Part shown: in pieces, positions 1 through 13,541 of the stretch
Position numbering within the stretch: the first letter of the stretch is position 1
How the letters are laid out: the number at the start of each line of letters is the position of its first letter
Virus record (IMG/VR): IMGVR_UViG_3300029498_000044
Reading direction: 5' to 3' (one strand)
Length of the DNA stretch: 13,541 nt
DNA from: a virus
Taxonomy: Duplodnaviria > Heunggongvirae > Uroviricota > Caudoviricetes
Notes under the pieces: generated by a model
The model's input: only the letters and a program-made list of their open reading frames with translations
What the model was told of the DNA's origin: nothing
The model's database searches: none
Translations under genes and position numbers: made by a program

Positions 1-120
1 AGTCTAAAAACTAGTATTAAGACTATCACTTATTTAAGTGATATTGGTTGTCTGGAGATTCAGGGGGCCAGTCTATATCTTTCATACTTACTCTCAACTA
101 TCAAAAGTACAGGATTTATT

Positions 121-645
121 ATGAAGTTATGGCCTGTGTTGACTGGCATTGCACTCTCTTTCACTCTTATAGCATGTAAGGCCCCGACACCACCTAAAGG
201 TGTGCAGCCGATTACAAATTTTGACGCCAACCGCTACCTCGGAAAATGGTATGAAATAGCTCGCCTCGAGAACTGGTTCGAACGTGGTCTGGAACAGGTC
301 AGCGCTACTTATGAAAAACGGAACGACGGAGGGATTCGCGTACTTAACCGTGGATACGATCCAACGAAAAACAAATGGAGCGAGAGCGAAGGTAAAGCAT
401 ACTTTACTGGAGATACTAAAACTGCAGCGTTGAAAGTTTCGTTTTTTGGCCCCTTCTATGGTGGCTATAATGTAATCAAACTGGATGATGAGTATAAGTA
501 TGCTCTTGTCAGTGGTCCGAACAGAGAATACCTATGGATTCTGGCAAGGACCCAAACTATTCCAGATAATGTAAAAGCAGACTATGTGCGTACCGCTCAA
601 AAGTTGGGATTCAATGTCAATGAACTATTATGGGTTAAACAATAA
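121..645 (+). CDS. blc: Bacterial lipocalin (Blc-like) outer-membrane lipoprotein
   Basis: 174 aa. Signal peptide ending in lipobox LIAC. Lipocalin motifs (NFDANRYLGKWYEIAR, KVSFFGPFYGGYNVI, YLWILAR) align with E. coli Blc from memory, clearly divergent. AGGA about 8 nt upstream of ATG. Confidence 0.85.
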   Translation: MKLWPVLTGIALSFTLIACKAPTPPKGVQPITNFDANRYLGKWYEIARLENWFERGLEQVSATYEKRNDGGIRVLNRGYDPTKNKWSESEGKAYFTGDTKTAALKVSFFGPFYGGYNVIKLDDEYKYALVSGPNREYLWILARTQTIPDNVKADYVRTAQKLGFNVNELLWVKQ

Positions 646-663
646 AATCCCCACCCGAAATGA

Positions 664-690
664 TACTTATTAGAAAAAAACCAGCCTTTG
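664..690 (-). terminator. Rho-independent terminator (tR'-like) downstream of Q
   Basis: Stem CCAGCC/GGCTGG (671-676/685-690) with 8-nt loop. On the minus strand it is followed by a 7-U run (664-670). Confidence 0.55.
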
Positions 691-749
691 GGGAGGCTGG
701 CTAAATCAGGAAACAAGCTGTTATATGATAATAACTACGTTGCGATTCC

Positions 750-778
750 AACATTTAAAATGTTAGACTAATGAAAAT
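750..778 (-). promoter_or_regulatory. Candidate late promoter (pR'-like) just downstream of Q
   Basis: Minus-strand TTGCTG (773-778), 17-nt spacer, TAACAT (750-755). Position matches lambdoid pR' and precedes the terminator at 664-690. Predicted short transcript of roughly 80 nt. Confidence 0.35.
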
Positions 779-800
779 CAGACAGCAACTTTTCCTTTAA

Positions 801-1178
801 TTATTTCGAACAATCAGCATCCATCTCCAATCGGAGATCCAACACCATCAGCATGCCCTCCACTACGCCCTCAGCTTTCTGGAGCATCCTGCCAACCCAA
901 CAATCAGATCGCCCATGCTTACGTGCAAGCGCCATAAAAGTCATGCCGCCGACATAATAGTCCACCAATAAATCATGTAAATCGCTGTTGTTTTTTTTCA
1001 GGCGAGCCATACATTCACAAATGATCATCGCGTCATCGTCACAGCATTGCGGACGAGATCTTACTTTTGAAGGAATTAATCCCTTAAAACCGGCGGCAAT
1101 GGACGACCAGGTCACATCTTCATGATTATTAGCCGCCCATGCCCCCCAACGCTCAAGAACCATCTGAATATCACGCAT
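801..1178 (-). CDS. quuD: Late-gene antitermination protein Q (QuuD-type)
   Basis: Translation [24 protein letters not shown]...[10 protein letters not shown]...LRLEMD matches my recollection of DLP12 QuuD. Start moved from the track's TTG (1193) to ATG at 1178 with GGAG 7 nt upstream. Confidence 0.85.
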
Positions 1179-1195
1179 CAACTTACTCCACAAAA

Positions 1196-2245
1196 TTAGG
1201 CCAGCACACCAATTGCCAGCGCGCGATCGATAAATCGAAAAATCAGCTCCAGTTGGGAGCCATACTTCTCTTCAAATGCCACGGTATCCGTATGCAACTC
1301 GTCGTGATGCTTTCTGCACAAAGGCAACACAAAGAGATCATGTGCTTTGGTTCCCATTCCGCCCTGCCCGTGACCAATCAGATGATGCGGATCGTCGGCT
1401 GGCATACCGCAGCAAGCACACGGCTGTGTCTTAACCCAGCGTGTGTATTTCTCCTTAACCCAACGGTGACGTTTAGGCAGCTTCATGAAAGATTCCGGAG
1501 ACTCTGGATCAACGGTGATGCTTACCACCGTCTTTTCCTGTGATGGGTTTTGTTGCTGGTGGGCGTGAGGCAACGGTGCAAGATTTTTTGTGCGCTGTTT
1601 CAATATGCTGGTGGCGGTCTGCTCTCCCGGTACGATGTCGCTTTCGCGGTACACCGAGCAGTTTTTTTCCGCTGGTAATCCCAGCGAGCGACGTAATACC
1701 ACTTCCGGTAGCGCGTCCGCCACCTGATTGCGGACCGCCCACCAGGATAATTCAGCCAGAGATAATTCACGCTCCTGCGTACCGCTTATTGCGTGACCGA
1801 TGACGTCAATCATCCATGCTGACAGGTTTTGATGAGCAAGTTGCTCGAGTGATTCGGATGTCTGGTCACGCAGCTGGTTGTCGCAGTGCCAGCACAACAC
1901 CATTGCGCCGGTACCATAACGGTGAATGACGGTTTCACTGTGGTGATAATCGCCGTGTGGCCACTGGCAGGATTTAACATGGCGCAGTAACCAATCAGAC
2001 AATGCGCCAGCGCCACCAGCAGCACGAATCACTCGTTCGTCGCTGAAAAATGGCAGTAATGATTTATCCTCCGCCAGCGGCTGGCGAACGGCAGGAACGA
2101 CCCCGGACGGCAGATTACGCATGCTTTTCGGTTCCGGCTCCACCAGTACCCGGGTATTGTGGAATACCGGCATGGATTCACGGCCCGGCTTAACGATCAC
2201 CAGCCCGAGTTCCGGTACCAGAACAGGTCGAAGTAATACCCGCAC
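1196..2245 (-). CDS. ydfU: DUF968 / YdfU-like prophage protein with C-terminal Cys/His-rich (HNH-like) motif
   Basis: 349 aa, same length and position (adjacent to Q) as Qin YdfU. C-terminal motif CACCG...HH...CRKHH. GTG start with GGAGG SD, overlapping the stop of the upstream gene. Confidence 0.8.
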
Positions 2246-2246
2246 G

Positions 2247-2519
2247 TTACCTCCAGATGCGTTGCTGGAATGTGCGGGACGGACGCGGTGGGCGTTCGGA
2301 ATAAGGGAGTCTGACGTAGATTATCCAGTGACGATAATCGAGGGTGAGGGCTTTCCTAAACTCATATCCACGTCTGCGGTAGTTATGAATCAGCCATTCG
2401 GCCTGTTCTTCAGTACAGGGATCGTGCTGATACCAGTCATATTTGAATGCGTGAGAACGCCACCCGTGCCTGCTGGCAAAGGCAGAATCAGAATTGCGAA
2501 ATTTGAAATTATGCGCCAT
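2247..2519 (-). CDS. Hypothetical prophage protein (90 aa)
   Basis: ORF with GGAG SD 6 nt before ATG at 2519. Its stop abuts the ydfU start. No motif recognised. Confidence 0.5.
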   Translation of the reverse strand: MAHNFKFRNSDSAFASRHGWRSHAFKYDWYQHDPCTEEQAEWLIHNYRRRGYEFRKALTLDYRHWIIYVRLPYSERPPRPSRTFQQRIWR

Positions 2520-2578
2520 TGTCATCTCCAATGGCGCTGCAGGTTGCCAGTTGTTCAGGCTGGCTCACGTATTATAAC

Positions 2579-2752
2579 TTATTCCCGAACTACCTTGAAA
2601 CCGAGTCTTTCCAAGTATTCAATGAATGCCTCAACAGATAACACTACATGATCATCAGGAATTAACGCTGTGTAGGTAATACCCCCATTCTCAACGCGCA
2701 CAGCATAGAGGCCATCTTCACTAAAAATTTCACGTAATTCTTCGATTTTCAT
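2579..2752 (-). CDS. Hypothetical small protein (57 aa)
   Basis: ATG at 2752 preceded by GGAAGGA 8 nt upstream. Track ORF 2579..2800 trimmed to this start. Confidence 0.45.
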   Translation of the reverse strand: MKIEELREIFSEDGLYAVRVENGGITYTALIPDDHVVLSVEAFIEYLERLGFKVVRE

Positions 2753-2884
2753 CAACAGAATCCTTCCAGATAAATAGCACTCCCCCTGTTCGGGGTCCAT
2801 CCCTCTTCTCCCTGCGCGCTACTTAAGTATTTTTGATTCTATTCTGGCACCGTCCAAAACTTCAAACACGTTGAAAATAAAAAC

Positions 2885-2905
2885 AAAAAACCCGCCGAAG
2901 CGGGT
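2885..2905 (-). terminator. Rho-independent terminator ending the two-gene cassette
   Basis: Minus strand: stem ACCCGC/GCGGGT with TTCG loop, then a T-run. Lies immediately after the stop at 2910. Shares an identical 20-nt core with 4721-4740. Confidence 0.65.
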
Positions 2906-2909
2906 ATAC

Positions 2910-4016
2910 TCAAACAATCTGGAAAATATTTCTTGGATTTGTAATAGGTCTGTTGATGGAGAACAACTCACGAATTAAATCTTGGCTCAAGCCAGTTTTC
3001 ATAAGAATTCTTAGCCAGGTTGCATCATCCAGCATTTCAATCGCCTCGGCCAGCATGCCGGGTTCTTCAGGGCGCAAAAGTTCATCACCAGGTTCAACTC
3101 TCGTATACCCTCTGGAATTAAGATGCATATAGCCAGTTCTTGCCTGTTCCTGGGTCAATAAGCCTAATGCGCTGGCTCGATAAATACACATTTTAAGGCT
3201 GATTTTCCATCTAAGTTTAAATTCAACCAGAGCATTCCAGTCGAATTGCTTACCTCGTATTCGTGGAAATTCTTTAATGAAAGATAACCTGGGAACTAAT
3301 AAGGCGCTCGAAAAGTGATCGGCTTGTGATTCCGTAAGTTTATCACCTGTCGTTATGCCCTCATGCATTACTAAATGCCCTAATTCATGACCTAAATCAG
3401 AGCGAAATCTACATATGCTTTTTTTAACATTGTTCCTGATGATAACAGGCCTGTTATTGTGAACAGTAAAAGCATCAACACGATCATCGACTCCCGTAAC
3501 ATGCGCAACGATTACCCCTAAACTCTCCGCCAATTTAACCATTGATGATATAGGGCCAAGACCTAAATTCCAGGCACGGCGACAATCTTCTGCCACTCGC
3601 TCAATATCATTCGGAGTAAGTAATTCAGCCCCTGGGTGCTCCGGTATGTTAACGTCAGGAAATTCGATTTCACCTTCAACAGCAGAAATTATAATATTAA
3701 GAATCTCAGCCCTGGCCAATACACTATTAGTCAGCGTTTGAGTCCTGGACTTCTTACTCCGAAAATGGCAGACATCACTTTCCAGAGCGTATTTTCGTTC
3801 AGTAAAAAGAAAACTGGACTTAATCATAAGCGCTGAAGATATTAACTCAAGACATTGCTCCGATGGCCTGCACCCCTTCTCCAGTTTGCTAACGAATTGC
3901 TTTGTCTTGCCAATTTTTTCGGCTAACTCTTCACAAGAAAGCCCAACAGCCATTCTCGCTAGTTTGAGCTTATCACCCCGATACTCAGTGAAGTTATTCA
4001 CCTGATGTTCCATCAC
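2910..4016 (-). CDS. HTH_XRE DNA-binding domain fused to ImmA/IrrE-family (COG2856) Zn-metallopeptidase
   Basis: N-terminal XRE helix-turn-helix (about residues 12-68, LARMAVGLSCEELAEKIGKTKQFVSKLEKG). HEXXH motif H210-E-L-G-H214 at nt 3375-3389. First codon is GTG at 4016 or ATG at 4013. Overlaps the upstream gene by about 20 nt. Confidence 0.85.
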   Translation of the reverse strand: MMEHQVNNFTEYRGDKLKLARMAVGLSCEELAEKIGKTKQFVSKLEKGCRPSEQCLELISSALMIKSSFLFTERKYALESDVCHFRSKKSRTQTLTNSVLARAEILNIIISAVEGEIEFPDVNIPEHPGAELLTPNDIERVAEDCRRAWNLGLGPISSMVKLAESLGVIVAHVTGVDDRVDAFTVHNNRPVIIRNNVKKSICRFRSDLGHELGHLVMHEGITTGDKLTESQADHFSSALLVPRLSFIKEFPRIRGKQFDWNALVEFKLRWKISLKMCIYRASALGLLTQEQARTGYMHLNSRGYTRVEPGDELLRPEEPGMLAEAIEMLDDATWLRILMKTGLSQDLIRELFSINRPITNPRNIFQIV

Positions 4017-4644
4017 TGCTCACATCCAAATCTTTATCCTTCGTACGCCGACGAAGAGGCACCTTATTAATCTCCGCTTCGTCAGGGAGTGTGTTATAAT
4101 CAAGAGGCATAAGCGGCATCGATGCTGTAGATTGATGAGAAACTATACTAATCTGAGCACCATAAGTATTAAATCCAACAAGAGCTACCTCCCAACGAGG
4201 CAGTGTGGACTCTAATTCACCATCGCCCTCTTCGGATAAAAAAGGCTCAGCTATGACTCGCCATGTAATATCTTGCTCAGCCTCAACATCACCAAACAAT
4301 GAGAGCTGCTCATACTCTACTTTATTTCGACGCAGACGATGTTTCTTTTTGGGGTTATTAATGCAATCTTTGGTAAATTGTAGCGGAACTTTATTTAAAG
4401 CAACTACATAGTCCAACCCCTTGGAAATCATCTCAAGGCCAGGAATTGCATCTTCATTTTGAATAAGATGATTTCTGACCCAATCATAAGCCCTTACACC
4501 TTCAGACCAGTTGCTGTCTAATGCGTGCTTATGATAGTACAGCTGCTCAAGTACGTTAGCGATCTCCGCCAACAAGTGGCGAACATAGTTTTCAGCAAGA
4601 TAAGGTTGAAATTCCCAACAAGGAGCTAACTGATTTTCATTCAT
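3994..4644 (-). CDS. Hypothetical 216-aa protein, operon partner of the HTH-peptidase; candidate effector or toxin
   Basis: Long ORF with no motif I recognise. Contains a basic patch KKKHRLRRNK. Its 3' end overlaps the downstream peptidase gene. Weak SD. Confidence 0.7.
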   Translation of the reverse strand: MNENQLAPCWEFQPYLAENYVRHLLAEIANVLEQLYYHKHALDSNWSEGVRAYDWVRNHLIQNEDAIPGLEMISKGLDYVVALNKVPLQFTKDCINNPKKKHRLRRNKVEYEQLSLFGDVEAEQDITWRVIAEPFLSEEGDGELESTLPRWEVALVGFNTYGAQISIVSHQSTASMPLMPLDYNTLPDEAEINKVPLRRRTKDKDLDVSSDGTSGE

Positions 4645-4679
4645 TTCAAGTTTCGCTTTTTTTAGAATTCGTAAACCAC

Positions 4680-4708
4680 ATATTTTCGCATTTTTCTATT
4701 TTTGTCAA
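4680..4708 (-). promoter_or_regulatory. Candidate cassette-specific promoter
   Basis: Perfect minus-strand -35 TTGACA (4703-4708). The -10 is weak (AAATAT or AAAATA at 16-18 nt spacing). Sits between the upstream terminator and the cassette start. Confidence 0.3.
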
Positions 4709-4720
4709 CCAGACTAATGC

Positions 4721-4740
4721 AAAAACCCGCCGAAGCGGGT
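4721..4740 (-). terminator. Rho-independent terminator at the 3' end of the hok transcript
   Basis: Same ACCCGC-TTCG-GCGGGT hairpin plus T-run as 2885-2905, about 70 nt past the hok stop. Confidence 0.6.
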
Positions 4741-4809
4741 TAAGTGCGGGTGCGTTGAGGATGCCTGGCACATCAGAGGTGGCGGGAGATTACTCCCCCG
4801 CCGGGTCTC

Positions 4810-4965
4810 TTACTCCTCAGGTTCGTAAGCTGTGAAGACAGCGACCTCCGTCTGGCCGGTTCGGATTCGTACCTCGCAGAGGTCTTTCCTCGTTACCAGT
4901 GCCGTCACAATGACGGTTAAACAGATGACGATCAGGGCGATTAGCATCGCCTTTTGCTGCTTCAT
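4810..4965 (-). CDS. hokD: Hok-family type I toxin (small membrane peptide, 51 aa)
   Basis: MKQQKAMLIALIVICLTVIVTALVTRKDLCEVRIRTGQTEVAVFTAYEPEE is a canonical Hok/Gef sequence and matches my memory of HokD/RelF. Track ORF 4810..5022 carries a 19-codon upstream extension at the mok-like position. Confidence 0.85.
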   Translation of the reverse strand: MKQQKAMLIALIVICLTVIVTALVTRKDLCEVRIRTGQTEVAVFTAYEPEE

Positions 4966-5169
4966 AGCCTGCTTCTCCTTGCCTTTCGGCACGTAAGAGG
5001 CTAACCTACGTGTGTAGAGCATAGATATGGCCTCAGATTAATGTTAAGCGTCTTGCCGGACGCGTAATGTTAACTGGGGCTTTTCTCTATCTGCCTTTTG
5101 GTGTTCATGCCTGAGACAGATAGCCTCAAGCACCCGCTGCAATTCTACTTAACTCTCCTTTTCCCGCAA
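4966..5169 (-). promoter_or_regulatory. hok promoter and long 5' leader with mok-like start and Sok target
   Basis: Minus-strand TTGCGG (5164-5169), 16-nt spacer, TAGAAT (5142-5147). Leader contains GCTTGAGGCTATCTG...CAGATAG complementary boxes. In-frame upstream ATG at 5022. Confidence 0.5.
5014..5090 (+). ncRNA. Candidate Sok-like antisense RNA (approximate coordinates)
   Basis: Plus-strand TTGCCT (4979-4984), 17-nt spacer, TAACCT (5002-5007) would start a transcript antisense to the mok start and SD. The 3' end is not resolved. Confidence 0.3.
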
Positions 5170-5176
5170 ACCGTTT

Positions 5177-5260
5177 TTATCCCCAGCGGCAAATCGAATA
5201 CACCACCAGCGCCACCGCCATCGCAATTCCTACCGTTGTTAATGCTTCAGGCCAGGTCAT
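5177..5260 (-). CDS. Candidate 27-aa hydrophobic peptide ([27 protein letters not shown])
   Basis: ATG overlaps the TGA of the upstream gene (ATGA). GGAGGA lies 9-10 nt upstream. Single predicted transmembrane helix. Not in the ORF track because it is under 60 aa. Confidence 0.3.
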
Positions 5261-5601
5261 CGTAAAATATCCTCCACGCTTATCAGTCCGTTCCGCTCCA
5301 GATAACTCATCGCCTTATCCGGTAATTTGCAGTCTGGCTTCGCTTTCCTCAGTTGCCAGGTTAACTGCTTTACCAGCATGGTTAACTCATCGACCAGACG
5401 CTGATATCCCACTGGTTTGTATTCATGCAATTTACCGGCTGGCTCTGCTGCCAGCGATACCAGTGCGATTTCCAGAACAGCAATATCCATCTTATATGTG
5501 CGGATGATGTCATGGTCGATTGTGCCCGGTATGCACAGTCTCTGTGCTTCAATAGTCTCCTCTGCGTGAGCTATTAACTGCTCTCTGGTAAAAGTCGTCA
5601 T
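5257..5601 (-). CDS. Hypothetical prophage protein (114 aa), paralogous to the next gene upstream
   Basis: ATGA-coupled to the 55-aa ORF. N-terminus MTTFTREQ and segment [11 protein letters not shown] resemble MTTITKER and [11 protein letters not shown] of the neighbour. Confidence 0.6.
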
Positions 5602-5765
5602 GCCGTAGCCCCTTCTTGATATTTTTCAAACCAGAACACAACCGGCTCTGCTTCCAGCGATGCCAGCGCAATCCGTGCCAGTTCCATTTGTTCACCACGG
5701 GTAAGCCCGTTTTCAAGCGGGTTTTTAATGAACAATTCAATACGTTCTTTGGTAATAGTGGTCAT
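5598..5765 (-). CDS. Hypothetical small protein (55 aa), paralog of the 114-aa neighbour
   Basis: Unlisted ORF. AAGGAG 7 nt before ATG at 5765. Stop overlaps the downstream start (ATGA). Confidence 0.6.
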
Positions 5766-5775
5766 GTGTTACTCC

Positions 5776-6039
5776 TTAACCCGCAGTGCTTTCAACTGAT
5801 GAGGGGAACAAAATCTTTTCATCAAACCCTGCATTCATATCATGGACAGCAACACACCAATCCATTGACGAACGATTATCAAGAGCCTCCATGATTTCAT
5901 CCATGCGGCGCAGGTCATACAGGTAAATGCTTTTATCGCCAATGGTGTAAAAACCAATTTTTTTCGGTGATGGACAGCGATCAAGAACGTCCTGTAATTC
6001 GTTCAACCATGCCTGTTCTTTTTTTGTCAAAGTTGCCAT
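5776..6039 (-). CDS. Hypothetical prophage protein (87 aa)
   Basis: Start taken at internal ATG 6039 with AAGGAAA SD, just after the stop of the upstream gene. Track ORF extends to 6129. Confidence 0.55.
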   Translation of the reverse strand: MATLTKKEQAWLNELQDVLDRCPSPKKIGFYTIGDKSIYLYDLRRMDEIMEALDNRSSMDWCVAVHDMNAGFDEKILFPSSVESTAG

Positions 6040-6040
6040 A

Positions 6041-6259
6041 TCAGTTTTCCTTATACGGATTAATTTTATTGTGCAGTGTGTTGAACGGAGCCCATACCAC
6101 GTCGTTATACAATTCAATAACTGGCTCAATTATTTTTCCGATTCCCCATACCAGAATTAACGGGGATATCGGTATCATCAACACGATAAACAGAATGAGA
6201 AACAAAAATTCTGTCGCTCTACTTTTTCGCGGATATTCTTTTCTGAATAATGTAGGCAC
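6041..6259 (-). CDS. Small membrane protein (72 aa, one predicted TM helix)
   Basis: Hydrophobic stretch FLFLILFIVLMIPISPLILVWGIG. GTG start with GGAGAG SD, overlapping the upstream stop. Confidence 0.55.
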   Translation of the reverse strand: MPTLFRKEYPRKSRATEFLFLILFIVLMIPISPLILVWGIGKIIEPVIELYNDVVWAPFNTLHNKINPYKEN

Positions 6260-6260
6260 A

Positions 6261-6476
6261 TCACTCTCCTTTGTTGCTCCTCAAAATTTTATGCCCTGGC
6301 GCAAAAGCACGCGTTTTGTCGGCACTTATTCGCCACCCATCTTTACGTGCCTCTTTTGCACAGCCAGCCCATGACGTACCGATATACTCACCAAAATCTG
6401 GCGACTGATATTTGCCATCCGTACACTGGCGGCAATCACAATAGAGATGCATGGTATAACTTGCGGCAATACCCAT
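6261..6476 (-). CDS. Small Cys-rich protein (71 aa)
   Basis: C-x-C-x2-C cluster (YCDCRQC) plus a further Cys. ATG immediately follows the upstream TGA. Confidence 0.5.
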   Translation of the reverse strand: MGIAASYTMHLYCDCRQCTDGKYQSPDFGEYIGTSWAGCAKEARKDGWRISADKTRAFAPGHKILRSNKGE

Positions 6477-6836
6477 TCAGCCTCCTTTGATGCCCGTGTT
6501 TACAACCAGGCAGGCCTCCTTGAGTACCCAGTCAATAGCGTCTTTCCATGCTCCGGTTTCAACTGGCGGATCCTCACGCCGCACCTGTTCATAAAAGCGC
6601 ACAGCTTTAACCAGTCCTTCTGATGTCACCGAAGCTGGCGGGGCCGTGAATAACGCCTGAATTTCATAGTTTGGTCTGTCGTTACAATCCTCTTTTGTCG
6701 GGACATATTTCCAGTCACCAACCCACTGCTTCCCCTGAAAGTCTGTAACGCCTTTTTTCACGTAGCGATATCGCCATGCCACTGGTTTTGCCTGCCCTAC
6801 CTTTTCATGCCCTTCCTGATAATTAATCTCGCTCAT
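6477..6836 (-). CDS. Hypothetical prophage protein (119 aa)
   Basis: ORF with ATGA overlap to the upstream 58-aa ORF. Confidence 0.6.
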   Translation of the reverse strand: MSEINYQEGHEKVGQAKPVAWRYRYVKKGVTDFQGKQWVGDWKYVPTKEDCNDRPNYEIQALFTAPPASVTSEGLVKAVRFYEQVRREDPPVETGAWKDAIDWVLKEACLVVNTGIKGG

Positions 6837-7009
6837 TCATCGCCCCACTCATCACAATATGCTTCGACCGGTGTTTTCCCTGCTTCATAATCATCACGCC
6901 ATGCTTCAGCATCAGCGGCACTTCCACCGCGTAACTCTGCATAATCCATTAACAGTTCATGCCATTCTTCAAAACTGGCGTTATATTTAGTTGAACCAAA
7001 ATCAGCCAT
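6833..7009 (-). CDS. Hypothetical acidic small protein (58 aa)
   Basis: Unlisted ORF MADFGSTKYNASFEEWHELLMDYAELRGGSAADAEAWRDDYEAGKTPVEAYCDEWGDE. GAGGAAG SD. Fills the gap between two annotated genes with overlaps at both ends. Confidence 0.5.
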   Translation of the reverse strand: MADFGSTKYNASFEEWHELLMDYAELRGGSAADAEAWRDDYEAGKTPVEAYCDEWGDE

Positions 7010-7184
7010 TTTGTTCTTCCTCTTCGTCTTTTATTTCGTGGTATGAGTAATTGCAGTAGTTAAAGAAAATACCTTTAGCTTCATCCTGTATTTCATCTGG
7101 TGTTGCATCATCATCCACTTCGAATTCATCCTCGAAATCTCCACCGGCTATTCCCGTTTCAATAATTATTTTGAATTTTCGCAT
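7002..7184 (-). CDS. Hypothetical acidic small protein (60 aa)
   Basis: Track ORF, Asp/Glu-rich. A GAAA-tetraloop hairpin sits between an AGGAGG and the ATG. Confidence 0.5.
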   Translation of the reverse strand: MRKFKIIIETGIAGGDFEDEFEVDDDATPDEIQDEAKGIFFNYCNYSYHEIKDEEEEQNG

Positions 7185-7336
7185 TTCACTACCGCCCTTT
7201 CGGACGGCCTCCTGATGTTCTGAGGGTGCAGAAATCCCTCCGGTTAAGGATTTGATTTTATTTACAGTGCTAAATTTAATTATTCAGTTCTGGATTTTGT
7301 CGCCCTGCATATCCGCGCTTTCGCGTTACGCTCAAT

Positions 7337-7636
7337 CTAAATTAACTTTTCTATATTTTTCCGCCTTTCCTGTTCCTCCTGGCGCAATAGCCTTACATCA
7401 TCTGCCAGTCTGGTTTCTCTTTTCGCCACAGAGAGCATCCAGTCAAACGGCTCCACAACTGCACCGCAGATTTTACAGCGGACCTGACGCTCTTTTTCGT
7501 CAACCCGAACAGAGGCGTGATGACAATATGGTCTTTCCGATGGCTCATAAAGAAAATTAACCTGATTACGAGGGTCATCCTCTTTTACCGGAAATAAAAC
7601 GATATTGCTTAACTCATCCTCTGGTTTTATTTCCAT
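7337..7636 (-). CDS. Zinc-ribbon-like small protein (99 aa)
   Basis: CHH...x13...CKIC spacing. Strong SD AGGAGAGGAG. Overlaps the upstream gene by 23 nt. Confidence 0.55.
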   Translation of the reverse strand: MEIKPEDELSNIVLFPVKEDDPRNQVNFLYEPSERPYCHHASVRVDEKERQVRCKICGAVVEPFDWMLSVAKRETRLADDVRLLRQEEQERRKNIEKLI

Positions 7637-8075
7637 GCTCCTCTCCTTTGATGCGAATGCCAGCGACGCGTAATGCGTGTTCTAAGTCAATCAGGTAAAG
7701 CCAACTGCCATTTTCTTTAGGTATCATGACATGTCGCTCATCTGCATTTATCGGGTGTCCATATCGAAGGTCGTAGCGAGTCGGTAATTGAACTTCCCGC
7801 GCTTCCAGTTCAGCAATACGCTTGCTCCCATCAGAGATAACGCCTTCGTAATACTCACGCTGCTCGTTGAGTTGTGATTTTGCTTCTTCCAGTCCATCCA
7901 GCAAATCAGCGATAATATCCGCTTCCCGATGACGGATGTGACGCTTAAACGCAGCAAGAGCCGCATCACAATCCCGTTCAGCATTTGGGCTGTCCGGGAT
8001 AGCCTGATACCACGCCAGCGTCGACTGATAGTTTTGTGCTGCCTCACGAAGCGCCTCATAGTTAACCTCTCTCAT
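7614..8075 (-). CDS. Hypothetical prophage protein (153 aa)
   Basis: Start set at ATG 8075, which overlaps the TGA of the DUF4406 gene (ATGA), with AGGAGGTGG SD. Track ORF extends to 8207. Confidence 0.6.
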   Translation of the reverse strand: MREVNYEALREAAQNYQSTLAWYQAIPDSPNAERDCDAALAAFKRHIRHREADIIADLLDGLEEAKSQLNEQREYYEGVISDGSKRIAELEAREVQLPTRYDLRYGHPINADERHVMIPKENGSWLYLIDLEHALRVAGIRIKGEEHGNKTRG

Positions 8076-8368
8076 TGAGCCACCTCCTGATAAATCACTG
8101 CATGCCCCAGTTTCTCCGCCAGTGCCAGCTCTGCCTTGGCGCCCGCTGACCGCTGCCAGCCATTCAGCATGTAAATCGCATCCACACAACGAATCATTGC
8201 CATGCAAATATCCATGTAGTGCGGCTGTGTCAGCCCGTCCGGAAGTACTGCCGGGTTTAAGACGGTATGCCCTTCCCGTTTCAGTTCCTCTTCCGCCTTG
8301 TGAAACGCCTCACGGTTGAAATTTTCATATCCCGTCATTGGACCGGCAATATAAACTCTGACCCTCAC
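8072..8368 (-). CDS. DUF4406-family protein (nucleoside 2-deoxyribosyltransferase-like fold), 98 aa
   Basis: Motifs VYIAGPMTG, GHTVLNP, MLNGWQRSAGAKAE. GTG start overlaps the upstream TGA (GTGA) with AGGAGG SD. Confidence 0.75.
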   Translation of the reverse strand: MRVRVYIAGPMTGYENFNREAFHKAEEELKREGHTVLNPAVLPDGLTQPHYMDICMAMIRCVDAIYMLNGWQRSAGAKAELALAEKLGHAVIYQEVAQ

Positions 8369-8757
8369 TCCATCACCTCCTGAAAGTTTCCCCGATAGAA
8401 CGCCAGCACACGCTGCATAACTTCGCTCTGGCGGCACTCACGACAAATTATGTTCTGCCGTCTGTTGTAACGACGTATTTCTCCGTCAGGTAACTTTCGA
8501 ATCAGTGTCGGGTCAGCAGCCTTCTCCGGTGTCTTACGCCATACGCGATACGCCTGCTCTGATGGAAATACCCCGCAACCAGAGAGCCAGACATCACCAC
8601 TGGCCGCAAGCGCACCAGATAAACGACGAATAGCGGTCTTACTGACACCCGTTTTATCTGCCAGTTGTCGAAAAGTTTCTCGTCCGCTCAGGCGCACGAA
8701 TTCCACAATGCGCGCCTTCACTTCTTCCCGCTCTTCTGGTGTAAATACTTTTGCCAT
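8365..8757 (-). CDS. Putative HTH-containing prophage protein (130 aa)
   Basis: HTH-like segment FRQLADKTGVSKTAIRRL. ATG at 8757 with GGAGG SD. CxxC near the C-terminus. Confidence 0.6.
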   Translation of the reverse strand: MAKVFTPEEREEVKARIVEFVRLSGRETFRQLADKTGVSKTAIRRLSGALAASGDVWLSGCGVFPSEQAYRVWRKTPEKAADPTLIRKLPDGEIRRYNRRQNIICRECRQSEVMQRVLAFYRGNFQEVME

Positions 8758-8772
8758 AAGCGCCTCCGGCAA

Positions 8773-9543
8773 TCACTTTTCCGATACAACACGGCGGGAA
8801 GAATCAGTAATCTGTCGAACAATATCCCGGTGCTTGTTCACCTCCCGCAGCGCGGCGCAGACTCGCTCCCACTTCTGAACATCACTTTTCGCCCTGCGCA
8901 GCGCCAGGTTTGCCCTGCGAAGGGACGGAAAAATCAGCTCATCTGCTTGCGTTTCGGTAAACGATGGCAACGGCTGCACAATGTCCGCCACAGTTTCTGT
9001 TTTAATTTCTTCCTGTGTTGCGGCTTCCCGGACTGGTAACGCAGCACCTGCTGGCTGAGGAAAGGCCTTACCATCACTTTCCGTTACCAGCGCGGCTTTC
9101 GGCTCTGCTGGTAAATTATCGCCCGGCATGCAGTAACGAAATTTACCGTTCTGATTAACGCGTGCCAGCCGCCCCGTTGCGGTTACCACCGCCAGCGTGG
9201 AGGCAACCTTGCGAGTACTGACGCCGAACTTACCCGCCAGTTCCTCACACGTTTTAGCACCATCCTGACCGATAAACTCAATCATCATGTCTGCGGTAAC
9301 TTTTTGTTCGACCTCCCCGGTCAGCATATCCTGTGCTTCAGATTTTACTGGCCGCTCTTCGGTTACCCGGGATTCACCTTCGCCAGCCAGAAACCAGGTG
9401 TGACCAGTTTTATCAACGACGCCATTTCTTTTGAGTTCCCACAGCTCGTTGAGAACCTCTTCACGACTGATATCAAGTCGCGCGGCCAGTTCTACCGATG
9501 TGGCTTTTCCCATTGCTTTCAGTGCGTCAAATACGGTTTCCAT
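8773..9543 (-). CDS. Prophage protein with two tandem winged-helix-like modules (256 aa)
   Basis: Two repeats of a wHTH-like pattern ([28 protein letters not shown] and [28 protein letters not shown]). ATG at 9543 with GGAGG SD. Track start at 9561 is TTG. Confidence 0.65.
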
Positions 9544-9576
9544 TAAAATTTCCTCCGACAAAATCGTTTCTCAGAT

Positions 9577-10242
9577 TCAAATAAAACCAGCTGCCTTCCG
9601 GCGTTCGTATTCCTGTTTCAGCCGTTCAATTGGCGTTGGCCCTTGCGGGTGTTTAGCCCCTTCCAGTTGTCGTCGCACTGGCGGAACACTCATCCCGTTA
9701 CCAACATGCTTTGCCCATTTCGTCAGTTGCCGTTCCGCAAGTCGTTTTAACTCACCCTGCGTCATCTGGCGCTCAATCCCTCTGGTACGCATTTCGAGGC
9801 AGATGTGGTACAGCACAGGCTGAGGCCACGGATATTTGTCGCTTCCGTCATATCGCCAGGACTCATCACGCCAGCGGCGGTACTCCTCCATCACAGCATC
9901 CACCGTCAGGCCAAATGGATTGGCCCCGCTTTCTGAAATCAGCGCCACAAACTCAGCCAGGTCCGGAGGCCATGTTTCACCCGCCCGGCAGCGGTCCATG
10001 CACTGGCGGCAGACCTGTCGGATTTGCTGCTCAGTCATCGCGCCAATCTGTGCAATCCAGAGCTTCGAAGGTGCGGCCCCGTTCTTCTGGGTCCAGCGGT
10101 TCGAATAAACCTCCCCCATGAGTTCCCACAGCTTCCAGACCGTTTCCGTCGCTGATAAATCCGTTTTCACGTTCCCACTGCTCACGTGCTGCCCGAATTT
10201 CCTGAACTGCCCGTGATGCGGTGCCACCTGGTGCTGCTGCAT
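9577..10242 (-). CDS. Lambda P-like replication protein (DnaB helicase loader)
   Basis: Aligns from memory with lambda P (PPDLAEFVALI, YPWPQPVLYHICLEMR). ATG at 10242 with strong GGGGGT SD. Overlaps the 3' end of the O-like ORF by 212 nt in another frame. Confidence 0.8.
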   Translation of the reverse strand: MQQHQVAPHHGQFRKFGQHVSSGNVKTDLSATETVWKLWELMGEVYSNRWTQKNGAAPSKLWIAQIGAMTEQQIRQVCRQCMDRCRAGETWPPDLAEFVALISESGANPFGLTVDAVMEEYRRWRDESWRYDGSDKYPWPQPVLYHICLEMRTRGIERQMTQGELKRLAERQLTKWAKHVGNGMSVPPVRRQLEGAKHPQGPTPIERLKQEYERRKAAGFI

Positions 10243-11071
10243 GGTTTACCCCCTTGCTGACTGGCTTAACCTGCGCCCTGACGTGATTTACGTGACGGGC
10301 GAATTTCTGCTCCCACTGAACCTGCGTGAAAACTTTCCCCTCCGCTGCCCAGTAGTCCCGGAAAGCGGCAAGTTCAGCAGGTGTAAATTCCGGCTCCGGC
10401 AAAGCCATCCCCCACAACGCAGCCCGTCGTCGAAAATCCGGCGACGGATGCCAGTCATCGACCATCGGAAATTTCCCGATGGGTTCGCTCAGTCCATCCA
10501 GGGATGCAGGTTCTGCTGCCTGCAACGGCGTACCACTCGACTCACTGGTCGGAGCACTCTCGCGCACGTGCGCGTTATGTGTGGGGTTTAATTCTTTATC
10601 TGTATCTTTATCTGTCGTGACTCGTCGTGACATGTCGTGACATATGCGTGACTCGTCGTGACACCCCTCATTCTGTTTTCGTAATTTTTCCCTCTCGCGC
10701 TGCGCTCTCTTGCGCTCTGCCGGGGATTTCGCGGTTTGTGAAACGTTGCCATTGTCCTCTTTCAGGACCTGGCGTTTTTCCCATCCGGTGATTAAATCTC
10801 CATCAAGTACCCGCCCCTGCATTGCCTGTAAAATTGAATCAATTACTTCTTCCGTCACATCAAGCGCACTTGCTAAATCTTCCGTCGTGACATCAATGTG
10901 ACCACGTAGTGACACGCCGTGACATGTCGTGACATTTCGTGACGCGCTCACCAGAAGGTGGATATACACTGCCATCACTGTTGCAATTGGCTGCCCTGAC
11001 ACCCTGGCAATTGTTCGCCACTTAGGGTCATTTGGCATGTCATGCCATAATCTGAGCCAGGCGTTAGCCAT
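10031..11071 (-). CDS. O-like replication initiator (DUF1376 / YdaU-like N-terminus)
   Basis: N-terminus MANAWLRLWHDMPNDPKWRTIARV. Two iteron arrays lie inside the ORF. ATG at 11071 with GAGGTG SD (GTG at 11077 also possible). Confidence 0.75.
   Translation of the reverse strand: MANAWLRLWHDMPNDPKWRTIARVSGQPIATVMAVYIHLLVSASRNVTTCHGVSLRGHIDVTTEDLASALDVTEEVIDSILQAMQGRVLDGDLITGWEKRQVLKEDNGNVSQTAKSPAERKRAQREREKLRKQNEGCHDESRICHDMSRRVTTDKDTDKELNPTHNAHVRESAPTSESSGTPLQAAEPASLDGLSEPIGKFPMVDDWHPSPDFRRRAALWGMALPEPEFTPAELAAFRDYWAAEGKVFTQVQWEQKFARHVNHVRAQVKPVSKGVNHAAAPGGTASRAVQEIRAAREQWERENGFISDGNGLEAVGTHGGGLFEPLDPEERGRTFEALDCTDWRDD
10614..10662. repeat. Iteron array 1: five copies of GTCGTGAC (one variant)
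   Basis: Copies at 10614-21, 10624-31, 10634-41, 10647-53 (GCGTGAC), 10655-62. Spacing 9-12 bp. Preceded by an AT-rich CTTTATCTGT x2 stretch. Confidence 0.6.
10884..10943. repeat. Iteron array 2: six copies of nnCGTGAC
   Basis: Copies end at 10891, 10902, 10913, 10923, 10933, 10943, spaced 10-11 bp (about one helical turn). Confidence 0.6.
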
Positions 11072-11142
11072 ACTCACCTCTTCTGATACCGAATCTTTTT
11101 ACTCACAAATTGCCGGAAGTGATCCGGTATGAATATTGCGAG

Positions 11143-11568
11143 TCAATGCACAGCCACAATATTTCCTGCAGGGCCACCACGATTCATCTGGTTGAAACCA
11201 GCGATCGCCACTGCGACAAAATCATCAGCGTCTCTCACCAGTCGTTCCCGCGTCTCCACCAGCTCCCGAAAATAAGCTGAACTGTGGCTGCGCATTCGGG
11301 CCACCAGCAGAGGCGGCATTGCTTTTTCGATCGCTGGTAACAACGCCTGAATTTTTTTAACCGCATCAGGAGTGTCTTTCTCCACCCAGCGGAAAATTTT
11401 CTGGGTATTGCGAGCCAGGGCTTCCGGATGGCTGTCGTCATATAATTCCGGGAACGTCATACCAAGCTCAAAATAAGCCCGGGTTATTTCAGCTGCCGGA
11501 ACTTTTTCACCGTCCGGATGCGCCCAGGCATTCATCGCCATGCGGATGTGCTCATGCCTGATTTTCAT
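11143..11568 (-). CDS. ydaT: YdaT-like regulator (cII functional analog of Rac-type prophages)
   Basis: 141 aa, MKIRHEHI...IVAVH. N- and C-terminal signature and length match Rac YdaT from memory. Sits between the cro-like and O-like genes. Confidence 0.75.
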   Translation of the reverse strand: MKIRHEHIRMAMNAWAHPDGEKVPAAEITRAYFELGMTFPELYDDSHPEALARNTQKIFRWVEKDTPDAVKKIQALLPAIEKAMPPLLVARMRSHSSAYFRELVETRERLVRDADDFVAVAIAGFNQMNRGGPAGNIVAVH

Positions 11569-11827
11569 GAATCAACTCCGATGCATTTGGTGTGTTAGCC
11601 TTGAATCCAACAGGTAAGCCGTCGGTTGGATTCGGGTAAATATCAGGCCGGAGTTCATGAGGTGTAACCTCGAAATTCGTTACTTCAGCAACACGTAATG
11701 CTTTTTCAGGGCTGAATCTTTCATAGCCCCCCAGCACTCGACTTACATGCACCTGAGATAAACCCGTTAGCTTCCCAAACTGTAGCTGGGTGATATGTTT
11801 CTCTTTTAAATAGTCTCTTAAGTTCAT
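11552..11827 (-). CDS. Cro/YdaS-like HTH regulator
   Basis: HTH segment ITQLQFGKLTGLSQVHVSRVL, followed by an ELRPDIYP motif. ATG at 11827 with GAAGG SD (track start at 11833 is TTG). Divergent from the repressor. Confidence 0.75.
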   Translation of the reverse strand: MNLRDYLKEKHITQLQFGKLTGLSQVHVSRVLGGYERFSPEKALRVAEVTNFEVTPHELRPDIYPNPTDGLPVGFKANTPNASELIHENQA

Positions 11828-11857
11828 AGCCAACCTTCTACGTTATGCCTCGAGCAA

Positions 11858-11886
11858 ATATTAGCCCCGCTAATTTTAAAGATCAA
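11858..11886 (-). promoter_or_regulatory. pR-like early-right promoter with overlapping operator-like TAATATT motif
   Basis: Minus-strand TTGATC (11881-11886), 17-nt spacer, TAATAT (11858-11863). The -10 lies inside GCTAATATTTGC. Confidence 0.45.
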
Positions 11887-11934
11887 TAGCCAGACTATCT
11901 TTGATAATATTGGTAAAACAAATAAACTCTATGT

Positions 11935-12396
11935 ATGAAAAAAACACGCGAAGTGATTGCAACTCCAGAAGCGAGCAAGAATTTAAAAGCCGCATGGAAT
12001 GCAAGAAAAAAAGAGCTGAAGCTGACTCAAGAGCTGGCGGCTGAGTTGTTGGGATTCGAATCTCAAGGCACCGTTAGCCAGTATCTGAACGGCAAGATAC
12101 CGGTAAATACCGACGCTGCGCTAAAATTTGCGGCTCTGTTAAAGGTAAAACCAGAGGACATTCGAGAAGACCTTAAAGACTTAATGAATTATGTAAGATC
12201 ATCAGATACTTATGATGATAACTTTTCAGGCAAAGGATGGAGGCTGGTCAATGAAGAACAGGCAGAGTTACTTAACCTCTTCGAGATTCTACCTGCGTCA
12301 GAAAAAGCCAAACTCCTTAACCAGCTACGTGGACTAAACAAGCTCTACGAGGAAGCCTTCGAGAACATGCTGGCACTAAAGAAACGTAACCAGTAG
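11935..12396 (+). CDS. Prophage repressor, DicA/RacR-like (HTH_XRE, no S24 peptidase domain)
   Basis: 153 aa. N-terminal XRE HTH (LTQELAAELLGFESQGTVSQYLNG). C-terminal ELLNLFEILPASEKAKL resembles the DicA C-terminus. No LexA-type Ser/Lys autocleavage domain. Confidence 0.8.
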   Translation: MKKTREVIATPEASKNLKAAWNARKKELKLTQELAAELLGFESQGTVSQYLNGKIPVNTDAALKFAALLKVKPEDIREDLKDLMNYVRSSDTYDDNFSGKGWRLVNEEQAELLNLFEILPASEKAKLLNQLRGLNKLYEEAFENMLALKKRNQ

Positions 12397-12422
12397 CCAC
12401 CGCTCACTACCCCATCCACAAC

Positions 12423-12452
12423 AAAAAAACCGACGTCTTAGTCGGTTTTTTT
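12423..12452 (+). terminator. Rho-independent terminator after the repressor gene (potentially bidirectional)
   Basis: Stem ACCGAC/GTCGGT (12429-12434/12441-12446), loop GTCTTA. Flanked by an A7 run upstream and a T7 run downstream. Confidence 0.7.
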
Positions 12453-12549
12453 GTGCCATAACTTCTGCAAATCAGCTGTATAACTAATATTTTTCCCTTG
12501 AAAAAACATTTACATAGTTACCAAATCAAAAATATCATACGCCATACTG

Positions 12550-12578
12550 TTGACTTAAAATATCCGCGTTACTAATAT
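12550..12578 (+). promoter_or_regulatory. pL-like promoter for the ydfABC-dicF operon, with operator-like CTAATATTT motif over the -10
   Basis: TTGACT (12550-12555), 17-nt spacer, TAATAT (12573-12578). CTAATATTT recurs at 12484-12492 and, inverted, in the pR region. Confidence 0.5.
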
Positions 12579-12649
12579 TTCTATCAAGAACAGCACGGCG
12601 CTGTAGGTTTTAGTTCCGCCACCCGGCGTTAAGGGGAAATGAGGTCAGC

Positions 12650-12805
12650 ATGGATACTATCGAGCTTGGCAACAACGAATCTCTGGTGTACGGCGTGTTT
12701 CCCAACCAGGACGGCACATTCACCGCGATGACGTATACCAAAAGCAAAACGTTTAAAACCGAAAATGGTGCCCGTCGCTGGCTGGAAAGAAACTCAGGTG
12801 AGTGA
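12650..12805 (+). CDS. ydfA: Small protein, 51 aa (YdfA/YdaF-like by size and synteny)
   Basis: Unlisted ORF MDTIELGNNESLVYGVFPNQDGTFTAMTYTKSKTFKTENGARRWLERNSGE. GAGG SD 6 nt upstream. First gene after the pL-like promoter. Confidence 0.55.
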   Translation: MDTIELGNNESLVYGVFPNQDGTFTAMTYTKSKTFKTENGARRWLERNSGE

Positions 12806-12806
12806 T

Positions 12807-12935
12807 ATGGATTTCGACACAATCATGGAAAAGGCTTACGAAGAATACTTCGAAGGCCTTGCCGAAGGCGAAGAAGCTCTCAGCTTCAGTGAGTTTAAAC
12901 AGGCGCTTTCCAGCTCGGCAAAATCTAACGGCTGA
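12807..12935 (+). CDS. ydfB: Small protein, 42 aa (YdfB/YdaG-like by size and synteny)
   Basis: Unlisted ORF MDFDTIMEKAYEEYFEGLAEGEEALSFSEFKQALSSSAKSNG. Starts 2 nt after the preceding stop. Confidence 0.5.
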   Translation: MDFDTIMEKAYEEYFEGLAEGEEALSFSEFKQALSSSAKSNG

Positions 12936-12964
12936 TAAGCGAAGCAGCACCGCGAGGAATCAGT

Positions 12965-13183
12965 ATGCAGAAACGAGAACCCGTCATCATCGCGCCAGAC
13001 TATACCGATGATGAACTTTATGAGTGGATGCACCAGAAAATTAATGCAGCGCAGGATCTGAAATGGGCCAATGAAGCCAGGGCTAAGCAGGCTGAAAATC
13101 TGTCCGCTCTGGAGCAGGATATCACTAATCTGGAAAAAGCAGCGGCATTAAGCATTGCCAGAATGATTACATACCCGCGTTAA
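12965..13183 (+). CDS. ydfC: Small protein, 72 aa (YdfC-like by size and synteny)
   Basis: Track ORF with GAGGA SD. Coiled-coil-like sequence. Third small gene before the structured dicF precursor region. Confidence 0.55.
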   Translation: MQKREPVIIAPDYTDDELYEWMHQKINAAQDLKWANEARAKQAENLSALEQDITNLEKAAALSIARMITYPR

Positions 13184-13524
13184 TAGCTAACCAACGAAGC
13201 TAAGGTTGGTAATTAAGGAGTTCTCCACGGGTGAGGTGGAGTGCGTGCGCCGGACACGGGTGAGCATCCGGCACTGACAGTTTACTGAAAGGATATTTCC
13301 CTGAAAAGTCAGACCATAACGCGAAAGCGCACGGCGAGGTAGCTGGTTCATAGATAGCCTGTCGTTAAATTTTCGTCGACCGTGCGCTTCCGGTTGTGGC
13401 AATCCGCGAAATGGCGCGGCGGTAAGTATGGCGGGGTTATTCCTTCCACCGTTGAGGACACCGGGTTGTCAGGTTGACCATACGCTTAAGTGACAACCCC
13501 GCTGCAACGCCCTCTGTTATCAAT

Positions 13525-13541
13525 TTTCTGGTGACGTTTGG
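13525..13541 (+). ncRNA. dicF: 5' end of DicF sRNA (truncated by the window edge)
   Basis: Window ends TTTCTGGTGACGTTTGG, which matches the 5' start of E. coli DicF as I recall it. It is preceded by about 340 nt of GC-rich, hairpin-rich non-coding sequence downstream of the ydfC-like gene. Confidence 0.45.

Follow-up and report, generated by a model that had tools for sequence, protein, structure and literature searches.

A Blc-subfamily lipocalin carried as phage cargo between Q and the lysis genes, with an IS2 insertion close upstream

The window, by which we mean the whole stretch of 13,541 nucleotides of tailed-phage DNA that was analysed (IMG/VR virus record IMGVR_UViG_3300029498_000044), carries a lipocalin gene near its left edge, between the end of an insertion sequence and a Q antiterminator gene. 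The features of this region are listed below, with positions counted from the first letter of the window.

1-75, - strand: left (transposase-proximal) end of IS2, terminal 75 bp, 100% identical to the W3110 IS2 end
83-88, + strand: CATACT, putative -10 hexamer of a promoter belonging to the lipocalin itself, with 7 bp between it and the IS2 junction, located by alignment
111-114, + strand: Shine-Dalgarno-like AGGA, 6 nt before the lipocalin ATG, read from the sequence
121-645, + strand: lipocalin gene, encoding a Blc-subfamily lipoprotein of 174 amino acids (ORF call, ATG start)
121-177, + strand: signal peptide and lipobox of the lipocalin gene, with the Cys19 codon at 175-177
672-702, - strand: tR'-like intrinsic terminator with a 9-bp stem (702..679) followed by U7, from a terminator scan
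801-1193, - strand: Q antiterminator gene (Pfam Phage_antitermQ, 8e-51)
1196-2245, - strand: gene for a YdfU-like DUF968 protein with an HNH-like C-terminus, directly upstream of Q

The preliminary description of this DNA had reported a complete lipoprotein lipocalin gene, and the 174-amino-acid reading frame, its lipobox and its matches to Pfam, NCBIfam and the solved structures all agreed with that description. Pfam Lipocalin_2 matched residues 35-174 (E = 7.5e-43, 146 bits against a cut-off of 24), and the NCBIfam model NF007786, 'outer membrane lipoprotein Blc', scored 312.6 bits against a cut-off of 267 (residues 1-174 of 176 profile positions). Membership of the Blc subfamily was defined as a full-length NF007786 / PF08212 match above the curated cut-off, and by this definition the phage lipocalin is a member. 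The sequences of the solved E. coli Blc structures aligned with it gap-free (E = 8e-67), with G41-K-W43 (SCR1) and LWILAR (SCR3, including the C-terminal Arg) placed opposite GTW and LWILSR, and PHROG phrog_2809 matched it end to end. The gene in the window is 100% identical at the DNA level to that of E. coli CFSAN061763, whose product is WP_000780584.1.

Direct reading of the N-terminus, MKLWPVLTGIALSFTLIAC, gave the lipobox L-I-A-C with Cys19, and in the translation the +2 residue after Cys19 is Lys, not Asp. A residue other than Asp at +2 predicts outer-membrane sorting of lipoproteins; because its +2 residue is Lys, the phage lipocalin is predicted to be sorted to the outer membrane. The phage protein shares 102 of 174 residues (59%) with the Blc translated from the K-12 genome, so that the gene is, as had been noticed from the letters alone, clearly diverged from the chromosomal E. 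coli copy. Residue 84 of the phage protein is Asn, at a position where E. coli Blc has Gly84; G84E of E. coli Blc is a reported IBD-associated variant (PMC7026729).

The lipocalin (+) and Q (-) lie on opposite strands and are therefore convergent, as previously described. RefSeq homologues of Q, annotated as 'antiterminator Q family protein', start at the ATG equivalent to position 1178. The terminator between the two genes lies on the Q/late strand and fits a tR'-like element: its predicted fold has a free energy of -14.9 kcal/mol (z = -3.7), and 0/200 shuffled sequences were equally stable. On the + strand this hairpin lacks a following T-run, so it makes no obvious terminator for transcription of the lipocalin; terminator scanning and folding found no + strand terminator after the lipocalin. 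The consensus scan called no pR'-like promoter at its threshold, and the candidate picked by eye at 788-760 (-) is weak, with a 7/12 match. Of the pR'/tR'-like elements claimed earlier, the tR' stood, on its stem, U7 and z-score, and for the pR' there is this weak match.

Because it is antisense to the late operon, the lipocalin cannot use pR'. Ahead of the gene, the consensus sigma-70 scan called no promoter on the + strand. Alignment with homologues pointed to a putative promoter of its own, as CATACT at 83-88 aligned with TACACT upstream of the Klebsiella, Cedecea and Scandinavium homologues, and the K-12 blc gene has CTACACT, similar in sequence and in distance from the start, in its upstream region. 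The AGGA before the ATG was kept in all homologues aligned.

The IS2 at the left edge of the window was overlooked in the preliminary description. The W3110 reference element, to which the terminal 75 bp are identical, is annotated by RefSeq as 'IS3-like element IS2 family transposase'. The element extends past the left edge of the window, its transposase reading leftwards, away from the junction. Phage homology begins at base 76, which sets the IS2/phage junction at 75|76, 45 bp ahead of the lipocalin ATG and 7 bp ahead of the putative -10. The upstream flank within the window therefore consists of insertion sequence and is neither lysis genes nor host chromosome.

This exact junction was absent from the 5,426 complete E. 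coli genomes searched. In those genomes IS2 was found at no fewer than 3 other points in the ~165 bp ahead of the lipocalin, each time in the same orientation. In strain 4FM the IS2 lies 5 bp further upstream, again in the same orientation and flanked by a TCATC duplication, and in other genomes it lies ~80-117 bp further from the lipocalin than in the window. The insertions are independent events, which makes the region a mild IS2 target. In the window, IS2 replaces all DNA upstream of the putative -10 and breaks the late operon after tR', ahead of the genes that follow; it may alter the expression of both the lipocalin and the late operon.

The segment from 76 to 1195, comprising the lipocalin and Q, showed 94-97% DNA identity to 12 isolated lambda-like coliphages. 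In two of these, 1H12 and IdasGreatGrand, the gene order is Q(-), lipocalin(+), a YbgA-family/RudS protein of 319 amino acids (-), an HTH protein of 243 amino acids (-), holin, endolysin and an Rz-like spanin. The lysis genes are 2-3 kb beyond the lipocalin in the isolated phages, and the E. coli prophages inspected have the same Q-lipocalin-to-lysis layout. The gene had earlier been assigned to the slot between Q and the lysis genes, and both the isolated phages and the prophages place it there. Lysis genes had been expected on the upstream flank, and they are indeed present in the uninterrupted relatives; in the window the flank is the IS2 end, and rudS, the araC-type gene and the lysis genes are not visible.

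Among the 5,426 complete E. coli genomes, the lipocalin gene (121-645) was covered to at least 80% in 1,042 (about 19%), and a query of window positions 1-1200 (IS2 end, lipocalin and Q) was covered to at least 80% at one place in 1,013. Nearly all of the lipocalin matches (1,222 of 1,224) were at chromosomal sites. The Q-lipocalin module was always in a prophage context, and the flanking genes and chromosomal coordinates differed between the prophages that carry it. BL21-derived Rosetta2(DE3) has the same lipocalin protein in a Qin-like cryptic prophage. Phages with a Q about 85% identical (434, mEp332, ev243 and others) matched only the Q part of the query and have no lipocalin. The gene thus lies between conserved modules and is patchily present among related phages, found in the 12 phages and missing from the Q-related ones, as is expected of a moron.

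That the gene is phage-borne had been put forward from its divergence. The conclusion stands, and it is proven by genomic context, that is, by the presence of the module in the isolated coliphages and in E. coli prophages with a shared layout; divergence alone is a weak argument. Two further groups of matches were set aside. Salmonella 'phage' records matching the lipocalin were of limited relevance, being large chromosomal contigs or a record annotated blc1. In a Morganella phage, a copy with 50% identity has the lysis genes on one side and terminase on the other, and is a separate acquisition.

The lipocalin and the RudS homologue are carried by the same 12 phage records, and a segment spanning araC, rudS and the lipocalin (HTH-YbgA-lipocalin) was covered to at least 80% in 890 of the 5,426 genomes. 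The cargo is usually a cassette of three genes, lipocalin(+), rudS(-) and an araC-type regulator(-), and not a lone gene. In the phage 1H12 record the two lipocalin neighbours, both outside the window, are the following.

3467-4426 of the 1H12 record, - strand: RudS_vir
2417-3148 of the 1H12 record, - strand: AraC-type regulator

RudS_vir is 1H12 gp66, an experimentally tested tRNA 4-thiouridine desulfidase; overexpression of RudS genes in E. coli lowered tRNA s4U 4.7- to 26-fold, E. coli itself has no RudS, and RudS genes are often in light-responsive operons (PMC11417400). In some prophages, such as those of CFSAN061763 and Rosetta2(DE3), rudS is frameshifted or truncated. The 243-amino-acid HTH protein was considered as the MerR/MlrA-like regulator of the source locus described below and was rejected in that role, as it is of the AraC type (HTH_18/HTH_AraC).

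The closest non-phage homologues of the lipocalin, with 72-80% protein identity, were found in Cedecea, Scandinavium, Pantoea, Serratia, Klebsiella and Lelliottia. In a neighbour-joining tree, drawn without support values, the phage copies formed their own clade among these homologues, and E. coli Blc sat on a separate, longer branch. Five homologue loci were inspected, and in 4/5 the lipocalin is divergent from a MerR/MlrA-like gene which heads a cluster of SnoaL, SDR, amine-oxidase, DUF1365, CFA-synthase-like and DUF2878 genes; the exception is the Lelliottia homologue (72%), which has an unrelated context. One MerR-lipocalin locus encodes a DUF523-DUF1722 RudS homologue that is 73% identical to the YbgA-family protein of the phages. 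The MerR-lipocalin intergenic region, of ~110 bp, aligned with the region upstream of the phage lipocalin, and the alignment conserved a block AATATA(C/G)TA(C/G)GAA and a -10-like hexamer. Judged from these comparisons, the locus of Klebsiella, Cedecea and Scandinavium is the likely source of the phage lipocalin and of its upstream DNA. As the phage regulator is of the AraC type and not the MerR type, regulation of the phage gene may differ from that of the source locus.

In IS-free copies, the rudS-lipocalin intergenic region holds a 16/18 palindrome, TTCCTAATATAGTAGGAA (~8950-8975 in record L003 and ~4523-4548 in the 1H12 record, L002). This palindrome aligns with the conserved block of the MerR-lipocalin intergenic region in Klebsiella, Cedecea and Scandinavium, and it may be an operator. 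In the window, IS2 has displaced it from the lipocalin.

Selection on the gene was assessed among the phage and prophage copies, for which dN/dS was 0.06-0.23, with synonymous changes dominating; this range therefore indicates purifying selection on the lipocalin protein. The reading frame was intact in the 1,042 genomes. Within the window, G+C differed little between the lipocalin (43.8%), Q (47.1%) and the window as a whole (47.8%). The G+C of the phage lipocalin, 44%, is far from that of its closest chromosomal relatives (56-63%) and from that of K-12 blc (53%), and synonymous sites between the phage gene and those closest relatives are saturated. The low G+C and the saturated sites indicate a long residence in phage genomes without decay.

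Considering the phage context, the family assignment and the selection data together, we think it probable that the phage-borne gene encodes a functional Blc-subfamily protein and is a moron of lambda-like phages that forms part of a captured cassette, has its own promoter and protects the envelope lipids of the lysogen. Stationary-phase (RpoS-dependent) expression and the binding of lysophospholipids or fatty acids would be expected of a Blc-subfamily protein, and the -10-like hexamer at 83-88 is what the window shows that bears on this. The lipocalin would be processed at Cys19 and anchored in the outer membrane, where, as E. coli Blc does, it would be expected to bind a hydrophobic ligand in the calyx of its beta-barrel. 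The ligand of E. coli Blc is itself disputed, having been described as lysophospholipids or as heme and other tetrapyrroles (PMC8177097; PMC7026729). Lying past Q and the tR'-like terminator, this accessory cargo gene runs antisense to the late operon and would be expressed in the lysogen from its own promoter; once Q acts, late transcription running antisense through the lipocalin would be expected to oppose that expression. The cassette and its upstream DNA would stem from the chromosome of other Enterobacterales, captured from a locus where the lipocalin faces the MerR/MlrA-like regulator at the head of the SnoaL-to-DUF2878 cluster. The most likely benefit would be that envelope lipids of the lysogen are protected against stationary-phase or photo-oxidative stress; for a benefit to the lysogen as such, the purifying selection and the 19% prevalence are indirect evidence.

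A narrower proposal is that the lipocalin, RudS and the AraC-type regulator together form a near-UV/photo-oxidative stress module, lifted from a MerR/LitR-like regulated locus of other Enterobacterales; we regard this as a speculative possibility and would not expect it to hold. MerR regulators of the LitR type govern, in Pseudomonas, gene clusters that are switched on by light and include photolyase, SDR, FAD-oxidoreductase and UfaM genes (PMC9758184). The enterobacterial MerR/MlrA-like cluster resembles these, and by analogy it may be induced by light or photo-oxidation. In our literature searches, no paper connected a Blc-type lipocalin with a LitR regulon, or a lipocalin with photolyase/CFA/MerR clusters. 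If the proposal were true, E. coli, which lacks a RudS of its own, would gain tRNA s4U de-modification from the module, the outer-membrane lipocalin would sequester photo-oxidised lipids or tetrapyrrole photosensitisers, and the module would amount to lysogenic conversion for light tolerance outside the gut.

Protection of the lysogen has to be weighed against readings in which the gene does nothing for the host. The lipocalin might be a neutral passenger that hitch-hikes with rudS or the Q module and contributes nothing, here also silenced by IS2. It is dispensable for phage growth, given the related phages that lack it; its partner rudS is broken in some prophages; and IS2 has inserted upstream of it repeatedly, in the window removing all DNA before the putative -10. 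A passenger of this kind would not be expected to keep its frame intact across so many genomes under purifying selection, or to reside in phages long enough for its G+C and synonymous sites to shift as they have, and we find this reading improbable. The gene could instead encode an outer-membrane lipoprotein for superinfection exclusion or receptor masking, like Cor or Llp, that serves the prophage and not the physiology of the host. It is a predicted outer-membrane lipoprotein of temperate phages, found among other envelope morons, with a Bor-like gene nearby in phage 1H12, and membrane proteins, including bor and sie, predominate among lambda morons (Mathieu et al., PMC6969025). Against such a role, the protein scores above the curated cut-off of the model for a housekeeping subfamily, its upstream DNA is still homologous to that of chromosomal homologues, its companion is a tRNA-repair enzyme rather than exclusion genes, and PADLOC gave no match for it. 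We consider an exclusion function quite improbable.

The remaining candidate, the host's own blc or a chromosomal paralogue lying beside prophage remnants, was ruled out, and we give it next to no weight. The one point in its favour is that the lipocalin is a bona fide Blc subfamily member. The blc gene of K-12 lies between ampC and gdx (sugE), at a different locus, and its product is the one only 59% identical to the phage protein. The phage gene, moreover, is packaged in the genomes of isolated virions between Q and the lysis genes, and the prophages that carry it vary in their flanking genes and chromosomal coordinates. Nor is the DNA upstream of it host chromosome, as uninterrupted relatives have phage DNA there.

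A phage-borne lipocalin in the slot between Q and the lysis genes is already catalogued and published as a moron. According to Mathieu et al. (2020), more than 50% of 19 gut lambda phages carry blc as a moron (PMC6969025), and public annotation names the gene 'lipocalin family protein' (RefSeq) or 'Lipocalin Blc' (RAST), with phrog_2809 listed as function unknown. The additions made here are modest: the IS2 insertion, the linkage of the lipocalin with RudS and the AraC-type regulator, and a likely source locus whose upstream DNA it shares. Literature searches found no paper making the IS2, RudS/AraC or source-locus links for the phage lipocalin. On these counts, about one in five sequenced E. 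coli, Rosetta2(DE3) included, has a second, phage-delivered Blc-type lipocalin, and the RudS linkage and likely source locus give a concrete, testable hypothesis on its role. The IS2 matters for the copy in the window because it separates the lipocalin from the DNA that natively lies upstream and breaks up the late operon of the prophage.

Compared with E. coli Blc (b4149; PDB 1QWD, 2ACO, 3MBT), the phage lipocalin is alike in family, length, lipobox, score above the NF007786 cut-off and a -10-like element upstream, and unlike in its sequence (59% identity), its prophage locus between Q and the lysis genes, its G+C (44% against 53%) and its Asn84. The blc moron of gut lambda-like phages (1H12, Lambda_2E9, ev087 and others; phrog_2809) is the same gene in the same slot, with 96-97% protein identity; the window copy differs in having IS2 45 bp upstream and an early region from a different mosaic. 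With the chromosomal MerR-divergent lipocalins of Klebsiella, Cedecea and Scandinavium the phage copy shares 72-80% protein identity and homologous upstream DNA, and one of these loci encodes the RudS that is 73% identical to the phage RudS; unlike them, it has no MerR neighbour, an AraC-type regulator two genes away and a much lower G+C.

The Q-to-S slot of lambdoid phages is known to hold cargo such as stx, nmpC, cspB/cspF and tRNAs. The lipocalin sits there too, after Q/pR'/tR' and before the holin, when set beside lambdoid maps and the related prophage of strain NCTC86, in which tRNAs and a methyltransferase occupy the slot. It differs from stx, which points the same way as the late operon and relies on read-through by Q; the lipocalin is antisense and would be expected to use its own promoter.

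The remainder of the window belongs to a different mosaic. Prophages of ABU 83972 and related strains match it with ~99% identity from position 1203 rightwards, and Qin-like prophages, that of CFSAN061763 among them, match the Q-lipocalin module with 100% identity. A mosaic joint lies at ~1196-1203, at the boundary between Q and the DUF968 gene. The prophage of NCTC86 has the early region in common with the window but a different Q module, the one with the tRNAs and methyltransferase. None of the 5,426 complete E. coli genomes matched the full window; the best whole-window match covered 92% of it and had a different Q module. Other features recorded in this part are given below.

2910-4016, - strand: RmrA, with HTH and M78 peptidase (PADLOC, 6e-105)
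3994-4644, - strand: RmrT (PADLOC, 5e-25)
4810-5022, - strand: Hok-family type I toxin ORF, of which the last 51 codons are HokD-like

RmrA and RmrT make up an anti-phage defence pair of the RosmerTA type in the nin region (2910-4644, - strand). The counterpart of the 4810-5022 ORF in the related NCTC86 prophage is annotated hokD.

Follow-up and report, generated by a model that had tools for sequence, protein, structure and literature searches.

What are the two overlapping minus-strand genes that separate hokD from rem in a prophage of Escherichia coli, and what might they do for the element that carries them? An earlier note on the window (the whole stretch of 13,541 nucleotides analysed here, IMG/VR record IMGVR_UViG_3300029498_000044) read them as a candidate undescribed toxin-antitoxin-like or defence cassette, and named Rosmerta-type pairs for comparison. 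That comparison proves exactly right, and the word 'undescribed' falls with it: judged by its protein sequences, the pair belongs to RosmerTA, a toxin-antitoxin system against phages that has already been catalogued (Millman 2022). Taken as a whole, the locus is very probably best explained as an anti-phage toxin-antitoxin module of the RosmerTA type, present in the prophage as an optional insert. The classification itself is known; what is new here is a conserved candidate clamp-binding motif in the toxin, RmrT.

A cassette at the hokD terminator

The carrier is a lambdoid (Qin/Rac-like) E. coli prophage, in which the cassette is an optional insert, or 'moron'. Upstream of it lies hokD (4810-4965), and downstream lie rem (2579-2800) and ydfU/DUF968 (1196-2245), which bears out the earlier placing of the cassette in a hok-to-ydfU slot. 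Qin of E. coli K-12 has the same gene order, relB-relE-hokD-rem-ydfU, and there hokD adjoins rem. The insertion site is marked by the hokD/mok/sok locus, which stands outside the cassette and closes the following list of features.

2886-2905, minus strand: downstream terminator hairpin, AAAAACCCGCCGAAGCGGGT copy 2, 4 nt past the rmrA stop codon (terminator scan and exact repeat)
2910-4013, minus strand: rmrA, 367 aa, WP_000401168.1 (ORF; RefSeq; PADLOC RmrA PDLC03943)
3171-3488, minus strand: ImmA/IrrE (M78) zinc-peptidase domain of RmrA, residues 177-282 (Pfam Peptidase_M78, E 6e-11)
3828-3968, minus strand: XRE-type helix-turn-helix (HTH) of RmrA, HTH_3, residues 17-63 (Pfam E 5e-07; PDB matches SinR and 434 repressor)
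3994-4644, minus strand: rmrT, 216 aa, WP_001004956.1 (ORF; PADLOC RmrT PDLC03929; PHROG 5786)
4294-4308, minus strand: RmrT residues 113-117, QLSLF, candidate beta-clamp-binding motif (sequence match to consensus)
4651-4711, minus strand: putative promoter/operator region, with a -35 TTGACA at 4708-4703 (sequence; repeat finder)
4721-4741, minus strand: upstream terminator hairpin, native to hokD, AAAAACCCGCCGAAGCGGGT copy 1 (terminator scan and exact repeat)
4810-5135, minus strand: hokD/mok/sok type I toxin-antitoxin locus, flanking (Pfam HOK_GEF; Rfam sok RF01794, 117 bits; RefSeq hokD)

The two genes form the compact operon that had been described, overlapping by 20 nt if rmrA begins at the ATG at 4013 chosen by RefSeq (367 aa) and by 23 nt if it begins at the alternative GTG at 4016 (368 aa). 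With a GC content of 41.5%, compared with 51.6% in the left flank, 47.0% in the right flank and 47.8% in the whole window, the cassette is indeed richer in AT than its surroundings. The identical flanking hairpins were also correctly seen: a repeat search finds the 20-nt exact repeat AAAAACCCGCCGAAGCGGGT at 2886-2905 and 4721-4740, and a terminator scan scores both copies as terminator-like. The inserted unit of 1,835 bp is placed exactly at the hokD terminator, and a terminator therefore stands at both cassette ends. At the empty site of phage mEp460, hok and rem are adjacent and joined by a single terminator copy; K-12 Qin likewise has one copy there, and in L007 hok is followed by just one. 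Inside the cassette, no RNA genes were detected by Rfam and tRNA scans.

The TTGACA that had been assigned to the cassette as its own -35 is present, but the -10 at a 17-nt spacer, AAATAT, agrees with the consensus at 3 of 6 positions, and owing to this weak element a consensus scan called no promoter. Two 28-nt direct repeats (GGTTnACnAA...GCGAAA), at 4684-4711 and 4651-4678, lie 33 nt apart; the Serratia homologue has them upstream at the same spacing, and Xenorhabdus has them in part. They are candidate binding sites for the HTH of RmrA, and may serve as its operator.

Among 5,426 complete E. coli genomes, 237 (about 4%) carry the cassette, 224 of them at 99% identity or more, and related prophages mostly lack it. 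With this optional occurrence and its empty sites, the pair is not core. The earlier view of an independently expressed cargo module of toxin-antitoxin or defence type is supported. Co-occurrence in other genomes, which the earlier note had proposed as a check, is seen in further prophage slots: Serratia has the pair in the interval from Q to holin, Xenorhabdus has it too, and another E. coli variant carries it on the upstream side of hok. In each of the three, rmrT immediately precedes rmrA and overlaps it. A DNA search for the cassette and a tblastn search for the toxin gave no match in a deposited phage collection; all known copies of the cassette are in prophages of bacterial genomes.

Two proteins with RosmerTA relatives

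Curated PADLOC models name the two proteins RmrT and RmrA, and it is on this ground that the pair is assigned to RosmerTA. RmrT matches PDLC03929 (E 4.6e-25) from residue 7 to 209 against profile positions 5-195 of 198, and belongs to PHROG 5786 (E 8e-85). All 62 aligned relatives match the same model (best E 3e-72), and the subfamily it describes spans Enterobacterales, Vibrio and Aeromonas, with many members in Vibrio. The earlier statement that the 216-aa protein has no recognisable motif thus holds for Pfam and NCBIfam, which have no family for RmrT or any of the 62 relatives, but not for PADLOC. The 216-aa protein has no counterpart among structural, replication or regulatory families; a PDB sequence search gave no match at E <= 10, and Foldseek against viral structures gave none at E <= 0.001. 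An AF2 model built from the 62 sequences reached a pLDDT of 84.5, after a poor one from 13 close sequences (pLDDT 62).

In RmrA, the fusion of an XRE HTH to an HEXXH peptidase had been recognised correctly. The HELGH motif (codons 3375-3389) is intact and occupies residues 209-213 of the 367-aa protein, its H210/E211/H214 being numbered on the 368-aa form. RmrA matches PDLC03943 (E 6.2e-105, residues 12-351) and 13 further RmrA models, and falls in PHROG 2439. It also aligns end to end with NCBIfam NF052239, 'spr1629 family repressor/antitoxin', at 155.9 bits; this is far under the cut-off of 335, which makes RmrA a relative of spr1629 (RipB) and not an equivalog.

The nearest experimentally verified comparison is the system of E. 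coli OLC-716. There too the toxin gene precedes the antitoxin gene, and the antitoxin joins an XRE HTH to an M78 Zn-peptidase that carries HEXXH; its RmrA is 29% identical to ours over 301 residues (E 2e-35; sequence from Millman Table S2). The toxins differ, the OLC-716 RmrT belonging to PDLC03935/03932 and the one described here to the sequence-unrelated subfamily PDLC03929. Homology between the two was rejected (BLASTP E 7; hhalign probability below 1%). Since RmrT has no detectable similarity to the OLC-716 toxin, and other RmrTs act differently, toxin action cannot be carried over from these relatives. With the antitoxin, the gene order and both model matches in agreement, we are highly confident that the pair belongs to RosmerTA and would behave as a toxin and its antitoxin.

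An anti-phage role is, by analogy, somewhat more likely than not. The OLC-716 system defends its host, and a delta-rmrA strain was unobtainable (10.1101/2022.05.11.491447); RmrTA of Gordonia phage Kita, whose RmrT depolarises membranes, defends against some BASEL phages (PMC10440598). Among RosmerTA systems, phage defence has been shown for these two only.

Other relatives bear on how the toxin may be held in check. In the Rosmer-family pair RipAB (Spr1630/Spr1629) of Streptococcus pneumoniae, which shares the antitoxin architecture, the toxin RipA targets a hydrophobic pocket of DnaN and makes clpX essential (PMC12795458). RipAB is chromosomal and tied to competence, whereas the present cassette is prophage-borne. 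Vmi480/Vmi470 of Vibrio mimicus and E101_02645/02644 of E. coli E101 show the same layout: the gene for a toxin of about 200 aa is followed by that for an HTH and Zn-peptidase antitoxin of about 365 aa. Vmi480 kills E. coli, and the HTH and Zn-peptidase protein Vmi470 neutralises it (PMC4671572); the E101 toxin makes clpP essential. At 198 aa Vmi480 equals the PDLC03929 profile in length, a family link that, compared by description, is a lead only. The toxin partnered with a 58%-identical E. coli RmrA variant lacks the T46 residue reported for E101. In Pectobacteriaceae, clpX is essential only in the three strains that carry RosmerTA (PMC13566846).

A candidate clamp-binding motif in RmrT

Residues 113-117 of RmrT read QLSLF, flanked by a basic stretch (PKKKHRLRRNK) before and an acidic one (GDVEAEQD) after, and match the clamp-binding consensus, given as QL(S/D)LF and Q-phi-x-[LM]-[FL] (PMC11139829). 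In 53 relatives below 50% identity, E110 is kept in 92%, Q113 in 77% and L116 in 66%, all three among the 21 most conserved positions. Of the 62 members, 34 have the canonical pattern at this position of the alignment, with 3 matches elsewhere and 3.1 expected family-wide from composition, an enrichment that is not to be read as a probability because the members are related to one another. Strands 3 and 4 are separated by a 34-residue excursion that contains the motif, and there AF2 places a helix at residues 108-115 (pLDDT about 73-88). Their spacing would also put E110, Q113 and L116-F117 on the same side of a helix, and the conservation could therefore instead be structural, catalytic or due to RmrA binding.

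The match to consensus, its conservation and the targeting of DnaN by RipA together suggest that RmrT may block replication by clamp binding. As the toxic mechanism of RmrT this is a tentative possibility, at somewhat less than even odds; a shade more tentatively, toxins of the PDLC03929 subfamily may be beta-sliding-clamp poisons in which a QLSLF-type motif plugs the DnaN cleft and RmrA and ClpXP restrain the toxin. The action of RipA on DnaN fits QLSLF in RmrT, the toxins being compared by description only. A similar working logic is known outside the family. SocB of Caulobacter crescentus (SocAB, type VI), which Aakre et al. are said to have described in 2013, is reportedly a clamp-binding toxin that is checked through ClpXP and makes ClpXP essential. 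The proposed scheme for RmrT would share the clamp-binding toxin and the ClpXP restraint, a likeness in working and not of family: SocA is not an HTH-peptidase, and SocAB and Rosmer pairs have no sequence or structural homology (PMC12795458). Apart from this RipA paper, from which the word 'motif' is absent, our literature search found no report tying a RosmerTA toxin to the sliding clamp.

The OLC-716 RmrT family, with no detectable sequence similarity to ours, carries QLKLDL/NLDLF-type motifs at one aligned site. With motif-like peptides in these unrelated toxins and RipA acting on DnaN, RosmerTA systems could have arrived at clamp targeting convergently and more than once as an effector strategy. 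If RmrT does poison the clamp, it would hit selectively those phages that use the host replisome, and the E. coli prophage system would be linked to pneumococcal RipA-DnaN and to the dependence on ClpXP known from several species. The conserved motif offers a hypothesis that is cheap and directly testable.

Possible working of the cassette and its alternatives

The cassette would be read from its own promoter-like region through rmrT and the overlapping rmrA to the terminator. Going by studied relatives, RmrT would be toxic and RmrA needed to keep it harmless, host ClpX/ClpP would also be required for neutralisation, and such a pair could protect against some phages. By way of the two conserved 28-nt direct repeats, which overlap the -35, RmrA may repress the operon, and with ClpXP it would hold RmrT low or inactive in the lysogen. 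Infection by another phage might then break this control, and the freed RmrT could bind the beta sliding clamp (DnaN) through QLSLF, stalling the host replisome and the phages that depend on it, with abortive infection or growth arrest as the outcome.

The same toxin and antitoxin might instead serve mainly in addiction, stabilising the prophage by post-segregational killing as a second such module beside hok/sok, with no real anti-phage role. The cassette directly adjoins hok/sok, the neighbouring position in K-12 Qin is taken by relBE, relatives of RosmerTA act as classic toxin-antitoxin pairs, and pneumococcal RipAB is linked to competence and not to defence. However, two RosmerTA systems did protect against phages, and the cassette moves among optional-insert prophage slots in several genera, as defence cargo does. 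We therefore consider addiction as the main role unlikely, although addiction and defence are not exclusive.

RmrT might also be a nuclease of PD-(D/E)XK type, with a restriction-endonuclease-like fold, that kills by cutting DNA, the conserved E110, D43 and R129 being catalytic residues in place of a clamp peptide. The D...(D/E)xK signature of such enzymes on strands 2 and 3 was not found in the RmrT family, whose consensus there is FVFxI and VPxRF with no conserved acidic-x-Lys, and we regard a nuclease as distinctly improbable.

Returning to RmrA, its peptidase fold raises the thought of an ImmA-like anti-repressor protease that controls induction of the prophage by cleaving its repressor, the 216-aa protein being a regulatory accessory. 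The prophage repressor candidate (11935-12396, 153 aa) has an HTH domain only, HTH repressors are indeed substrates of ImmA/IrrE proteases in ICEBs1 and in CBASS CapH/CapP, and the PADLOC capP model matches RmrA (E 1.6e-14), over the protease domain only. ImmR/ImmA of ICEBs1, IrrE/DdrO and CapH/CapP all associate an M78/ImmA-IrrE peptidase fold with an XRE HTH, but as separate repressor and protease proteins with an element or a CBASS operon under their control, whereas in RmrA the two are fused and paired with a toxin. The genes next to the cassette are hokD and rem, with no CBASS or integrase genes adjacent. The cassette lies 8 kb from the immunity region, most related prophages do without it, the pair moves as one block among unrelated slots and genera, and the partner of RmrA matches a toxin model, all of which makes an anti-repressor very improbable.

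That the pair is a previously undescribed defence system is scarcely credible, for although RefSeq labels the toxin 'hypothetical protein', no Pfam or NCBIfam family covers it and a literature search for WP_001004956.1 or WP_000401168.1 found no mention, both proteins match the 2023 PADLOC RosmerTA models full length, which refutes novelty as a matter of sequence classification.

As a classification, then, the locus of this RosmerTA copy matters little, and standard defence-finder tools would label it. It does show, to the base, how a RosmerTA cassette is inserted into a prophage, with the hok terminator as the site and a copy of it left on both flanks. Around hok, toxin-antitoxin and defence cargo is swapped: K-12 has relBE here, and other genomes have RosmerTA variants to one side of hok or the other.

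Organization of the cassette

The cassette lying between hokD and rem in this E. coli lambdoid prophage consists of two overlapping minus-strand genes, and is a self-contained operon in which the toxin gene comes first, followed by an antitoxin gene of HTH-M78 type with an intact active site, and then a terminator. The antitoxin, RmrA, carries a Pfam HTH_3 domain (residues 17-63) and a Peptidase_M78/IrrE domain (residues 177-282) whose HELGH is intact. The overlap of rmrT with rmrA is 20 nt from the ATG start of the latter or 23 nt from the GTG start.

Table. Features of the cassette (window coordinates)
3994-4644, minus: rmrT, upstream gene, 216 aa
2910-4013, minus: rmrA, downstream gene, 367 aa, from ATG (RefSeq start)
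2910-4016, minus: rmrA from the alternative GTG, one codon earlier, 368 aa
2886-2905 and 4721-4740: terminator-like hairpins, exact 20-nt repeat AAAAACCCGCCGAAGCGGGT (repeat and terminator scan)
4684-4711 and 4651-4678: a pair of 28-nt direct repeats with 33-nt spacing
4294-4308, minus: QLSLF, RmrT residues 113-117, matching the consensus beta-clamp-binding motif QL(S/D)LF

Upstream of the cassette are hokD and the sok region (Pfam HOK_GEF; Rfam sok, 117 bits), and downstream are rem and ydfU/DUF968, the same arrangement as in K-12 Qin (relB-relE-hokD-rem-ydfU). An earlier note, made from the sequence alone, had described overlapping minus-strand genes, a fusion of HTH to HEXXH peptidase, a location in the hok-to-ydfU slot where Qin carries relBE-hokD, identical flanking terminator hairpins, and a cassette richer in AT than the surrounding prophage; ORF and Pfam analysis, the Qin gene order, the exact repeat and a GC content of 41.5%, against 51.6% and 47.0% in the flanks, show this description to be correct on every point. 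The TTGACA -35 that it reported is likewise present, at 4708-4703, though a 17-nt spacer leads to no better -10 than AAATAT, and a consensus promoter scan called no promoter there.

This -35 falls inside the first of the direct repeats (4684-4711). The 70 nt ahead of rmrT, which include both repeats, are conserved in Serratia and to some extent in Xenorhabdus, and the repeats recur at equal spacing 5' of the Serratia homologue (L003 5935-5994). The repeats are likely an operator for the RmrA HTH, through which the operon would be autorepressed.

Assignment to RosmerTA and distribution

While the 216-aa protein matches no family in Pfam or NCBIfam, it matches the PADLOC RmrT model PDLC03929 nearly end to end (E 4.6e-25), and its partner matches the RmrA model PDLC03943 (E 6.2e-105) along with 13 further RmrA models; the corresponding PHROG families are 5786 (unknown function) and 2439, respectively. 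The experimentally verified E. coli OLC-716 system, with sequences taken from Table S2 of 10.1101/2022.05.11.491447, has an RmrA that is 29% identical to ours over 301 residues (E 2e-35), but its RmrT shows no similarity to the window RmrT by BLASTP or profile comparison and maps to other PADLOC models (PDLC03935/03932). In that work a Delta-rmrA construct was not transformable, and the operon in its native form protected against phages (10.1101/2022.05.11.491447). Related antitoxins with differing toxins agree with the view that a single antitoxin type is partnered by many different toxins (PMC10440598), and by these comparisons the locus is a catalogued RosmerTA of a separate subfamily, for which our literature search found no experimental test. 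The earlier reading of a defence or toxin-antitoxin cargo module thus stands, as does its comparison with Rosmerta-type pairs, whereas its proposal that the system is undescribed does not, since both proteins match RosmerTA models; at system and family level the locus is already known.

In phage mEp460 the flanks of the cassette are contiguous, with window 2685-2905 and 4720-5154 aligning to adjacent stretches that overlap by 21 nt, a single copy of the terminator. The cassette is therefore an insertion of 1,835 bp at the terminator of hok, and a copy of that terminator now stands at each of its ends. Of 5,426 complete E. coli genomes, 237 carry the cassette interior (at least 99% identical in 224 of them), and 232 of the 237 share the hok-rem context; by comparison, 4,723 genomes match the 2,541-bp query somewhere, mostly just in the hok region. 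Searches of deposited phage genomes at both DNA and protein level did not find the cassette, and among species-representative genomes close relatives are found only in Escherichia albertii and one Xenorhabdus. This mobile, sparse distribution and the empty mEp460 site bear out the suggestion of independent cargo rather than a core phage function.

The pair also travels together, as a check for co-occurrence in other genomes revealed. In Serratia prophages it sits between Q and the holin gene, and in Xenorhabdus it has replication genes on one side and DUF1367/Q on the other. A further E. coli lambdoid prophage (CP157162.1, 4364-6542 of that locus) has it upstream of hok, where Qin has relBE; this last is a diverged variant, with 41% identity in the toxin and 58% in the antitoxin, that retains QLSLF. 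In all three, rmrT is directly upstream of rmrA and overlaps it. Such linkage in varied prophage slots is the pattern of what looks like a mobile two-gene module, and the surroundings of hok, on either side of the gene, appear to be a place where toxin-antitoxin and defence cargo is swapped. An IS5-family transposase interrupts an otherwise identical cassette in E. coli FDAARGOS_1249 (NZ_CP069459.1 1256741-1259621), and three aligned RmrT homologues (P0013 from Salmonella Sanjuan, P0014, and P0016 from Plesiomonas) diverge completely, as if frameshifted, after about residue 93-155, and are possibly decayed toxin genes.

A clamp-binding-type motif in RmrT

Canonical clamp-binding motifs read Q-phi-x-[LM]-[FL] or Q-phi-x-[LM]-x-[FL], the tightest binders being QLxLF (PMC11139829), and the PolC motif, QLSLF, has a reported submicromolar affinity for E. 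coli DnaN (PMC12309361). Across a 62-member RmrT alignment, the residues of this region are kept as E110 in 58, Q113 in 50, L114 in 28 (M in 6 more), S115 in 29, L116 in 44 (F in 7, M in 5) and F117 in 22 (L in 10), with the Hda-type hexapeptide QLSLPL in one member. When the 53 members less than 50% identical to the window RmrT are ranked by conservation, E110 leads the non-initiator positions (92%), Q113 comes 12th (77%) and L116 21st (66%). A canonical pattern is present at the aligned site in 34 of the 62, a figure that measures enrichment and not probability because the members are mutually related; the remainder of the sequences contains only 3 matches, and composition predicts 3.1 for the whole family. 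A conserved basic patch (PKKKHRLRRNK) precedes the motif and an acidic stretch comes after it, negative charge C-terminal to the motif being noted as favourable to binding (PMC11139829). The OLC-716 RmrT family, despite lacking detectable similarity, likewise conserves a peptide resembling a clamp-binding motif: QLKLDL, at 143-148 in OLC-716 itself and found in enterics, Q[LMI]x[LFI][DGN][LF] in 14 of 22 relatives, and NLDLF in the shorter Vibrio/Photobacterium relatives, where the 12 residues immediately ahead of it are missing. Replacement of Gln by Asn reportedly costs little affinity (PMC11139829).

Other properties of the region call for caution. AF2 predicts residues 108-115 as helix with moderate-to-good confidence, and the spacing of E110, Q113 and L116/F117 is also compatible with one helix face. 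E110, the best-kept residue, lies outside the motif and could be catalytic or contact RmrA.

The clamp idea fits the biology of the family. In pneumococcus, DnaN is an interaction partner of the Rosmer toxin RipA (Spr1630), with suppressors in the DnaN hydrophobic pocket; RipA makes clpX essential, its antitoxin RipB being inactive without ClpX (PMC12795458). A prophage-borne pair sharing this architecture renders clpP essential in E. coli E101, a property that moves to K-12 along with the pair (10.1101/2020.05.25.114553), and among Pectobacteriaceae the three RosmerTA-bearing strains are the only ones for which clpX is essential (PMC13566846). Caulobacter SocAB, though unrelated, follows the same logic, with a clamp-binding toxin removed by ClpXP (PMC12795458). 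Apart from the RipA paper, in which the word 'motif' is absent, our literature search found no report tying a RosmerTA toxin to the clamp, and clamp binding by RmrT is, as far as that search shows, a new lead and a prediction from sequence.

Judging from relatives, some of which defend against phages, RmrT would be lethal and its neutralization would require ClpX/ClpP. Repression of the operon would come from RmrA bound to the direct repeats, and RmrA together with ClpXP would hold RmrT down until an incoming phage upset this control; free RmrT might then block replication at the sliding clamp, halting the host and any phage dependent on its replisome. Clamp binding as the toxic mechanism is a tentative proposal. 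That the cassette is mainly a prophage-stabilizing addiction module seems unlikely. A nuclease activity for RmrT is a little more doubtful still. We consider an ImmA-like induction regulator very improbable, and a truly undescribed system even more so.

Other features of the prophage

A Blc-like lipocalin gene (121-645, plus; Pfam Lipocalin_2, E 7e-43) has as its neighbour, encoded on the other strand (801-1193, minus), a Q antiterminator of just 130 aa; a 'lipocalin family protein' is annotated at the same place in related genomes, and the gene is probably another item of prophage cargo. The rem gene, in the interval 2480-2800, is a mosaic, its 5' part and upstream region being 90% identical to mEp460 rem up to about 2685, and the RefSeq annotation of strain NCCP15648 shows no more than a fragment of a pseudogene at the corresponding position. 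The immunity region (11143-12396) contains a candidate 153-aa repressor (11935-12396, plus) that is HTH-only, without a LexA-type peptidase domain, and divergent from it are YdaS-like (11552-11833) and YdaT-like (11143-11568) genes.

Follow-up and report, generated by a model that had tools for sequence, protein, structure and literature searches.

Within the 13,541-nt stretch of viral DNA that we analyzed (the window), the nin region of a lambdoid prophage carried by E. coli ABU 83972 contains a two-gene cassette. This region separates replication gene P from antiterminator Q. The features of the cassette and its surroundings are as follows.

2532-2885, minus strand: downstream flank, a rem-like mosaic remnant and leader (ORF 2579-2800; aligned to K-12 rem)
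2886-2905, minus strand: T1, predicted terminator of the rmrT-rmrA operon and downstream border of the cassette (hairpin 2890-2905, by terminator scan and fold; U6-G-U5 tail at 2875-2889)
2910-4016, minus strand: rmrA, predicted RosmerTA antitoxin (368 aa, WP_000401168.1; PADLOC RmrA 6e-105)
3994-4644, minus strand: rmrT, putative RosmerTA toxin (216 aa, WP_001004956.1; PADLOC RmrT E=4.6e-25)
4680-4708, minus strand: promoter-like element of the cassette (-35 TTGACA at 4708-4703, 17-nt spacer, -10-like AAATAT at 4685-4680)
4721-4740, minus strand: T2, predicted terminator of the hok mRNA and hok-side border of the cassette (hairpin 4724-4741, by scan and fold; U-run at 4719-4723)
4748-4760, minus strand: fbi element, paired with the 5′ end of the hok mRNA in the fold
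4810-5135, minus strand: hok/sok locus (Pfam HOK_GEF 2.9e-23; Rfam sok RF01794, 117 bits; PGAP hokD)
4810-4965, minus strand: hokD coding sequence (Pfam HOK_GEF, PGAP annotation)
reaching 5022, minus strand: mok frame, part of the hok/sok locus
4960-5135, minus strand: sok and 5′ hok mRNA region (the 117-bit RF01794 match)

The 20-mer AAAAACCCGCCGAAGCGGGT was found as two exact plus-strand copies, at 2886-2905 and 4721-4740, confirming the original prediction that the same sequence stands at both borders of the cassette. No third copy was present elsewhere in the window when up to 3 mismatches were allowed, and two matches were obtained in 0 of 200 dinucleotide shuffles, placing the repeat far above chance within the window. 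The repeat finder gave a length of exactly 20 nt and a spacing of 1835 nt; between the copies lie two overlapping minus-strand ORFs, 3994-4644 and 2910-4016. Each copy had also been proposed to be a functional-looking minus-strand terminator, and here the terminator scan and the fold agree: both copies were called as intrinsic terminators (ACCCGC-TTCG-GCGGGT followed by a T-run), with hairpin energies of −10.9 kcal/mol for copy 1 and −17.3 kcal/mol for copy 2 when folded with context. T1 and T2 have the anatomy of Rho-independent terminators, with a stem of 6-7 bp containing 5 GC pairs, a UUCG loop and a 3′ U-run (U5 or U6-G-U5), and each is placed just 3′ of a transcription unit in the same orientation.

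The transcription unit ending at T2 has the components expected of a type I toxin-antitoxin locus of the hok/sok kind, namely a Hok peptide, a Sok region, long-range tac/fbi pairing and a 3′ terminator. The full-length hok mRNA folded with a z-score of −6.45 and with its 5′ and 3′ ends closed, the minimum free energy structure pairing the 5′ end with 4748-4760 beside T2. The T2 hairpin lies directly 3′ of this tac/fbi closing helix, 7 nt beyond fbi and ∼70 nt from the hok stop codon, and 124 hok loci conserve T2 along with its right flank. Because of the Rfam sok match and of an mRNA fold with tac/fbi closure just before T2, we assign T2 to hok, as the predicted terminator of its mRNA and a part of the hok/sok locus.

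The genes of the cassette resemble a RosmerTA pair. RmrA combines an N-terminal XRE-type HTH (Pfam HTH_3, 5e-7) with an M78 (ImmA/IrrE) Zn-peptidase domain (Pfam Peptidase_M78, 6e-11) carrying an HELGH motif (HEXXH), and rmrA and rmrT lie on one strand with a 23-nt overlap; the rmrT product had no Pfam match. An HTH and M78 antitoxin next to a toxin gene of the same operon that matches RmrT is the gene content of the toxin-antitoxin/anti-phage system RosmerTA, as defined by Millman et al. (10.1101/2022.05.11.491447), and rmrT-rmrA is predicted on these grounds to be a RosmerTA defence pair. Upstream of rmrT, TGGTTGACAAA and a downstream ATAT did not vary between copies of the cassette that were 94%, 80% or far less identical, one of which lacks hok. 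A consensus promoter scan did not call this element, the −10 of the cassette being too weak for it; we infer that the TTGACA element serves the cassette as a candidate promoter. Pseudogenised copies of the cassette also occur, with a frameshift, a truncated rmrT or an IS5 insertion.

At the other end of the cassette, T1 begins 4 nt past the rmrA stop codon. Relatives of the cassette that are not next to hok (KL53; RmrA loci of 90-92% identity) still end in ACCCGC-loop-GCGGGT plus a U-run, with loops TATAT, TGCTT, TGCAT, TTCAT, CATTG and TTCG. A matching upstream copy was absent from most of these hok-less loci, with two candidates found, L390 (1 mismatch) and L401 (4 mismatches). Because the hok-less relatives keep the same stem, mostly without a matching upstream copy, T1 is best assigned to the cassette as its own predicted terminator.

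To place the repeat in a wider context, the 20-mer was searched for in larger sequence sets. Every one of the 5426 E. coli genomes in a complete-genome scan had near-copies, the median being 7 per genome and one copy terminating the proM tRNA operon. IMG/VR contains the exact 20-mer in 120 or more unrelated viral contigs, ∼95 of which have unrelated flanks, and GTDB genomes contain it in 120 or more contigs from diverse bacteria. Its carriers include Pseudomonas, Serratia and Bacillota as well as unrelated phages. Thus, the 20-mer represents a generic Rho-independent terminator (ACCCGC-UUCG-GCGGGU and a U-run) that is very common and that, given these scans, cannot be read as a rare sequence recording a duplication. 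The original prediction had itself named a common genome-wide terminator as an outcome that would count against it, and its description of the terminator as “duplicated” is misleading, as the two copies of this common sequence are separately owned, T1 by the cassette and T2 by hok.

Prophages without the cassette were expected to have a single terminator downstream of hok, and this was the case in both empty sites compared. The Qin prophage of K-12 has one terminator, with the left flank of copy 1 and the right flank of copy 2; E. coli 025542-1 likewise has one terminator with fused flanks, at 98.2% identity on both. These fused flanks show that the breakpoints of the presence/absence polymorphism fall inside the 20-nt repeat, and the proposal that the repeats mark precise boundaries of the cassette is borne out to the nucleotide. 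The cassette was found in 237 of 5426 E. coli genomes (∼4% of complete genomes), at ≥99% identity in 224 of the 237 carriers, and the hok locus in ∼4970 of the 5426. A search of the INPHARED phage collection, distant mode included, gave no DNA match to the cassette, and a plasmid search gave only two phage-plasmid-like records, both with the same hok context.

Base composition was less informative about the borders. GC content was 0.39-0.44 across 2550-4650 and 0.50-0.57 in the flanks, so that the cassette does have the lower GC anticipated; however, the low-GC tract runs left past T1 into the rem-like remnant (from ∼2550), and composition alone therefore cannot delimit the cassette. This remnant, annotated by PGAP as a pseudo-fragment, belongs to a flank (2532-2885) of the same type as that found behind the single terminator of prophages with an empty site (allele L484). 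We considered whether the rem module might be another terminator-flanked cassette and rejected this, since it adjoins the hok terminator on one side but a T-type hairpin is missing from the other.

Comparison of the 124 hok loci revealed that the position after T2 is variable. A single terminator was present in 97 loci and a second copy within 2 kb in ∼20. At least five classes of cargo were found at this slot (two RosmerTA variants, a Fic/Doc pair, an ImmA+XRE pair and a lipoprotein), each with this terminator (0-2 mismatches) at its end. The hok terminator is directly followed by some 17-20 different downstream contexts, and conservation there drops from ≥0.85 to the background level over ∼4 nt next to the U-run. 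The Doc-type cargo occurs in at least six downstream contexts, each joined at the terminator (U-run), and a cargo-free allele exists that matches three of them; two downstream contexts were found for one RosmerTA cassette. The hairpin is constant and the U-run variant tracks the flank, a pattern that crossovers inside the hairpin would be expected to leave. In a RosmerTA variant of 97-98% the loop is TACG rather than the TTCG of hok, so any crossover there used at most 10 nt of identity. By sequence comparison, lambdoid prophages have a hotspot directly behind the hokD terminator at which predicted TA and defence cargo recurs. A search of the open-access literature, which is weak evidence of absence, returned no account of a cargo slot next to hokD or of terminators acting as recombination linkers.

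Taken as a whole, we consider it likely that two separately owned copies of a common terminator bracket a RosmerTA moron that lies after hok, and that their shared hairpin serves as a short-homology crossover point. T1 would end a self-contained unit, consisting of the TTGACA promoter-like element, rmrT and rmrA, that entered the nin region as a moron. T2 would keep hok transcription from entering the toxin gene, and T1 would block transcription of the cassette into rem, ydfU, rusA and Q in the lysogen; during lytic growth, phage antitermination may read through both. A crossover at the shared hairpin could allow gain of the cassette and could re-pair cassettes with different downstream backbones, and repeat-mediated deletion between the terminators could allow its precise loss. 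The pattern of the junctions suggests short-homology recombination within the hairpin. More tentatively, and with somewhat less than even confidence, we propose that identical intrinsic-terminator hairpins act as recombinase-independent linkers, through crossover or template switching over 16-20 nt, for insertion, deletion and re-pairing, making the hok-adjacent slot an integrase-free site of exchange; this would also account in part for why one terminator sequence is so widely used by morons.

Since the 20-mer is generic, the identity of the two copies could instead be due to convergence, hok and the cassette each having its own optimal UUCG-tetraloop terminator, identical by chance and with no role in recombination. 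The exact copies in viral contigs with unrelated flanks and in diverse bacteria, the several near-copies per E. coli genome, including that of the proM operon, and the same-stem terminator already present in hok-less relatives are all consistent with this idea. The position of the junctions would then be explained by the definition of a moron as a promoter-to-terminator unit and by selection removing recombinants that break a terminator, and the coincidence of the junctions could indeed arise partly from selection for intact terminators. However, five unrelated cargo classes share this terminator, the breakpoints, both in the contexts of the Doc-type cargo and in those of the hok terminator, lie within ∼4 nt despite 70-130 nt of intergenic DNA, and the U-run variants segregate with the flank; we therefore regard pure convergence as unlikely. 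A cassette that was ancestral at the site, with empty sites arising only by precise deletion through slipped mispairing, would make the repeats marks of loss rather than acquisition. Direct repeats as long as 20 nt classically give rise to precise deletions, the empty alleles carry exactly one terminator copy and nearly all carriers have almost identical cassettes, but the small share of genomes with the cassette relative to those with the hok locus, its low GC, the hok-less positions of its relatives and the four other cargo classes in the same slot make this reading very improbable. Deletion is probably part of the dynamics of the slot and not the whole story.

Exact direct repeats at the borders and an empty site with one copy would also be left by a mobile element that targeted terminator hairpins, inserted the cassette and copied the 20-nt target. 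Yet the cassette contains only rmrT and rmrA, with no transposase, integrase or retroelement gene; the repeat finder gave no terminal inverted repeats at its ends; and the hok-less relatives have the downstream terminator, mostly without a matching upstream copy. On these three counts a transposon with target-site duplication was rejected. The loop and U-run differences between copies at other loci are likewise unlike a copied target, and a 20-bp target duplication is unusually long for a transposon, so that we give target-site duplication hardly any credence. An integron-type cassette was rejected as well, there being no integrase among the annotated genes of the window and the hairpin being a 16-nt perfect stem-loop that is not attC-like, attC sites being imperfect and about 60-140 nt long.

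Nucleotide-exact boundaries are now available for a RosmerTA cassette found in ∼4% of complete E. coli genomes. If the hairpin is the crossover point, it would give a simple account of the gain, loss and shuffling of morons with no need for a dedicated recombinase, and terminator-to-terminator intervals beside hok would become a practical search key for new prophage cargo.

The individual parts of this locus resemble known systems. The hok/sok regulatory scheme is that of the plasmid R1 paradigm (PMC9841398), with Hok, the mok frame, the Sok region, 5′-tac/3′-fbi closure and the terminal hairpin all present, whereas the copy here is of the chromosomal/prophage hokD type; what is new for hok/sok is solely that the hok terminator borders a variable cargo slot. 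The cassette shares with the RosmerTA of Millman et al. a two-gene operon, an HTH and Zn-peptidase (M78) RmrA and a toxin, RmrT, of unknown fold; in contrast, the pair here, predicted from its genes, is prophage-borne and adjoins hok/sok. The arrangement fits the established moron model, a promoter-to-terminator unit in an accessory-gene hotspot, a moron being, as quoted in PMC2629481 (after Juhala/Hendrix), an independently transcribed accessory unit inserted in a phage operon. Like phage morons, the cassette is present or absent among syntenic lambdoid prophages (empty in K-12 Qin and E. coli 025542-1), differs from its surroundings in composition, albeit within a low-GC tract that also spans the rem-like remnant, and has its own predicted terminator. 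It may also have its own promoter, a promoter-like element with a consensus −35 and a weak −10 being conserved in diverged copies but uncalled by the scan. Its cargo would be useful to the lysogen, and it shares the orientation of the early-right (nin) operon that contains it. Beyond the moron definition, the terminators of the neighbor and of the moron are here the same 20-mer, common to at least five morons in the slot. As in prophage defence hotspots such as those of P2/P4 (10.1101/2021.01.21.427644), one fixed position of a conserved phage backbone is taken by alternative defence and TA cargos. Unlike those hotspots, the slot lies in the lambdoid nin region, is anchored by the hok terminator and is bounded by short identical terminator hairpins. 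Short conserved boundary or linker sequences have reportedly been proposed, by Susskind and Botstein and by Clark et al. in 2001, to guide the homologous exchange of modules in lambdoid phages. Here too, short shared border sequences coincide with mosaic junctions, but what is shared is a 16-20-nt terminator hairpin with a putative role in recombination.

The 20-mer AAAAACCCGCCGAAGCGGGT was found at 2886-2905 (T1) and 4721-4740 (T2), and a search of the 13,541-nt window allowing up to 3 mismatches returned no further match; none of 200 dinucleotide shuffles gave a two-match outcome. The repeat is exactly 20 nt long, its copies lie 1835 nt apart, and the flanks of one copy are unrelated to those of the other. 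Read on the minus strand, both copies have the form ACCCGC-UUCG-GCGGGU plus a U-run, and both were called as intrinsic terminators; T1 folds into a hairpin of -10.9 kcal/mol with a U6-G-U5 tail, and T2 has a stem of 7 bp. The window search, terminator scan and folds thus confirmed the position and terminator-like character of both copies.

A lambdoid prophage in E. coli ABU 83972 matches the window at 100% identity, and the hok/cassette locus lies in the nin region, with replication gene P on one side and the antiterminator gene on the other. In the direction of transcription, the order is:

4960-5135, minus strand, sok/hok 5' region (Rfam RF01794, 117 bits)
4810-4965, minus strand, hokD (Pfam HOK_GEF, 2.9e-23)
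4721-4740, minus strand, terminator T2, between hokD and the 216-aa gene
3994-4644, minus strand, 216-aa gene, rmrT (PADLOC RmrT, 4.6e-25)
2910-4016, minus strand, 368-aa gene, rmrA (PADLOC RmrA, 6e-105), overlapping the 216-aa gene by 23 nt
2886-2905, minus strand, terminator T1, after the 368-aa gene
2579-2800, minus strand, rem-like remnant, after T1
then, minus strand, a small conserved ORF, DUF968/ydfU, rusA and the antiterminator gene

The 368-aa protein combines an XRE-type HTH with an M78 ImmA/IrrE peptidase domain carrying an HELGH motif, and the pair is predicted to be RosmerTA, a toxin-antitoxin and anti-phage system in which a Zn-peptidase antitoxin accompanies a toxin of unknown function (10.1101/2022.05.11.491447). 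In the rem-like ORF, a mosaic, homology to K-12 rem is confined to the 5' half, the 3' half being unrelated; the PGAP annotation of this stretch is limited to a pseudo-fragment.

The original prediction treated the two copies as one duplicated terminator core, and named a common genome-wide terminator sequence as grounds for abandoning that view. Such a sequence is what we found: at least 120 IMG/VR contigs (flanks unrelated in about 95 of those listed) carry the exact 20-mer, as do at least 120 bacterial contigs (Pseudomonas, Serratia, Burkholderiales, Bacillota, Saccharibacteria and others), with near-copies in every complete E. coli genome (median 7, range 4-15). Along with the assignment of T2 to hok and of T1 to the cassette (below), this argues against a duplication and for a generic terminator present once for hok and once for the cassette. 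The same terminator (24/25 nt) ends the argX-hisR-leuT-proM tRNA operon of the E. coli core genome (chromosomal aslB-proM locus, L229:1201-1225). Among the exact matches listed, T(A/T)(A/T)TGCC comes after the hairpin in 32 of 124 from viral contigs and 11 of 124 from bacterial genomes, with CGGAG and ATG 3-12 nt beyond in 16 of these cases. A conserved ~40-nt junction, terminator-TTATGCCCGGAG-ATG, recurs in otherwise unrelated phage contigs (L012, L015, L016, L037, L067, L090, L096 and others) and also downstream of a hok-less RmrA relative (L392). A related terminator, AAAAACCCGCCTGAGCGGGT, which shares the T1/T2 stem but differs in the loop, is found repeatedly in rem-type prophages (L114, L144, L172, L190), always at a set distance from hok, 4-5.7 kb downstream, and closes some other transcription unit.

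T2 probably belongs to hok. In the fold of the full hok mRNA (5135 to 4719; z = -6.45), the 5' end GGGUGCUUGAG pairs with CCUCAACGCACCC (4748-4760), a pairing that, as modeled, corresponds to the tac/fbi closure known from hok mRNAs (PMC9841398), and it is because the T2 hairpin directly follows this closure that we assign it to hok. Variant hok 3' ends at four IMG/VR hok loci (L155, L186, L214, L192) carry ~30 nt (…CCCGCCGAA(A/G)CGCTGAGGGATCCCCAT…) inside the terminator region, which may be scars of events within the hairpin.

T1, by comparison with relatives, appears to be the cassette's own terminator, since hok-less cassettes end in a terminator of the same stem. Among 50 IMG/VR RmrA-relative loci, the hok-less cassettes (90-92% amino acid identity) all end in an ACCCGC/GCGGGT stem, with loops of TATAT, TGCTT, TGCAT, TTCAT, CATTG or TTCG. 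An 80%-identical cassette in the nin region of E. coli KL53, which lacks hok, ends in AAAAAACCCGC-ATATA-GCGGGTTT, and no matching terminator copy was found upstream of it. All these cassettes, the hok-less one among them, share a conserved promoter-like element, TGGTTGACAAA...ATAT, immediately downstream of T2. With its own promoter-like element and terminator, the cassette would thus form a promoter-genes-terminator unit, that is, a putative phage moron (PMC2629481). In KL53 (L352:4240-4275), RosmerTA is preceded by an AT-rich hairpin, ATCATTT-TCGGT-AAATGAT plus TTTT, which takes the place of the window's hok terminator and may either be a weak terminator or be there by coincidence.

As had been expected, related prophages lacking the cassette have a single terminator. 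The single 20-mer of K-12 Qin has the left flank of T1 and the right flank of T2, and in E. coli 025542-1 one terminator joins 605 nt (left) and 330 nt (right), each 98.2% identical to the window. A search of all complete E. coli genomes with the sequence expected after deletion (window 2300-2905 fused to 4741-5350) found it uninterrupted in five, at 97% identity. Because these empty sites fuse the flanks of both copies, the repeats are nucleotide-exact insertion/deletion boundaries, with the usual positional ambiguity inside the 20 nt. The hok locus is present in about 4970 of 5426 E. coli genomes and the cassette in 237, at ≥99% identity in 224 of the latter. Decayed cassettes also exist, with an IS5 insertion, frameshifted rmrA or shortened rmrT annotation (H151, FDAARGOS_1249; L351:2505-3607, CFSAN004176; and L353:3589-4026, plasmid pD17EC0246-6), which suggests that some lineages can do without RosmerTA or select against it.

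The slot beside hok holds several alternative cargos. Among 124 loci with the hok-side junction, 97 have a single terminator; in about 20 the terminator recurs 0.66-1.87 kb downstream with 0-3 mismatches, and the enclosed cargos are of five classes:

RosmerTA of the window, spacing 1835
highly diverged RosmerTA, e.g. phage Tritos, spacing 1865
Fic/Doc-family toxin with a small partner ORF, spacing 840-847
separate ImmA-like peptidase and XRE protein, spacing 1348
lipoprotein of 130 aa, spacing 665

About 17-20 unrelated downstream contexts adjoin the hok terminator; across them, conservation is ≥0.85 in the 20-mer and has dropped to background by about 4 nt from the U-run. Which form the U-run takes (TTTTT, TTTTG or GTTTT) goes with the downstream flank, while the hairpin is constant. 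The Doc-type cargo always lies beside hok, in at least six different downstream contexts with the junction each time at the terminator, and cargo-free counterpart alleles are known for three of these; the RosmerTA cassette of the window was seen with two (rem type and small-ORF type). Loci of the lipoprotein class have a degenerate hok-side terminator, GAAAAAACGCCGAAGCGGGT, with a 3-bp stem only (L001:2770-2789; L146, L170, L194, L200, L221), so hok transcription may continue through the cargo and terminate at the second copy.

We conclude that hok and the cassette each have a terminator of the same type and that the indel breakpoints lie inside the two. Short-homology crossover or template switching could take place at the common hairpin, permitting cassette gain, precise loss and re-pairing. 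We favor crossover at the hairpin over illegitimate recombination at random sites with later selection because independent breakpoints coincide within a few nucleotides although 70-130 nt of spacer is available; even so, integrase-free cassette exchange via identical terminator hairpins is a proposal we hold tentatively. Convergence on an optimal UUCG terminator is a less likely but still live alternative. An origin by transposition with target duplication was rejected: Pfam and PADLOC profiles detected no mobility genes in the cassette, a repeat search detected no terminal inverted repeats at its ends, and most hok-less relatives have the downstream terminator only. In a lysogen, T2 would shield rmrT from hok transcription and T1 would shield rem/ydfU/rusA/Q from cassette transcription, whereas during lytic growth phage antitermination would carry transcription through both, a reading built on established lambda nin-region biology.

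Each component, namely hok/sok, RosmerTA, intrinsic terminators and the moron architecture, is already known, and short conserved boundary sequences in lambdoid phages are an old idea. Our search of the open-access literature turned up no account of a slot next to hokD or of terminators acting as linkers in exchange. Variable defence slots are likewise known from P2/P4 prophages (10.1101/2021.01.21.427644).

Follow-up and report, generated by a model that had tools for sequence, protein, structure and literature searches.

RosmerTA systems combine RmrT proteins, a diverse set of toxins, with an antitoxin of the ImmA-type protease family (Ernits et al. 2023, PMC10440598). One of these toxins, RmrT-D5 of Gordonia phage Kita, is localised to the membrane and depolarises it (PMC10440598). 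Anti-phage defence by RosmerTA has been reported, together with the failure to transform a delta-rmrA construct (Millman et al. 2022, bioRxiv 10.1101/2022.05.11.491447). By Tn-seq, the antitoxin gene rmrA is essential and clpX is essential in RosmerTA strains only, and a dependence of RmrT toxins on Clp was described in S. pneumoniae (bioRxiv 10.64898/2025.12.09.693261).

Two further pairs are relevant to the locus under study. In the Vibrio mimicus island MGIVmi1, vmi480 (198 aa) and vmi470 (362 aa, HTH and Zn-peptidase) form a toxin-antitoxin pair (Luo et al. 2015, PMC4671572). Expression of Vmi480 without its partner kills E. coli, Vmi470 on its own is harmless, and lethality is removed when Vmi470 is co-expressed from PBAD (PMC4671572). 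Because Vmi470 neutralises from a foreign promoter, neutralisation is independent of native-promoter repression. In addition, vmi470 could not be deleted by itself, and vmi480 is used as the counterselection marker of pLP11/pLP12 (PMC4671572). The second pair, E101_02645/E101_02644 of an E. coli E101 prophage, shares 33% and 42% identity with Vmi480 and Vmi470, respectively; it makes clpP essential, and a T46S substitution in the toxin acts as a suppressor (Rousset et al., bioRxiv 10.1101/2020.05.25.114553).

The window analysed here, a stretch of 13,541 nt taken as a whole, is part of an E. coli lambdoid prophage, with the cassette of interest located in its nin region. Judging from its sequence, a 216-aa ORF in this cassette is most probably RmrT, the toxin of a two-gene toxin-antitoxin module of RosmerTA type (Vmi480/Vmi470 family) that is carried by the prophage as a moron. 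We refer to the two genes as rmrT and rmrA. The features of the window are as follows:

801-1193, minus strand: antiterminator Q.
1196-2245, minus strand: DUF968 gene.
2886..2905, minus strand: downstream boundary of the cassette; cassette terminator, copy 2 of a direct repeat (terminator scan).
2910..4013, minus strand: rmrA, 367 aa, antitoxin-like, with an N-terminal XRE HTH and a C-terminal M78 (ImmA/IrrE) Zn-peptidase; RefSeq ATG start.
3994..4013, minus strand: overlap of the rmrT 3' end and the rmrA 5' end, 20 nt from the gene coordinates, suggestive of translational coupling.
3994..4644, minus strand: rmrT, 216 aa, ATG start, soluble and toxin-like, Vmi480 / PADLOC PDLC03929 family (by ORF, PADLOC, PHROG and homology to the Vmi480-like protein P0175).
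4680..4708, minus strand: putative cassette promoter, TTGACA at 4708-4703, a 17-nt spacer and AAATAT at 4685-4680, with a conserved GCGAAAATAT box as candidate operator (read from the sequence).
4721..4741, minus strand: upstream boundary of the cassette; terminator hairpin of the hokD unit, copy 1 of the direct repeat (terminator scan).
Minus strand: hokD with its sok RNA (Rfam RF01794, 4960-5135).
Minus strand: DnaT-domain replication gene, lambda-P-like gene and a string of small nin-region ORFs.
11143-11568, minus strand: YdaT-like gene.
11552-11833, minus strand: YdaS-like HTH gene, facing the repressor-like HTH gene.
11935-12396, plus strand: repressor-like HTH gene.

A first-pass annotation, made from the letters alone, had placed the 216-aa ORF ahead of an HTH-peptidase gene, and this arrangement is confirmed, with rmrT starting at an ATG on the minus strand. 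The start of rmrA could alternatively be a GTG at 4016, yielding 368 aa; RefSeq in E. coli 042 uses the ATG at 4013. The overlap of rmrT and rmrA amounts to 20 nt from this ATG or 23 nt from the GTG, in line with the roughly 20 nt first proposed, and the downstream Shine-Dalgarno sequence is indeed weak, consisting of just GAG at 6-8 nt before the ATG. In the rmrA product, the Pfam domain HTH_3 covers residues 17-63 and Peptidase_M78 covers residues 177-282, and the HExxH motif is intact (HELGH, residues 209-213). Both the basic patch and the acidic C-terminal tail earlier described for RmrT are present, the former as KKKHRLRRNK at residues 98-107 and the latter as DKDLDVSSDGTSGE. The length of RmrT is maintained in homologues that share 53-84% identity with it, and the diverged allele of E. 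coli CFSAN004176 differs by 18 synonymous and 13 non-synonymous codon changes, which fits selection on the gene; for these two reasons we regard rmrT as a real gene.

Compared to the PADLOC models, RmrT matches the RmrT model PDLC03929 (E 4.6e-25) over residues 7-209 of 216, and RmrA matches the RmrA model (E 6e-105) as well as capP and capH. Two sequence elements that define RosmerTA are found at this locus, namely the fusion in RmrA of an XRE-type HTH and an M78/ImmA-like Zn-peptidase containing HExxH, and an adjacent, co-directional partner that matches an RmrT model (PDLC03929; 20-nt overlap). The score of RmrA against NCBIfam antitox_spr1629 is 156, far under the cut-off of 335. Like ImmR/ImmA, CapH/CapP and the S. 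pneumoniae spr1629 repressor/antitoxin family, the module brings together an M78 Zn-peptidase with HExxH and an XRE HTH; unlike the split ImmR/ImmA and CapH/CapP, HTH and peptidase are fused in RmrA, and the partner is a separate toxin.

RmrT also belongs to PHROG 5786 (E 8e-85), a family listed with unknown function. A word-indexed search returned 21 close relatives, all from Enterobacterales and Plesiomonas, and an exhaustive HMM profile search of 1.84 billion representatives (E <= 0.001) returned about 69 cluster representatives, mostly of 195-225 aa and from Proteobacteria. Named members come from Vibrio, Photobacterium, Aeromonas, Pseudomonas, Pseudovibrio, Desulforhopalus and Methylococcales, and all 60 aligned relatives match PDLC03929. 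Pfam and NCBIfam gave no match to RmrT, Pfam was likewise silent for the 60 aligned relatives, and HMM searches of PDB sequences, run with one narrow and one broad profile, produced chance-level matches only. Because neither Pfam/NCBIfam nor the solved structures provide a match, the earlier description of a protein with no recognisable domain is true for general libraries; the companion term 'orphan' has to be dropped in view of PDLC03929, PHROG 5786 and the approximately 69 representatives. None of the phage records searched encodes the 216-aa RmrT.

We inspected seven distinct loci, comprising three Serratia places with one arrangement, Xenorhabdus, and three relatives at about 20% identity, so that the rmrT homologues range from 63% down to about 20% identity. 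An HTH-M78 gene (359-376 aa) overlaps the rmrT homologue at its downstream end in 7/7; the gene overlaps measure 11-20 nt in the homologous loci (L003-L007, L009 and L012). Distant rmrT homologues are also found outside prophages, beside other toxin genes.

Among verified RosmerTA systems, that of E. coli OLC-716 has the same architecture as the pair in the window. Both are filed by PADLOC as RmrT/RmrA, and the two RmrA proteins are 29% identical over 300 aa (E 2e-35), whereas the toxins are unrelated: the verified OLC-716 RmrT has 239 aa and falls under PDLC03935. Identity of our RmrT with the toxin verified by Millman et al. is ruled out by an hhalign probability of 0.15% and by the different PADLOC model. 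Phage protection is demonstrated just for RosmerTA systems with unrelated toxins, OLC-716 RmrT and Kita RmrT-D5. Since OLC-716 RmrT is unrelated to the RmrT of the window, its defence result does not cover the toxin family of the window.

A relative with a known activity is found in Vibrio. From the primer table of PMC4671572 we deduced the gene ends of the published pair: Vmi480 reads MTKKPEFY...QKKVSDE, Vmi470 starts MIYQAVN, and a 5-bp spacer separates the genes. A scan of a genome collection with the family member P0033 identified one locus, in Vibrio sonorensis (L008), as the vmi480/vmi470 orthologue. At its gene boundaries the published vmi480/vmi470 primers match at 22/24, 23/24, 22/22, 22/22 and 18/20 positions, and its downstream ORF of 362 aa agrees with the vmi470 primers at the start, an internal site and the end. 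Another family member, P0175, has exactly the primer-deduced termini of Vmi480 and the reported length of 198 aa. RmrT is 26% identical to P0175 over nearly its full length (BLASTP E 1e-15), and its profile aligns to the P0175 sequence with an hhalign probability of 97.9% over 178 columns; the identity with P0033 is 27% (E 1e-17). On the antitoxin side, RmrA is 47% identical over 354 aa (E 1e-123) to the Vmi470 orthologue of V. sonorensis. The primer mapping, the P0175 termini and the homology of both toxin and antitoxin show that the pair in the window and Vmi480/Vmi470 are homologous modules.

The two modules share a toxin gene in first position, their own promoter, proteins of about 200 aa and about 365 aa, and an antitoxin with HTH and Zn-peptidase. 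They differ in that RmrT has 216 aa instead of 198 aa, with an acidic insert at about residues 137-147 and a longer tail, in that the window genes overlap by 20 nt whereas the Vibrio genes are separated by 5 bp, and in that a lambdoid prophage replaces a mobilisable genomic island as the carrier. That RmrT is toxic and RmrA neutralising is supported by analogy with the homologous Vmi480/Vmi470, with which the window allele of the toxin shares just 26-27% identity (to Vmi480). Indirect support comes from the equal number of complete E. coli genomes, 237, in which each of the two genes occurs, and from disruptions on the toxin side. The proposal in which an XRE-COG2856 protein has a toxic or effector component as its non-regulatory partner accordingly gains support from the Vmi480 homology and from the PADLOC filing as RmrT/RmrA. 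Confident homology to a benign family had been named as the outcome that would overturn this proposal; what we found is the opposite, as the relative is the lethal Vmi480.

The E101 pair resembles the pair in the window in being prophage-borne, in having a toxin without predicted domain and in having the partner gene downstream. The proteins are distinct (WP_001179380.1 and WP_000481765.1 for E101, WP_001004956.1 and WP_000401168.1 in the window). Based on the 33% identity to Vmi480 stated by Rousset et al., E101_02645 presumably belongs to the RmrT/Vmi480 family as well.

Damaged copies of the module provide another view of which gene is harmful. In damaged modules the toxin gene is usually the one disrupted: FDAARGOS_1249 has an IS5 inserted in rmrT and an intact rmrA, one E. 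coli genome has a partly deleted rmrT, and in V. sonorensis a frameshift disrupts the vmi480 orthologue while the vmi470 orthologue beside it is intact. The opposite is seen in E. coli CFSAN004176, where rmrT is intact and the annotation gives rmrA a frameshift, by a 1-nt deletion just ahead of an A7 run, with the downstream frame open. This deletion may be an assembly error; if real, it would mean that the HTH half alone or ClpXP suffices and that the full-length antitoxin is not always needed.

The CFSAN004176 frameshift, which falls in rmrA and not in rmrT, would also suit a reversal of roles, in which the harmful effector would be the HTH-peptidase, with the 216-aa protein as its inhibitor or sensor. 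There is precedent for such a reversal in PD-lambda-2, where the Xre-peptidase is toxic and an upstream HigB-like protein rescues (PMC9519451). For the present module we consider it very improbable: in the Vmi pair it is the small protein that is lethal alone and the peptidase that is harmless alone (PMC4671572), the E101 suppressors map to the small protein, rmrA is essential by Tn-seq, and the IS5 and frameshift disruptions strike the small gene while leaving the peptidase gene intact.

We next consider the genomic setting. In a cassette of 1835 bp, the overlapping genes rmrT and rmrA, read as toxin and antitoxin genes, are combined with a putative promoter of their own and a terminator. At 2886-2905 and 4721-4740 the same 20 nt, AAAAACCCGCCGAAGCGGGT, occur as a perfect direct repeat, both copies being stem-loops of terminator-like sites. 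In phage mEp460 the cassette is absent and both flanks are joined via a single terminator copy; PhiR42_1 and the PPompW phages have the same joined arrangement, judged by matching two-piece hits. Because these phages join the flanks through one terminator copy with nothing between, the 1835 bp represent an insertion, and the sequence arrangement identifies the rmrT-rmrA pair as a self-contained moron cassette at a duplicated terminator. The G+C content is 0.40-0.43 over rmrT-rmrA and 0.48-0.55 in the adjoining prophage genes. The position of the module varies among prophages, being the nin region in the window and in Xenorhabdus, and the interval between Q and the holin gene in Serratia.

The perfect TTGACA lies about 60 nt ahead of the rmrT ATG. 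TTGACA-17-AAATAT together with the GCGAAAATAT box also occurs upstream of the Serratia and Xenorhabdus homologues, and the sequence farther upstream is unrelated. Since a consensus promoter scan did not call the TTGACA-17-AAATAT site at 4680..4708, we infer the cassette promoter, which would be of sigma-70 type, from these sequence elements. A search of the cassette promoter for inverted repeats that could serve as operators revealed nothing convincing.

The location of the pair in a prophage, and the fact that M78 peptidases paired with XRE HTH proteins control mobile-element induction (ImmA/ImmR; PMC10440598), raise the idea of an ImmR/ImmA-like switch for prophage expression or induction, with the 216-aa protein as a regulatory accessory. 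We judge this highly unlikely, as a separate immunity region (repressor / YdaS / YdaT) belonging to the prophage lies 7 kb off, the cassette is insulated by terminators and missing from related phages, distant homologues lie outside prophages and next to other toxin genes, and the homologue Vmi480 is lethal.

A further alternative is that the module acts only in addiction or stabilisation of the prophage, killing cells from which the element is lost, without taking part in phage defence. The Vmi480/Vmi470 and E101 pairs have been described solely as toxin-antitoxin modules, the cassette adjoins hokD/sok, another addiction-type locus, and defence data are lacking for the PDLC03929/Vmi480 toxin family. 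On the other hand, the cassette is variably present at a single site in phages that are otherwise alike and shifts position among prophages, which is typical of defence cargo, and RosmerTA systems with homologous RmrA do defend. An exclusive role in addiction therefore appears unlikely; the two roles are not mutually exclusive.

In the mechanism that we favour for the toxin-antitoxin module, RmrA would bind RmrT and possibly cleave it, the RmrA HTH would autoregulate the cassette promoter, and free RmrT would be removed by ClpXP. Infection by a second phage might upset this control, in which case RmrT would be freed and the cell would arrest (abortive infection), thereby protecting the lysogen population.

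As for the action of the toxin itself, RmrT has a pI of 4.9, a GRAVY of -0.54 and no transmembrane segment, and its maximum 19-residue Kyte-Doolittle hydropathy is 0.84. A membrane toxin of the Kita D5 type is ruled out for RmrT by this hydropathy maximum and GRAVY: being acidic and without a hydrophobic segment, RmrT is unlike the membrane-depolarising Kita RmrT. The target is presumably intracellular and not the membrane, and nucleic acid is a tentative best guess for it.

An AlphaFold2 model of RmrT, built with 45 sequences, is of moderate quality (pLDDT 68, pTM 0.62) and consists of two long helices, three strands, a helix and three strands, with low confidence for the basic patch and the last approximately 45 residues. 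Residues conserved in the family are D43, W46, G49, R51, Y53, P87, F90, P98, E110, Q113, W128, R129, E133 and G157. One suggestion for the mechanism is that RmrT is a divergent restriction-endonuclease-like nuclease of PD-(D/E)xK fold that degrades DNA or RNA. The first-pass annotation had seen no PD-(D/E)xK motif by eye, and when the catalytic residues were sought on the expected strands, 80-83 and 86-91, acidic-x-Lys was absent; family-wide, these strands conserve V, I/L, V, P, R/Q and F. For this reason we take the endonuclease-like fold as a weak lead only, and the nuclease suggestion is doubtful.

A linear motif of moderate conservation, P-E/D-x-V-E-L-x-x-P-x-V-x-x-R/K, lies in the RmrT tail at about residues 187-200 and could be a docking site for RmrA. 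A more speculative and rather improbable extension is that the RmrT/PDLC03929 family represents a new soluble toxin fold held under a proteolytic relay instead of simple sequestration. RmrA would recognise or clip the tail motif at about 187-200, ClpXP would clear the product, a phage factor blocking either protease would free the toxin, and the toxin would attack nucleic acid via a degenerate endonuclease-like core of D43/E110/E133. How a soluble toxin arrests cells and what the peptidase does to the toxin are questions for the whole family and are not specific to this locus.

The pair falls under RosmerTA, a system with an existing catalogue entry, and laboratories have had a homologue as a tool since 2015; in this respect there is little new. 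The assignment joins three literatures, on the Vibrio marker vmi480, on PADLOC PDLC03929 and, by the statement of Rousset et al., on the clpP-sensitising E101 toxin; since the three are linked, findings on one should transfer to the others. Its practical value is in annotation. The genes rmrT and rmrA are each present in 237/5426 complete E. coli genomes, nearly always at >=99% identity, and in these 237 genomes the pair becomes recognisable as a RosmerTA / Vmi480-family module. RefSeq currently names the rmrT product 'hypothetical protein' and the rmrA product 'helix-turn-helix domain-containing protein'.

The 1835-bp cassette carrying rmrT (toxin-like) and rmrA (HTH and Peptidase_M78, antitoxin-like) is flanked by a perfect direct repeat, each copy of which is a terminator hairpin.

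Window 2886-2905 and 4721-4740: the two copies of the 20-nt terminator repeat

The related phage mEp460 lacks the cassette and has a single copy of this repeat. Taken together, the paired repeats and the single copy in mEp460 suggest that the cassette is exchanged by recombination at terminators.

At three homologous loci, one gene of the pair is disrupted or annotated as such.

E. coli FDAARGOS_1249, 1695-3254: IS5 insertion in rmrT
Vibrio sonorensis CAIM 1076, 3001-4690: orthologue of the Vibrio mimicus pair vmi480-vmi470
E. coli CFSAN004176, 395-2128: diverged rmrT-rmrA allele

In FDAARGOS_1249, IS5 interrupts rmrT in its 5' part, leaving rmrA unaffected; in V. sonorensis, the toxin gene is frameshifted past about 68 codons and the gene for the 362-aa antitoxin is intact. 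In CFSAN004176, rmrT is intact and rmrA, annotated as frameshifted, has a 1-nt deletion at nt 587, right before an A7 run, with the remainder of the frame open. This deletion is either an assembly error or the mark of a natural HTH-only antitoxin.

Immediately upstream of the cassette in the window lies hokD/sok.

Window 4810-5135, minus strand: hokD toxin gene and sok antisense RNA (Rfam RF01794, 117 bits)

Because hokD/sok adjoins the cassette, the nin region holds two toxin-antitoxin-type modules back to back. Distant rmrT-rmrA pairs on metagenome contigs (loci L009-L012), which are not in obvious prophages, adjoin other toxin genes, namely a HigB-like pair at one locus and a HEPN/RES-domain protein at another. 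These surroundings look like small toxin-antitoxin or defence clusters.

Two further features of the window were noted.

Window 11143-11833, minus strand: YdaS- and YdaT-family genes, in the lambda cro and cII positions
Window 121-645, plus strand: Blc-like lipocalin ORF (Pfam Lipocalin_2, E 7.5e-43)

Both Yda families are labelled 'toxins' in Pfam; their genes occupy regulatory positions in lambdoid prophages. The lipocalin ORF, which neighbours antiterminator Q, has a lipoprotein-like N-terminus and a low G+C content (0.42), and may be another moron.

Follow-up and report, generated by a model that had tools for sequence, protein, structure and literature searches.

Two overlapping genes on the minus strand of the window (the whole 13,541-nt stretch of viral DNA analysed here), rmrT and rmrA, make up an already named and catalogued system, RosmerTA, which a preliminary description of this DNA had not recognised. 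We are confident that together they form an anti-phage toxin–antitoxin cassette in which RmrA is a bifunctional repressor and antitoxin; this confidence covers the identity and general role of the pair, not the choice of peptidase substrate. An intact H-E-L-G-H motif in RmrA is predicted to be its catalytic zinc centre. The most likely substrate of this centre, which we propose tentatively from sequence comparison, would be RmrA's own linker, cut between F84 and R85.

Genes and layout of the RosmerTA cassette

The rmrA gene (2910..4013, minus strand; the open reading frame also opens at a GTG at 4016) encodes a 367-residue protein (RefSeq WP_000401168.1) that consists of an XRE-type helix-turn-helix (HTH) DNA-binding domain (about residues 14–73; 3798..3977, minus strand), a Peptidase_M78 (ImmA/IrrE) zinc-peptidase domain (residues 177–282; 3171..3488, minus strand) and an all-helical C-terminal region. 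The fusion of HTH_XRE and ImmA/IrrE domains, noted in the preliminary description, is borne out by Pfam, in which both HTH_3 and Peptidase_M78 match. Fourteen RmrA models of PADLOC match the protein, with PDLC03943 giving E = 6.2e-105 over residues 12–351, and PHROG 2439 matches with E = 7.6e-123. The NCBIfam spr1629-family repressor/antitoxin model matches end to end (residues 11–355, E = 1.5e-45), with a score of 155.9 bits that is far under its 335-bit cut-off, and RmrA is therefore not a Spr1629 equivalog. Spr1630 and Spr1629 of Streptococcus pneumoniae form RipAB, a Rosmer-family pair with an XRE and ImmA-like antitoxin; the target of RipA is the DnaN sliding clamp, and its control needs ClpX, features of RipAB that we do not read across to the RmrT of the window. 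In the structural model of RmrA, the peptidase domain is predicted to adopt a CapP/IrrE-like fold, and the chain past residue 243 is modelled as entirely helical.

Upstream of rmrA and co-oriented with it lies rmrT (3994..4644, minus strand), the gene for the 216-residue partner mentioned in the preliminary description, which has 20 nt in common with rmrA (or 23 nt, given the GTG start). Its product, the predicted toxin, matches PADLOC RmrT PDLC03929 (E = 4.6e-25) and PHROG 5786, and searches of Pfam and NCBIfam returned no match. This small family, with 37 clusters at 50% identity, has an entry among the catalogued RmrT HMMs. The prediction for RmrT is a soluble protein, whose AlphaFold2 model (pLDDT 81) gives weak matches only, to restriction-endonuclease-like folds. 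A nuclease function was considered and set aside, because the conserved residues (D43, P98, E110, W128, R129 and G157) form no recognisable PD-(D/E)xK triad. In RefSeq, rmrA is labelled ‘helix-turn-helix domain-containing protein’ and rmrT ‘hypothetical protein’.

The verified RosmerTA system of Escherichia coli OLC-716 (Millman et al. 2022) likewise comprises two overlapping, co-oriented genes with the toxin first, and its RmrA (370 residues, compared with 367 here) combines an XRE-HTH with a zinc peptidase as in the window. Both antitoxins match PADLOC RmrA models, and they are 29% identical (E = 2e-35 over 301 residues), with the HELGH motif, the glutamate of the third zinc ligand and a Phe-Arg pair in the linker all aligned. 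The two RmrT proteins, in contrast, are unrelated in sequence, so the toxicity and the defensive role of the present subtype are extrapolated. Across the Rosmer family, others have found RmrT-type proteins to be toxic, rmrA to be undeletable and the pairs to defend against phages; protection has been shown for the OLC-716 pair and for that of phage Kita. Our searches of the literature found no experiment on this RmrT/RmrA pair or toxin subtype, and no mention of the RefSeq entries WP_000401168 or WP_001004956.

The cassette is a moron, inserted between rem and hokD in a lambdoid, Rac/Qin-like E. coli prophage. Its promoter and probable operator occupy 4645..4724 (minus strand), where a TTGACA element at 4708–4703 is followed by two tandem units of the form GGTT[G/T]AC-N14-GCGAAA. 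Identity between E. coli and Serratia is 76% in this region, whereas coding DNA reaches 62–66% and downstream DNA 37%, and we infer that RmrA binds the operator within it. A simple promoter scan left the TTGACA promoter unflagged because its −10 element is poor, and the operator search upstream of rmrT returned a sole palindrome, a weak one centred on GAATTC. A duplicated 21-bp sequence brackets the cassette, its upstream copy being the terminator hairpin after hokD (4724..4741, minus strand) and its downstream copy the terminator hairpin after rmrA (2890..2905, minus strand); in prophages without the cassette the terminator sequence is single-copy (empty site LC567818.1/L011). Of 5426 complete E. 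coli genomes, 237 (about 4%) have both genes, strains 042 and ABU 83972 among them, and wherever one of the genes occurs in an E. coli record (238 records), so does the other. In six further genomes, RmrA homologues likewise have an RmrT partner upstream. The pairing of rmrT with rmrA is obligate.

The zinc centre of RmrA

The reverse complement of window positions 3375–3389, CATGAATTAGGGCAT, encodes H-E-L-G-H on the minus strand, and the intact HEXXH motif that had been described here is thus real. Counted from the GTG of the reading frame at 2910..4016 (minus strand; 368 residues), as in the preliminary description, the motif comprises residues 210–214. The RefSeq start is the ATG at 4013, which gives 367 residues and places the motif at H209–H213, with the same genomic coordinates; adding one to the ATG numbering, which we use below, gives the GTG numbering. 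Since the bare HE..H pattern occurs just twice across the six frames of the window, its presence is little proof in itself, and it is the context that carries weight.

That context is provided by the domain, the alignment and the conservation of the site. The Peptidase_M78 match scores 42.6 bits, the cut-off being 22. The preliminary description had suggested profile alignment as a means of finding the third metal ligand, and such an alignment places the motif in the active-site register: a profile of 34 homologues, ‘RFDiaHElgHlvlH...TEkqAnrFasalllP’, aligns with ‘RFTQAHELGHYILH...IEAQADLFASYLLMP’ of CapP, in which the matched residues are the zinc ligands H96, H100 and E129 and the catalytic E97. 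The residue aligned with CapP E129, and hence the predicted third ligand, is E228 (E229 from the GTG; codon at 3330..3332, minus strand), which lies in the motif T-E-x-Q-A-[DN]-x-F. Across 122 aligned family members, with identities down to 29%, H209, E210, H213 and E228 are each kept in every sequence while neighbouring positions vary, and this strict conservation argues for the catalytic competence that had been predicted from the motif. RmrA thus combines HEXXH and a downstream glutamate in the active-site register with a score above the curated threshold and, in the model, the fold of the M78 family. On these grounds HELGH (3375..3389, minus strand) is predicted to be the catalytic zinc centre of RmrA, with H209, H213 and E228 binding zinc and E210 acting as general base. 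The site is that of an ordinary family member, an intact HEXXH being universal in the RmrA family. A search of the RmrA sequence against solved structures found HTH domains only, and one with the 75-residue linker after the HTH found no match in the PDB; CapP and 9vzy_A were reached only by profile, and a literature search found no mention of 9VZY, an unpublished structure.

Candidate substrates of the peptidase

The HELGH...E zinc site is common to RmrA, to the CapH/CapP pairs of CBASS and other defence operons and to DdrO/IrrE of Deinococcus, and the comparison with CapH/CapP extends to a possible substrate. CapH aligns with the RmrA N terminus through the HTH to its scissile bond, the mapped CapP cleavage site F82–R83, which occupies the same alignment columns as F84 and R85 of RmrA. 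These two residues belong to an H-F-R motif (H83-F84-R85; 3759..3767, minus strand) in the linker after the HTH and occur in every one of the 120 sequences spanning it, the verified OLC-716 RmrA among them. Because an invariant F84-R85 aligns column for column with the CapH scissile bond, RmrA may cut itself there; the motif would then hold the scissile bond, but it may instead be a pseudo-substrate. HTH cleavage was also proposed by Ernits et al. for Rosmer-like antitoxins.

Somewhat more guardedly than for the cleavage site alone, we suggest that RmrA could be a fused CapH/CapP-type switch whose peptidase acts on the chain that carries it, or on the other chain of a dimer, cleaving at F84–R85 and so activating the cassette on infection, with ClpXP clearing the fragments. 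The HTH would repress the cassette promoter, and RmrA would hold RmrT harmless, with its peptidase as the switch. A cue from infection would trigger cleavage between F84 and R85, detaching the HTH, derepressing the operon and freeing RmrT, and the freed RmrT would bring about growth arrest or death of the infected cell.

Several observations temper this proposal. The literature records no cleavage by an RmrA, and the linker region is modelled with low confidence (pLDDT 63). The Phe-Arg match could be structural, or could reflect common origin without retained cleavage. The architecture also differs from that of the CapH/CapP systems, in which two genes lie upstream of the multi-gene immune operon that they regulate, whereas RmrA is one fused chain encoded downstream of the toxin gene and controls or neutralises a single toxin. 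CapP carries a C-terminal GAF domain (an α/β fold that shapes a groove for single-stranded DNA (ssDNA) jointly with the peptidase domain), whereas the C-terminal third of RmrA is predicted to be all-helical with no GAF domain, and 153 of 278 CapP residues align. The cysteine-switch loop found in a subset of CapP proteins is absent as well, the gap between H213 and E228 being 14 residues without cysteine compared with 28 residues, including C113, in CapP. Because RmrA has neither the GAF domain nor this loop, the ssDNA-sensing logic of CapP is not simply transferable to it.

The dependence of Rosmer-type systems on ClpX or ClpP is explained at least as readily by proteolysis of the toxin as by self-cleavage. 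In such an arrangement, which makes RmrT the next most likely substrate although we hold it to be less likely than not, the HEXXH site would cut RmrT continuously, perhaps with ClpX first unfolding or presenting the toxin, and ClpXP would remove the pieces until infection interrupts the process and RmrT builds up; this would be compatible with self-cleavage. Either clpX or clpP is essential alongside Rosmer-type systems in S. pneumoniae (RipAB), in E. coli E101 and in three Pectobacteriaceae, and overexpressed RipB makes ClpX dispensable; in the proposal of its authors, RipA reaches RipB by being presented by ClpX. An enzyme–substrate relation would also suit the RmrTA pair of Gordonia phage Kita (Ernits et al. 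2023), for which AlphaFold predicts no stable RmrT–RmrA complex. That phage-borne pair resembles the one in the window in having an ImmA-type antitoxin and confers narrow anti-phage defence; its toxin depolarises membranes and has transmembrane segments, whereas a soluble protein with a weakly nuclease-like modelled fold is predicted for the RmrT of the window. Cleavage of RmrT would further accord with the pairing of a single conserved RmrA scaffold with unrelated toxins, with the invariance of the catalytic residues in all 122 sequences, which is expected if loss of catalysis is lethal, and with a disordered C-terminal tail in RmrT that bears a semi-conserved hydrophobic-R-R motif, the candidate cleavage site in this case. 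However, conservation of the tail motif is only moderate (18 of 34 sequences have R199), the characterised relatives ImmA, IrrE and CapP all cut an XRE repressor and not an effector, and no such cleavage has been reported for any RmrT. Clearance of RmrA fragments, as in the self-cleavage proposal, would explain the ClpX dependence too.

It is improbable that the enzyme is vestigial and that RmrA neutralises RmrT by stoichiometric binding in the classical type II manner, with the peptidase fold as scaffold only. Binding is the mode of most type II antitoxins, but an idle active site would be hard to reconcile with two histidines, a glutamate and a distal glutamate that are kept throughout the family amid variable neighbours, and the Kita pair, for which no stable complex could be predicted, also speaks against it.

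Polarity, genomic context and significance

A reversal of roles, in which the HTH-peptidase would be a toxic effector that cuts host proteins and the upstream protein would neutralise it, has a precedent in PD-lambda-2 (Vassallo et al. 2022), an E. coli phage-defence system in which the gene for an Xre-HTH and ImmA/IrrE fusion likewise directly follows a small toxin-like gene. Overexpressed alone, the PD-lambda-2 Xre-peptidase is toxic, and the upstream HigB-like protein rescues the cell. PD-lambda-2 differs, however, in having three genes, of which the HigB-like component is the first, and two genomes decide strongly against the same polarity here. The natural lesions that we found affect rmrT only, an IS5 insertion at about codon 41 in NZ_CP069459.1 and the nonsense mutation Q34* in CP088590.1, and leave rmrA intact, so RmrA alone is tolerated at its native expression and is rejected as the toxin. 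Together with the unbroken co-occurrence and the overlap of the co-oriented genes, these lesions point indirectly to RmrT as the toxin and RmrA as its antitoxin. In canonical RosmerTA, moreover, the rmrA deletion is the one that cannot be obtained, its transformation having failed, rmrA is an essential gene in transposon screens and it is essential in three Pectobacteriaceae. We consider this reversal very improbable.

The distribution of the cassette bears on the weakest of the alternatives, also raised in the preliminary description, that RmrA acts as an anti-repressor for the prophage. In Serratia and Xenorhabdus, homologous pairs are found elsewhere in prophages, and they lie outside prophages in Alteromonas, where the pair adjoins a GAPS4 system, and in Pseudomonas aeruginosa, where it lies between IS elements. 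This spread, with the flanking 21-bp duplication and the empty site, speaks for mobility of the cassette. RmrA proteins that are 93–100% identical are found beside unrelated repressors in DEC5A, KFu019 (LexA-family) and KL53, the repressor of the window being common to just one of the four loci examined, and sister prophages of the same type lack the cassette. The cassette is independent of prophage repressor type. Cleavage of the DicA/RacR-like repressor (11935-12396, 153 residues) in the manner of ImmA on ImmR would induce the prophage, as ImmA-type peptidases do in ICEBs1 and phi105, and this repressor has an HTH without a LexA-like S24 self-cleavage domain and so must be inactivated by something else. 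Like RmrA, ImmA is an M78 metallopeptidase encoded on a mobile element, and its substrate is an XRE-type HTH protein, as that of RmrA may be. ImmA is, however, a stand-alone protein encoded next to the cognate element repressor, whereas some 7 kb separate rmrA from the immunity region, and rmrA belongs to its own promoter–terminator unit, always coupled to rmrT. Because the cassette adjoins at least four unrelated prophage repressors and immunity regions and also occurs outside prophages, we reject this role, the least probable of all those considered, on genomic context. The other role suggested in the preliminary description, the gating of a defence response, is compatible with our analysis, since the pair is a RosmerTA toxin–antitoxin defence system.

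RosmerTA systems are widespread, and the locus can now be correctly annotated as one of them. Self-cleavage of RmrA at F84–R85, if true, would give the RosmerTA family its first activation mechanism and would explain why clpX or clpP is essential in the presence of RosmerTA systems.

The zinc site of RmrA

The rmrA reading frame occupies 2910–4016 on the minus strand and encodes 368 amino acids from its GTG codon; the RefSeq protein (WP_000401168.1, 367 amino acids) starts at an ATG at 4013, three bases downstream, and its numbering is used here. The reverse complement of 3375–3389, CATGAATTAGGGCAT, encodes H-E-L-G-H at residues 209–213 (210–214 from the GTG), in agreement with the coordinates and the GTG-based numbering of the preliminary description. 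The bare HE..H pattern is weak evidence, since the window's six reading frames contain it twice, and its context is decisive. Pfam assigns HTH_3 to residues 17–63 and Peptidase_M78 ('IrrE N-terminal-like') to residues 177–282, the latter scoring 42.6 bits where the gathering threshold is 22. From 344 RmrA homologues (E ≤ 1e-5), we aligned 34 with identities from 84% down to 37%, and compared the resulting profile with PDB sequences. RmrA 'RFDiaHElgHlvlH ... TEkqAnrFasalllP' pairs with 'RFTQAHELGHYILH ... IEAQADLFASYLLMP' of Thauera CapP, the peptidase of the CapH/CapP repressor–peptidase pair. Crystallography of CapP shows H96, H100 and E129 as the zinc ligands and E97 as the catalytic residue (Lau et al. 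preprint); once the deposited chain's offset of two residues is allowed for, these are exactly the residues paired with RmrA. The predicted third metal ligand, which the preliminary description had left to profile alignment, is therefore E228 (E229 from the GTG; codon 3330–3332, minus strand). In a larger alignment of 122 sequences, made up of 120 database clusters plus the window protein and the verified RmrA of E. coli OLC-716, none lacks H209, E210, H213 or E228, and adjacent positions vary. An AlphaFold2 model built from the 34-sequence alignment is confident (mean pLDDT 88, pTM 0.86). The domain match, the CapP alignment and the conservation place HELGH in active-site register. Judged from sequence, which gives no sign of an inactive enzyme, it is the genuine catalytic centre of RmrA, in line with the competence predicted earlier for the ImmA/IrrE-like domain; an intact HEXXH is the norm for this family.

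A RosmerTA cassette and its distribution

RmrA gives an end-to-end match in PADLOC (E = 6.2e-105), where 14 RmrA models match. The 216-amino-acid partner named in the preliminary description is encoded directly upstream (3994–4644, minus strand; 20-nt overlap) and matches a PADLOC RmrT model (E = 4.6e-25). Among phage protein families, the RmrA/RmrT pair corresponds to PHROG 2439 and PHROG 5786. Millman et al. 2022 count RosmerTA (RmrT/RmrA) among their defence systems, and E. coli OLC-716 is the source of the verified pair. That RmrA is 29% identical to ours over 301 amino acids (E = 2e-35), with HELGH and the glutamate aligned, whereas its RmrT is unrelated, as expected because RosmerTA toxins are known to be diverse. 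The NCBIfam model for the Streptococcus pneumoniae 'repressor/antitoxin' Spr1629 also covers RmrA end to end, at 155.9 bits; this is far under its cut-off of 335, so Spr1629 is a relative and no equivalog. The locus has the sequence features that define both RosmerTA and the ImmA/IrrE family. It is not a CapH/CapP pair, having fused genes and neither GAF domain nor cysteine switch, nor is it an ImmA/ImmR anti-repressor module. A solved structure, PDB 9vzy_A (393-amino-acid 'HTH cro/C1-type domain-containing protein'), combines HTH and M78 as in RmrA (profile E = 2e-8); we sought mention of it in papers and found none, and the fold libraries do not contain it. Possibly no RmrA-like antitoxin had a structure before this one.

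The cassette occurs in 237 of 5426 complete E. coli genomes (about 4%), including strains 042, ABU 83972, VR50 and ML35. All 238 E. coli records with any match carry both genes, 224 of them at ≥ 99% identity. Homologues of RmrA with 42–68% identity are found in Xenorhabdus, Serratia, another E. coli lineage, P. aeruginosa, Alteromonas and P. oryzihabitans, always with a homologue of the window's RmrT family as the immediate upstream neighbour (hmmsearch E = 2e-50 to 3e-72); across homologous pairs, RmrT diverges faster than RmrA. In Alteromonas macleodii (4553–6611 of the locus) the pair adjoins a GAPS4 defence system (GAPS4b_N and PDDEXK_GAPS4), a site that is a defence island and no prophage.

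The cassette is a typical moron. Its own terminator hairpin (2890–2905, minus strand) has a near-identical counterpart just after hokD (4724–4741, minus strand), and the 21-bp terminator sequence AAAAACCCGCCGAAGCGGGT brackets the 1.8-kb insert in two copies (2886–2905 and 4722–4741). In cassette-free Stx/PPompW-type phages, Stx2 included, rem adjoins hokD and AAAAACCCGCCGAAGCGGGT is single-copy at the junction; the duplication marks the point of insertion or exchange. Immediately upstream of the cassette lies hokD (4810–5022, minus strand), a hok/gef-family type I toxin gene, and in K-12 Qin relBE occupies this rem–hokD neighbourhood, so the rem–hokD interval looks like a toxin–antitoxin/defence hotspot of Rac/Qin-type prophages. 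The pair also has a promoter region of its own (4645–4724, minus strand), which contains TTGACA at 4708–4703 followed by two promoter-like tandem GGTT[G/T]AC-N14-GCGAAA units; the rmrT ATG is preceded by no obvious Shine–Dalgarno sequence. The 80 nt upstream of rmrT are 76% identical between E. coli and Serratia, where coding DNA reaches 62–66% and downstream DNA 37%; conservation at least matching that of coding DNA is consistent with an operator that the HTH of RmrA would bind.

Candidate substrates of the peptidase

The searchable literature holds no report of cleavage by, or of an active-site mutant of, any RmrA. The characterised relatives all cleave an XRE repressor shortly past its HTH: CapP cuts CapH at F82|R83, and CapH R83A is resistant. 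Roughly ten residues past its own HTH, RmrA has an H-F-R motif (3759–3767, minus strand) in which all 120 sequences covering the region have both F84 and R85, the distant verified RmrA included, a conservation that the fold does not explain since this linker is modelled at low confidence (pLDDT 63). In the CapH family that we recovered (107-amino-acid proteins), F82 is kept in 78 of 81 members and R83 in 77 of 81. Aligned with RmrA N-termini, CapH '..DEAFF|RGY..' and RmrA '..EQCHF|RS..' occupy identical columns. RmrA therefore resembles a CapH, complete with its scissile site, that has been joined in one chain to a peptidase of CapP type. RmrA plausibly works in CapH/CapP-like fashion, and we tentatively favour F84–R85 as a candidate self-cleavage site, although with somewhat less than even confidence. 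CapP differs in carrying a GAF domain and in spacing its second histidine and glutamate by 28 residues, with a cysteine-switch loop; RmrA has no GAF domain, an all-helical C-terminal third and a spacing of 14 without cysteine or loop. Its activating signal is therefore probably sensed otherwise than CapP senses ssDNA.

Cleavage of RmrT, which is compatible with self-cleavage, is the second candidate reading, somewhat less likely than the first, and several observations point to it. Because of Rosmer-type systems, E. coli E101 cannot do without clpP, nor S. pneumoniae and three Pectobacteriaceae without clpX; ClpX becomes dispensable under RipB overexpression, and the authors of that work suggest that ClpX presents toxin to antitoxin. 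For the phage Kita pair, AlphaFold predicts no stable complex. The disordered RmrT tail (residues 187–216; 3997–4086, minus strand) bears a semi-conserved P-E-A-E-I-x-x-P-hydrophobic-R-R motif followed by charged residues, a possible degron or cleavage site. However, self-cleavage can also account for the ClpX dependence, through clearing of cut RmrA fragments; LexA fragments are cleared in a ClpX-dependent manner.

A reversed polarity, as reported for three-gene PD-lambda-2, is argued against by two natural lesions from the handful of loci inspected: an IS5 within rmrT of FDAARGOS_1249, at about codon 41 (NZ_CP069459.1, 2995–4711 of the locus), and a Q34* nonsense mutation in CP088590.1 (13090–13740 of the locus). 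Both leave rmrA 100% intact, so RmrA alone is tolerated, in agreement with transposon screens in which rmrA is essential. The 175-kb record CP088590.1 (pD17EC0246-6) is typed as a non-mobilizable plasmid and has a whole lambdoid prophage integrated beside ompW; possibly it is a piece of chromosome that was misassigned.

Prophage context and significance

The window is a Rac/Qin-like lambdoid prophage, in the order RacR/DicA-like repressor, YdaS and YdaT, O/P-like replication genes, DUF1627, DUF977, DUF4406, Ead, hokD, rmrTA, rem, DUF968 and Q. A Blc-like lipocalin gene lies directly past antiterminator Q, where late genes are expected (121–645, plus strand, and 801–1193, minus strand); this is a common prophage arrangement, as about 1000 complete E. 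coli genomes share the Q–lipocalin junction, in matches that do not include the window's first 75 bases. The prophage has an immunity region of RacR/YdaS/YdaT type (11143–11833, minus strand; the Pfam names of YdaS and YdaT include 'toxin'), and the 153-amino-acid repressor (11935–12396, plus strand) has an HTH and lacks a LexA-like S24 self-cleavage domain, which made the earlier suggestion of an anti-repressor worth testing. Context speaks strongly against it. RmrA is 93–100% identical in prophages with unrelated repressors (O55:H7 DEC5A, KFu019, which has a LexA-family protein, and KL53), and only one of the four loci examined has the window's repressor. The map position shifts, to between Q and the holin gene in Serratia and elsewhere again in Xenorhabdus, and the cassette also lies outside prophages, beside GAPS4 in Alteromonas and between IS elements in P. 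aeruginosa.

At the level of sequence, the window pair belongs to the already known RosmerTA systems. This corrects the annotation of a cassette carried by about 4% of E. coli genomes, and provides the full predicted zinc-ligand set of RmrA together with a specific candidate scissile bond, F84|R85.

What the first reader, a model, noticed from the sequence alone, without database searches (positions are those of the whole stretch)
4781..5169. Complete hok/mok/sok-type type I toxin-antitoxin locus adjacent to the cassette
A canonical 51-aa Hok toxin is preceded by a long leader with complementary boxes reminiscent of the hok mRNA 5' fold-back elements, a mok-like upstream start at 5022, a plausible hok promoter (TTGCGG-16-TAGAAT) and a plausible antisense promoter on the plus strand (TTGCCT-17-TAACCT). 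A 3' hairpin at 4781-4802 follows the stop. Together with the neighbouring cassette this makes a small defence/addiction islet. Unlike K-12 Qin, no relBE is present.
Basis: partly seen in the sequence, partly recalled or inferred. Interest (0 to 1): 0.5.

Follow-up and report, generated by a model that had tools for sequence, protein, structure and literature searches.

The report
Intact prophage hok/mok/sok toxin-antitoxin locus
This is an ordinary, fully intact copy of the long-known hok/mok/sok RNA-controlled killer module, carried by a lambdoid prophage of E. coli.

Summary
The finding is real and correctly interpreted. The minus strand of window 4721-5169 carries a complete hokD-type hok/mok/sok type I toxin-antitoxin locus.

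- **Toxin:** the 51-aa Hok matches Pfam HOK_GEF (E=2.9e-23) and is identical to K-12 HokD.
- **Leader:** it matches Rfam RF01794 over the full model (117 bits, gathering score 59, E=1e-26).
- **mRNA fold:** the 414-nt mRNA folds with z=-6.4. Its minimum-energy structure contains the 5'-3' tac/fbi clamp and the pairing that hides the mok ribosome-binding site.
- **Conservation:** these helices are kept, with compensatory changes, in 50 diverse relatives.
- **Antitoxin:** the predicted 71-nt Sok is identical to SokW of phage 933W/Sp5 in its promoter and hairpin. SokW is experimentally validated. The two differ only in the 5' recognition tail.

Two corrections apply.
- The 4781-4802 hairpin is the internal exonuclease road-block, not the 3' end.
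- The neighbouring cassette is a RosmerTA defence pair. It follows hok in only 4 of 132 related loci from other contigs, so it is a neighbour, not a partner.

Nothing here is new in kind. The one mildly interesting side observation is that the Sok recognition region is hypervariable among otherwise near-identical loci.

The parts
5164..5169 (-). hok promoter -35 (TTGCGG)
   Evidence: Read from the sequence. The -35, spacer and -10 are identical to the region upstream of hokW in 933W; a single difference lies between the -10 and +1. Not called by the generic sigma-70 scan. Function is inferred by homology.
5142..5147 (-). hok promoter -10 (TAGAAT), 16-nt spacer, 6 nt before +1
   Evidence: The Rfam model and all homologues start at G5135.
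4721..5135 (-). Primary hok mRNA (about 415 nt; +1 inferred at G5135, 3' end in the terminator T-run)
   Evidence: Fold of the 414-nt RNA: MFE -167.2 kcal/mol, z=-6.44. On 50 relatives, 88% of cells are paired, against 36-46% for slid controls, and 38 pairs carry changes on both sides.
5124..5135 (-). tac (translational activator element), GGGUGCUUGAGG, mRNA nt 1-12
   Evidence: Pairs with fbi in the MFE structure. The duplex is -19.8 kcal/mol and 12 bp. Across 98 unique loci the mean is -19.8, against -9.0 for a shuffled fbi. Pair U4-A changes to C4-G in 11 of 50 sequences.
5107..5117 (-). Partner of tac in the nascent-transcript (metastable) hairpin, nt 19-29
   Evidence: The first 35 nt fold as nt 3-13 paired with nt 19-29, -16.9 kcal/mol. 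This matches the metastable structure described for R1 (PMC9841398).
5074..5080 (-). ucb / anti-SD box GCCCCAG, nt 56-62
   Evidence: Pairs with the mok SD in the full-length MFE structure. That helix is 93% paired in 50 relatives (helix 5). It can instead pair with tac, and that pairing is 100% kept in 50 relatives (helix 1).
5031..5034 (-). mok Shine-Dalgarno GAGG, nt 102-105, 8 nt before the mok AUG
   Evidence: G102, A103, G104 and G105 are invariant in 50 relatives.
4810..5022 (-). mok reading frame (70 codons, in frame with hok, same stop codon)
   Evidence: The layout is the same as annotated mokW and mokC. Residues 2-5 differ between loci, so the frame is conserved rather than the peptide.
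4997..5034 (-). Sok-target hairpin of the refolded mRNA (mok SD paired with dcb GCCUC at 4997-5001; loop carries the first mok codons)
   Evidence: Folds alone at -13.2 kcal/mol, z=-2.8. The SD/dcb helix is 100% paired in 50 relatives, and the upper stem has 5 pairs with changes on both sides. It appears in the MFE of the first 145 nt and in the Rfam consensus.
4975..4979 (-). hok Shine-Dalgarno AGGAG
   Evidence: The surrounding CAAGGAG is conserved across relatives.
4810..4965 (-). hok toxin gene (51 aa, plus stop)
   Evidence: Pfam PF01848, E=2.9e-23. Identical to K-12 HokD and 47 of 51 residues identical to HokW. Annotated as hokD in the identical genome NZ_CP042903.
4781..4802 (-). Road-block hairpin that would define and protect the 3' end of the processed, active mRNA
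   Evidence: -18.8 kcal/mol. Helix 17 is 97.6% paired with 5 compensatory pairs. It starts at mRNA nt 334, as in the R1-type locus. Its role is taken from R1 studies (PMC1635323; PMC9841398).
4748..4760 (-). fbi (fold-back inhibitory element) CCUCAACGCACCC
Evidence: Retained in K-12 hokD and in 933W.
4721..4741 (-). Intrinsic terminator (7-bp stem, UUCG loop, five T)
Evidence: Homology among hokD-type loci ends immediately after the T-run.
4979..5007 (+). sok promoter: -35 TTGCCT (4979-4984), 17-nt spacer, -10 TAACCT (5002-5007)
   Evidence: Both hexamers and the spacer are identical to those of sokW in 933W. In that locus, mutations around the -10 element abolished antitoxin activity (PMC8621323). 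The key positions are invariant in 50 relatives. Not called by the generic scan.
5014..5084 (+). Sok antisense RNA (predicted 71 nt), complementary to hok mRNA nt 52-122 (ucb, mok SD, mok AUG)
   Evidence: The ends are transferred from the 933W sokW annotation. The RNA folds as a 15-nt single-stranded 5' tail, a long hairpin and UUU, at -28.6 kcal/mol, z=-5.4. It has 6 differences from SokW, all within nt 3-16. No expression data exist.

Best explanation
Window 4721-5169 is an intact hokD-type hok/mok/sok type I toxin-antitoxin module carried as accessory cargo in the nin region of a lambdoid (Qin/Rac-like) E. coli prophage. I expect it to work as described for plasmid R1 hok/sok and phage 933W/Sp5 hokW-sokW.

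1. The minus strand gives a stable hok mRNA of about 415 nt. Its 5' end (tac) pairs with a box near its 3' end (fbi). In this closed form the mok ribosome-binding site is paired with the upstream ucb box. The RNA is then neither translated nor bound by Sok. While the RNA is still being made, tac is held in a local hairpin.
2. Slow 3' exonucleolytic trimming removes the terminator and fbi and stops at the 4802-4781 hairpin. The freed tac can then pair with ucb. The mok SD moves into the target hairpin (SD/dcb).
3. The plus strand gives a short-lived 71-nt Sok RNA. Its single-stranded 5' tail recognises the target loop. The full duplex covers the mok SD and AUG, blocks mok translation and so blocks the coupled hok translation. 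The duplex is cleaved by RNase III.
4. When Sok synthesis stops, Sok decays. Mok and Hok are translated from the stored processed mRNA, and Hok (51 aa, one transmembrane helix) depolarises the inner membrane.

The most likely physiological trigger in this context is prophage induction, with Hok helping lysis and phage release, as shown for hokW-sokW. Prophage retention and exclusion of other phages remain possible additional roles.

Shown here: the sequence, the structure and the conservation of all elements.
Inferred: transcription starts and ends, RNA processing, Sok instability, toxicity in this host, and the physiological role.
For: - **Family signals:** Rfam RF01794 matches over the full model at 117.1 bits. 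K-12 hokC scores 118.3 and an R1-type locus 87.2 with the same model. Pfam HOK_GEF gives 2.9e-23.
- **Full-length fold:** z=-6.44. The MFE structure contains both tac/fbi and ucb/SD-mok.
- **Effect of fbi:** forcing fbi unpaired costs 10 kcal/mol. The open form is disfavoured by 14.2 kcal/mol in the full-length RNA but by only 6.2 kcal/mol after trimming.
- **Conservation in 50 relatives from Escherichia, Kluyvera, Citrobacter, Photorhabdus, Pantoea and Erwinia:**
  - The full-length structure is 88% paired, against 36-46% for slid controls, with 38 pairs changed on both sides.
  - tac/fbi is 93.5% paired, with U-A changed to C-G in 11 sequences.
  - The alternative tac/ucb and SD/dcb helices are 100% paired.
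  - The tac/fbi duplex averages -19.8 kcal/mol over 98 loci and 20 haplotypes, against -9.0 for a shuffled fbi.
- **No decay:** the window departs from a consensus of 80% or more at only one of 388 positions, and that position lies inside the road-block hairpin, which still forms.
- **Sok:** the sok promoter hexamers and spacer are identical to those of experimentally validated sokW, and so is nt 17-71 of the RNA.
- **Experiments on hokW-sokW (PMC8621323):** it is a type I TA system. Sok is lost on RecA-dependent induction, HokW reaches the inner membrane, and deleting the locus halves phage yield.
- **R1 mechanism and element definitions:** PMC9841398 and PMC1635323.
Against: - There are no expression data for this locus.
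- Neither promoter passes a generic sigma-70 consensus scan.
- ViennaRNA does not put the trimmed RNA into the open form as its MFE. The same calculation also fails for the R1-type control, where the switch is experimentally established, so this test is uninformative rather than negative.
- The predicted target loop of this haplotype (CUCUACACA) contains no YUNR U-turn motif, whereas 933W and hokC have CUGA. This is my own reading.
- Chromosomal hok loci with all elements present were reported not to give post-segregational killing (summary in bioRxiv 10.1101/2025.08.07.668861).
- HokD has Tyr at the position where other Hok toxins carry a Cys needed for a disulfide bond. Only about 6% of K-12 hokD mRNA is edited to Cys (PMC12214031).
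Confidence: 0.85

Rival explanations
1. The locus is structurally intact but physiologically silent. It is transcribed and regulated like any hok/sok locus, but at single copy it never reaches killing levels. It would then be a passenger with no selectable effect.
For: Chromosomal hokA, hokB and hokC loci were reported not to mediate post-segregational killing or rifampicin activation (cited). Both promoters match the consensus weakly. Editing of the Tyr47 codon is low in K-12 hokD.
Against: The single-copy prophage locus hokW-sokW has measurable effects on lysis timing, viability and phage yield. All regulatory boxes are kept under visible constraint. Hok genes are about four-fold enriched in prophages.
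Confidence: 0.2
2. The main role is defence or addiction rather than help with lysis. Either loss of Sok when an infecting phage shuts off host transcription causes abortive infection, or Hok kills cells that lose the prophage.
For: R1 hok/sok on a high-copy plasmid reduces T4 plating (cited). The 933W annotation calls the locus 'prophage maintenance'. A proven defence cassette type, RosmerTA, lies next door.
Against: No enrichment of hok near defence systems was found in a large survey. The only direct experiment on a prophage hok/sok points to a role that favours the phage. RosmerTA is adjacent in only 4 of 132 related loci from other contigs.
Confidence: 0.3
3. The locus is a decayed remnant, like K-12 hokD and the IS-disrupted hokA, hokC and hokE.
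For: K-12 and many E. coli genomes carry truncated hokD copies whose homology starts only at the hok SD.
Against: Here the whole leader is present and scores as high as K-12 hokC with the Rfam model. The ORFs are open. No insertion sequence is present. Only one position departs from the family consensus. The same haplotype is the commonest among 117 related loci.
Confidence: 0.03
4. hok/sok and the downstream RmrT/RmrA pair form one co-regulated defence/addiction unit.
For: The two are adjacent on the same strand, with 76 bp between the hok terminator T-run and the rmrT start.
Against: A terminator separates them. Homology between hokD-type loci ends at that terminator, and many different sequences follow it. 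RmrT follows hok in 4 of 132 related loci from other contigs.
Confidence: 0.05

Closest known systems
hokW/mokW/sokW of Stx2 phage 933W and Sakai prophage 5
   Same: 92.5% nucleotide identity from the upstream flank through fbi. The hok and sok promoter hexamers are identical. The Sok hairpin and tail end are identical. The in-frame mok layout is the same, and Hok is 47/51 identical. Both lie in a lambdoid prophage.
   Different: There are six substitutions in the first 16 nt of Sok, so the recognition tail and target loop differ. 933W diverges right after fbi and lacks the terminator hairpin seen here. The position in the prophage differs: nin region here, a leftward block next to attR in 933W. 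The C-terminal four variable residues of Hok also differ.
hokD (relF) of cryptic prophage Qin, E. coli K-12
   Same: The Hok protein is identical. The hok SD, road-block hairpin, fbi and terminator are the same. Both sit in the same general prophage family (ydfA/B/C, DUF968 and Q genes nearby).
   Different: K-12 has relBE fused directly upstream. It lacks the promoter, tac, ucb, mok start, target hairpin and Sok, and gives no RF01794 hit. The window carries the un-rearranged form.
hokC/mokC/sokC (gef) of E. coli K-12
   Same: The architecture is the same, with an in-frame mok. The offset of the Sok 5' end from the mok ATG is the same (8 nt). The Rfam score is similar.
   Different: hokC lacks the roughly 18-nt insertion that lengthens the Sok hairpin (sokC is 59 nt against 71 nt here). 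Hok is about 82% identical. K-12 hokC has IS186 just downstream.
hok/mok/sok (parB) of plasmid R1
   Same: All named elements are present in the same order and at nearly the same spacing: the road-block hairpin starts at nt 334 in both. The Rfam family and the Pfam family are the same.
   Different: Hok is about 45% identical. mok is in a different frame from hok in the R1-type sequence (read). Sok is 64 nt with an 11-nt tail. The R1 locus is plasmid-borne, with proven post-segregational killing.

Membership tests
[quoted passage not shown] | Small Hok/Gef toxin (about 50 aa, N-terminal transmembrane helix, conserved periplasmic part) | tested here: met
   PF01848, E=2.9e-23, covering 42 of 42 profile positions. 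Identical to K-12 HokD. The NCBIfam Hok models match below their strict cut-offs.
[quoted passage not shown] | hok mRNA leader matching the family's sequence and structure model | tested here: met
   RF01794 at 117.1 bits (gathering score 59), model positions 1-157 of 157, at 5135-4960 on the minus strand. Controls: hokC 118.3, 933W 113.5, R1-type 87.2, K-12 hokD no hit.
[quoted passage not shown] | Long-range tac/fbi pairing of the mRNA 5' and 3' ends | tested here: met
   12 bp, -19.8 kcal/mol, and part of the MFE structure. Kept in 98 loci and 20 haplotypes, with compensatory changes.
[quoted passage not shown] | mok SD sequestered by an upstream complementary box in the full-length RNA | tested here: met
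   GCCCCAG (nt 56-62) pairs with CUGAGGC (nt 100-106) in the MFE structure. The helix is 93% paired in 50 relatives.
[quoted passage not shown] | Refolding after 3' trimming to tac/ucb plus the SD/dcb target hairpin | tested here: inconclusive
   Both alternative helices exist and are 100% conserved. The isolated leader folds this way. Trimming lowers the cost of the open form from 14.2 to 6.2 kcal/mol, but the MFE structure stays closed. The same holds for the R1-type control.
[quoted passage not shown] | Overlapping mok reading frame with its own SD, required for hok translation | tested here: met
   The ORF is 5022-4810, with GAGG 8 nt upstream. The layout is the same as annotated mokW and mokC. 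Translational coupling itself is not testable here.
[quoted passage not shown] | Convergent cis-antisense Sok gene covering the mok initiation region, with a single-stranded 5' tail, a stem-loop and a U-tail | tested here: met
   Promoter at 4979-5007 and RNA at 5014-5084. The fold has a 15-nt tail, a hairpin and UUU, z=-5.4. The promoter hexamers, spacer and hairpin are identical to those of validated sokW.
[quoted passage not shown] | 3' stem-loop that halts exonucleolytic trimming | tested here: met
   Hairpin at 4802-4781, -18.8 kcal/mol. It is 97.6% paired with 5 compensatory pairs.
[quoted passage not shown] | YUNR U-turn in the target loop, which speeds Sok binding | tested here: inconclusive
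   The predicted loop CUCUACACA has no YUNR motif, whereas 933W and hokC have CUGA. I could not verify from held papers which loop residues form the U-turn in R1. This haplotype is the commonest in the sample.
[quoted passage not shown] | Unstable Sok, stable hok mRNA, RNase III cleavage, killing when Sok is lost | not testable with these tools
   Known for R1 and in part for hokW-sokW. No data exist for this allele.
RosmerTA defence system (the neighbouring cassette, not part of the finding) | Two genes: toxin RmrT plus antitoxin RmrA with HTH and Zn-peptidase (M78) domains | tested here: met
   3994-4644 matches PADLOC RmrT at 4.6e-25. 2910-4016 matches RmrA at 6.2e-105 and carries HTH_3 and Peptidase_M78. 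The system is described in bioRxiv 10.1101/2022.05.11.491447.

The most novel reading that the evidence does not exclude
The first 16 or so nucleotides of Sok, together with the matching target loop and first mok codons (window 5008-5029), may act as a rapidly diversifying 'address label'. This label would keep the many hok/sok copies that co-reside in one E. coli genome from neutralising each other.

Evidence so far:
- Among 60 unique loci that encode the identical Hok protein, this 22-nt stretch has a mean column entropy of 0.75 bit, against 0.09 elsewhere. Nucleotides 111-132 fall into 16 haplotypes.
- Sok here and SokW differ only in this stretch.
- Leader-bearing copies from the same genome or sample carried different labels in 5 of 6 cases examined.

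A second, untested idea concerns the trigger. Here hok is co-oriented with the early rightward operon. In 933W it is co-oriented with the PL operon once the prophage has circularised. Antiterminated read-through at induction could therefore silence the convergent sok promoter. That would explain the unexplained loss of Sok after induction reported in PMC8621323.
Probability: 0.35. Interest if true: 0.4.

Novelty: already known. Interest (0 to 1): 0.12.

Why it matters
It matters little for discovery. It is a textbook module, and a near-identical copy has already been annotated and tested.

It has three modest uses:
- **Reference for hokD:** it shows what the un-rearranged form of K-12's truncated hokD looks like, with every regulatory box mapped to the base.
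- **Annotation gap:** RefSeq annotates only the hokD CDS in the identical genome, not mok or sok.
- **Test material:** it offers a natural set of Sok 'address' variants for testing cross-talk between co-resident type I systems.

Tried and rejected
- **RNAduplex on long flanks** (110 nt upstream against 125 nt downstream) gave long, non-specific duplexes no better than shuffles. An earlier version timed out. I replaced it with 13-nt against 15-nt duplexes.
- **First family alignment (A2)** was flawed because my extraction pattern cut one C off the Photorhabdus fbi. I redid it as A3. Even in A3, the lower half of tac/fbi is shifted by one column in sequences without the 1-nt bulge. Part of the 'not paired' counts at columns 7-10 are therefore alignment artefacts. 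Direct duplex folding shows 11-13 bp in those loci.
- **Generic promoter scan** called neither promoter. Its one hit (5047-5018) is at chance level.
- **MFE folding of the trimmed mRNA** did not give the open conformation. I judged this uninformative because it also fails on the R1-type control.
- **Decayed-remnant reading** was rejected (see rivals).
- **Functional unit with RosmerTA** was rejected.
- hokA, hokB and hokE of K-12 were not aligned individually.
Full report
**Setting**

The window is part of a lambdoid prophage of E. coli. Positions 4700-5260 are 100% identical to the chromosome of E. coli CFSAN061761. There the region lies between the replication and nin-type genes and DUF968-RusA-Q, with ydfA/B/C and a cI/YdaS/YdaT immunity region upstream. 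All these genes, and the finding, are on the window's minus strand.

**Check of the observation**

- The 51-aa ORF is at 4810-4965. The in-frame ATG at 5022 gives a 70-aa ORF.
- TTGCGG, a 16-nt spacer and TAGAAT lie at 5169-5142. TTGCCT, a 17-nt spacer and TAACCT lie on the plus strand at 4979-5007.
- A 9-bp hairpin lies at 4802-4781.
- No relBE is present.

The signals are far above chance.
- Rfam RF01794 scores 117.1 bits (gathering score 59, E=1.1e-26) over the whole model.
- Pfam HOK_GEF gives E=2.9e-23.
- The whole-mRNA fold has z=-6.44.

One oddity is worth recording. The Rfam family named 'sok' matches the hok-mRNA strand and ends at the hok AUG. The same happens at K-12 hokC, where sokC is annotated on the other strand. 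The model therefore describes the hok leader, and the true Sok is antisense to its middle part.

**Anatomy**

Numbering the mRNA from G5135 (position p = 5136 minus the window coordinate), the boxes defined for plasmid R1 (PMC9841398; PMC1635323) map as follows.

| Element | mRNA nt | Window |
|---|---|---|
| tac | 1-12 | 5135-5124 |
| Local partner of tac (nascent-transcript hairpin) | 19-29 | 5117-5107 |
| ucb / anti-SD (GCCCCAG) | 56-62 | 5080-5074 |
| mok SD (GAGG) | 102-105 | 5034-5031 |
| mok AUG | 114 | 5022 |
| dcb (GCCUC) | 135-139 | 5001-4997 |
| hok SD | 157-161 | 4979-4975 |
| hok AUG | 171 | 4965 |
| Stop codon | 324-326 | 4812-4810 |
| Road-block hairpin | 334-355 | 4802-4781 |
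| fbi (CCUCAACGCACCC) | 376-388 | 4760-4748 |
| Terminator stem; T-run to 4721 | — | 4741-4724 |

It therefore omits fbi and the terminator, without which the locus would not be complete.

The 3' boundary is confirmed independently. Related hokD-type loci stay alike through GCGGGTTTTT and then diverge into many different sequences.

**Structure of the mRNA**

The 414-nt RNA has an MFE of -167.2 kcal/mol. That structure closes the molecule with tac/fbi and pairs ucb with the mok SD. Keeping fbi unpaired costs 10 kcal/mol.

The nascent RNA behaves as the R1 model predicts.
- The first 35 nt form the tac hairpin (-16.9 kcal/mol).
- The first 60-145 nt fold into tac/ucb plus the target hairpin, which is the Rfam consensus structure.

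Enforcing this open form costs 14.2 kcal/mol in the full-length RNA and 6.2 kcal/mol in an RNA trimmed to 4776. Trimming therefore favours the switch. The MFE structure nevertheless stays closed, and the same is true of an R1-type control locus where the switch is experimentally established. I treat this test as uninformative.

**Conservation of the structure**

I collected 133 related loci from bacterial genomes and viral contigs. I aligned 50 representatives that differ by more than 2.5%, drawn from Escherichia, Kluyvera, Citrobacter, Photorhabdus, Pantoea and Erwinia.

- The full-length structure has 88% of cells paired, against 36-46% when partners are slid by 1-3 columns. It has 38 pairs with changes on both sides, against 9-23 for the slid versions. 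No shuffle reaches the observed covariation score.
- That structure was derived from the window itself, which favours it over the slid versions.
- tac/fbi is 93.5% paired. U4-A is replaced by C4-G in 11 sequences.
- Folded directly, tac/fbi gives a mean of -19.8 kcal/mol over 98 unique loci and 20 haplotypes, against -9.0 for a shuffled fbi.
- The alternative tac/ucb and SD/dcb helices are 100% paired and almost invariant. This is expected for boxes that must fit two partners.
- The window departs from a consensus of 80% or more at one position only, inside the road-block hairpin, which still forms. I found no disrupting mutation.

**Sok**

Transferring the 933W annotation places Sok at 5014-5084, starting 7 nt after TAACCT. 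It folds into a 15-nt free 5' tail, a long hairpin and UUU (-28.6 kcal/mol, z=-5.4).

Compared with SokW, the promoter hexamers and spacer are identical and nt 17-71 are identical. All six differences lie in nt 3-16. The offset of the Sok start from the mok ATG (8 nt) equals that of sokC and mokC in K-12.

The generic sigma-70 scan calls neither promoter. Their support is therefore homology with loci where they were shown to work. For sokW, mutating the -10 region abolished antitoxin activity.

**Comparison with known loci**

- **hokW/mokW/sokW of 933W/Sp5:** 92.5% identical from the flank to fbi. It is a proven type I system. Sok disappears on RecA-dependent induction, HokW enters the inner membrane, and deleting the locus delays growth arrest and halves phage release (PMC8621323).
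- **K-12 hokD:** it encodes the identical protein and keeps the hok SD, hairpin, fbi and terminator. Everything upstream is replaced by relE, and the Rfam model finds nothing there. The window is thus the un-rearranged form of hokD.
- **hokC/mokC/sokC:** it has the same plan but lacks an insertion of about 18 nt in the Sok hairpin.
- **R1-type locus:** it has all the boxes at nearly the same spacing. Its Hok is only about 45% identical, and its mok is out of frame with hok.

Matches to the region occur in 4947 of 5426 complete E. coli genomes, with a median of 2 and up to 11 per genome. They also occur in 147 phage records and 1685 plasmids. A recent survey found hok about four-fold enriched in prophages but not enriched near defence systems.

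**Mechanism and role**

I commit to the canonical mechanism given under the best explanation. Sequence, structure and conservation are shown here. Transcript ends, processing, Sok instability and toxicity are inferred.

For the physiological role, the only direct evidence on a prophage copy points to help with lysis at induction. Phage exclusion and prophage retention remain possible. Complete silence cannot be excluded, because chromosomal loci failed in post-segregational killing tests.

**The neighbouring cassette**

ORFs 3994-4644 and 2910-4016 match RmrT (4.6e-25) and RmrA (6.2e-105; HTH plus M78 peptidase). Together these make up the RosmerTA defence system.

However, a terminator separates the two, and RmrT follows hok in only 4 of 132 related loci from other contigs. 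I read this as two independent cargo modules in the same prophage hot spot.

**Side observations**

- **Hypervariable Sok tail.** The Sok tail and target loop (window 5008-5029) are hypervariable. Entropy is 0.75 bit against 0.09 elsewhere among 60 loci with identical Hok. That set was selected on protein identity, which lowers coding-region variation, but the rest of the leader is also quiet. Co-resident copies mostly carry different variants.
- **Editing motif.** TACGAA at Tyr47 is invariant in all 50 relatives. This is the TadA editing context that recodes Tyr to Cys in hok mRNAs.
- **Small upstream ORF.** A conserved 27-aa hydrophobic ORF ends 8 nt before the hok -35.

**Verdict**

The locus is already known in kind and nearly in sequence, so interest is low.

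Noticed in passing
window 2910-4644 (-): The two ORFs directly downstream of hok form a RosmerTA anti-phage cassette. RmrT is 216 aa (PADLOC 4.6e-25). RmrA is 368 aa (PADLOC 6.2e-105; HTH_3 plus Peptidase_M78). RefSeq labels them only as 'hypothetical' and 'helix-turn-helix domain-containing'. RmrT follows hok in only 4 of 132 related loci from other contigs.
   Followed up: partly
window 5008-5029 (both strands): The Sok 5' tail, target loop and mok codons 1-5 are hypervariable among otherwise near-identical hokD-type loci. Mean entropy is 0.75 bit against 0.09 elsewhere. Nucleotides 111-132 fall into 16 haplotypes. Copies from the same genome or sample differ in 5 of 6 cases. This may be a specificity label that prevents cross-talk.
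   Followed up: partly
window 5177-5260 (-): An unannotated 27-aa hydrophobic ORF ([27 protein letters not shown]). Its ATG overlaps the stop of the upstream 114-aa ORF (ATGA), and it ends 8 nt before the hok -35. About 30 related loci have a recognisable homologue, most with an intact frame and amino-acid substitutions. It has no family match.
   Followed up: partly
window 4822-4827 (-): TACGAA, containing the Tyr47 codon of hok, is invariant in 50 diverse hok loci. It is the TadA A-to-I editing context that recodes Tyr to Cys. K-12 hokD mRNA is reported to be 6% edited (PMC12214031).
   Followed up: partly
window 4960-5135 (-); L004 902-1054: The Rfam family RF01794, named 'sok antitoxin', matches the hok-mRNA sense strand (the whole 5' leader up to the hok AUG), not the Sok strand. 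This also holds at K-12 hokC, where sokC is annotated on the opposite strand. Strand calls from this family should not be read as the antitoxin gene.
   Followed up: yes
L001 about 2010-2075 (933W) against window 4700-4747: In 933W, homology with the window ends right after fbi, and the terminator hairpin present here and in K-12 hokD is missing. How the hokW transcript ends is unclear.
   Followed up: no
window 800-11833 (-); L139 and L140 (933W): hok is co-oriented with the prophage early rightward operon here. In 933W it sits in a leftward block next to attR, which would lie downstream of the PL operon after excision. Sense read-through at induction could interfere with the convergent sok promoter. 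This is speculative.
   Followed up: no
L020, L025, hit H26: Hok sequences 96-100% identical at the protein level to this E. coli locus turn up on contigs of 275 bp and 431 bp in assemblies labelled Acinetobacter idrijaensis and Xanthomonas pisi. In addition, an 'Actinobacillus phage' record matches 96.9% at the DNA level over 540 bases. The two tiny contigs look like contamination.
   Followed up: no
window 5018-5047 (-): This is the only sigma-70-like site called by the consensus scan in 4600-5300 (TTAACA, 18-nt spacer, TATGCT). It lies inside the hok leader and overlaps the mok start. One site was found against 0.5 expected from shuffles, so it is probably chance.
   Followed up: no

Follow-up and report, generated by a model that had tools for sequence, protein, structure and literature searches.

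A replication initiator gene (O-like) and a helicase-loader gene (P-like) in a viral genome share 212 nt out of frame, and we judge this to be a genuine, maintained overlap in which P has an independent start and the initiator tail and P form one cassette (probability about 0.8). The window, that is, the whole 13,541-nt stretch of DNA analyzed here, is a Caudoviricetes record from IMG/VR (IMGVR_UViG_3300029498_000044). Both genes lie in a Rac-type early operon encoding a repressor, YdaS, YdaT, the initiator, the loader, and DUF1627, DUF977 and DUF4406 proteins, with RusA and antiterminator genes further along. A further overlap, of 17 nt (11552-11568, minus strand), is annotated by PGAP between the YdaS-like and YdaT-like genes 5' of the initiator.

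The overlap had been described in the initial annotation of the window, and we obtained the same coordinates when both ORFs were re-derived (Table 1). It contains 69 sense codons of O followed by the TGA stop. P is read in the +1 frame relative to O, with position 2 of each O codon serving as position 1 of a P codon. Because a TAA is present in the P frame two codons 5' of ATG 10242, this ATG is the earliest possible P start. The O and P genes of lambda (38686-39585 and 39582-40283) overlap by 4 nt, in agreement with the earlier statement that only a few nucleotides are shared there. Judged from the window sequence only, the presence of two open frames was not significant; upon synonymous recoding, O was open in 12% and P in 29% of trials. 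Thus, the case for an overlap beyond chance rests on conservation across lineages, and not on the window sequence by itself.

Table 1. Coordinates of the initiator and loader genes, their overlap and associated elements in the window.
Feature	Position	Strand	Description
Initiator (O-like) gene	11077..10031	minus	348 aa from GTG 11077; ORF
Helicase-loader (P-like) gene	10242..9577	minus	221 aa from ATG 10242; ORF
Out-of-frame O/P overlap	10031..10242	minus	212 nt
O-dominant part of overlap	10153..10242	minus	O linker and conserved helix; P codons 1-30 passenger
P-dominant part of overlap	10031..10152	minus	First two predicted helices of the P folded domain (P aa 31-70); last ~40 O residues passenger
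O stop TGA	10031..10033	minus	Made by P codons ACT GAG (Thr70-Glu71)
P start ATG	10240..10242	minus	Inside O coding sequence
SD-like AAGGGGG for P	10249..10255	minus	Within O coding sequence, 6 nt before ATG 10242
Conserved O helix, AVQEIRAAREQWEREN	10166..10213	minus	O aa 289-304; AF2 helix, residues 88-103 of C-terminal model
Iteron cluster 1	10884..10945	.	Inside initiator gene
Iteron cluster 2	10604..10674	.	10-bp GTCGTGACAT-type units inside initiator gene
ATG used by PGAP as P start	10036..10038	minus	153-aa product; rejected as true start

We searched for related loci with a P profile. In 32 species-level loci, the upstream ORF entered the P ORF by 149-224 nt, mostly by 212 or 215 nt. 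The genera represented among these loci include Escherichia, Salmonella, Citrobacter, Enterobacter, Klebsiella, Pluralibacter, Phytobacter, Kluyvera, Scandinavium, Pectobacterium, Buttiauxella, Erwinia, Samsonia and Limnobaculum. Counted by divergent lineage, an O/P overlap of 149-224 nt was present in 24, which belong to more than 12 enterobacterial genera. The lambda-type relatives (L033-L036) have overlaps of 4-17 nt. Among 5426 complete E. coli genomes, 3188 (about 60%) matched the region, 658 of them had at least 80% coverage and the same arrangement as the window, and a window-like arrangement was also found in 80 IMG/VR contigs. The lineages are not independent of one another, and since their number under single-linkage clustering depended on the threshold (14, 2 or 1 clusters), counts on a minimum spanning tree were used instead.

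The P ATG was found at the same aligned position in 24/24 lineages, and a GGAGG, GGGGG or GAGG-type element was present 5-11 nt 5' of it in all 24, in line with the earlier proposal that P starts at ATG 10242 behind a Shine-Dalgarno (SD) sequence. The O residue lying over this ATG varies among H, N, Y and D, which are exactly the residues of NAT codons, and the next codon always begins with G. Such a pattern agrees with selection acting on the P ATG rather than on the O residue. In all 24 lineages, the P frame contains a stop 3-51 nt before this ATG. The O stop has the same alignment position in L001, L002, L003, L007-L015 and L017-L019, and in more distant lineages it lies anywhere between about 11 codons upstream and about 7 codons downstream of this point.

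The initial annotation had left two readings of the long overlap, either a genuine one that extends the O C-terminus or a frameshift that altered it. In the latter case, the gene would be degenerating, its end altered or extended by a frameshift or stop loss, possibly with impaired replication. In favor of this, the window comes from a Rac-like prophage region, a type of region in which decay is frequent; moreover, fusions of the O and P frames exist in database entries P0172 and P0161. Nevertheless, decay of this kind is extremely improbable, because the arrangement is the norm in the 24 divergent lineages and in the 658 E. coli genomes, the O frame is under purifying selection in the first part of the overlap (dN/dS 0.21), and the tail motif is kept on unrelated initiators. 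Together, the 24 lineages, the 80 IMG/VR contigs and the 658 E. coli genomes exclude a frameshift private to this prophage. The conserved layout thus speaks for the genuine overlap and against the frameshift.

In P0172, translation starts in the O frame and switches near EERGG to the ...WIAQIG of P, and in P0161 the O helix is joined to the P C-terminus. These two entries, which could suggest a fusion, are frameshifted or deleted variants, or assembly errors. P0109, L027 and L030 were rejected as overlap evidence, as they are orphan P genes with no initiator upstream. Solitary P-family genes with a short N-terminus occur in Erwinia and relatives (L030, 2474-3043; L120, 2501-3070; L027, 2492-3118); they adjoin host genes (PTS EIIBC; a putative TtcA-like product) and may be remnants or domesticated loaders.

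We then analyzed the loader. The P product matched Phage_lambda_P (PF06992) with 59.3 bits against a cut-off of 26, P residues 55-188 corresponding to profile positions 27-161. The similarity to lambda P, earlier placed near the N-terminus, was confirmed by this match, but the extreme N-terminus is not included in it, as the Pfam alignment starts at residue 55. The profile from A3 also matched lambda P chains (8v9t and 9oa1) at E 2.4e-6. Full-length homologs of P have 212-223 aa, with identity down to 44%. Family-wide conservation begins at about residue 31-35, and residues 36-68 are the best-conserved N-terminal stretch, near-invariant even at 44% identity. In this stretch, W39, W50, K53, N54, G55, P58 and W62 are invariant, W36 is invariant or nearly so, and M42, R49 and A64-G67 are nearly invariant.

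An AF2 model of P, based on a 29-sequence alignment, gave pLDDT <50 for residues 1-29 and helices at residues 31-54, 60-68, 71-86 and onward, with a terminal helix at 204-217. The top three Foldseek hits were the lambda P chains in DnaB-lambda P (9oa1), with probability 1.0 over 194-221 columns. The TM-scores reached only 0.35-0.39, which is to be expected when domains are flexibly linked. In lambda P itself, residues 1-29 (domain I) form a disordered N-terminal lasso, and domain II begins at about residue 30 (PMC12661323), where the folded part of the window P begins as well. From AF2 and Foldseek, the lambda P domain order fits the window protein: a disordered N-terminal lasso, helical domains II and III and a C-terminal lasso. 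Judged by alignment and model, the 221-aa product shares the length and layout of lambda P.

This start differs from that in current records. RefSeq/PGAP gives P as a 153-aa protein (WP_000139457.1; 9577-10038, minus strand), by which the overlap shrinks to only 8 nt, and phage records give products of 153 or 140 aa. Protein databases hold the same gene as 221-223-, 180-181-, 153- and 140-aa forms, of which the 180-181-aa forms are annotated in Salmonella, Citrobacter and Klebsiella. The shorter forms (153, 140 and 180-181 aa) all omit conserved residues, an inconsistency that extends over thousands of database entries. If P were translated from ATG 10038, with an 8-nt ATGACTGA overlap, or only from ATG 10119 (Met42), with an overlap of about 89 nt, the long overlap would be an artefact of ORF annotation. 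Besides the PGAP forms of 153 aa in E. coli and 180-181 aa in the three other genera, this explanation has in its favor that Met42 is nearly invariant and that P codons 1-30 show a dN/dS of about 0.8-1.0. In addition, a survey of 338 genomes judged all co-directional overlaps >60 bp to be mispredictions, the longest real one being 56 bp (PMC2478687).

We nonetheless consider such an artefact unlikely. At residue 69, encoded by ATG 10036-10038, homologs have either M or L, and this position is preceded by 34 highly conserved residues, among them W36, W39, W50, K53, N54, G55, P58 and W62, all invariant or nearly so; this ATG was accordingly rejected as the P start. Furthermore, a helix is predicted from residue 31, before Met42; the codon-1 ATG and its SD-like element are retained in 24/24 lineages even though the O residues vary; and lambda P has the same length and aligns end to end. 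L010 and L018 offer no alternative start between P codons 1 and 43, and the conserved tryptophans are encoded 5' of codon 43 in these lineages as well. By the alignments, the 153-aa RefSeq P is too short, having 68 conserved residues removed, and by the model it drops the first two helices of the folded domain. Further initiation at the nearly invariant Met42 may occur, since P codons 1-30 are almost without amino-acid constraint (dN/dS 0.76-1.0).

The initiator, for which PGAP uses ATG 11071 as the start (346 aa), begins with a replisome-organiser-type region, continues with a DnaT-like domain and ends in a tail. Its only Pfam domain was the DnaT domain PF17948 at aa 203-269 (E 9.6e-18; 64.1 bits against a cut-off of 25). 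The lambda O family, PF04492 (Phage_rep_O), was not matched by the window initiator, and is present in other tail-bearing initiators (L020 and P0196). Seven 10-bp-phased copies of the GTCGTGACAT-type iteron are arranged in two clusters inside the gene. The internal iterons and the lack of a lambda O match indicate an initiator with an internal origin that is O-like in role, not in family. The label "O-like" in the initial annotation therefore holds for the role and the iterons within the gene, but not for the domain, which is DnaT-like.

Compared with the initiator of phage vB_EcoS-689R5, the window initiator has a 7-residue insertion, TCHGVSL (aa 49-55; 10913-10933, minus strand). As this insertion falls inside the iteron cluster at 10884-10945, variation in iteron copy number alters the amino-acid sequence of the initiator.

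In the AF2 model of the initiator C-terminus, the DnaT domain was confident (block-mean pLDDT 75-89) and was followed by a low-confidence linker and then an isolated helix at O aa 289-304. A conserved helix, SRAVQEIRAAREQWE, is encoded in the O-constrained stretch upstream of nt ~10152, and its S/R/A/V/Q/I/A/W positions are invariant or near-invariant in alignment A4. For O aa 307-348, pLDDT was <50 and no secondary structure was predicted. The window O ends in ...LDCTDWRDD (10031-10066, minus strand), lambda O (L004) ends in ...LDLTNTDWIYGVDL, and its relatives L033 and L034 end in ...NNTDWIDGVFDE. This resemblance between the ends of the window O and lambda O may be coincidence; in the window, the WIAQIG motif of P dictates the O letters.

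To compare the two frames, dN/dS was calculated by the Nei-Gojobori method in three divergence classes. Over the first ~35 P codons, O-frame dN/dS was about 0.21 in the close and mid classes and 0.48 in the far class, and P-frame dN/dS was 0.76-1.0. Over the last ~35 codons, O-frame dN/dS was 2-20 and P-frame dN/dS was 0.007-0.13. The switch in selection, at which variability moves from O position 3 to P position 3, lies at about P codon 30 (nt ~10152). Similarly, when changes on the minimum spanning tree were classified, those synonymous in O and nonsynonymous in P were 1.42 times as frequent as expected within the first part of the overlap, and those of the opposite kind 0.71 times; the corresponding ratios for the second part were 0.43 and 2.71. 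O is thus constrained over the first ~90 nt of the overlap and P over the last ~120 nt.

Purifying selection was not found on both frames over the same nucleotides; instead, constraint is partitioned along the overlap. The poorly conserved passenger codons 1-30 of P lie over the O helix. At the other end, the LDPEER and LDxxD[W/R] motifs in the O tail are dictated by the P residues RWTQKNG and WIAQIG, respectively, and whether W or R ends the latter motif is a consequence of the synonymous Ile codon used in P. According to the sequence comparison and the models, the disordered, tolerant segment of each protein covers the constrained segment of the other. The earlier suggestion that a genuine overlap would have both frames conserved therefore holds for the two open frames, for the start of P and, approximately, for the end of O, but not for simultaneous amino-acid constraint. 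Likewise, the O C-terminal 70 aa, about whose conservation the initial annotation had asked, are conserved in their first part with the helix (dN/dS ~0.21), but the last ~40 residues are passenger.

We next examined whether the O frame is kept open by selection. With P fixed and its codons redrawn from local usage, about 24% of trials per lineage left O open through the second half of the overlap. With O fixed and recoded, the first 35 P codons were open in about 57% of trials, and the ATG survived in about 40% per lineage. At the stop-prone P codons 43, 47 and 56, 0/9 synonymous changes on minimum spanning tree edges involved T, compared with 59% of such changes in non-overlapping P (P ~3e-4, from 0.41^9; P=1.4e-4 with n=10 when a change at codon 59 is included). 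In none of the lineages is the O frame closed before P codon 58. The T counts and the absence of earlier closure indicate that O is selected to reach at least ~175 nt into P, with its last dozen residues free to vary. Four-fold sites of P were slightly less variable in the second half of the overlap (entropy 1.17 bits) than in non-overlapping P (1.39 bits), a difference that was not significant (p=0.089). Evidence from this comparison for selection on the O tail past the helix is weak.

Both genes might be translated while the O tail, including the helix, has no function, the overlap being kept by descent and by chance with respect to stop codons, and the helix being conserved for another reason, such as P translation signals. 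Consistent with this, conserved P residues fully explain the last ~40 O residues (LDxxD[W/R] arises from WIAQIG), the four-fold-site test gave no significant result, and the O stop drifts over the range given above. However, O-frame dN/dS is 0.21 in the first 35 codons, where O-synonymous/P-nonsynonymous changes are raised 1.4-fold and the reverse class is lowered to 0.7-fold; a stop-creating T was never fixed before P codon 58 (P ~3e-4); and initiators partnered with a DnaC-like loader have no tail. As for translation signals, RNAalifold with 14 lineages predicted 0 pairs around the P ribosome-binding site, that is, no conserved RNA structure, and a single-sequence fold of this site gave z = -0.75. 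A functionless tail therefore has only a small probability in our estimation. An RNA structure coupling O translation to P initiation was rejected on the same two folding results.

Because P is in the +1 frame of O and the two share a long window, programmed +1 ribosomal frameshifting could in principle produce an O-P fusion, and the overlap would exist for that purpose. We regard this as highly improbable, given that P has its own conserved SD-like element and ATG, that a P-frame stop precedes this ATG by 3-51 nt in every lineage, and that there is no conserved structure around the P start, which was the region folded.

The genuine overlap also appears to mark the edge of a cassette. Otherwise unrelated initiators terminate in the motif S-x-A-x-Q-x-[IFL]-R-A-x-R/E-x-W with a Gly-rich acidic tail after it. 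Tail-bearing initiators have at least four architectures; they include DnaT-only, DUF1376+DnaT, DUF1376, Phage_rep_O, and HTH_36/DnaD_N with a lambda-O-C-like domain, as well as proteins without any Pfam domain. In L022 and L031, a lambda-O-like C-domain is present and the tail is still added. In tail-bearing initiators that lack the DnaT domain, homology to the window O begins between 12 residues before and 9 residues after the P ATG. The tail is missing from K-12 YdaU (DUF1376), whose partner is the DnaC/IstB-like YdaV, and these two genes are separated by a 6-nt gap, with no overlap. These sequence relationships indicate that the O tail and P travel together.

Tail-search hits in repeat-rich unrelated proteins (Listeria-Bacteroides repeats) were discarded as compositional. 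P0160, P0166 and P0168, which are partial DnaT-domain proteins, were rejected as tail-less variants, as they are truncated at contig ends. A second mosaic joint is present in E. coli near 10600, in the middle of the initiator gene and immediately beyond the second iteron cluster. The N-terminal 150 aa of the initiator are shared, at 87% identity, by phages 689R5, Tritos and Evi, in which the C-terminal half is unrelated and no helicase loader is annotated downstream (joint loci L117, 2630-3700, and L118, 2629-3699).

From these observations, we propose that the initiator would be translated through to its TGA (10033-10031) and that the loader would initiate separately at ATG 10242, using its own SD element inside the initiator gene. 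The overlap would then represent a division of labour rather than 212 nt under double constraint. The disordered N-terminal ~30 residues of P, which by position would correspond to lambda P domain I, would be laid over the C-terminal helix of the initiator, and the first helices of the P folded domain would likewise be covered by the ~40 disordered residues at the initiator's end. The tail and P would move as a cassette whose left edge is the P start, so that any initiator lying upstream would read into it and gain the tail.

Concerning the role of the helix, lambda O is considered to bind P through its C-terminal region, and lambda P to bind O through its N-terminal portion (PMC6022878); the O-P contact was not resolved in a cryo-EM study (PMC12661323). 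From the strict co-inheritance of the helix with P and the analogy with lambda, we infer that the conserved helix may serve as the peptide through which P-DnaB is recruited to the origin-bound initiator. Being encoded inside the P gene, it would hold the docking peptide and the loader together during mosaic recombination. A broader version of this proposal, which we offer tentatively and consider somewhat doubtful, is that the 5' end of P carries, in the -1 frame, a portable C-terminal adaptor (helix plus disordered tail) for whichever initiator lies upstream, the overlap being a linkage device that would make initiators interchangeable without ever parting the docking peptide from its loader.

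The arrangement resembles lambda O-P in that an initiator gene with internal origin iterons is directly followed by a lambda-P-family loader of the same length and fold, and in that the C-terminal part of the initiator moves with the loader in mosaics. It differs from the 4-nt ATGA overlap of lambda in its length and frame, and from lambda O (PF04492) in that the window initiator has a DnaT-like domain with an extra helix and tail. The ydaU-ydaV pair of the K-12 Rac prophage occupies the same position in the same prophage type (ydaS-ydaT-initiator-loader-ydaW), and the DUF1376 family of YdaU is shared by some tail-bearing initiators; however, YdaV is a DnaC/IstB-type AAA+ loader, unlike the window P.

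Long out-of-frame overlaps are known in phages, as in lambda Rz/Rz1 and the overlapping genes of phiX174. As in those cases, one stretch of DNA here encodes two proteins in different frames, with disorder-prone segments in the overlap. By contrast with them, the window overlap joins two old homologous genes tail to head, with no new gene embedded in an old one; its constraint is partitioned along its length, and it coincides with a recombination-cassette boundary. Compared with a conserved co-directional tail-to-head overlap in Enterobacteria, it has about four times the length and is carried by mobile prophage DNA.

The lambda P-family loader, the DnaT-domain initiator and out-of-frame phage overlaps are parts that are already known. 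Our literature search found no description of a conserved ~212-nt initiator/loader overlap, nor of partitioned constraint or a tail-plus-P cassette at such an overlap.

Taken together, these findings make the O/P overlap a well-supported exception to the rule that co-directional overlaps >60 bp are mispredictions, a rule that appears to have led to the RefSeq truncation of P (PMC2478687; WP_000139457.1). As judged from the sequence, the replication genes of the prophage are intact, which answers the concern, raised when the overlap was initially annotated, over whether the prophage can replicate. The overlap offers a clean natural example of how two frames can be tolerated, by laying disordered segments over constrained ones. 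It also points to a short candidate docking helix between initiator and loader, and suggests a mechanism by which interacting partners may be kept linked in mosaic phage genomes.

Follow-up and report, generated by a model that had tools for sequence, protein, structure and literature searches.

Replication origins that lie inside the gene for their own initiator are a textbook feature of phages, and in lambda-type origins each iteron has internal dyad symmetry. The lambda ori is located in the middle of gene O, in the segment encoding the inter-domain linker, with the iterons followed by an AT-rich tract along the direction of early rightward transcription (PMC7466680). There are four to six iterons of 18 to 19 bp at a spacing of 20 to 24 bp, and the gene for the P-family helicase loader comes next. 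Between lambda and Stx phages the number of iterons varies by whole units, adding residues to the protein (PMC7466680). [quoted passage not shown] RepA_N-type plasmid initiators (pSK41 RepA, PDB 4pta) are also among the closest known systems, as are DopC and DopE, the products of lambda O/P-derived genes that have been domesticated in some gammaproteobacteria (PMC5509034).

Here, we describe a repeat-bearing initiator gene in a window of 13,541 nucleotides (the whole of the DNA stretch analyzed, from IMG/VR virus record IMGVR_UViG_3300029498_000044). We propose, at a probability of about three in four, that a Qin/Rac-like lambdoid prophage has its theta-replication origin within this gene. The overall layout is of the lambda type: in a gene of 1,041 nt, an array of direct repeats (array B, nt 410 to 456) is followed by an AT-rich tract (nt 457 to 486), as compared with nt 349 to 433 of 900 for the lambda iterons, and a gene for a P-family loader comes next. 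The likeness to lambda drawn in the earlier note does not extend to the iterons themselves, which are 6-bp direct-repeat cores, one per helical turn at 10 to 11 bp, rather than 18-bp units. The locus differs further from lambda in having an additional array (array A) and an inverted motif copy upstream, in the region encoding the N-terminal domain, and in the DnaT-like C-terminal domain of its protein; the position of array A within the coding sequence of a folded domain has no lambda counterpart. [quoted passage not shown] DopC/DopE resemble the window in architecture, with an HTH at the N-terminus, a DnaT-like domain at the C-terminus, and an adjacent P-family gene, and no iteron-like sequences are reported for dopC (PMC5509034). 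By analogy, the window, with its iterons intact and conserved, would be the mobile counterpart that bears an origin.

A Qin/Rac-type prophage and its replication genes

The window is an Escherichia coli prophage of the lambdoid Qin/Rac type; it is 99 to 99.9% identical to several chromosomes, and its genes include hokD/sok, dicB, ydfB, and ydfC. The initiator gene (10031 to 11071, minus strand) encodes a protein of 346 aa, and its stop overlaps by 8 nt the gene for a lambda-P-like helicase loader (9577 to 10038, minus strand; Pfam Phage_lambda_P, E = 5e-16). The loader is 25% identical to lambda P (E = 1e-6), and its RefSeq coding sequence is labeled 'replication protein P.' The operon also includes, upstream of the initiator gene, a YdaT-like gene (11143 to 11568) and a YdaS/Cro-like gene (11552 to 11827), and an HTH repressor gene (11935 to 12396) is divergent. 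Elsewhere, a hokD toxin gene and a full-length sok antisense RNA (4810 to 5135; Rfam RF01794, 117 bits) form a type I toxin-antitoxin pair, and an HTH-domain gene at 2910 to 4013 contains an imperfect period-20 tandem repeat (ATGCCCTAATGCATGACCTAA, 2.1 copies; 3355 to 3399). In an Rfam scan of the window, sok (4960 to 5135) is the sole match, with no known RNA in the repeat region. At the left end of the window (1 to 1200), not every close relative is collinear. The best of the full-length matches take in 92% of the window, in four pieces, and the features that lie under them include an IS3-family transposase; other strains match from position 1203 onward only. The prophage may be defective, with an origin that is intact yet unused.

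The RefSeq label of the initiator coding sequence is 'DnaT-like ssDNA-binding domain-containing protein,' PHROG replication-initiation families match it with E = 2e-116, and both NCBI and PHROG name its family 'phage replisome organizer.' The sole Pfam match of the whole protein is a DnaT-like ssDNA-binding domain at aa 201 to 267 (10271 to 10471, minus strand), in agreement with a Foldseek match of the C-terminal domain to 4ou6_A (TM 0.89, 58% identity). Full-length equivalence to host DnaT was rejected, as the score of the NCBIfam DnaT equivalog, 97 bits, falls short of the cutoff of 201 and the match is limited to aa 192 to 278; the NCBIfam search returned nothing beyond this sub-threshold match. 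The N-terminal domain has no Pfam match even at E values up to 10, Phage_rep_org_N and Phage_rep_O included. In an AF2 model, aa 1 to 100 have pLDDT values of 92 to 97, aa 41 to 60 excepted, and the predicted fold is a winged helix, probably DnaD-like, followed by a basic helix, a linker (aa 139 to 192, pLDDT below 50) that is predicted to be disordered, and the DnaT-like domain. The designation 'O-like' given to this gene previously suits its position and logic, but not its sequence: homology to lambda O was rejected from a BLASTP E value of 2.4 and the lack of a Pfam Phage_rep_O match.

Two phased repeat arrays and an AT-rich tract within the initiator gene

A pattern search of the plus strand locates exact copies of CGTGAC at 10616, 10626, 10636, 10647, and 10657, spaced by 10, 10, 11, and 10 bp. 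Four further exact copies at 10886, 10918, 10928, and 10938, together with the one-mismatch units TGTGAC (10897) and AGTGAC (10908), constitute a second array with spacings of 11, 11, 10, 10, and 10 bp. All 11 GTGAC units (5 + 6) have the same orientation, and the gap between the arrays is 223 bp (10663 to 10885). Tandem Repeats Finder reports period-10 arrays at 10614 to 10662 and 10909 to 10943. The earlier description of five plus six units, phased at about 10 bp and about 220 bp apart, is confirmed.

In gene orientation the motif reads GTCACG(A). Array A (10886 to 10943, minus strand; gene nt 129 to 186, aa 43 to 62) contains six GTCACG-type units at spacings of 10, 10, 10, 11, and 11 bp, and array B (10616 to 10662, minus strand; gene nt 410 to 456, aa 137 to 152) contains five GTCACG units at spacings of 10, 11, 10, and 10 bp; we propose that the latter are the origin-proximal iterons. 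A repeat search puts both arrays into one repeat family, and a 30-nt stretch of array A in the window is 90% identical to array B. The spacer between them (10663 to 10885, minus strand) encodes, in the AF2 model, the helix-turn-helix, wing, and basic helix. Within the spacer, the motif also occurs once in inverted orientation, as CGTCAC on the plus strand (10853 to 10858); this copy lies 33 bp downstream of array A, reads GATGTGACGG on the gene strand, and corresponds to codons D71-V72-T73.

The repeats are far above chance. CGTGAC occurs 13 times in the window versus 4.8 expected, a count reached in 0 of 200 shuffles, and the longest chain of any 5-mer at 9- to 12-bp spacing in the window is 6, as compared with 2 in 420, 3 in 79, and 4 in just one of 500 first-order Markov simulations. 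Because neither shuffles nor simulations ever match the observed count or chain, chance is excluded.

With a period of 10 to 11 bp, the motif is translated in all three frames, as V-T, (C)H(D/G), and S-R. The VTT and HD peptides pointed out previously are thus present, but they are an incomplete account, as the S-R frame is also read. In the AF2 model, array A encodes a loop or hairpin, modeled at lower confidence, that connects helix 29-45 to helix 63-70, and array B with the AT-rich tract encodes aa 137 to 163, within the disordered linker. The suggestion that the repeats constrain the sequence of a protein linker fits array B and the AT-rich tract, but not array A, which encodes a part of the folded N-terminal domain.

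The AT-rich (GATAAA/GATACA)n tract (10586 to 10615, minus strand) is 70 to 74% AT versus 52% for the window, and no 31-mer in the gene is less stable than that at 10586 to 10616, which ranks 61 of 13,511 in the window (top 0.5%). Such a tract had been noted before the first array on the plus strand (10616 to 10662), and it is real; in the minus-strand direction of the gene it lies downstream of that array. It adjoins array B directly, whereas array A has no such neighbor, and we propose that it is the DNA-unwinding element. Lambda also has a palindrome just past its AT-rich region. Here, a perfect 14-bp GC palindrome (CGCGCACGTGCGCG, 10561 to 10574) lies about 12 bp past the AT-rich tract, in the C-terminal module of the gene; in an O157 relative the palindrome at that site differs yet is perfect (CGCGCATGCGCG), and in phage Rac-SA53 it is imperfect. 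Two terminator-like matches are this GC palindrome on the non-coding strand (10561 to 10583) and were rejected, their frequency being at or below chance. A promoter scan of 10000 to 12500 gave no promoter-like site in the repeat region. DnaA boxes beside iterons are common in plasmid origins and dispensable in lambda; with at most one mismatch, the DnaA box TTATNCACA does not occur in 10550 to 10950 and is not enriched in the window (13 versus 11.8 expected).

Conservation of the arrays among related loci

We compared the gene with 38 related loci from a genome collection, together with E. coli and phage relatives. GTCAC units are present at matching gene coordinates in both arrays in about 24 loci, with genomic GC contents of 34 to 69%, and the unit positions conserved in the family are gene nt 129, 139, 149, and 160 and approximately 387 to 420. 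Array length changes by whole units, with 4 or 6 in array A and 3 to 5 in array B; the majority of relatives have four units in array A, and the window has a 21-nt, two-unit insertion. The distance from the last unit of array A to the first of array B is nearly constant across the family (about 227 to 229 bp). The inverted GTGAC (gene nt 214; nt 193 in the majority) is found in most GTCACG-class loci, and the codon for V72 is GTG in 15 of 15. In the complete genome of phage Evi, arrays A and B are the only GTCAC clusters, and a second, distant iteron cluster like the oriR of SPP1 was not found.

Selection on the DNA was examined at synonymous sites of codons for conserved amino acids. To avoid circularity, the motif mask was drawn from the window only, and entropy was then scored in 17 loci from outside E. 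coli. The third position has an entropy of 0.18 bit for the 12 codons that fall in the motif, as compared with 1.27 bit for the 63 codons elsewhere (Mann-Whitney p = 1e-6). The reading of the motif in three frames, together with near-invariant synonymous third positions, argues that the arrays are conserved as DNA repeats and not as protein repeats. The AT-rich tract is kept as AGATAAAGATAAAGA even in Pseudothauera (69% GC) and Castellaniella (67% GC); hosts this rich in GC would be expected to use GAC and AAG for Asp and Lys, and this tract is likewise conserved as DNA. In three loci from Ventosimonas and Entomomonas (34% GC), the N-terminal domain and a long (GATAAA)n tract are kept with no evident iterons at either array position; in one of these (L038) the tract has 8 copies.

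Motif classes and module exchange

Relatives with 45 to 62% identity in the N-terminal domain have other motifs in place of GTCACG. Four loci (L025, L027, L036, and L037, from Pantoea, Enterobacter, Marinobacter, and Sphingomonas) have GTAACG, and four others (L031, L033, L035, and L040) have CGAACG(C). In these motif-switched relatives, the most frequent 6-mer of region A is also the most frequent 6-mer of region B, and in L027 the inverted unit co-varies to GTTAC. An identical 30-nt block is present in both arrays of L037, so the two arrays evolve in concert, although this could partly reflect gene conversion rather than selection. In a locus from Erwinia phyllosphaerae (nt 141 to 224 and 411 to 451), both arrays have a dense 5-bp CGTCA register (CGTCACGTCACGTCACG), with a total of twelve CGTCAC copies, a different phasing solution in the same family. 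Comparison of the motif classes gave no clear answer as to which residues determine specificity. The 'recognition' helix of the winged helix is acidic and nearly invariant between classes, class-specific differences in the first ~125 residues lie in the loop that array A encodes and in the basic helix that follows the wing, and the C-terminal domains vary independently of motif class.

Megablast splits the initiator gene at 10593 to 10613. In its N-terminal half, the gene is about 88% identical to phages Evi and Tritos, which have an unrelated C-terminal domain; in its C-terminal half, it is about 92% identical to the ydaU of phage Rac-SA53, a gene with an unrelated N-terminal domain and no GTCACG. 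Identity to Evi stops and identity to Rac-SA53 starts within these 21 nt (10593 to 10613), placing the joint of the N- and C-terminal modules at the AT-rich tract itself. Among the relatives, the N-terminal domain with its arrays and AT-rich tract is joined either to the DnaT-like C-terminal domain or to C-terminal regions that are not alignable with it, as judged by eye from the alignment, several of these being unalignable with each other too. The loaders that follow are either P-like or DnaC/IstB-like, and within 2.5 kb the N-terminal domain is the only window protein common to all related loci. These comparisons show that the N-terminal domain, arrays, and AT-rich tract are inherited as one cassette.

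Several relatives have other arrangements. The ydaU gene of Rac-SA53 (nt 420 to 520) shares the (GATACA)n tract and the C-terminal module, and just upstream of the tract it has repeats of its own (GTGTTCAAAC and GTGTTTGAAC, with TGTTCAA three times), which may be an iteron set of another specificity. In loci from Serratia and Pantoea (L039 and L041, nt 320 to 370), the N-terminal domain is fused right after the wing to another middle and C-terminal part ('YVYYV...GISRNPWAR'), which may recall a GIY-YIG or T5orf172-type motif, and ACTACG/CTACGT repeats are found in place of the usual arrays. In phage Evi (21077 to 23438), the initiator has the same N-terminal module and a different C-terminal domain ending in IPPGFRG; LygF and a regulator come next, and no adjacent helicase-loader gene is recognizable.

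A candidate origin and how it might work

The proposal of an origin embedded in the initiator gene, already put forward in the earlier note, draws strong support from conservation of the arrays at synonymous sites, from the concerted switching of motif in both arrays, from the retention of the AT-rich tract in GC-rich hosts, and from the co-inheritance of the arrays with the N-terminal domain alone. We infer that array B and the AT-rich tract are the core origin, putatively read by the N-terminal part of the encoded protein. That the initiator binds the iterons and melts the AT-rich tract is indirectly suggested by the co-variation of motif class in both arrays and its inheritance with the N-terminal domain alone. 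The putatively DnaD-like winged-helix region would bind GTCACG units head-to-tail, probably with assistance from the loop that array A encodes, the basic helix at aa 117 to 134, or both, and with one unit per helical turn, the proteins would stack along one face of the DNA. At array B, beside (GATAAA)n, this could nucleate an O-some-like complex, with melting of the AT-rich tract. Some 230 bp upstream, array A and the inverted copy might contribute additional initiator through looping or local concentration, or act as a control site. The DnaT-like C-terminal domain could hold the exposed single strand and/or dock the P-like loader with host DnaB, and early rightward transcription of the YdaS-like, YdaT-like, initiator, and P-like genes would cross the origin, as it does in lambda.

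The arrays could alternatively be sites that the initiator binds for control rather than to open the DNA, through autoregulation, handcuffing control of copy number, or incompatibility, or, in a partial form, array B with the AT-rich tract could be the origin and array A the control site. Two arrays of the same motif 223 bp apart with a conserved inverted copy, and the fact that array B alone adjoins the AT-rich tract, are what such a role would look like, and the incA and incC arrays of plasmid P1 are a precedent for separate control and origin arrays. The partial form is compatible with an embedded origin. In its full form, a control role leaves the strongly conserved AT-rich tract beside array B unexplained, and it leaves the Evi genome, which has no other GTCAC cluster, without another candidate origin; overall, we regard this alternative as unlikely. 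A factor other than the initiator might also bind the repeats (a host protein, the YdaT-like or YdaS-like protein, or the repressor), or they might be a recombination hot spot for module exchange, and both the module junction right beside array B and the fact that the class comparison does not pin down the motif-reading residues of the initiator can be cited in favor. We think this very improbable. The YdaT-like, YdaS-like, repressor, P-like, DUF1627, and DnaT-like C-terminal domain proteins are missing from most loci with GTCACG arrays; the motif class differs among close enterobacterial hosts (GTCACG in Escherichia, GTAACG in Enterobacter and Pantoea), which is unexpected for a conserved host factor; and the point of exchange is the AT-rich tract and not the iterons.

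The DNA repeats could finally be a by-product of a repetitive peptide (VTT, CHD, or SR) selected as protein, given that the encoded peptides are conserved across the family. This interpretation is effectively refuted, as a period of 10 to 11 bp is no multiple of 3 and one DNA word yields three peptides, four- and two-fold degenerate third positions are invariant within the motif whereas the same amino acids use all codons elsewhere, and array B encodes part of a linker predicted to be disordered. A further idea, speculative and improbable, can be added to that of an embedded origin. Because class-specific differences lie mainly in the loop and basic helix, and the recognition helix is acidic and invariant, the loop or hairpin encoded by array A (aa 46 to 62, 'NVT..RGH.DVT') might itself help to read the iteron, in which case the same nucleotides would serve both as a binding site and as the code for part of its reader. 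Any change of the iteron word, as from GTCACG to GTAACG or CGAACGC, would then alter the reader as well, and the new word would be carried over to array B by gene conversion.

Discussion

The locus is very probably a new example, and a well-supported one, of an origin within an initiator gene, from an initiator family that is widespread and unstudied. Among 5,426 complete E. coli genomes, 2,564 match at least one half of the gene and in 658 the match extends over 80% or more of the gene, and the N-terminal domain family extends to Pseudomonas, Bordetella, Chromobacterium, and others. We found no studied phage carrying this initiator module, no experimental report of binding, unwinding, or replication for this initiator family, and no prior description of this origin in the open-access literature; an account in a subscription journal is possible.

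The distinguishing features are the short direct iterons at one-turn spacing, the second array within the region encoding the N-terminal domain, and the three natural specificity classes, and the locus is a clear case of a DNA element dictating protein sequence, in hosts ranging from 34 to 69% GC. The analysis offers a map of the proposed origin, in which two arrays and an inverted unit are combined with a putative unwinding tract, and the GTCACG, GTAACG, and CGAACGC classes could be swapped to study the co-evolution of initiator and origin specificity. Origin fragments of other phages are known to titrate initiator, and a cloned fragment of this origin might do likewise. The map also predicts which co-resident prophages would compete for the same initiator, and if array A does encode part of its own reader, new origin specificities would have a way to arise from within the gene itself, as would replication incompatibility groups among the prophages that share a cell.

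Follow-up and report, generated by a model that had tools for sequence, protein, structure and literature searches.

A probable lambdoid immunity switch in a Rac/Qin-type Escherichia coli prophage, laid out like PaaR2-YdaS-YdaT and DicA-DicC-dicBp

Among described prophage switches, the closest to the locus studied here are PaaR2-YdaS-YdaT of CP-933P and DicA-DicC-dicBp of Qin. In CP-933P, PaaR2 and YdaS produce footprints on OR- and OL-type sites and paaR2 is leaderless, leaderless translation having been demonstrated experimentally for both PaaR2 and lambda cI (PMC8630535). A site of the TTGATT-N6-AATCAA type is located at the end of CP-933P ydaS (PMC9986795). The Qin repressor DicA has the operator Oc, TTGTTAGT-N4-ACTAACAA (PMC3441716). 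Release from DicA repression occurs spontaneously and in response to Rem, urea or heat, but not to mitomycin C; Rem is an antirepressor that derepresses the DicA-controlled dicBp (PMC10448788).

We analysed a 13,541-nucleotide stretch of viral DNA (the window), in which an initial annotation had placed an immunity region; the gene content and order and the layout of promoters and repeats bear this out. The genes for a CI-like repressor of 153 residues (11935–12396, + strand) and a Cro-like, YdaS-family HTH protein of 91 residues (11552–11827, − strand; Pfam YdaS_toxin/HTH_3; PGAP “YdaS family helix-turn-helix protein”) diverge from back-to-back promoters, as in lambdoid CI/Cro/CII regions, across an OR-like control region of 107 bp (11828–11934). 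This length is kept at 106–107 bp in the homologous loci of Enterobacter, Hafnia, Serratia and metagenomes. The cro-like gene is followed, again in lambdoid fashion, by a CII-type gene with its own junction site. Its 141-residue product, YdaT (11143–11568, − strand; Pfam YdaT_toxin), is near-identical to PDB entries 3c4r (E 3e-91) and 8bt1 (E 4e-79), the latter being CP-933P YdaT. The OM-type site CTGATTTTCATGAATCAA (11558–11575) lies where ydaS ends and ydaT starts, a pRE-type position, and has one mismatch to TTGATT-N6-AATCAA, of which it is the sole match in the window. A complete lambdoid early region surrounds these genes, with O/P replication, Q antiterminator and pL-operon genes, an integrase and an excisionase, and the same gene content and order is what PGAP annotates where strains ST69 and MCJCHV-1 carry identical DNA.

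The repressor gene lies directly upstream of ydfABC-dicF and on the same strand, as dicA does in Qin. It is followed by an intrinsic terminator (12421–12454), a perfect 14-bp inverted repeat (I2) flanked by A/T runs, which is kept in phage Rac-SA53 and in E. ludwigii. The first genes of the pL operon are ydfA (12650–12805), ydfB (12807–12935) and ydfC (12965–13183), all on the + strand, and the 5′ end of dicF (13525–13541) is cut by the window end. From about 12620 on, this DNA is ~98% identical to Qin ydfABC-dicF, and the controlled operon is thus the same as in Qin; the promoter/operator stretch differs. An Rfam search of 11828–12650 returned nothing above threshold, with sub-threshold, terminator-like matches at 12418–12494, and RNAalifold gave no supported consensus structure for the conserved pL leader.

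Taking the identity of the switch, its operators, a leaderless repressor mRNA, a non-cleavable repressor and the route of derepression as one joint proposition, we consider it probable that a Rac/Qin-type lambdoid E. coli prophage has its immunity (lysis-lysogeny) switch in this region, laid out like PaaR2-YdaS-YdaT and DicA-DicC-dicBp. In the mechanism that we propose, repressor bound to the OR1 and OL1 candidates described below would keep ydaS-ydaT and the replication genes off on one side and ydfABC-dicF-dicB off on the other, the Cro-like YdaS would be expected to compete for the repressor's sites, and the inverted repeat at the ydaS/ydaT junction would be the expected target of the CII-like YdaT. 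Since such a switch controls the dicF/dicB cell-division inhibitors, its derepression bears on prophage-driven filamentation. It belongs to a well-studied kind and leaves current concepts unchanged. Its practical use is in annotation and experiment design: the locus can be treated as a switch of the CI/Cro/CII type, for which operators are predicted, the repressor mRNA is probably leaderless and one ORF is a candidate antirepressor.

The likeness to the PaaR2 switch is one of layout and domain content. Both have a short CI-like repressor without an S24 domain, divergent from a Cro-like YdaS across an OR of ~100 bp, a near-identical YdaT and a TTGATT-N6-AATCAA-type site at the ydaS end, a second operator set at pL, the pL and pR −10s being the same, and a repressor start without a Shine-Dalgarno (SD) sequence directly after a −10. 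However, they differ in immunity specificity, the CP-933P repeat consensus being GTTTAGTAA and that of the window AATATTAGY, and paaA2-parE2 follow the CP-933P repressor gene where the window has the terminator and then pL. Unlike in Qin, the Cro-like gene of the window is of the YdaS type and is followed by ydaT. Rac of K-12, with RacR-YdaS-YdaT, shares the position and role of the switch in a Rac-like early region and YdaS/YdaT-family neighbours.

From its N to its C terminus, the repressor has an HTH domain (residues ~11–76), a linker and a helical hairpin like that of DicA (residues 107–152). The initial annotation had described an XRE HTH with a short helical C-terminus and no LexA/S24 domain, and our data agree: Pfam recognizes HTH_3/HTH_31 only, Peptidase_S24 (PF00717) has no Pfam match in the 153 residues, and the AlphaFold2 model made from a 42-sequence alignment (pLDDT 80.6), used after a single-sequence model (pLDDT 49) was discarded, is entirely helical. 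The top Foldseek matches to the model are 1lmb/1lli and the best PDB sequence match is the lambda cI N-terminal domain (E 2.6e-4), making the lambda HTH the closest in both sequence and structure. Relatives that bear S24 align with the repressor only over its first ~90 residues, the HTH. The C-terminus is homologous to the C-terminal helical segment of DicA (38% over 42 residues, E 8e-6, the only residues that BLASTP aligns), and neither protein has an Ala-Gly/S24 cleavage module. By contrast, the HTH domain and the operator differ from those of DicA, and the NCBIfam DicA model NF007257 scores 35.1 bits (E 9.9e-9) against a cut-off of 101. The earlier designation “DicA/RacR-type” therefore stands for the DicA-homologous hairpin and fails for RacR (b1356), to which BLASTP detects no similarity (E 26), the HTH being closest to lambda cI; “RacR-type” applies by analogy only. 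The hairpin is probably an oligomerization domain. With the S24 domain lacking and a DicA-like hairpin in its place, inactivation by RecA-stimulated self-cleavage is not expected, which sets this repressor apart from that of lambda and is what had been anticipated from the sequence.

The repressor and the “dicA” product of phage Rac-SA53 share 99.3% identity; among 5426 complete E. coli genomes, 180 have the repressor gene. The immunity type thus occurs in about 3% of these genomes and in Rac-SA53, an LT-II toxin phage, with relatives across Enterobacterales. PADLOC also gave Aga_SIR2 matches for the repressor (E about 2e-3), which we regard as noise.

How might such a switch be turned? Derepression would most likely proceed through a small antirepressor and/or a spontaneous or stress-driven flip of a bistable switch, as for DicA. 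Gifsy-type repressors, which likewise have no cleavage module, are countered by trans-acting antirepressors (PMC3121763, as summarized in PMC10448788), and a small-protein antagonist would be expected here too. A 57-residue Rem-like open reading frame (ORF) in the nin region (2579–2752, − strand) is the best antirepressor candidate in the window. As in Qin, the Rem-like ORF lies between ydfU and hokD. However, it resembles Qin Rem (b1561) only over the N-terminal 26 residues (73%). Over its full length it is similar to the “Rem” of Rac-SA53 (68%), which has the same repressor, and to the product of a 59-residue Hafnia prophage gene (39%), the repressor of that prophage being 71% identical to the one studied here. 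PGAP calls the Rem-like ORF a truncated remnant. Whereas Gifsy antirepressors are LexA-controlled (PMC3121763, as summarized in PMC10448788), the LexA box (CTGT-N8-ACAG) matched the window five times against 4.07 expected, and neither OR/OL nor the DNA preceding the Rem-like ORF has a match.

The repressor gene was found in 181 records, the Rem-variant DNA in 194 and either in 236; the two occur together in 139, a co-occurrence that is confounded by physical linkage and clonality, and 55 records have the Rem variant without the repressor. A strict cognate link between the Rem variant and this repressor was rejected since the same variant is found alongside a RacR repressor: strain G8 has an identical Rem/RosmerTA nin region in a prophage with a RacR-type repressor. 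The Rem-like ORF is nonetheless, as a candidate, better placed as the inducer than the ImmA-like peptidase considered below.

For the induction step only, it is quite possible, if not the reading we favour, that there is no dedicated antirepressor and that an intrinsically unstable repressor flips spontaneously or under stress, YdaS then locking the induced state. [quoted passage not shown] Nevertheless, this route is compatible with an antirepressor, as Qin has both, and nothing in the sequence bears on protein stability. A more general proposal, which is speculative and on balance unlikely, holds that short Rem-like proteins of 57–59 residues serve specifically as antirepressors, independently of SOS, for a CI family widespread among enterobacteria. 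Members of this family would have retained the lambda-type HTH and AATATTAGY-N3-RCTAATATT operators and exchanged S24 for a DicA-like hairpin. The CI of an Stx phage illustrates such a domain swap: it shares 50% of the HTH with the repressor and has similar operators and an intact S24 domain. If the proposal were true, one domain exchange would turn an SOS-inducible prophage into one induced through Rem by another signal.

A pR-like promoter, TTGATC-17-TAATAT (11858–11886, − strand), was read from the sequence and would transcribe ydaS-ydaT and the replication genes. With no more than 8 of 12 consensus positions matched, it fell below the threshold of the promoter scan, which did not list it; most homologous loci retain its −35 (TTGATC/TTGATT) and −10 (TAATAT). 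The scan gave a pRM-like promoter, TTGATA-16-TAAACT (11901–11928, + strand), and a pL-like promoter, TTGACT-17-TAATAT (12550–12578, + strand), the equivalent of dicBp, predicted to drive ydfA-ydfB-ydfC-dicF. Between the −10 of the pRM-like promoter and the repressor ATG lie 6 nt, with no SD sequence, and in all homologues (8 loci) a −10-like hexamer (TAAACT/TAAAAT/TAGAAT) stands at the same distance from the ATG, likewise with no SD. From this spacing and the lack of an SD we infer that the repressor mRNA, started at a weak pRM-like promoter, is probably leaderless. The layout of lambda likewise includes a leaderless repressor mRNA, together with CII-type activation from within or after cro.

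The initial annotation had singled out the heptamer TAATATT as an operator-like motif. All four copies lie exactly where it had put them (11857–11863, − strand; 11905–11911, 12485–12491 and 12573–12579, + strand), and the first and last do overlap the TAATAT −10 hexamers of the pR- and pL-like promoters, respectively. The heptamer has two further matches in the window, a self-complementary pair at 3692–3699, giving six against 1.63 expected, a number reached in 0 of 200 shuffles. It is also the commonest 7-mer of the two intergenic stretches (107 bp at 65% AT and 195 bp at 62% AT), where four copies compare with 0.29 expected from local dinucleotide shuffles (P(≥4) = 0.0018). AT-richness alone, which had been named as a possible explanation, thus does not account for the motif. 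As to its role as an operator site, the heptamer does lie in operator-like repeats over pR, pRM and pL, but the unit is a 9-bp half-site, RCTAATATT, rather than the heptamer itself.

We propose that the repressor binds 21-bp inverted repeats of 9-3-9 architecture with the consensus AATATTAGY-N3-RCTAATATT, in which TAATATT is the outer arm of each half-site. The OR1 candidate (11857–11877), AATATTAGC-CCC-GCTAATTTT, which is inverted repeat I24, lies over the −10 and spacer of pR and holds the first heptamer. It has a perfect ATTAGC-N3-GCTAAT core at 11860–11874, and in Rac-SA53 the changes in OR1 are limited to the spacer and one purine position (CTC, ACTAAT). The OL1 candidate (12559–12579), AATATCCGC-GTT-ACTAATATT, covers the pL spacer and −10, holds the fourth heptamer and has an imperfect left arm. 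The OR3 candidate (11906–11926), AATATTGGT-AAA-ACAAATAAA, lies in the spacer of the pRM-like promoter and holds the second heptamer. When a consensus built from OR1 alone (to which OR1 itself scores 17/18) was scanned over the 13.5 kb, OR1, OL1 (16/18) and OR3 (14/18) were, in this order, the three best 21-mers in the window, the repetition of operators seen in lambdoid switches. Scores of 16 in shuffled OL and of 14 in shuffled OR arise in 0.04% and 1.5% of trials, respectively. Perfect RCTAATATT half-sites fall within 11854–12579 in 3 of 3 cases, and those with at most one mismatch in 8 of 12; the core ATTAGY-N3-RCTAAT has four matches, three of which are OR1, OR3 and OL1.

Other sites are less clear. 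An OR2 candidate (11882–11902), ATCAATAGC-CAG-ACTATCTTT, is weak, its score of 12/18 being indistinguishable from background, and is proposed only on spacing (its centre is 25 bp from that of OR1 and 24 bp from that of OR3) and on the kept G-Y/R-C inner positions. The third heptamer is held by an isolated perfect half-site, ACTAATATT (12483–12491, + strand), 88 bp upstream of OL1, with no convincing partner arm. Sites OL2 and OL3, placed by eye from the 24–25-bp spacing, were dropped after a hand count gave 9/18 and 6/18; in the consensus scan of the window neither was distinguishable from background. As in lambda, divergent pR and pRM with overlapping operators are combined with pL operators, but the predicted operators are 21-bp 9-3-9 repeats of another sequence, with two strong sites and one moderate site recognizable. 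DicA Oc, TTGTTAGTCATAACTAACAA, has no match within three mismatches in the window, only the operator core TTAG(Y)...(R)CTAA being common to the two systems.

Homologous loci have their predicted operators in equivalent places. In six such loci the top-scoring 21-mers lie at OR1-, OR3- and OL1-equivalent positions, with all three found in four loci. The OR3 equivalent is among the top matches in five of the six, falling outside the top six only in E. ludwigii, and an OL1 equivalent is present in every homologous locus that has a pL region, the Stx phage stretch having held none. A cross-matrix of the best 21-mers of OR against those of OL, meant as a covariation test, gave a clear result in Hafnia, in Serratia and at the P0015 locus, and the pR operator best matches the pL operator of its own locus at 19, 17 and 18 of 21 positions in the Hafnia, Serratia and metagenome relatives, respectively. 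In the immunity group to which the window belongs, the match between OR and OL was no better than that against Serratia; this group and Serratia have the ATTAGC core in common, and the matrix is uninformative here. The consensus is AT-rich and lies over −10 and −35 elements, so its recurrence and fixed positions could partly reflect promoter conservation and not operator function.

Carried to its end, the last point would make TAATATT nothing but −10 elements and AT-rich composition, the real operators being other sequences, such as AAAGAT-N13-ATCTTT at 11871–11909 or sites not recognizable by eye. Two of the four copies are indeed exactly TAATAT −10s, so promoter function explains part of the recurrence; moreover, the regions are 62–65% AT, OR contains another inverted repeat (I10), and the pR −10 TAATAT is kept even where the inner operator bases of relatives differ. 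We nevertheless hold this to be unlikely. The excess over local dinucleotide shuffles stands against it, the match extends beyond the heptamer to 9–10 nt (ACTAATATTT occurs twice, as direct repeat D6) and to 21-bp dyads, and the copies at 11905–11911 and 12485–12491 are not the −10 of any recognizable promoter. The half-site that contains the latter copy lies in a 12-nt island kept in E. ludwigii, where the sequence just upstream has diverged. The former is not kept there, E. ludwigii having TTTATTG at the equivalent position.

A far weaker contender is that the repressor and ydaS-ydaT form a toxin-repressor or atypical toxin-antitoxin module and not a phage switch. This is what the Pfam names YdaS_toxin and YdaT_toxin and the like PGAP names would suggest, and RacR depletion is lethal through ydaS/ydaT (PMC5700373, PMC5700377). 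However, the genes are embedded in the complete lambdoid early region, and CP-933P YdaS and YdaT are Cro- and CII-like regulators, not toxins (PMC8630535, PMC9986795; Jobling letter), which makes a toxin module very improbable. The labels “toxin YdaT”, “YdaS toxin” and “ImmA-like” are not to be taken as toxin-antitoxin or protease-induction functions.

ImmA is encoded beside immR and is co-transcribed with it. ICEBs1 and phi105 (ImmR/ImmA), as well as RosmerTA, resemble the window in combining an S24-less HTH repressor and an M78/IrrE metallopeptidase in one element. The only M78 peptidase in the window (2910–4016) is fused to an HTH of its own, and its Peptidase_M78/IrrE domain contains an HEXXH motif; no stand-alone peptidase adjacent to and co-transcribed with the repressor was found in the window. 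Repressor cleavage by this metallopeptidase, on the model of ImmA acting on ImmR in ICEBs1 and phi105, is the least probable of the readings considered: its M78/IrrE domain and a repressor without a self-cleavage domain would suit it, but the peptidase scores as RmrA beside RmrT, lies 7.9 kb from the repressor gene without being co-transcribed, and is dispensable, its cassette being absent from the strain ST69 prophage and phage Rac-SA53, both with the same repressor, and present with a RacR repressor in another prophage. The suggestion in the initial annotation of an ImmA-like, trans-acting inducer is accordingly not supported. PADLOC identifies RmrA (6.2e-105) and RmrT (4.6e-25) in overlapping ORFs on the same strand (2910–4644), and by this adjacency the cassette is, as judged from its sequence, RosmerTA, a toxin-antitoxin defence pair (Millman et al., preprint).

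The 13.5-kb window represents the early region of an E. coli prophage of the lambdoid Rac/Qin type, and its immunity region is a new specificity in a well-understood class that includes the CP-933P PaaR2/YdaS/YdaT and Qin DicA/DicC/Rem switches. The initial annotation was largely right in kind, erring in its RacR label and in the peptidase that it had put forward as inducer; testable additions are an operator model, a leaderless start and a short Rem family as candidate antirepressors. Many complete E. coli genomes have a prophage with DNA identical or nearly so to 11100-13541; potC and ompW are examples of genes beside which these prophages are integrated. The minus strand carries the Q antiterminator (801-1193), YdfU/DUF968 (1196-2245), a short Rem-like ORF of 57 aa (2579-2752), a two-gene cassette (2910-4644), hok/sok (4810-5135; hok-type toxin ORF, 4810-5022, and sok antisense RNA, 4960-5135, a full-length RF01794 match at 117 bits), nin-region ORFs, replication protein P (9577-10242), the DnaT-like replication protein O (10031-11077), YdaT (11143-11568) and YdaS (11552-11827). 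The plus strand encodes a 153-aa HTH protein, the repressor (11935-12396), and, 3' of it, ydfA, ydfB, ydfC and the first 17 nt of dicF (13525-13541, by alignment to K-12 dicF). The window ends inside this DicF sRNA gene, so the switch would control dicF and, in full-length relatives, dicB too. A plus-strand gene for a lipoprotein-type bacterial lipocalin (121-645; Lipocalin_2, E 7.5e-43) adjoins the Q gene and is probably prophage cargo.

The repressor had been read as an XRE HTH with a short helical C-terminus and no S24 domain, and this description holds: its Pfam matches are to HTH_3/HTH_31 only, and neither Pfam nor the AlphaFold2 model (42 homologues; pLDDT 80.6) shows any trace of an S24 domain or room for one. 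The model consists of a five-helix HTH domain (residues 11-76), an extra helix (78-90), a low-confidence linker (91-106) and a C-terminal helical hairpin (107-117 and 121-152). The best PDB matches by sequence are the N-terminal domains of lambda cI (E 2.6e-4 to 1e-3), and in Foldseek the N-terminal domain superposes on 1lmb/1lli. Of the earlier "DicA/RacR-type" label the first half stands, as the hairpin and its DicA counterpart are homologous (38% over 42 residues, E 8e-6), while no similarity to the RacR sequence was found. The DicA NCBIfam model gives the repressor 35 bits against a cut-off of 101, and the product annotated dicA in phage Rac-SA53 is 99.3% identical to it. Of 5426 complete E. 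coli genomes, 180 carry the repressor; our literature search found no paper on it or its operators, the Rac-SA53/protein-accession search giving one unrelated paper. Relatives form two classes: proteins of ~150 aa with the same C-terminus, spread over the Enterobacterales (Enterobacter, Hafnia, Salmonella, Serratia, Klebsiella, Yersinia, Dickeya and Arsenophonus), and proteins of 230-275 aa that have only the HTH in common with the repressor and contain Peptidase_S24. Evidently, HTH and C-terminal modules have been shuffled.

The operator-like heptamer TAATATT is present at all four reported positions (11857-11863, 11905-11911, 12485-12491 and 12573-12579), and a self-complementary pair lies at 3692-3699. 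The window thus holds six copies against 1.63 expected, a number reached in none of 200 shuffles. As the two intergenic stretches are AT-rich (65% and 62% versus 52% for the window), the shuffle was restricted to these stretches with dinucleotides preserved; the four copies there compare with 0.29 expected (P(>=4) = 0.0018), and TAATATT is their commonest 7-mer. Each of two copies consists of a -10 hexamer and one further base, the hexamers being those of pL (TTGACT-17-TAATAT, 12550-12578, plus strand, from the promoter scan) and pR (TTGATC-17-TAATAT, 11886-11858, minus strand). With only 8 of 12 consensus positions matched, the latter was not listed by the scan and was read directly off the sequence. 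The recurrence is therefore enriched over local composition, but half of the copies are explained by promoter function.

Matches longer than 7 nt are ACTAATATTT, found twice in the pL region, and CTAATATTT at pR. A 21-bp inverted repeat, AATATTAGC-CCC-GCTAATTTT (11857-11877, candidate operator OR1), has the pR heptamer as one of its arms and a perfect ATTAGC-N3-GCTAAT core. When a consensus from this site alone, AATATTAGY-N3-RCTAATATT (18 specified positions), was scanned across the whole window, the second-best 21-mer was 12559-12579 (OL1; 16/18), covering the pL spacer and -10, and the third-best 11906-11926 (OR3; 14/18), within the pRM spacer; no other 21-mer in the window reached 14/18. 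In shuffle controls, pL-region sequence attained 16/18 in 0.04% of trials and the ydaS/repressor intergenic region (OR) 14/18 in 1.5%. Of the 12 window matches to RCTAATATT with no more than one mismatch, 8 lie within 11854-12579, and so do all three perfect half-sites. A site at 11882-11902 is spaced like a lambda OR2, at 25 and 24 bp from the sites on either side, and with a score of only 12/18 is listed as a weak OR2 candidate. The perfect half-site at 12483-12491 has no partner arm and lies in a 12-nt island kept in Enterobacter ludwigii, where the adjacent sequence has diverged. An operator-like half-site, GCTAAAATT, also occurs inside the repressor coding sequence (12120-12128, plus strand), and together with its flanks it matches OR1 in inverted orientation over 17 nt at 82% (11854-11870 versus 12115-12131). 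This may be a chance match in the conserved "AALKFAA" codons or an auxiliary site within the gene.

The comparison loci were, by repressor identity, from E. ludwigii (92%), Hafnia (71%), a metagenome (63%) and Serratia (58%), with an Stx phage as an extra. The intergenic region measures 105-107 bp in all fetched comparison loci, and the top-scoring 21-mers over 6-12 kb occupy OR1-, OR3- and OL1-equivalent positions, except that OR3 is missing from the six best in E. ludwigii and no pL region was included in the Stx phage stretch. Hafnia, the metagenome relative and Serratia have other inner operator bases, and in each the pR operator best matches the pL operator of its own locus (19/21, 18/21 and 17/21, respectively). 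This pattern argues that the 21-mers would be targets of the repressor HTH, with operator and promoter constraint not fully separated because the 21-mers overlap -10 and -35 elements. Rac-SA53 has the ydaS-OR-repressor-terminator-pL module in common with the window and different genes beyond it; its OR differs by a few changes, which affect the operator spacer (CTC for CCC) and a purine position (ACTAAT for GCTAAT). In the Stx phage, Lyz12581Vzw, OR is alignable (L003, its locus, 2879-2946) with an operator of the same type, AATATTTGT-GTT-GCTAATAAA (15/18). Its CI has an intact S24 domain and shares 50% of the HTH with the repressor, the two forming a natural case of one DNA-binding module with and without an SOS-cleavage module.

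The scan placed a pRM-like promoter, TTGATA-16-TAAACT (11901-11928, plus strand), 6 nt 5' of the repressor ATG. Since no Shine-Dalgarno sequence precedes this ATG and a -10-like hexamer at this distance is kept in all homologues, we infer that the repressor mRNA is leaderless, as shown for PaaR2 and lambda cI (PMC8630535). An inverted-repeat search found a terminator with a perfect 14-bp hairpin 3' of the gene (12421-12454).

How the switch is induced has two equally plausible answers, spontaneous or stress-driven flipping and Rem-like antirepression, which possibly coexist. DicA, the characterised repressor with the same C-terminal hairpin, is derepressed by the small antirepressor Rem, by spontaneous DicC-dependent switching and by urea or heat, and mitomycin C does not derepress it (PMC10448788). 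The best specific candidate is the 57-aa ORF (2579-2752, minus strand), which lies at the rem position between ydfU and hokD; residues 1-26 share 73% identity with Rem, beyond which the two differ. It is identical in the other inspected E. coli prophages with this repressor, and has full-length homologues in Rac-SA53 (68%, annotated Rem) and, in the same region, in a Hafnia prophage (59 aa, 39%). Among complete E. coli genomes, 181 records hold the repressor gene, 194 the variant-specific rem DNA and 236 either, so 139 hold both, an association confounded by linkage and clonality and not exclusive, as strain G8 pairs a RacR repressor with the same rem/RosmerTA segment. Given also that the PGAP annotation covers just 75 nt of the ORF and labels these a truncated pseudogene, and that no LexA box was found upstream of it, antirepression by this ORF would be a tentative proposal, on the doubtful side. 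Its C-terminal ~35 residues resemble the C-termini of a Rha-family protein (comparison locus L001, 15360-15464) and a KilA-N protein (L016, 2672-2791).

The proposal that an ImmA-like peptidase acts as a trans-acting inducer is not supported. This 368-aa product of 2910-4016 (HTH_3 fused to Peptidase_M78) is scored as RmrA by PADLOC (6e-105), and its cassette, located between hokD and the Rem-like ORF at 7.9 kb from the repressor gene, is missing from the strain ST69 prophage and Rac-SA53, both with the same repressor. Together with the overlapping upstream ORF (3994-4644; RmrT, 4.6e-25), these scores identify a RosmerTA toxin-antitoxin defence system (Millman et al., preprint). The cassette occurs in some prophages with this nin region and not others, including one with a RacR-type repressor, with no tie to repressor type; it is a moron outside the switch.

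YdaT is near-identical to the crystallised CP-933P YdaT. The sole window match to TTGATT-N6-AATCAA (11558-11575, one mismatch) is a putative YdaT site at the ydaS end, positioned as the footprinted CP-933P OM site (PMC9986795). From about 12620 on, the pL operon shares ~98% identity with ydfABC-dicF of Qin, which does not hold for the promoter/operator stretch, so the operon is common to prophages and the control module immunity-specific. The pL leader (12586-12640, plus strand) is conserved across immunity types including Qin (for example AGTTCCGCCACC..GCGTTAAGGGG; equivalents compared in loci L002, L004, L005, L007, L009 and L011). No consensus structure was supported by RNAalifold run on a MAFFT alignment, and there was no Rfam match; the Hafnia and Serratia leaders contain boxB-like hairpins, CCGG-GAAAGA-CCGG and GCGT-GAAAGA-ACGC, which suggests that the leader may be a nut/put-type antitermination element.

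Follow-up and report, generated by a model that had tools for sequence, protein, structure and literature searches.

The 5' part of a prophage dicBF operon and a conserved folded RNA domain ahead of DicF

The dicBF operon encodes two inhibitors of cell division, the small RNA DicF and the protein DicB, and the locus is known from many different prophages (PMC5069750). DicF represses ftsZ as well as metabolic mRNAs; DicB blocks division via MinC and also excludes some phages. The operon of the Qin prophage in E. coli K-12 is transcribed from dicBp as one RNA, which RNase III cuts upstream of dicF to give a 190-nt species that builds up in stationary phase; RNase E yields the 53-nt DicF, and transcripts either stop at the DicF terminator or run on through dicB-ydfD (PMC10448788). 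The 53-nt form suffices for the known activities of DicF (PMC5069750). Here we consider the end of a prophage stretch of 13,541 nt (IMG/VR record IMGVR_UViG_3300029498_000044, Caudoviricetes), which as a whole is referred to below as the window.

The module and its junction with the immunity region

Judging from its sequence, positions 12550-13541 very probably make up the first two thirds, counted from the promoter, of a Qin-type dicBF operon in a lambdoid prophage. The features that precede the leader are as follows.

11143-11568, - strand: YdaT-like gene, divergent from the repressor gene
11552-11833, - strand: YdaS-like gene, divergent from the repressor gene
11935-12396, + strand: CI-like HTH repressor, 153 aa (Pfam HTH_3, 38.6 bits), not DicA
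12421-12454, no strand assigned: perfect inverted repeat of 14 bp, flanked on each side by A/T runs, 3' of the repressor gene
12550-12578, + strand: predicted sigma-70-type promoter, TTGACT-17-TAATAT (consensus scan), aligned with K-12 dicBp
12613-12649, + strand: conserved part of the ydfA 5' UTR, where the Qin homology begins (alignment A1)
12650-12805, + strand: ydfA, 51 aa, DUF1391 (Pfam PF07151, 96.4 bits), 50/51 residues as in K-12, phrog_751
12807-12935, + strand: ydfB, 42 aa, 42/42 residues as in K-12, phrog_2061
12965-13183, + strand: ydfC, 72 aa, 71/72 residues as in K-12, phrog_1744

The whole 930-nt module, from the ydfA 5' UTR through the window end, is 98% identical to K-12 MG1655 (NC_000913; 909/928 aligned bases). 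It shares with the Qin arrangement ydfA-ydfB-ydfC-dicF-dicB-ydfD the genes, their order and spacing, a leader of 340/341 nt, the DicF 5' end and the aligned position of the promoter; it differs in the upstream immunity region, which is unrelated (the 153-aa HTH repressor with YdaS-/YdaT-like genes, not DicA/DicC).

The preliminary description of this DNA had pointed to three small ORFs of 51, 42 and 72 aa after a promoter and likened them to ydfABC. They are present at 12650-13183 on the + strand, and the identities listed above, together with the DUF1391 match, make them YdfA, YdfB and YdfC. The mechanical ORF list contains the 42-aa frame only inside a 56-aa ORF, which begins further upstream with an ATG in the same frame (12765). 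Internal stops are absent from the 34 distinct variants of ydfA, the 18 of ydfB and the 31 of ydfC, and polymorphic sites by codon position (6/12/17 in ydfA, 4/6/12 in ydfB and 11/7/15 in ydfC, compared with 12/15/10 in the leader) are rich in third positions; all three thus behave as real, weakly constrained genes. The PHROG families of the three proteins carry no assigned function. The exact YdfC sequence is indexed in 13,600 blocks of a public assembly collection.

Alignment A1 sets TTGACT-17-TAATAT opposite the K-12 dicBp hexamers (TTGACC-17-TAATCT), and we take it to function as the promoter. By alignment the promoter ahead of the small ORFs thus has the position of dicBp, but its regulators are not dicA/dicC. 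The sequence ACTAATATTT overlaps the -10 hexamer and has a second copy at 12483-12492. Control by a DicA repressor with a divergent dicC was not found in the window: against the NCBIfam DicA model the 153-aa repressor scores 35 bits (cut-off 101), and the genes on the cro side are YdaS- and YdaT-like, which makes the immunity region Rac-like. Since the repressor/Cro pair differs from DicA/DicC, the regulation described in K-12 for DicA and Rem cannot be transferred to this locus. The inverted repeat at 12421-12454 is a probable bidirectional terminator after the repressor gene.

Upstream of 12613 nothing aligns with the K-12 module (A1) apart from the promoter at the dicBp position. The Qin homology therefore begins inside the ydfA 5' UTR, and this is the left boundary of the module; BLAST matches to related loci begin at about 12605-12612. 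The same module is joined on other contigs to DicA/Cro-like immunity regions, to those with an S24-peptidase CI or to those bearing ParE/PaaA2. Replication genes are kept here and Q-antiterminator genes occur in the nearest relatives, so the prophage is less decayed than Qin.

The leader and the start of dicF

13184-13524, + strand: untranslated leader between ydfC and dicF, 341 nt; 333/340 positions as in the K-12 spacer
13204-13222, no strand assigned: second junction, where many relatives have an extra ~590 bp or a 124-aa ORF
13314-13399, + strand: long imperfect stem (-37.4 kcal/mol, z = -2.9; inverted repeat I1), the strongest local structure
13525-13541, + strand: DicF nucleotides 1-17 (single-stranded 5' seed region), the rest of the gene being past the window end

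The preliminary description spoke of about 340 nt of GC-rich, structured leader. The length stands (341 nt) and so, to a modest degree, does the structure (z = -2.3 for the entire leader against shuffles), but the sequence is only mildly GC-rich, 53.4% against 47.8% in the window. A spacer of ~340 nt with a long stem between ydfC and dicF is the Qin-type arrangement, and the long structured leader is the known region of RNase III/RNase E processing; the stem at 13314-13399 is a probable RNase III substrate. BLAST pieces are split at the second junction in two of the relatives (L002 and L014).

The hairpin GGGTTGTCA/TGACAACCC had been singled out at about 13475-13510. It is real, a perfect repeat of 9 bp (13463-13471 / 13491-13499), but it lies ~12 nt further left, at 13463-13499. 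Its energy is ordinary (z = -0.9), and it was rejected as a sign of unusual structure; the sole support for the pairing is comparative, namely compensatory substitutions in relatives.

At its end the window reads TTTCTGGTGACGTTTGG, which agrees with K-12 dicF nucleotides 1-17 at every base (17/17), so that the 5' end of DicF had been recognized correctly. In Rfam the DicF family (RF00039) matches 13526-13541 at model positions 1-16 of 52 with agreement at every conserved position; with only one third of the RNA within the window this is a truncated match (15.1 bits, E = 1.2), not significant alone. What carries the identification is the 98% identity between K-12 and the entire 930-nt module. 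The DicF stem-loop and terminator, GGCGGUAUCAG...CUGCCGCCC followed by a U-run, are expected beyond 13541.

That the body of a dicF-dicB-type module lies just past the window, as had been proposed, is supported through the relatives. In the fetched loci the terminal 17-mer occurs 79 times, and the next 36 nt are canonical DicF (<=3 mismatches) in 76/79; dicB is found in nearly all annotated relatives. Those relatives that are most similar in the last 1.7 kb (98.8-99.0% identity) read on into DicF, at 71-77 bits against a gathering score of 48, followed by dicB-ydfD-exonuclease-xis-int. Ten contigs have exactly the same YdfC: eight carry canonical DicF at the same distance and two (L010 and L012) a short variant below the Rfam gathering score, while dicB is called in nine, the tenth (L005) having only a ydfD-like DUF1482 gene. 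A survey of 5426 complete E. coli genomes showed the region in 4377. Among the public genomes searched, the best whole-window match is 99.0% identical over 91% of the length, and none is 100% identical.

It might be argued that this is a remnant, with dicF variant or decayed, or dicB missing, past the window. Three of the 79 instances with the same 17-mer do differ (a variant hairpin in L195 and L029, decay in the Shigella copy L211), the short DicF of L010 and L012 is missed at the gathering score, and K-12 Qin is itself defective. Against this, full DicF and dicB are present in every one of the relatives closest over the last 1.7 kb; moreover, ATCC 11775, a strain identical over only 127 nt and with a different immunity region, has intact dicF and dicB after the domain variant specific to the window (CCACCG). 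We consider a remnant highly improbable.

By homology to K-12, the promoter at the dicBp position would be kept off by the 153-aa HTH prophage repressor, and a single transcript would contain ydfA, ydfB, ydfC, the 341-nt untranslated leader, dicF and then, past the window, dicB. RNase III would cleave the stem at 13314-13399 to give a ~190-nt RNA, as was found experimentally in K-12 and as the 98% identity suggests here; the cut would fall at ~13388-13392, in the 3' strand of the long stem, if the length of 190 nt is counted back from the DicF 3' end. With the same identity as the basis, RNase E would cleave the A/U-rich single strand at 13524/13525 to release the 53-nt DicF, DicF would pair with ftsZ and other mRNAs, and DicB made from read-through transcripts would block division through MinC.

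A conserved folded RNA domain ahead of DicF

Between the RNase III and RNase E cuts, positions 13393-13508 form a conserved folded RNA domain, which is the new observation of this report.

13393-13508, + strand: pre-DicF domain, ~115 nt, a cloverleaf-like four-way junction with a pseudoknot (alignments A2 and A3, covariance model R1)
13393-99/13502-08, + strand: P0, closing helix GUUGUGG/CUGCAAC
13404-08/13415-19, + strand: hp0, small hairpin
13420-23/13460-63, + strand: Pa, CGGU/ACCG, which encloses hp1
13426-31/13478-83, + strand: pseudoknot GUAUGG/CCAUAC, with its 3' strand in the hp2 loop
13432-36/13447-51, + strand: hp1 hairpin
13464-71/13491-98, + strand: hp2, the hairpin of the preliminary description

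Folding the window copy as a single sequence gives the same four-way junction. The comparative evidence comes from 68-72 distinct variants of the domain, collected from IMG/VR and from species genomes. In the MAFFT alignment 95.5% of the cells pair, compared with 32-52% when the partners are slid, and double-sided changes are seen in 20 cells, a number reached in 0/500 shuffles. The model-fitted alignment, which is biased towards structure, gives 96.4% of cells pairing and 10 double-change pairs, compared with 3.0 +/- 1.2 in shuffles (0/500 reach it) and 0-2 in slid controls.

The changes can be followed stem by stem. hp1 occurs as CGGGG/CCCCG, CUGGG/CCCAG, CAGGGG/CUCCUG, CAGGUG/CACCUG, CAGGG/CCCUG and CCCGGG/CCCGGG; hp2 is GGGUAACCA/UGGUUACCC in Izhakiella and GUUGCCA/UGGCAAC in P1; a U-A pair of Pa is C-G in P7; and the pseudoknot GUAUGG/CCAUAC becomes GCAUGG/CCAUGC in P1. 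The evidence for P0 is weaker: the seven variants of its 3' strand all still pair, but all are transitions opposite G or U. There are zero double changes in hp0. The stems covary while loops and junctions are near-invariant, and the G-U pairs within compensated stems place the domain RNA on the + strand.

The same substitutions bear on the proposal that the leader encodes small proteins, a 31-aa ORF at 13382-13477 (+) or a 71-aa ORF at 13187-13402 (-). Open frames do exist, and records carry "hypothetical proteins" over equivalent DNA. Nevertheless, Pfam and PHROG searches with the ORFs of both strands returned no match, polymorphism shows no third-position excess (12/15/10 and 6/8/6), and the substitutions compensate RNA pairing, including G-U pairs that are valid on the + strand only. 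The hp1 segment, finally, ranges from 26 to 32 nt with length differences not divisible by three, which rules coding out. Coding on either strand was rejected on the family searches, the polymorphism and the hp1 length, and we think the proposal almost certainly wrong.

The domain is found in 4417 of 5426 E. coli genomes (81%), with a median of 2 and a maximum of 8 copies, and 506 of its places are on plasmids. Outside E. coli it occurs in E. albertii, E. ruysiae, Shigella, Citrobacter, Trabulsiella, Erwinia tracheiphila and Izhakiella. Among the records listed none annotates it. A distant search with the leader also reached phages without ydfABC and without Rfam DicF, the common part being ~13393-13508: P1 and P7 (the "dicF-like region" after the C1-controlled ban promoter), cdtI, 2H10, Stx2c phages and pPE4. 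An intrinsic terminator stands 3' of the domain in nearly all instances, usually ~16-45 nt away, the sole exception being Shigella L211; the terminators differ in sequence. On the 5' side there is a long stem of differing sequence (z = -2.9 in Qin, -3.5 in cdtI and -4.8 in Erwinia) or, in P1, a promoter instead.

The leader of the P1/P7 ban operon resembles the present locus in having the same folded domain (99-111 bits with R1) followed by an intrinsic terminator. It is unlike it in lacking both the DicF seed and the DicF stem-loop (no Rfam match), in standing directly after the C1-controlled promoter, and in being followed by tRNA genes and ban, not dicB. The P1 annotation "dicF-like region" indicates that a similarity was already noticed.

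Rfam 15 gave zero matches over 13393-13508 with E up to 10, and the domain copies of P1, P7, cdtI, 2H10 and pPE4 were unmatched in Rfam with E up to 0.1. The RF00039 model covers the 52-nt mature RNA only and does not include the conserved ~115 nt upstream; it also misses DicF-like units with other stem-loops, such as those of cdtI and P1 and the short variant of L010 and E. albertii. A text search of the paper library for conserved strings of the domain found no paper; part of the conservation may already be described.

A likeness to tRNA or tmRNA was considered and rejected, ARAGORN being negative in the window and in five related loci. When species genomes were scanned with a 20-mer taken from the domain's 5' half, 111 matches resulted, 16 of them real by model score; the other ~95 were discarded as chance matches in GC-rich genomes (~70 are expected for 18 specified bases in 596 Gb).

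Candidate roles of the domain

Two roles were weighed. In the first, the domain is the structural 5' body of a DicF-family small RNA of ~170-190 nt, stabilising it or timing the RNase E step of its maturation; possibly it also persists as a by-product RNA, stable and with its own partner. The unit has a 5' edge of conserved kind, either an RNase III-type stem (Qin, cdtI, Erwinia) or the transcription start of P1, and it is the stretch from the domain to the terminator that is variable and seed-like. GUUGUGG (13393-99) can pair upstream, within the RNase III stem, or downstream, in P0; the two pairings suggest a refolding after the RNase III cut. The 190-nt species does accumulate in stationary phase (PMC10448788). 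On the other hand, the near-invariant loops suggest a specific partner over simple protection, and the 53-nt form is enough for the known activities (PMC5069750). We hold this role to be a serious candidate, with somewhat less than an even chance of being correct.

In the second, which would be an addition to the dicBF reading and not a replacement for it, the domain acts in cis on transcription, either as a nascent-RNA antiterminator of the HK022 put kind that carries RNA polymerase past the DicF terminator into dicB or in a riboswitch-like manner, setting the balance of termination and read-through. It is tempting to propose such a mechanism considering that the loops and junctions are near-invariant while the stems covary, and that a terminator nearly always follows on the 3' side (L211 excepted) though the terminator sequences vary. 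The domain is located in the early leaders of N-less lambdoid prophages and, in P1/P7, right after the C1-controlled ban promoter. In P1 bac mutants ban is expressed from the prophage without other lytic functions; the leader terminator must then be passed without a trans-acting phage factor. In K-12 both terminated and read-through transcripts are present (PMC10448788), for which, however, a leaky terminator is an equally good account.

The put RNAs of HK022 offer a partial parallel. They too are structured RNAs of ~70-120 nt in the early leader of an N-less lambdoid phage, upstream of terminators; further features common to them and the domain are a short hairpin whose loop is purine-rich, a NANNAT stretch of -10 type (AAGUAU) and an apical CAGGNUGA. 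Unlike the four-way junction and pseudoknot of the domain, put has two stems and a triplex (about 70 nt), and the domain is present in one copy per phage. put suppresses termination in cis through the zinc-binding domain of the RNA polymerase beta' subunit; the pre-DicF domain may have an analogous function. Homology to put was rejected: with filters off, R1 found nothing in HK022 (23000-31000) at putL (~5235-5312, -) or putR (~6457-6530, +) with E up to 10, and R1 matches the 13.5-kb window just once, most of the rightward early operon being inside it.

The same results speak against the cis role, the covariance model being blank at putL/putR and the domain being a single copy per phage region and not a left/right pair. 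In addition, the Qin-type domain lies ~900 nt from the promoter, and inspection revealed no alternative pairing between the domain and a terminator arm that is conserved in all types. One such pairing was discarded: GCGGUA of the domain repeats the 5' arm of the terminator in the Qin and cdtI types, not in P1. We thus regard a role in cis as unlikely. Equally doubtful in our opinion is the broader proposal that the domain represents an undescribed class of phage RNA, a cloverleaf-like four-way junction locked by a loop-to-linker pseudoknot and conserved in prophages of E. coli, Citrobacter, Trabulsiella, Erwinia and Izhakiella as well as in P1/P7, which works in cis with the terminator that follows (by put-like antitermination or as a riboswitch-like element) and sets the choice between a stop, giving a DicF-type small RNA, and reading on into dicB/kil, recombination or ban genes.

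As regards the module itself, the window holds one more prophage copy of a locus that ~80% of E. coli genomes possess. Annotators should expect dicF and dicB just past the end of the window; dicF is left unannotated by PGAP. The dicBF module is spliced under unrelated immunity regions, with the junction in the ydfA 5' UTR; as a consequence, these toxic genes are switched on by different signals in different prophages. Of interest to the specialist, besides this splicing, is the pre-DicF domain, which is absent from Rfam and unnamed in databases. Should it control termination or maturation, this would account for the division of a single transcript between a small RNA and a downstream toxin gene.

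Promoter region upstream of ydfA

Upstream of ydfA, the following features were found in the window:

12483-12492, first copy of the exact 10-nt direct repeat ACTAATATTT
12571-12580, second copy of the same repeat
12509-12538, a second promoter-like site, TTTACA-18-TATCAT
12590-12604, a 5-bp hairpin, ACAGC-ACGGC-GCUGU, where the transcript is predicted to begin

The second copy of the repeat shares bases with the -10 hexamer of the promoter equivalent to dicBp, and the two copies may serve the 153-aa repressor as operator half-sites. The hairpin could be a 5' stabilising stem-loop; at the aligned place, E. coli K-12 carries a hairpin as well, but of another sequence (ACACCG-CA-CGGUGU).

Gene content around the operon

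The stretch shortly 3' of ydfC (window 13204-13222) is a recombination junction: many genomes have about 590 bp of extra sequence here, with two overlapping hypothetical ORFs, and O157-like prophages have a 124-aa ORF at the same place. Between dicF and dicB, a gene for a Rha-family regulator is inserted in the closest relatives (L001, and also L252). The insert features in L001 are as follows:

5367-6221
5418-5494
5519-5606

Inside this insert in L001 lie isrK (68 bits) and a C4 antisense RNA (82 bits), and the whole is an antirepressor control cassette in the style of P1/P7.

Elsewhere in the window, the following RNA was found:

4960-5135, minus strand, full-length sok antisense RNA (Rfam RF01794, 117 bits)

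It belongs to a hok/sok toxin-antitoxin locus of the hokD type; the relatives annotate hokD at this place.

Variants of DicF and of its leader

A short variant of DicF was found in three of the related loci:

L010 6917-6955, UUUUCUGGUGAUUCGGCGGAAACGGAUAUCCGCCC; also in L012 and L141 (E. albertii)

This variant retains the 5' seed, its terminator hairpin is different and shorter, and with the Rfam DicF model it scores below the gathering score.

In prophages of Erwinia and Izhakiella and in related prophages (L239, about 4420-4530; also L249 and L069), a long stem upstream of the conserved pre-DicF RNA domain (window 13393-13508) encloses an insert. It contains two T-loop-like hairpins, GGGUUCAAUUCCUGCC and GUCCGUUCAAUUCGGAC; ARAGORN called no tRNA in it.

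Phage pPE4 (L017) was deposited as an Actinobacillus phage and is E. coli-like in the region 1600-1790. There the unit formed by the post-domain spacer and the terminator is duplicated in tandem; the domain is fused directly to the ydfA 5' UTR, without ydfABC.

Rfam STnc100 gives sub-threshold matches (gathering score 47) in L017 (1766-1950, 39 bits) and in another related locus, L015 (3842-3961, 33 bits). The L017 match covers the sequence 3' of the DicF-type terminator and upstream of kil (AAAGUGAAUUUUGUGAUGCGGUGAAUGCGG...). Considering that this post-terminator sequence also occurs 3' of dicF in K-12, STnc100 may be the leader downstream of a DicF-type terminator.
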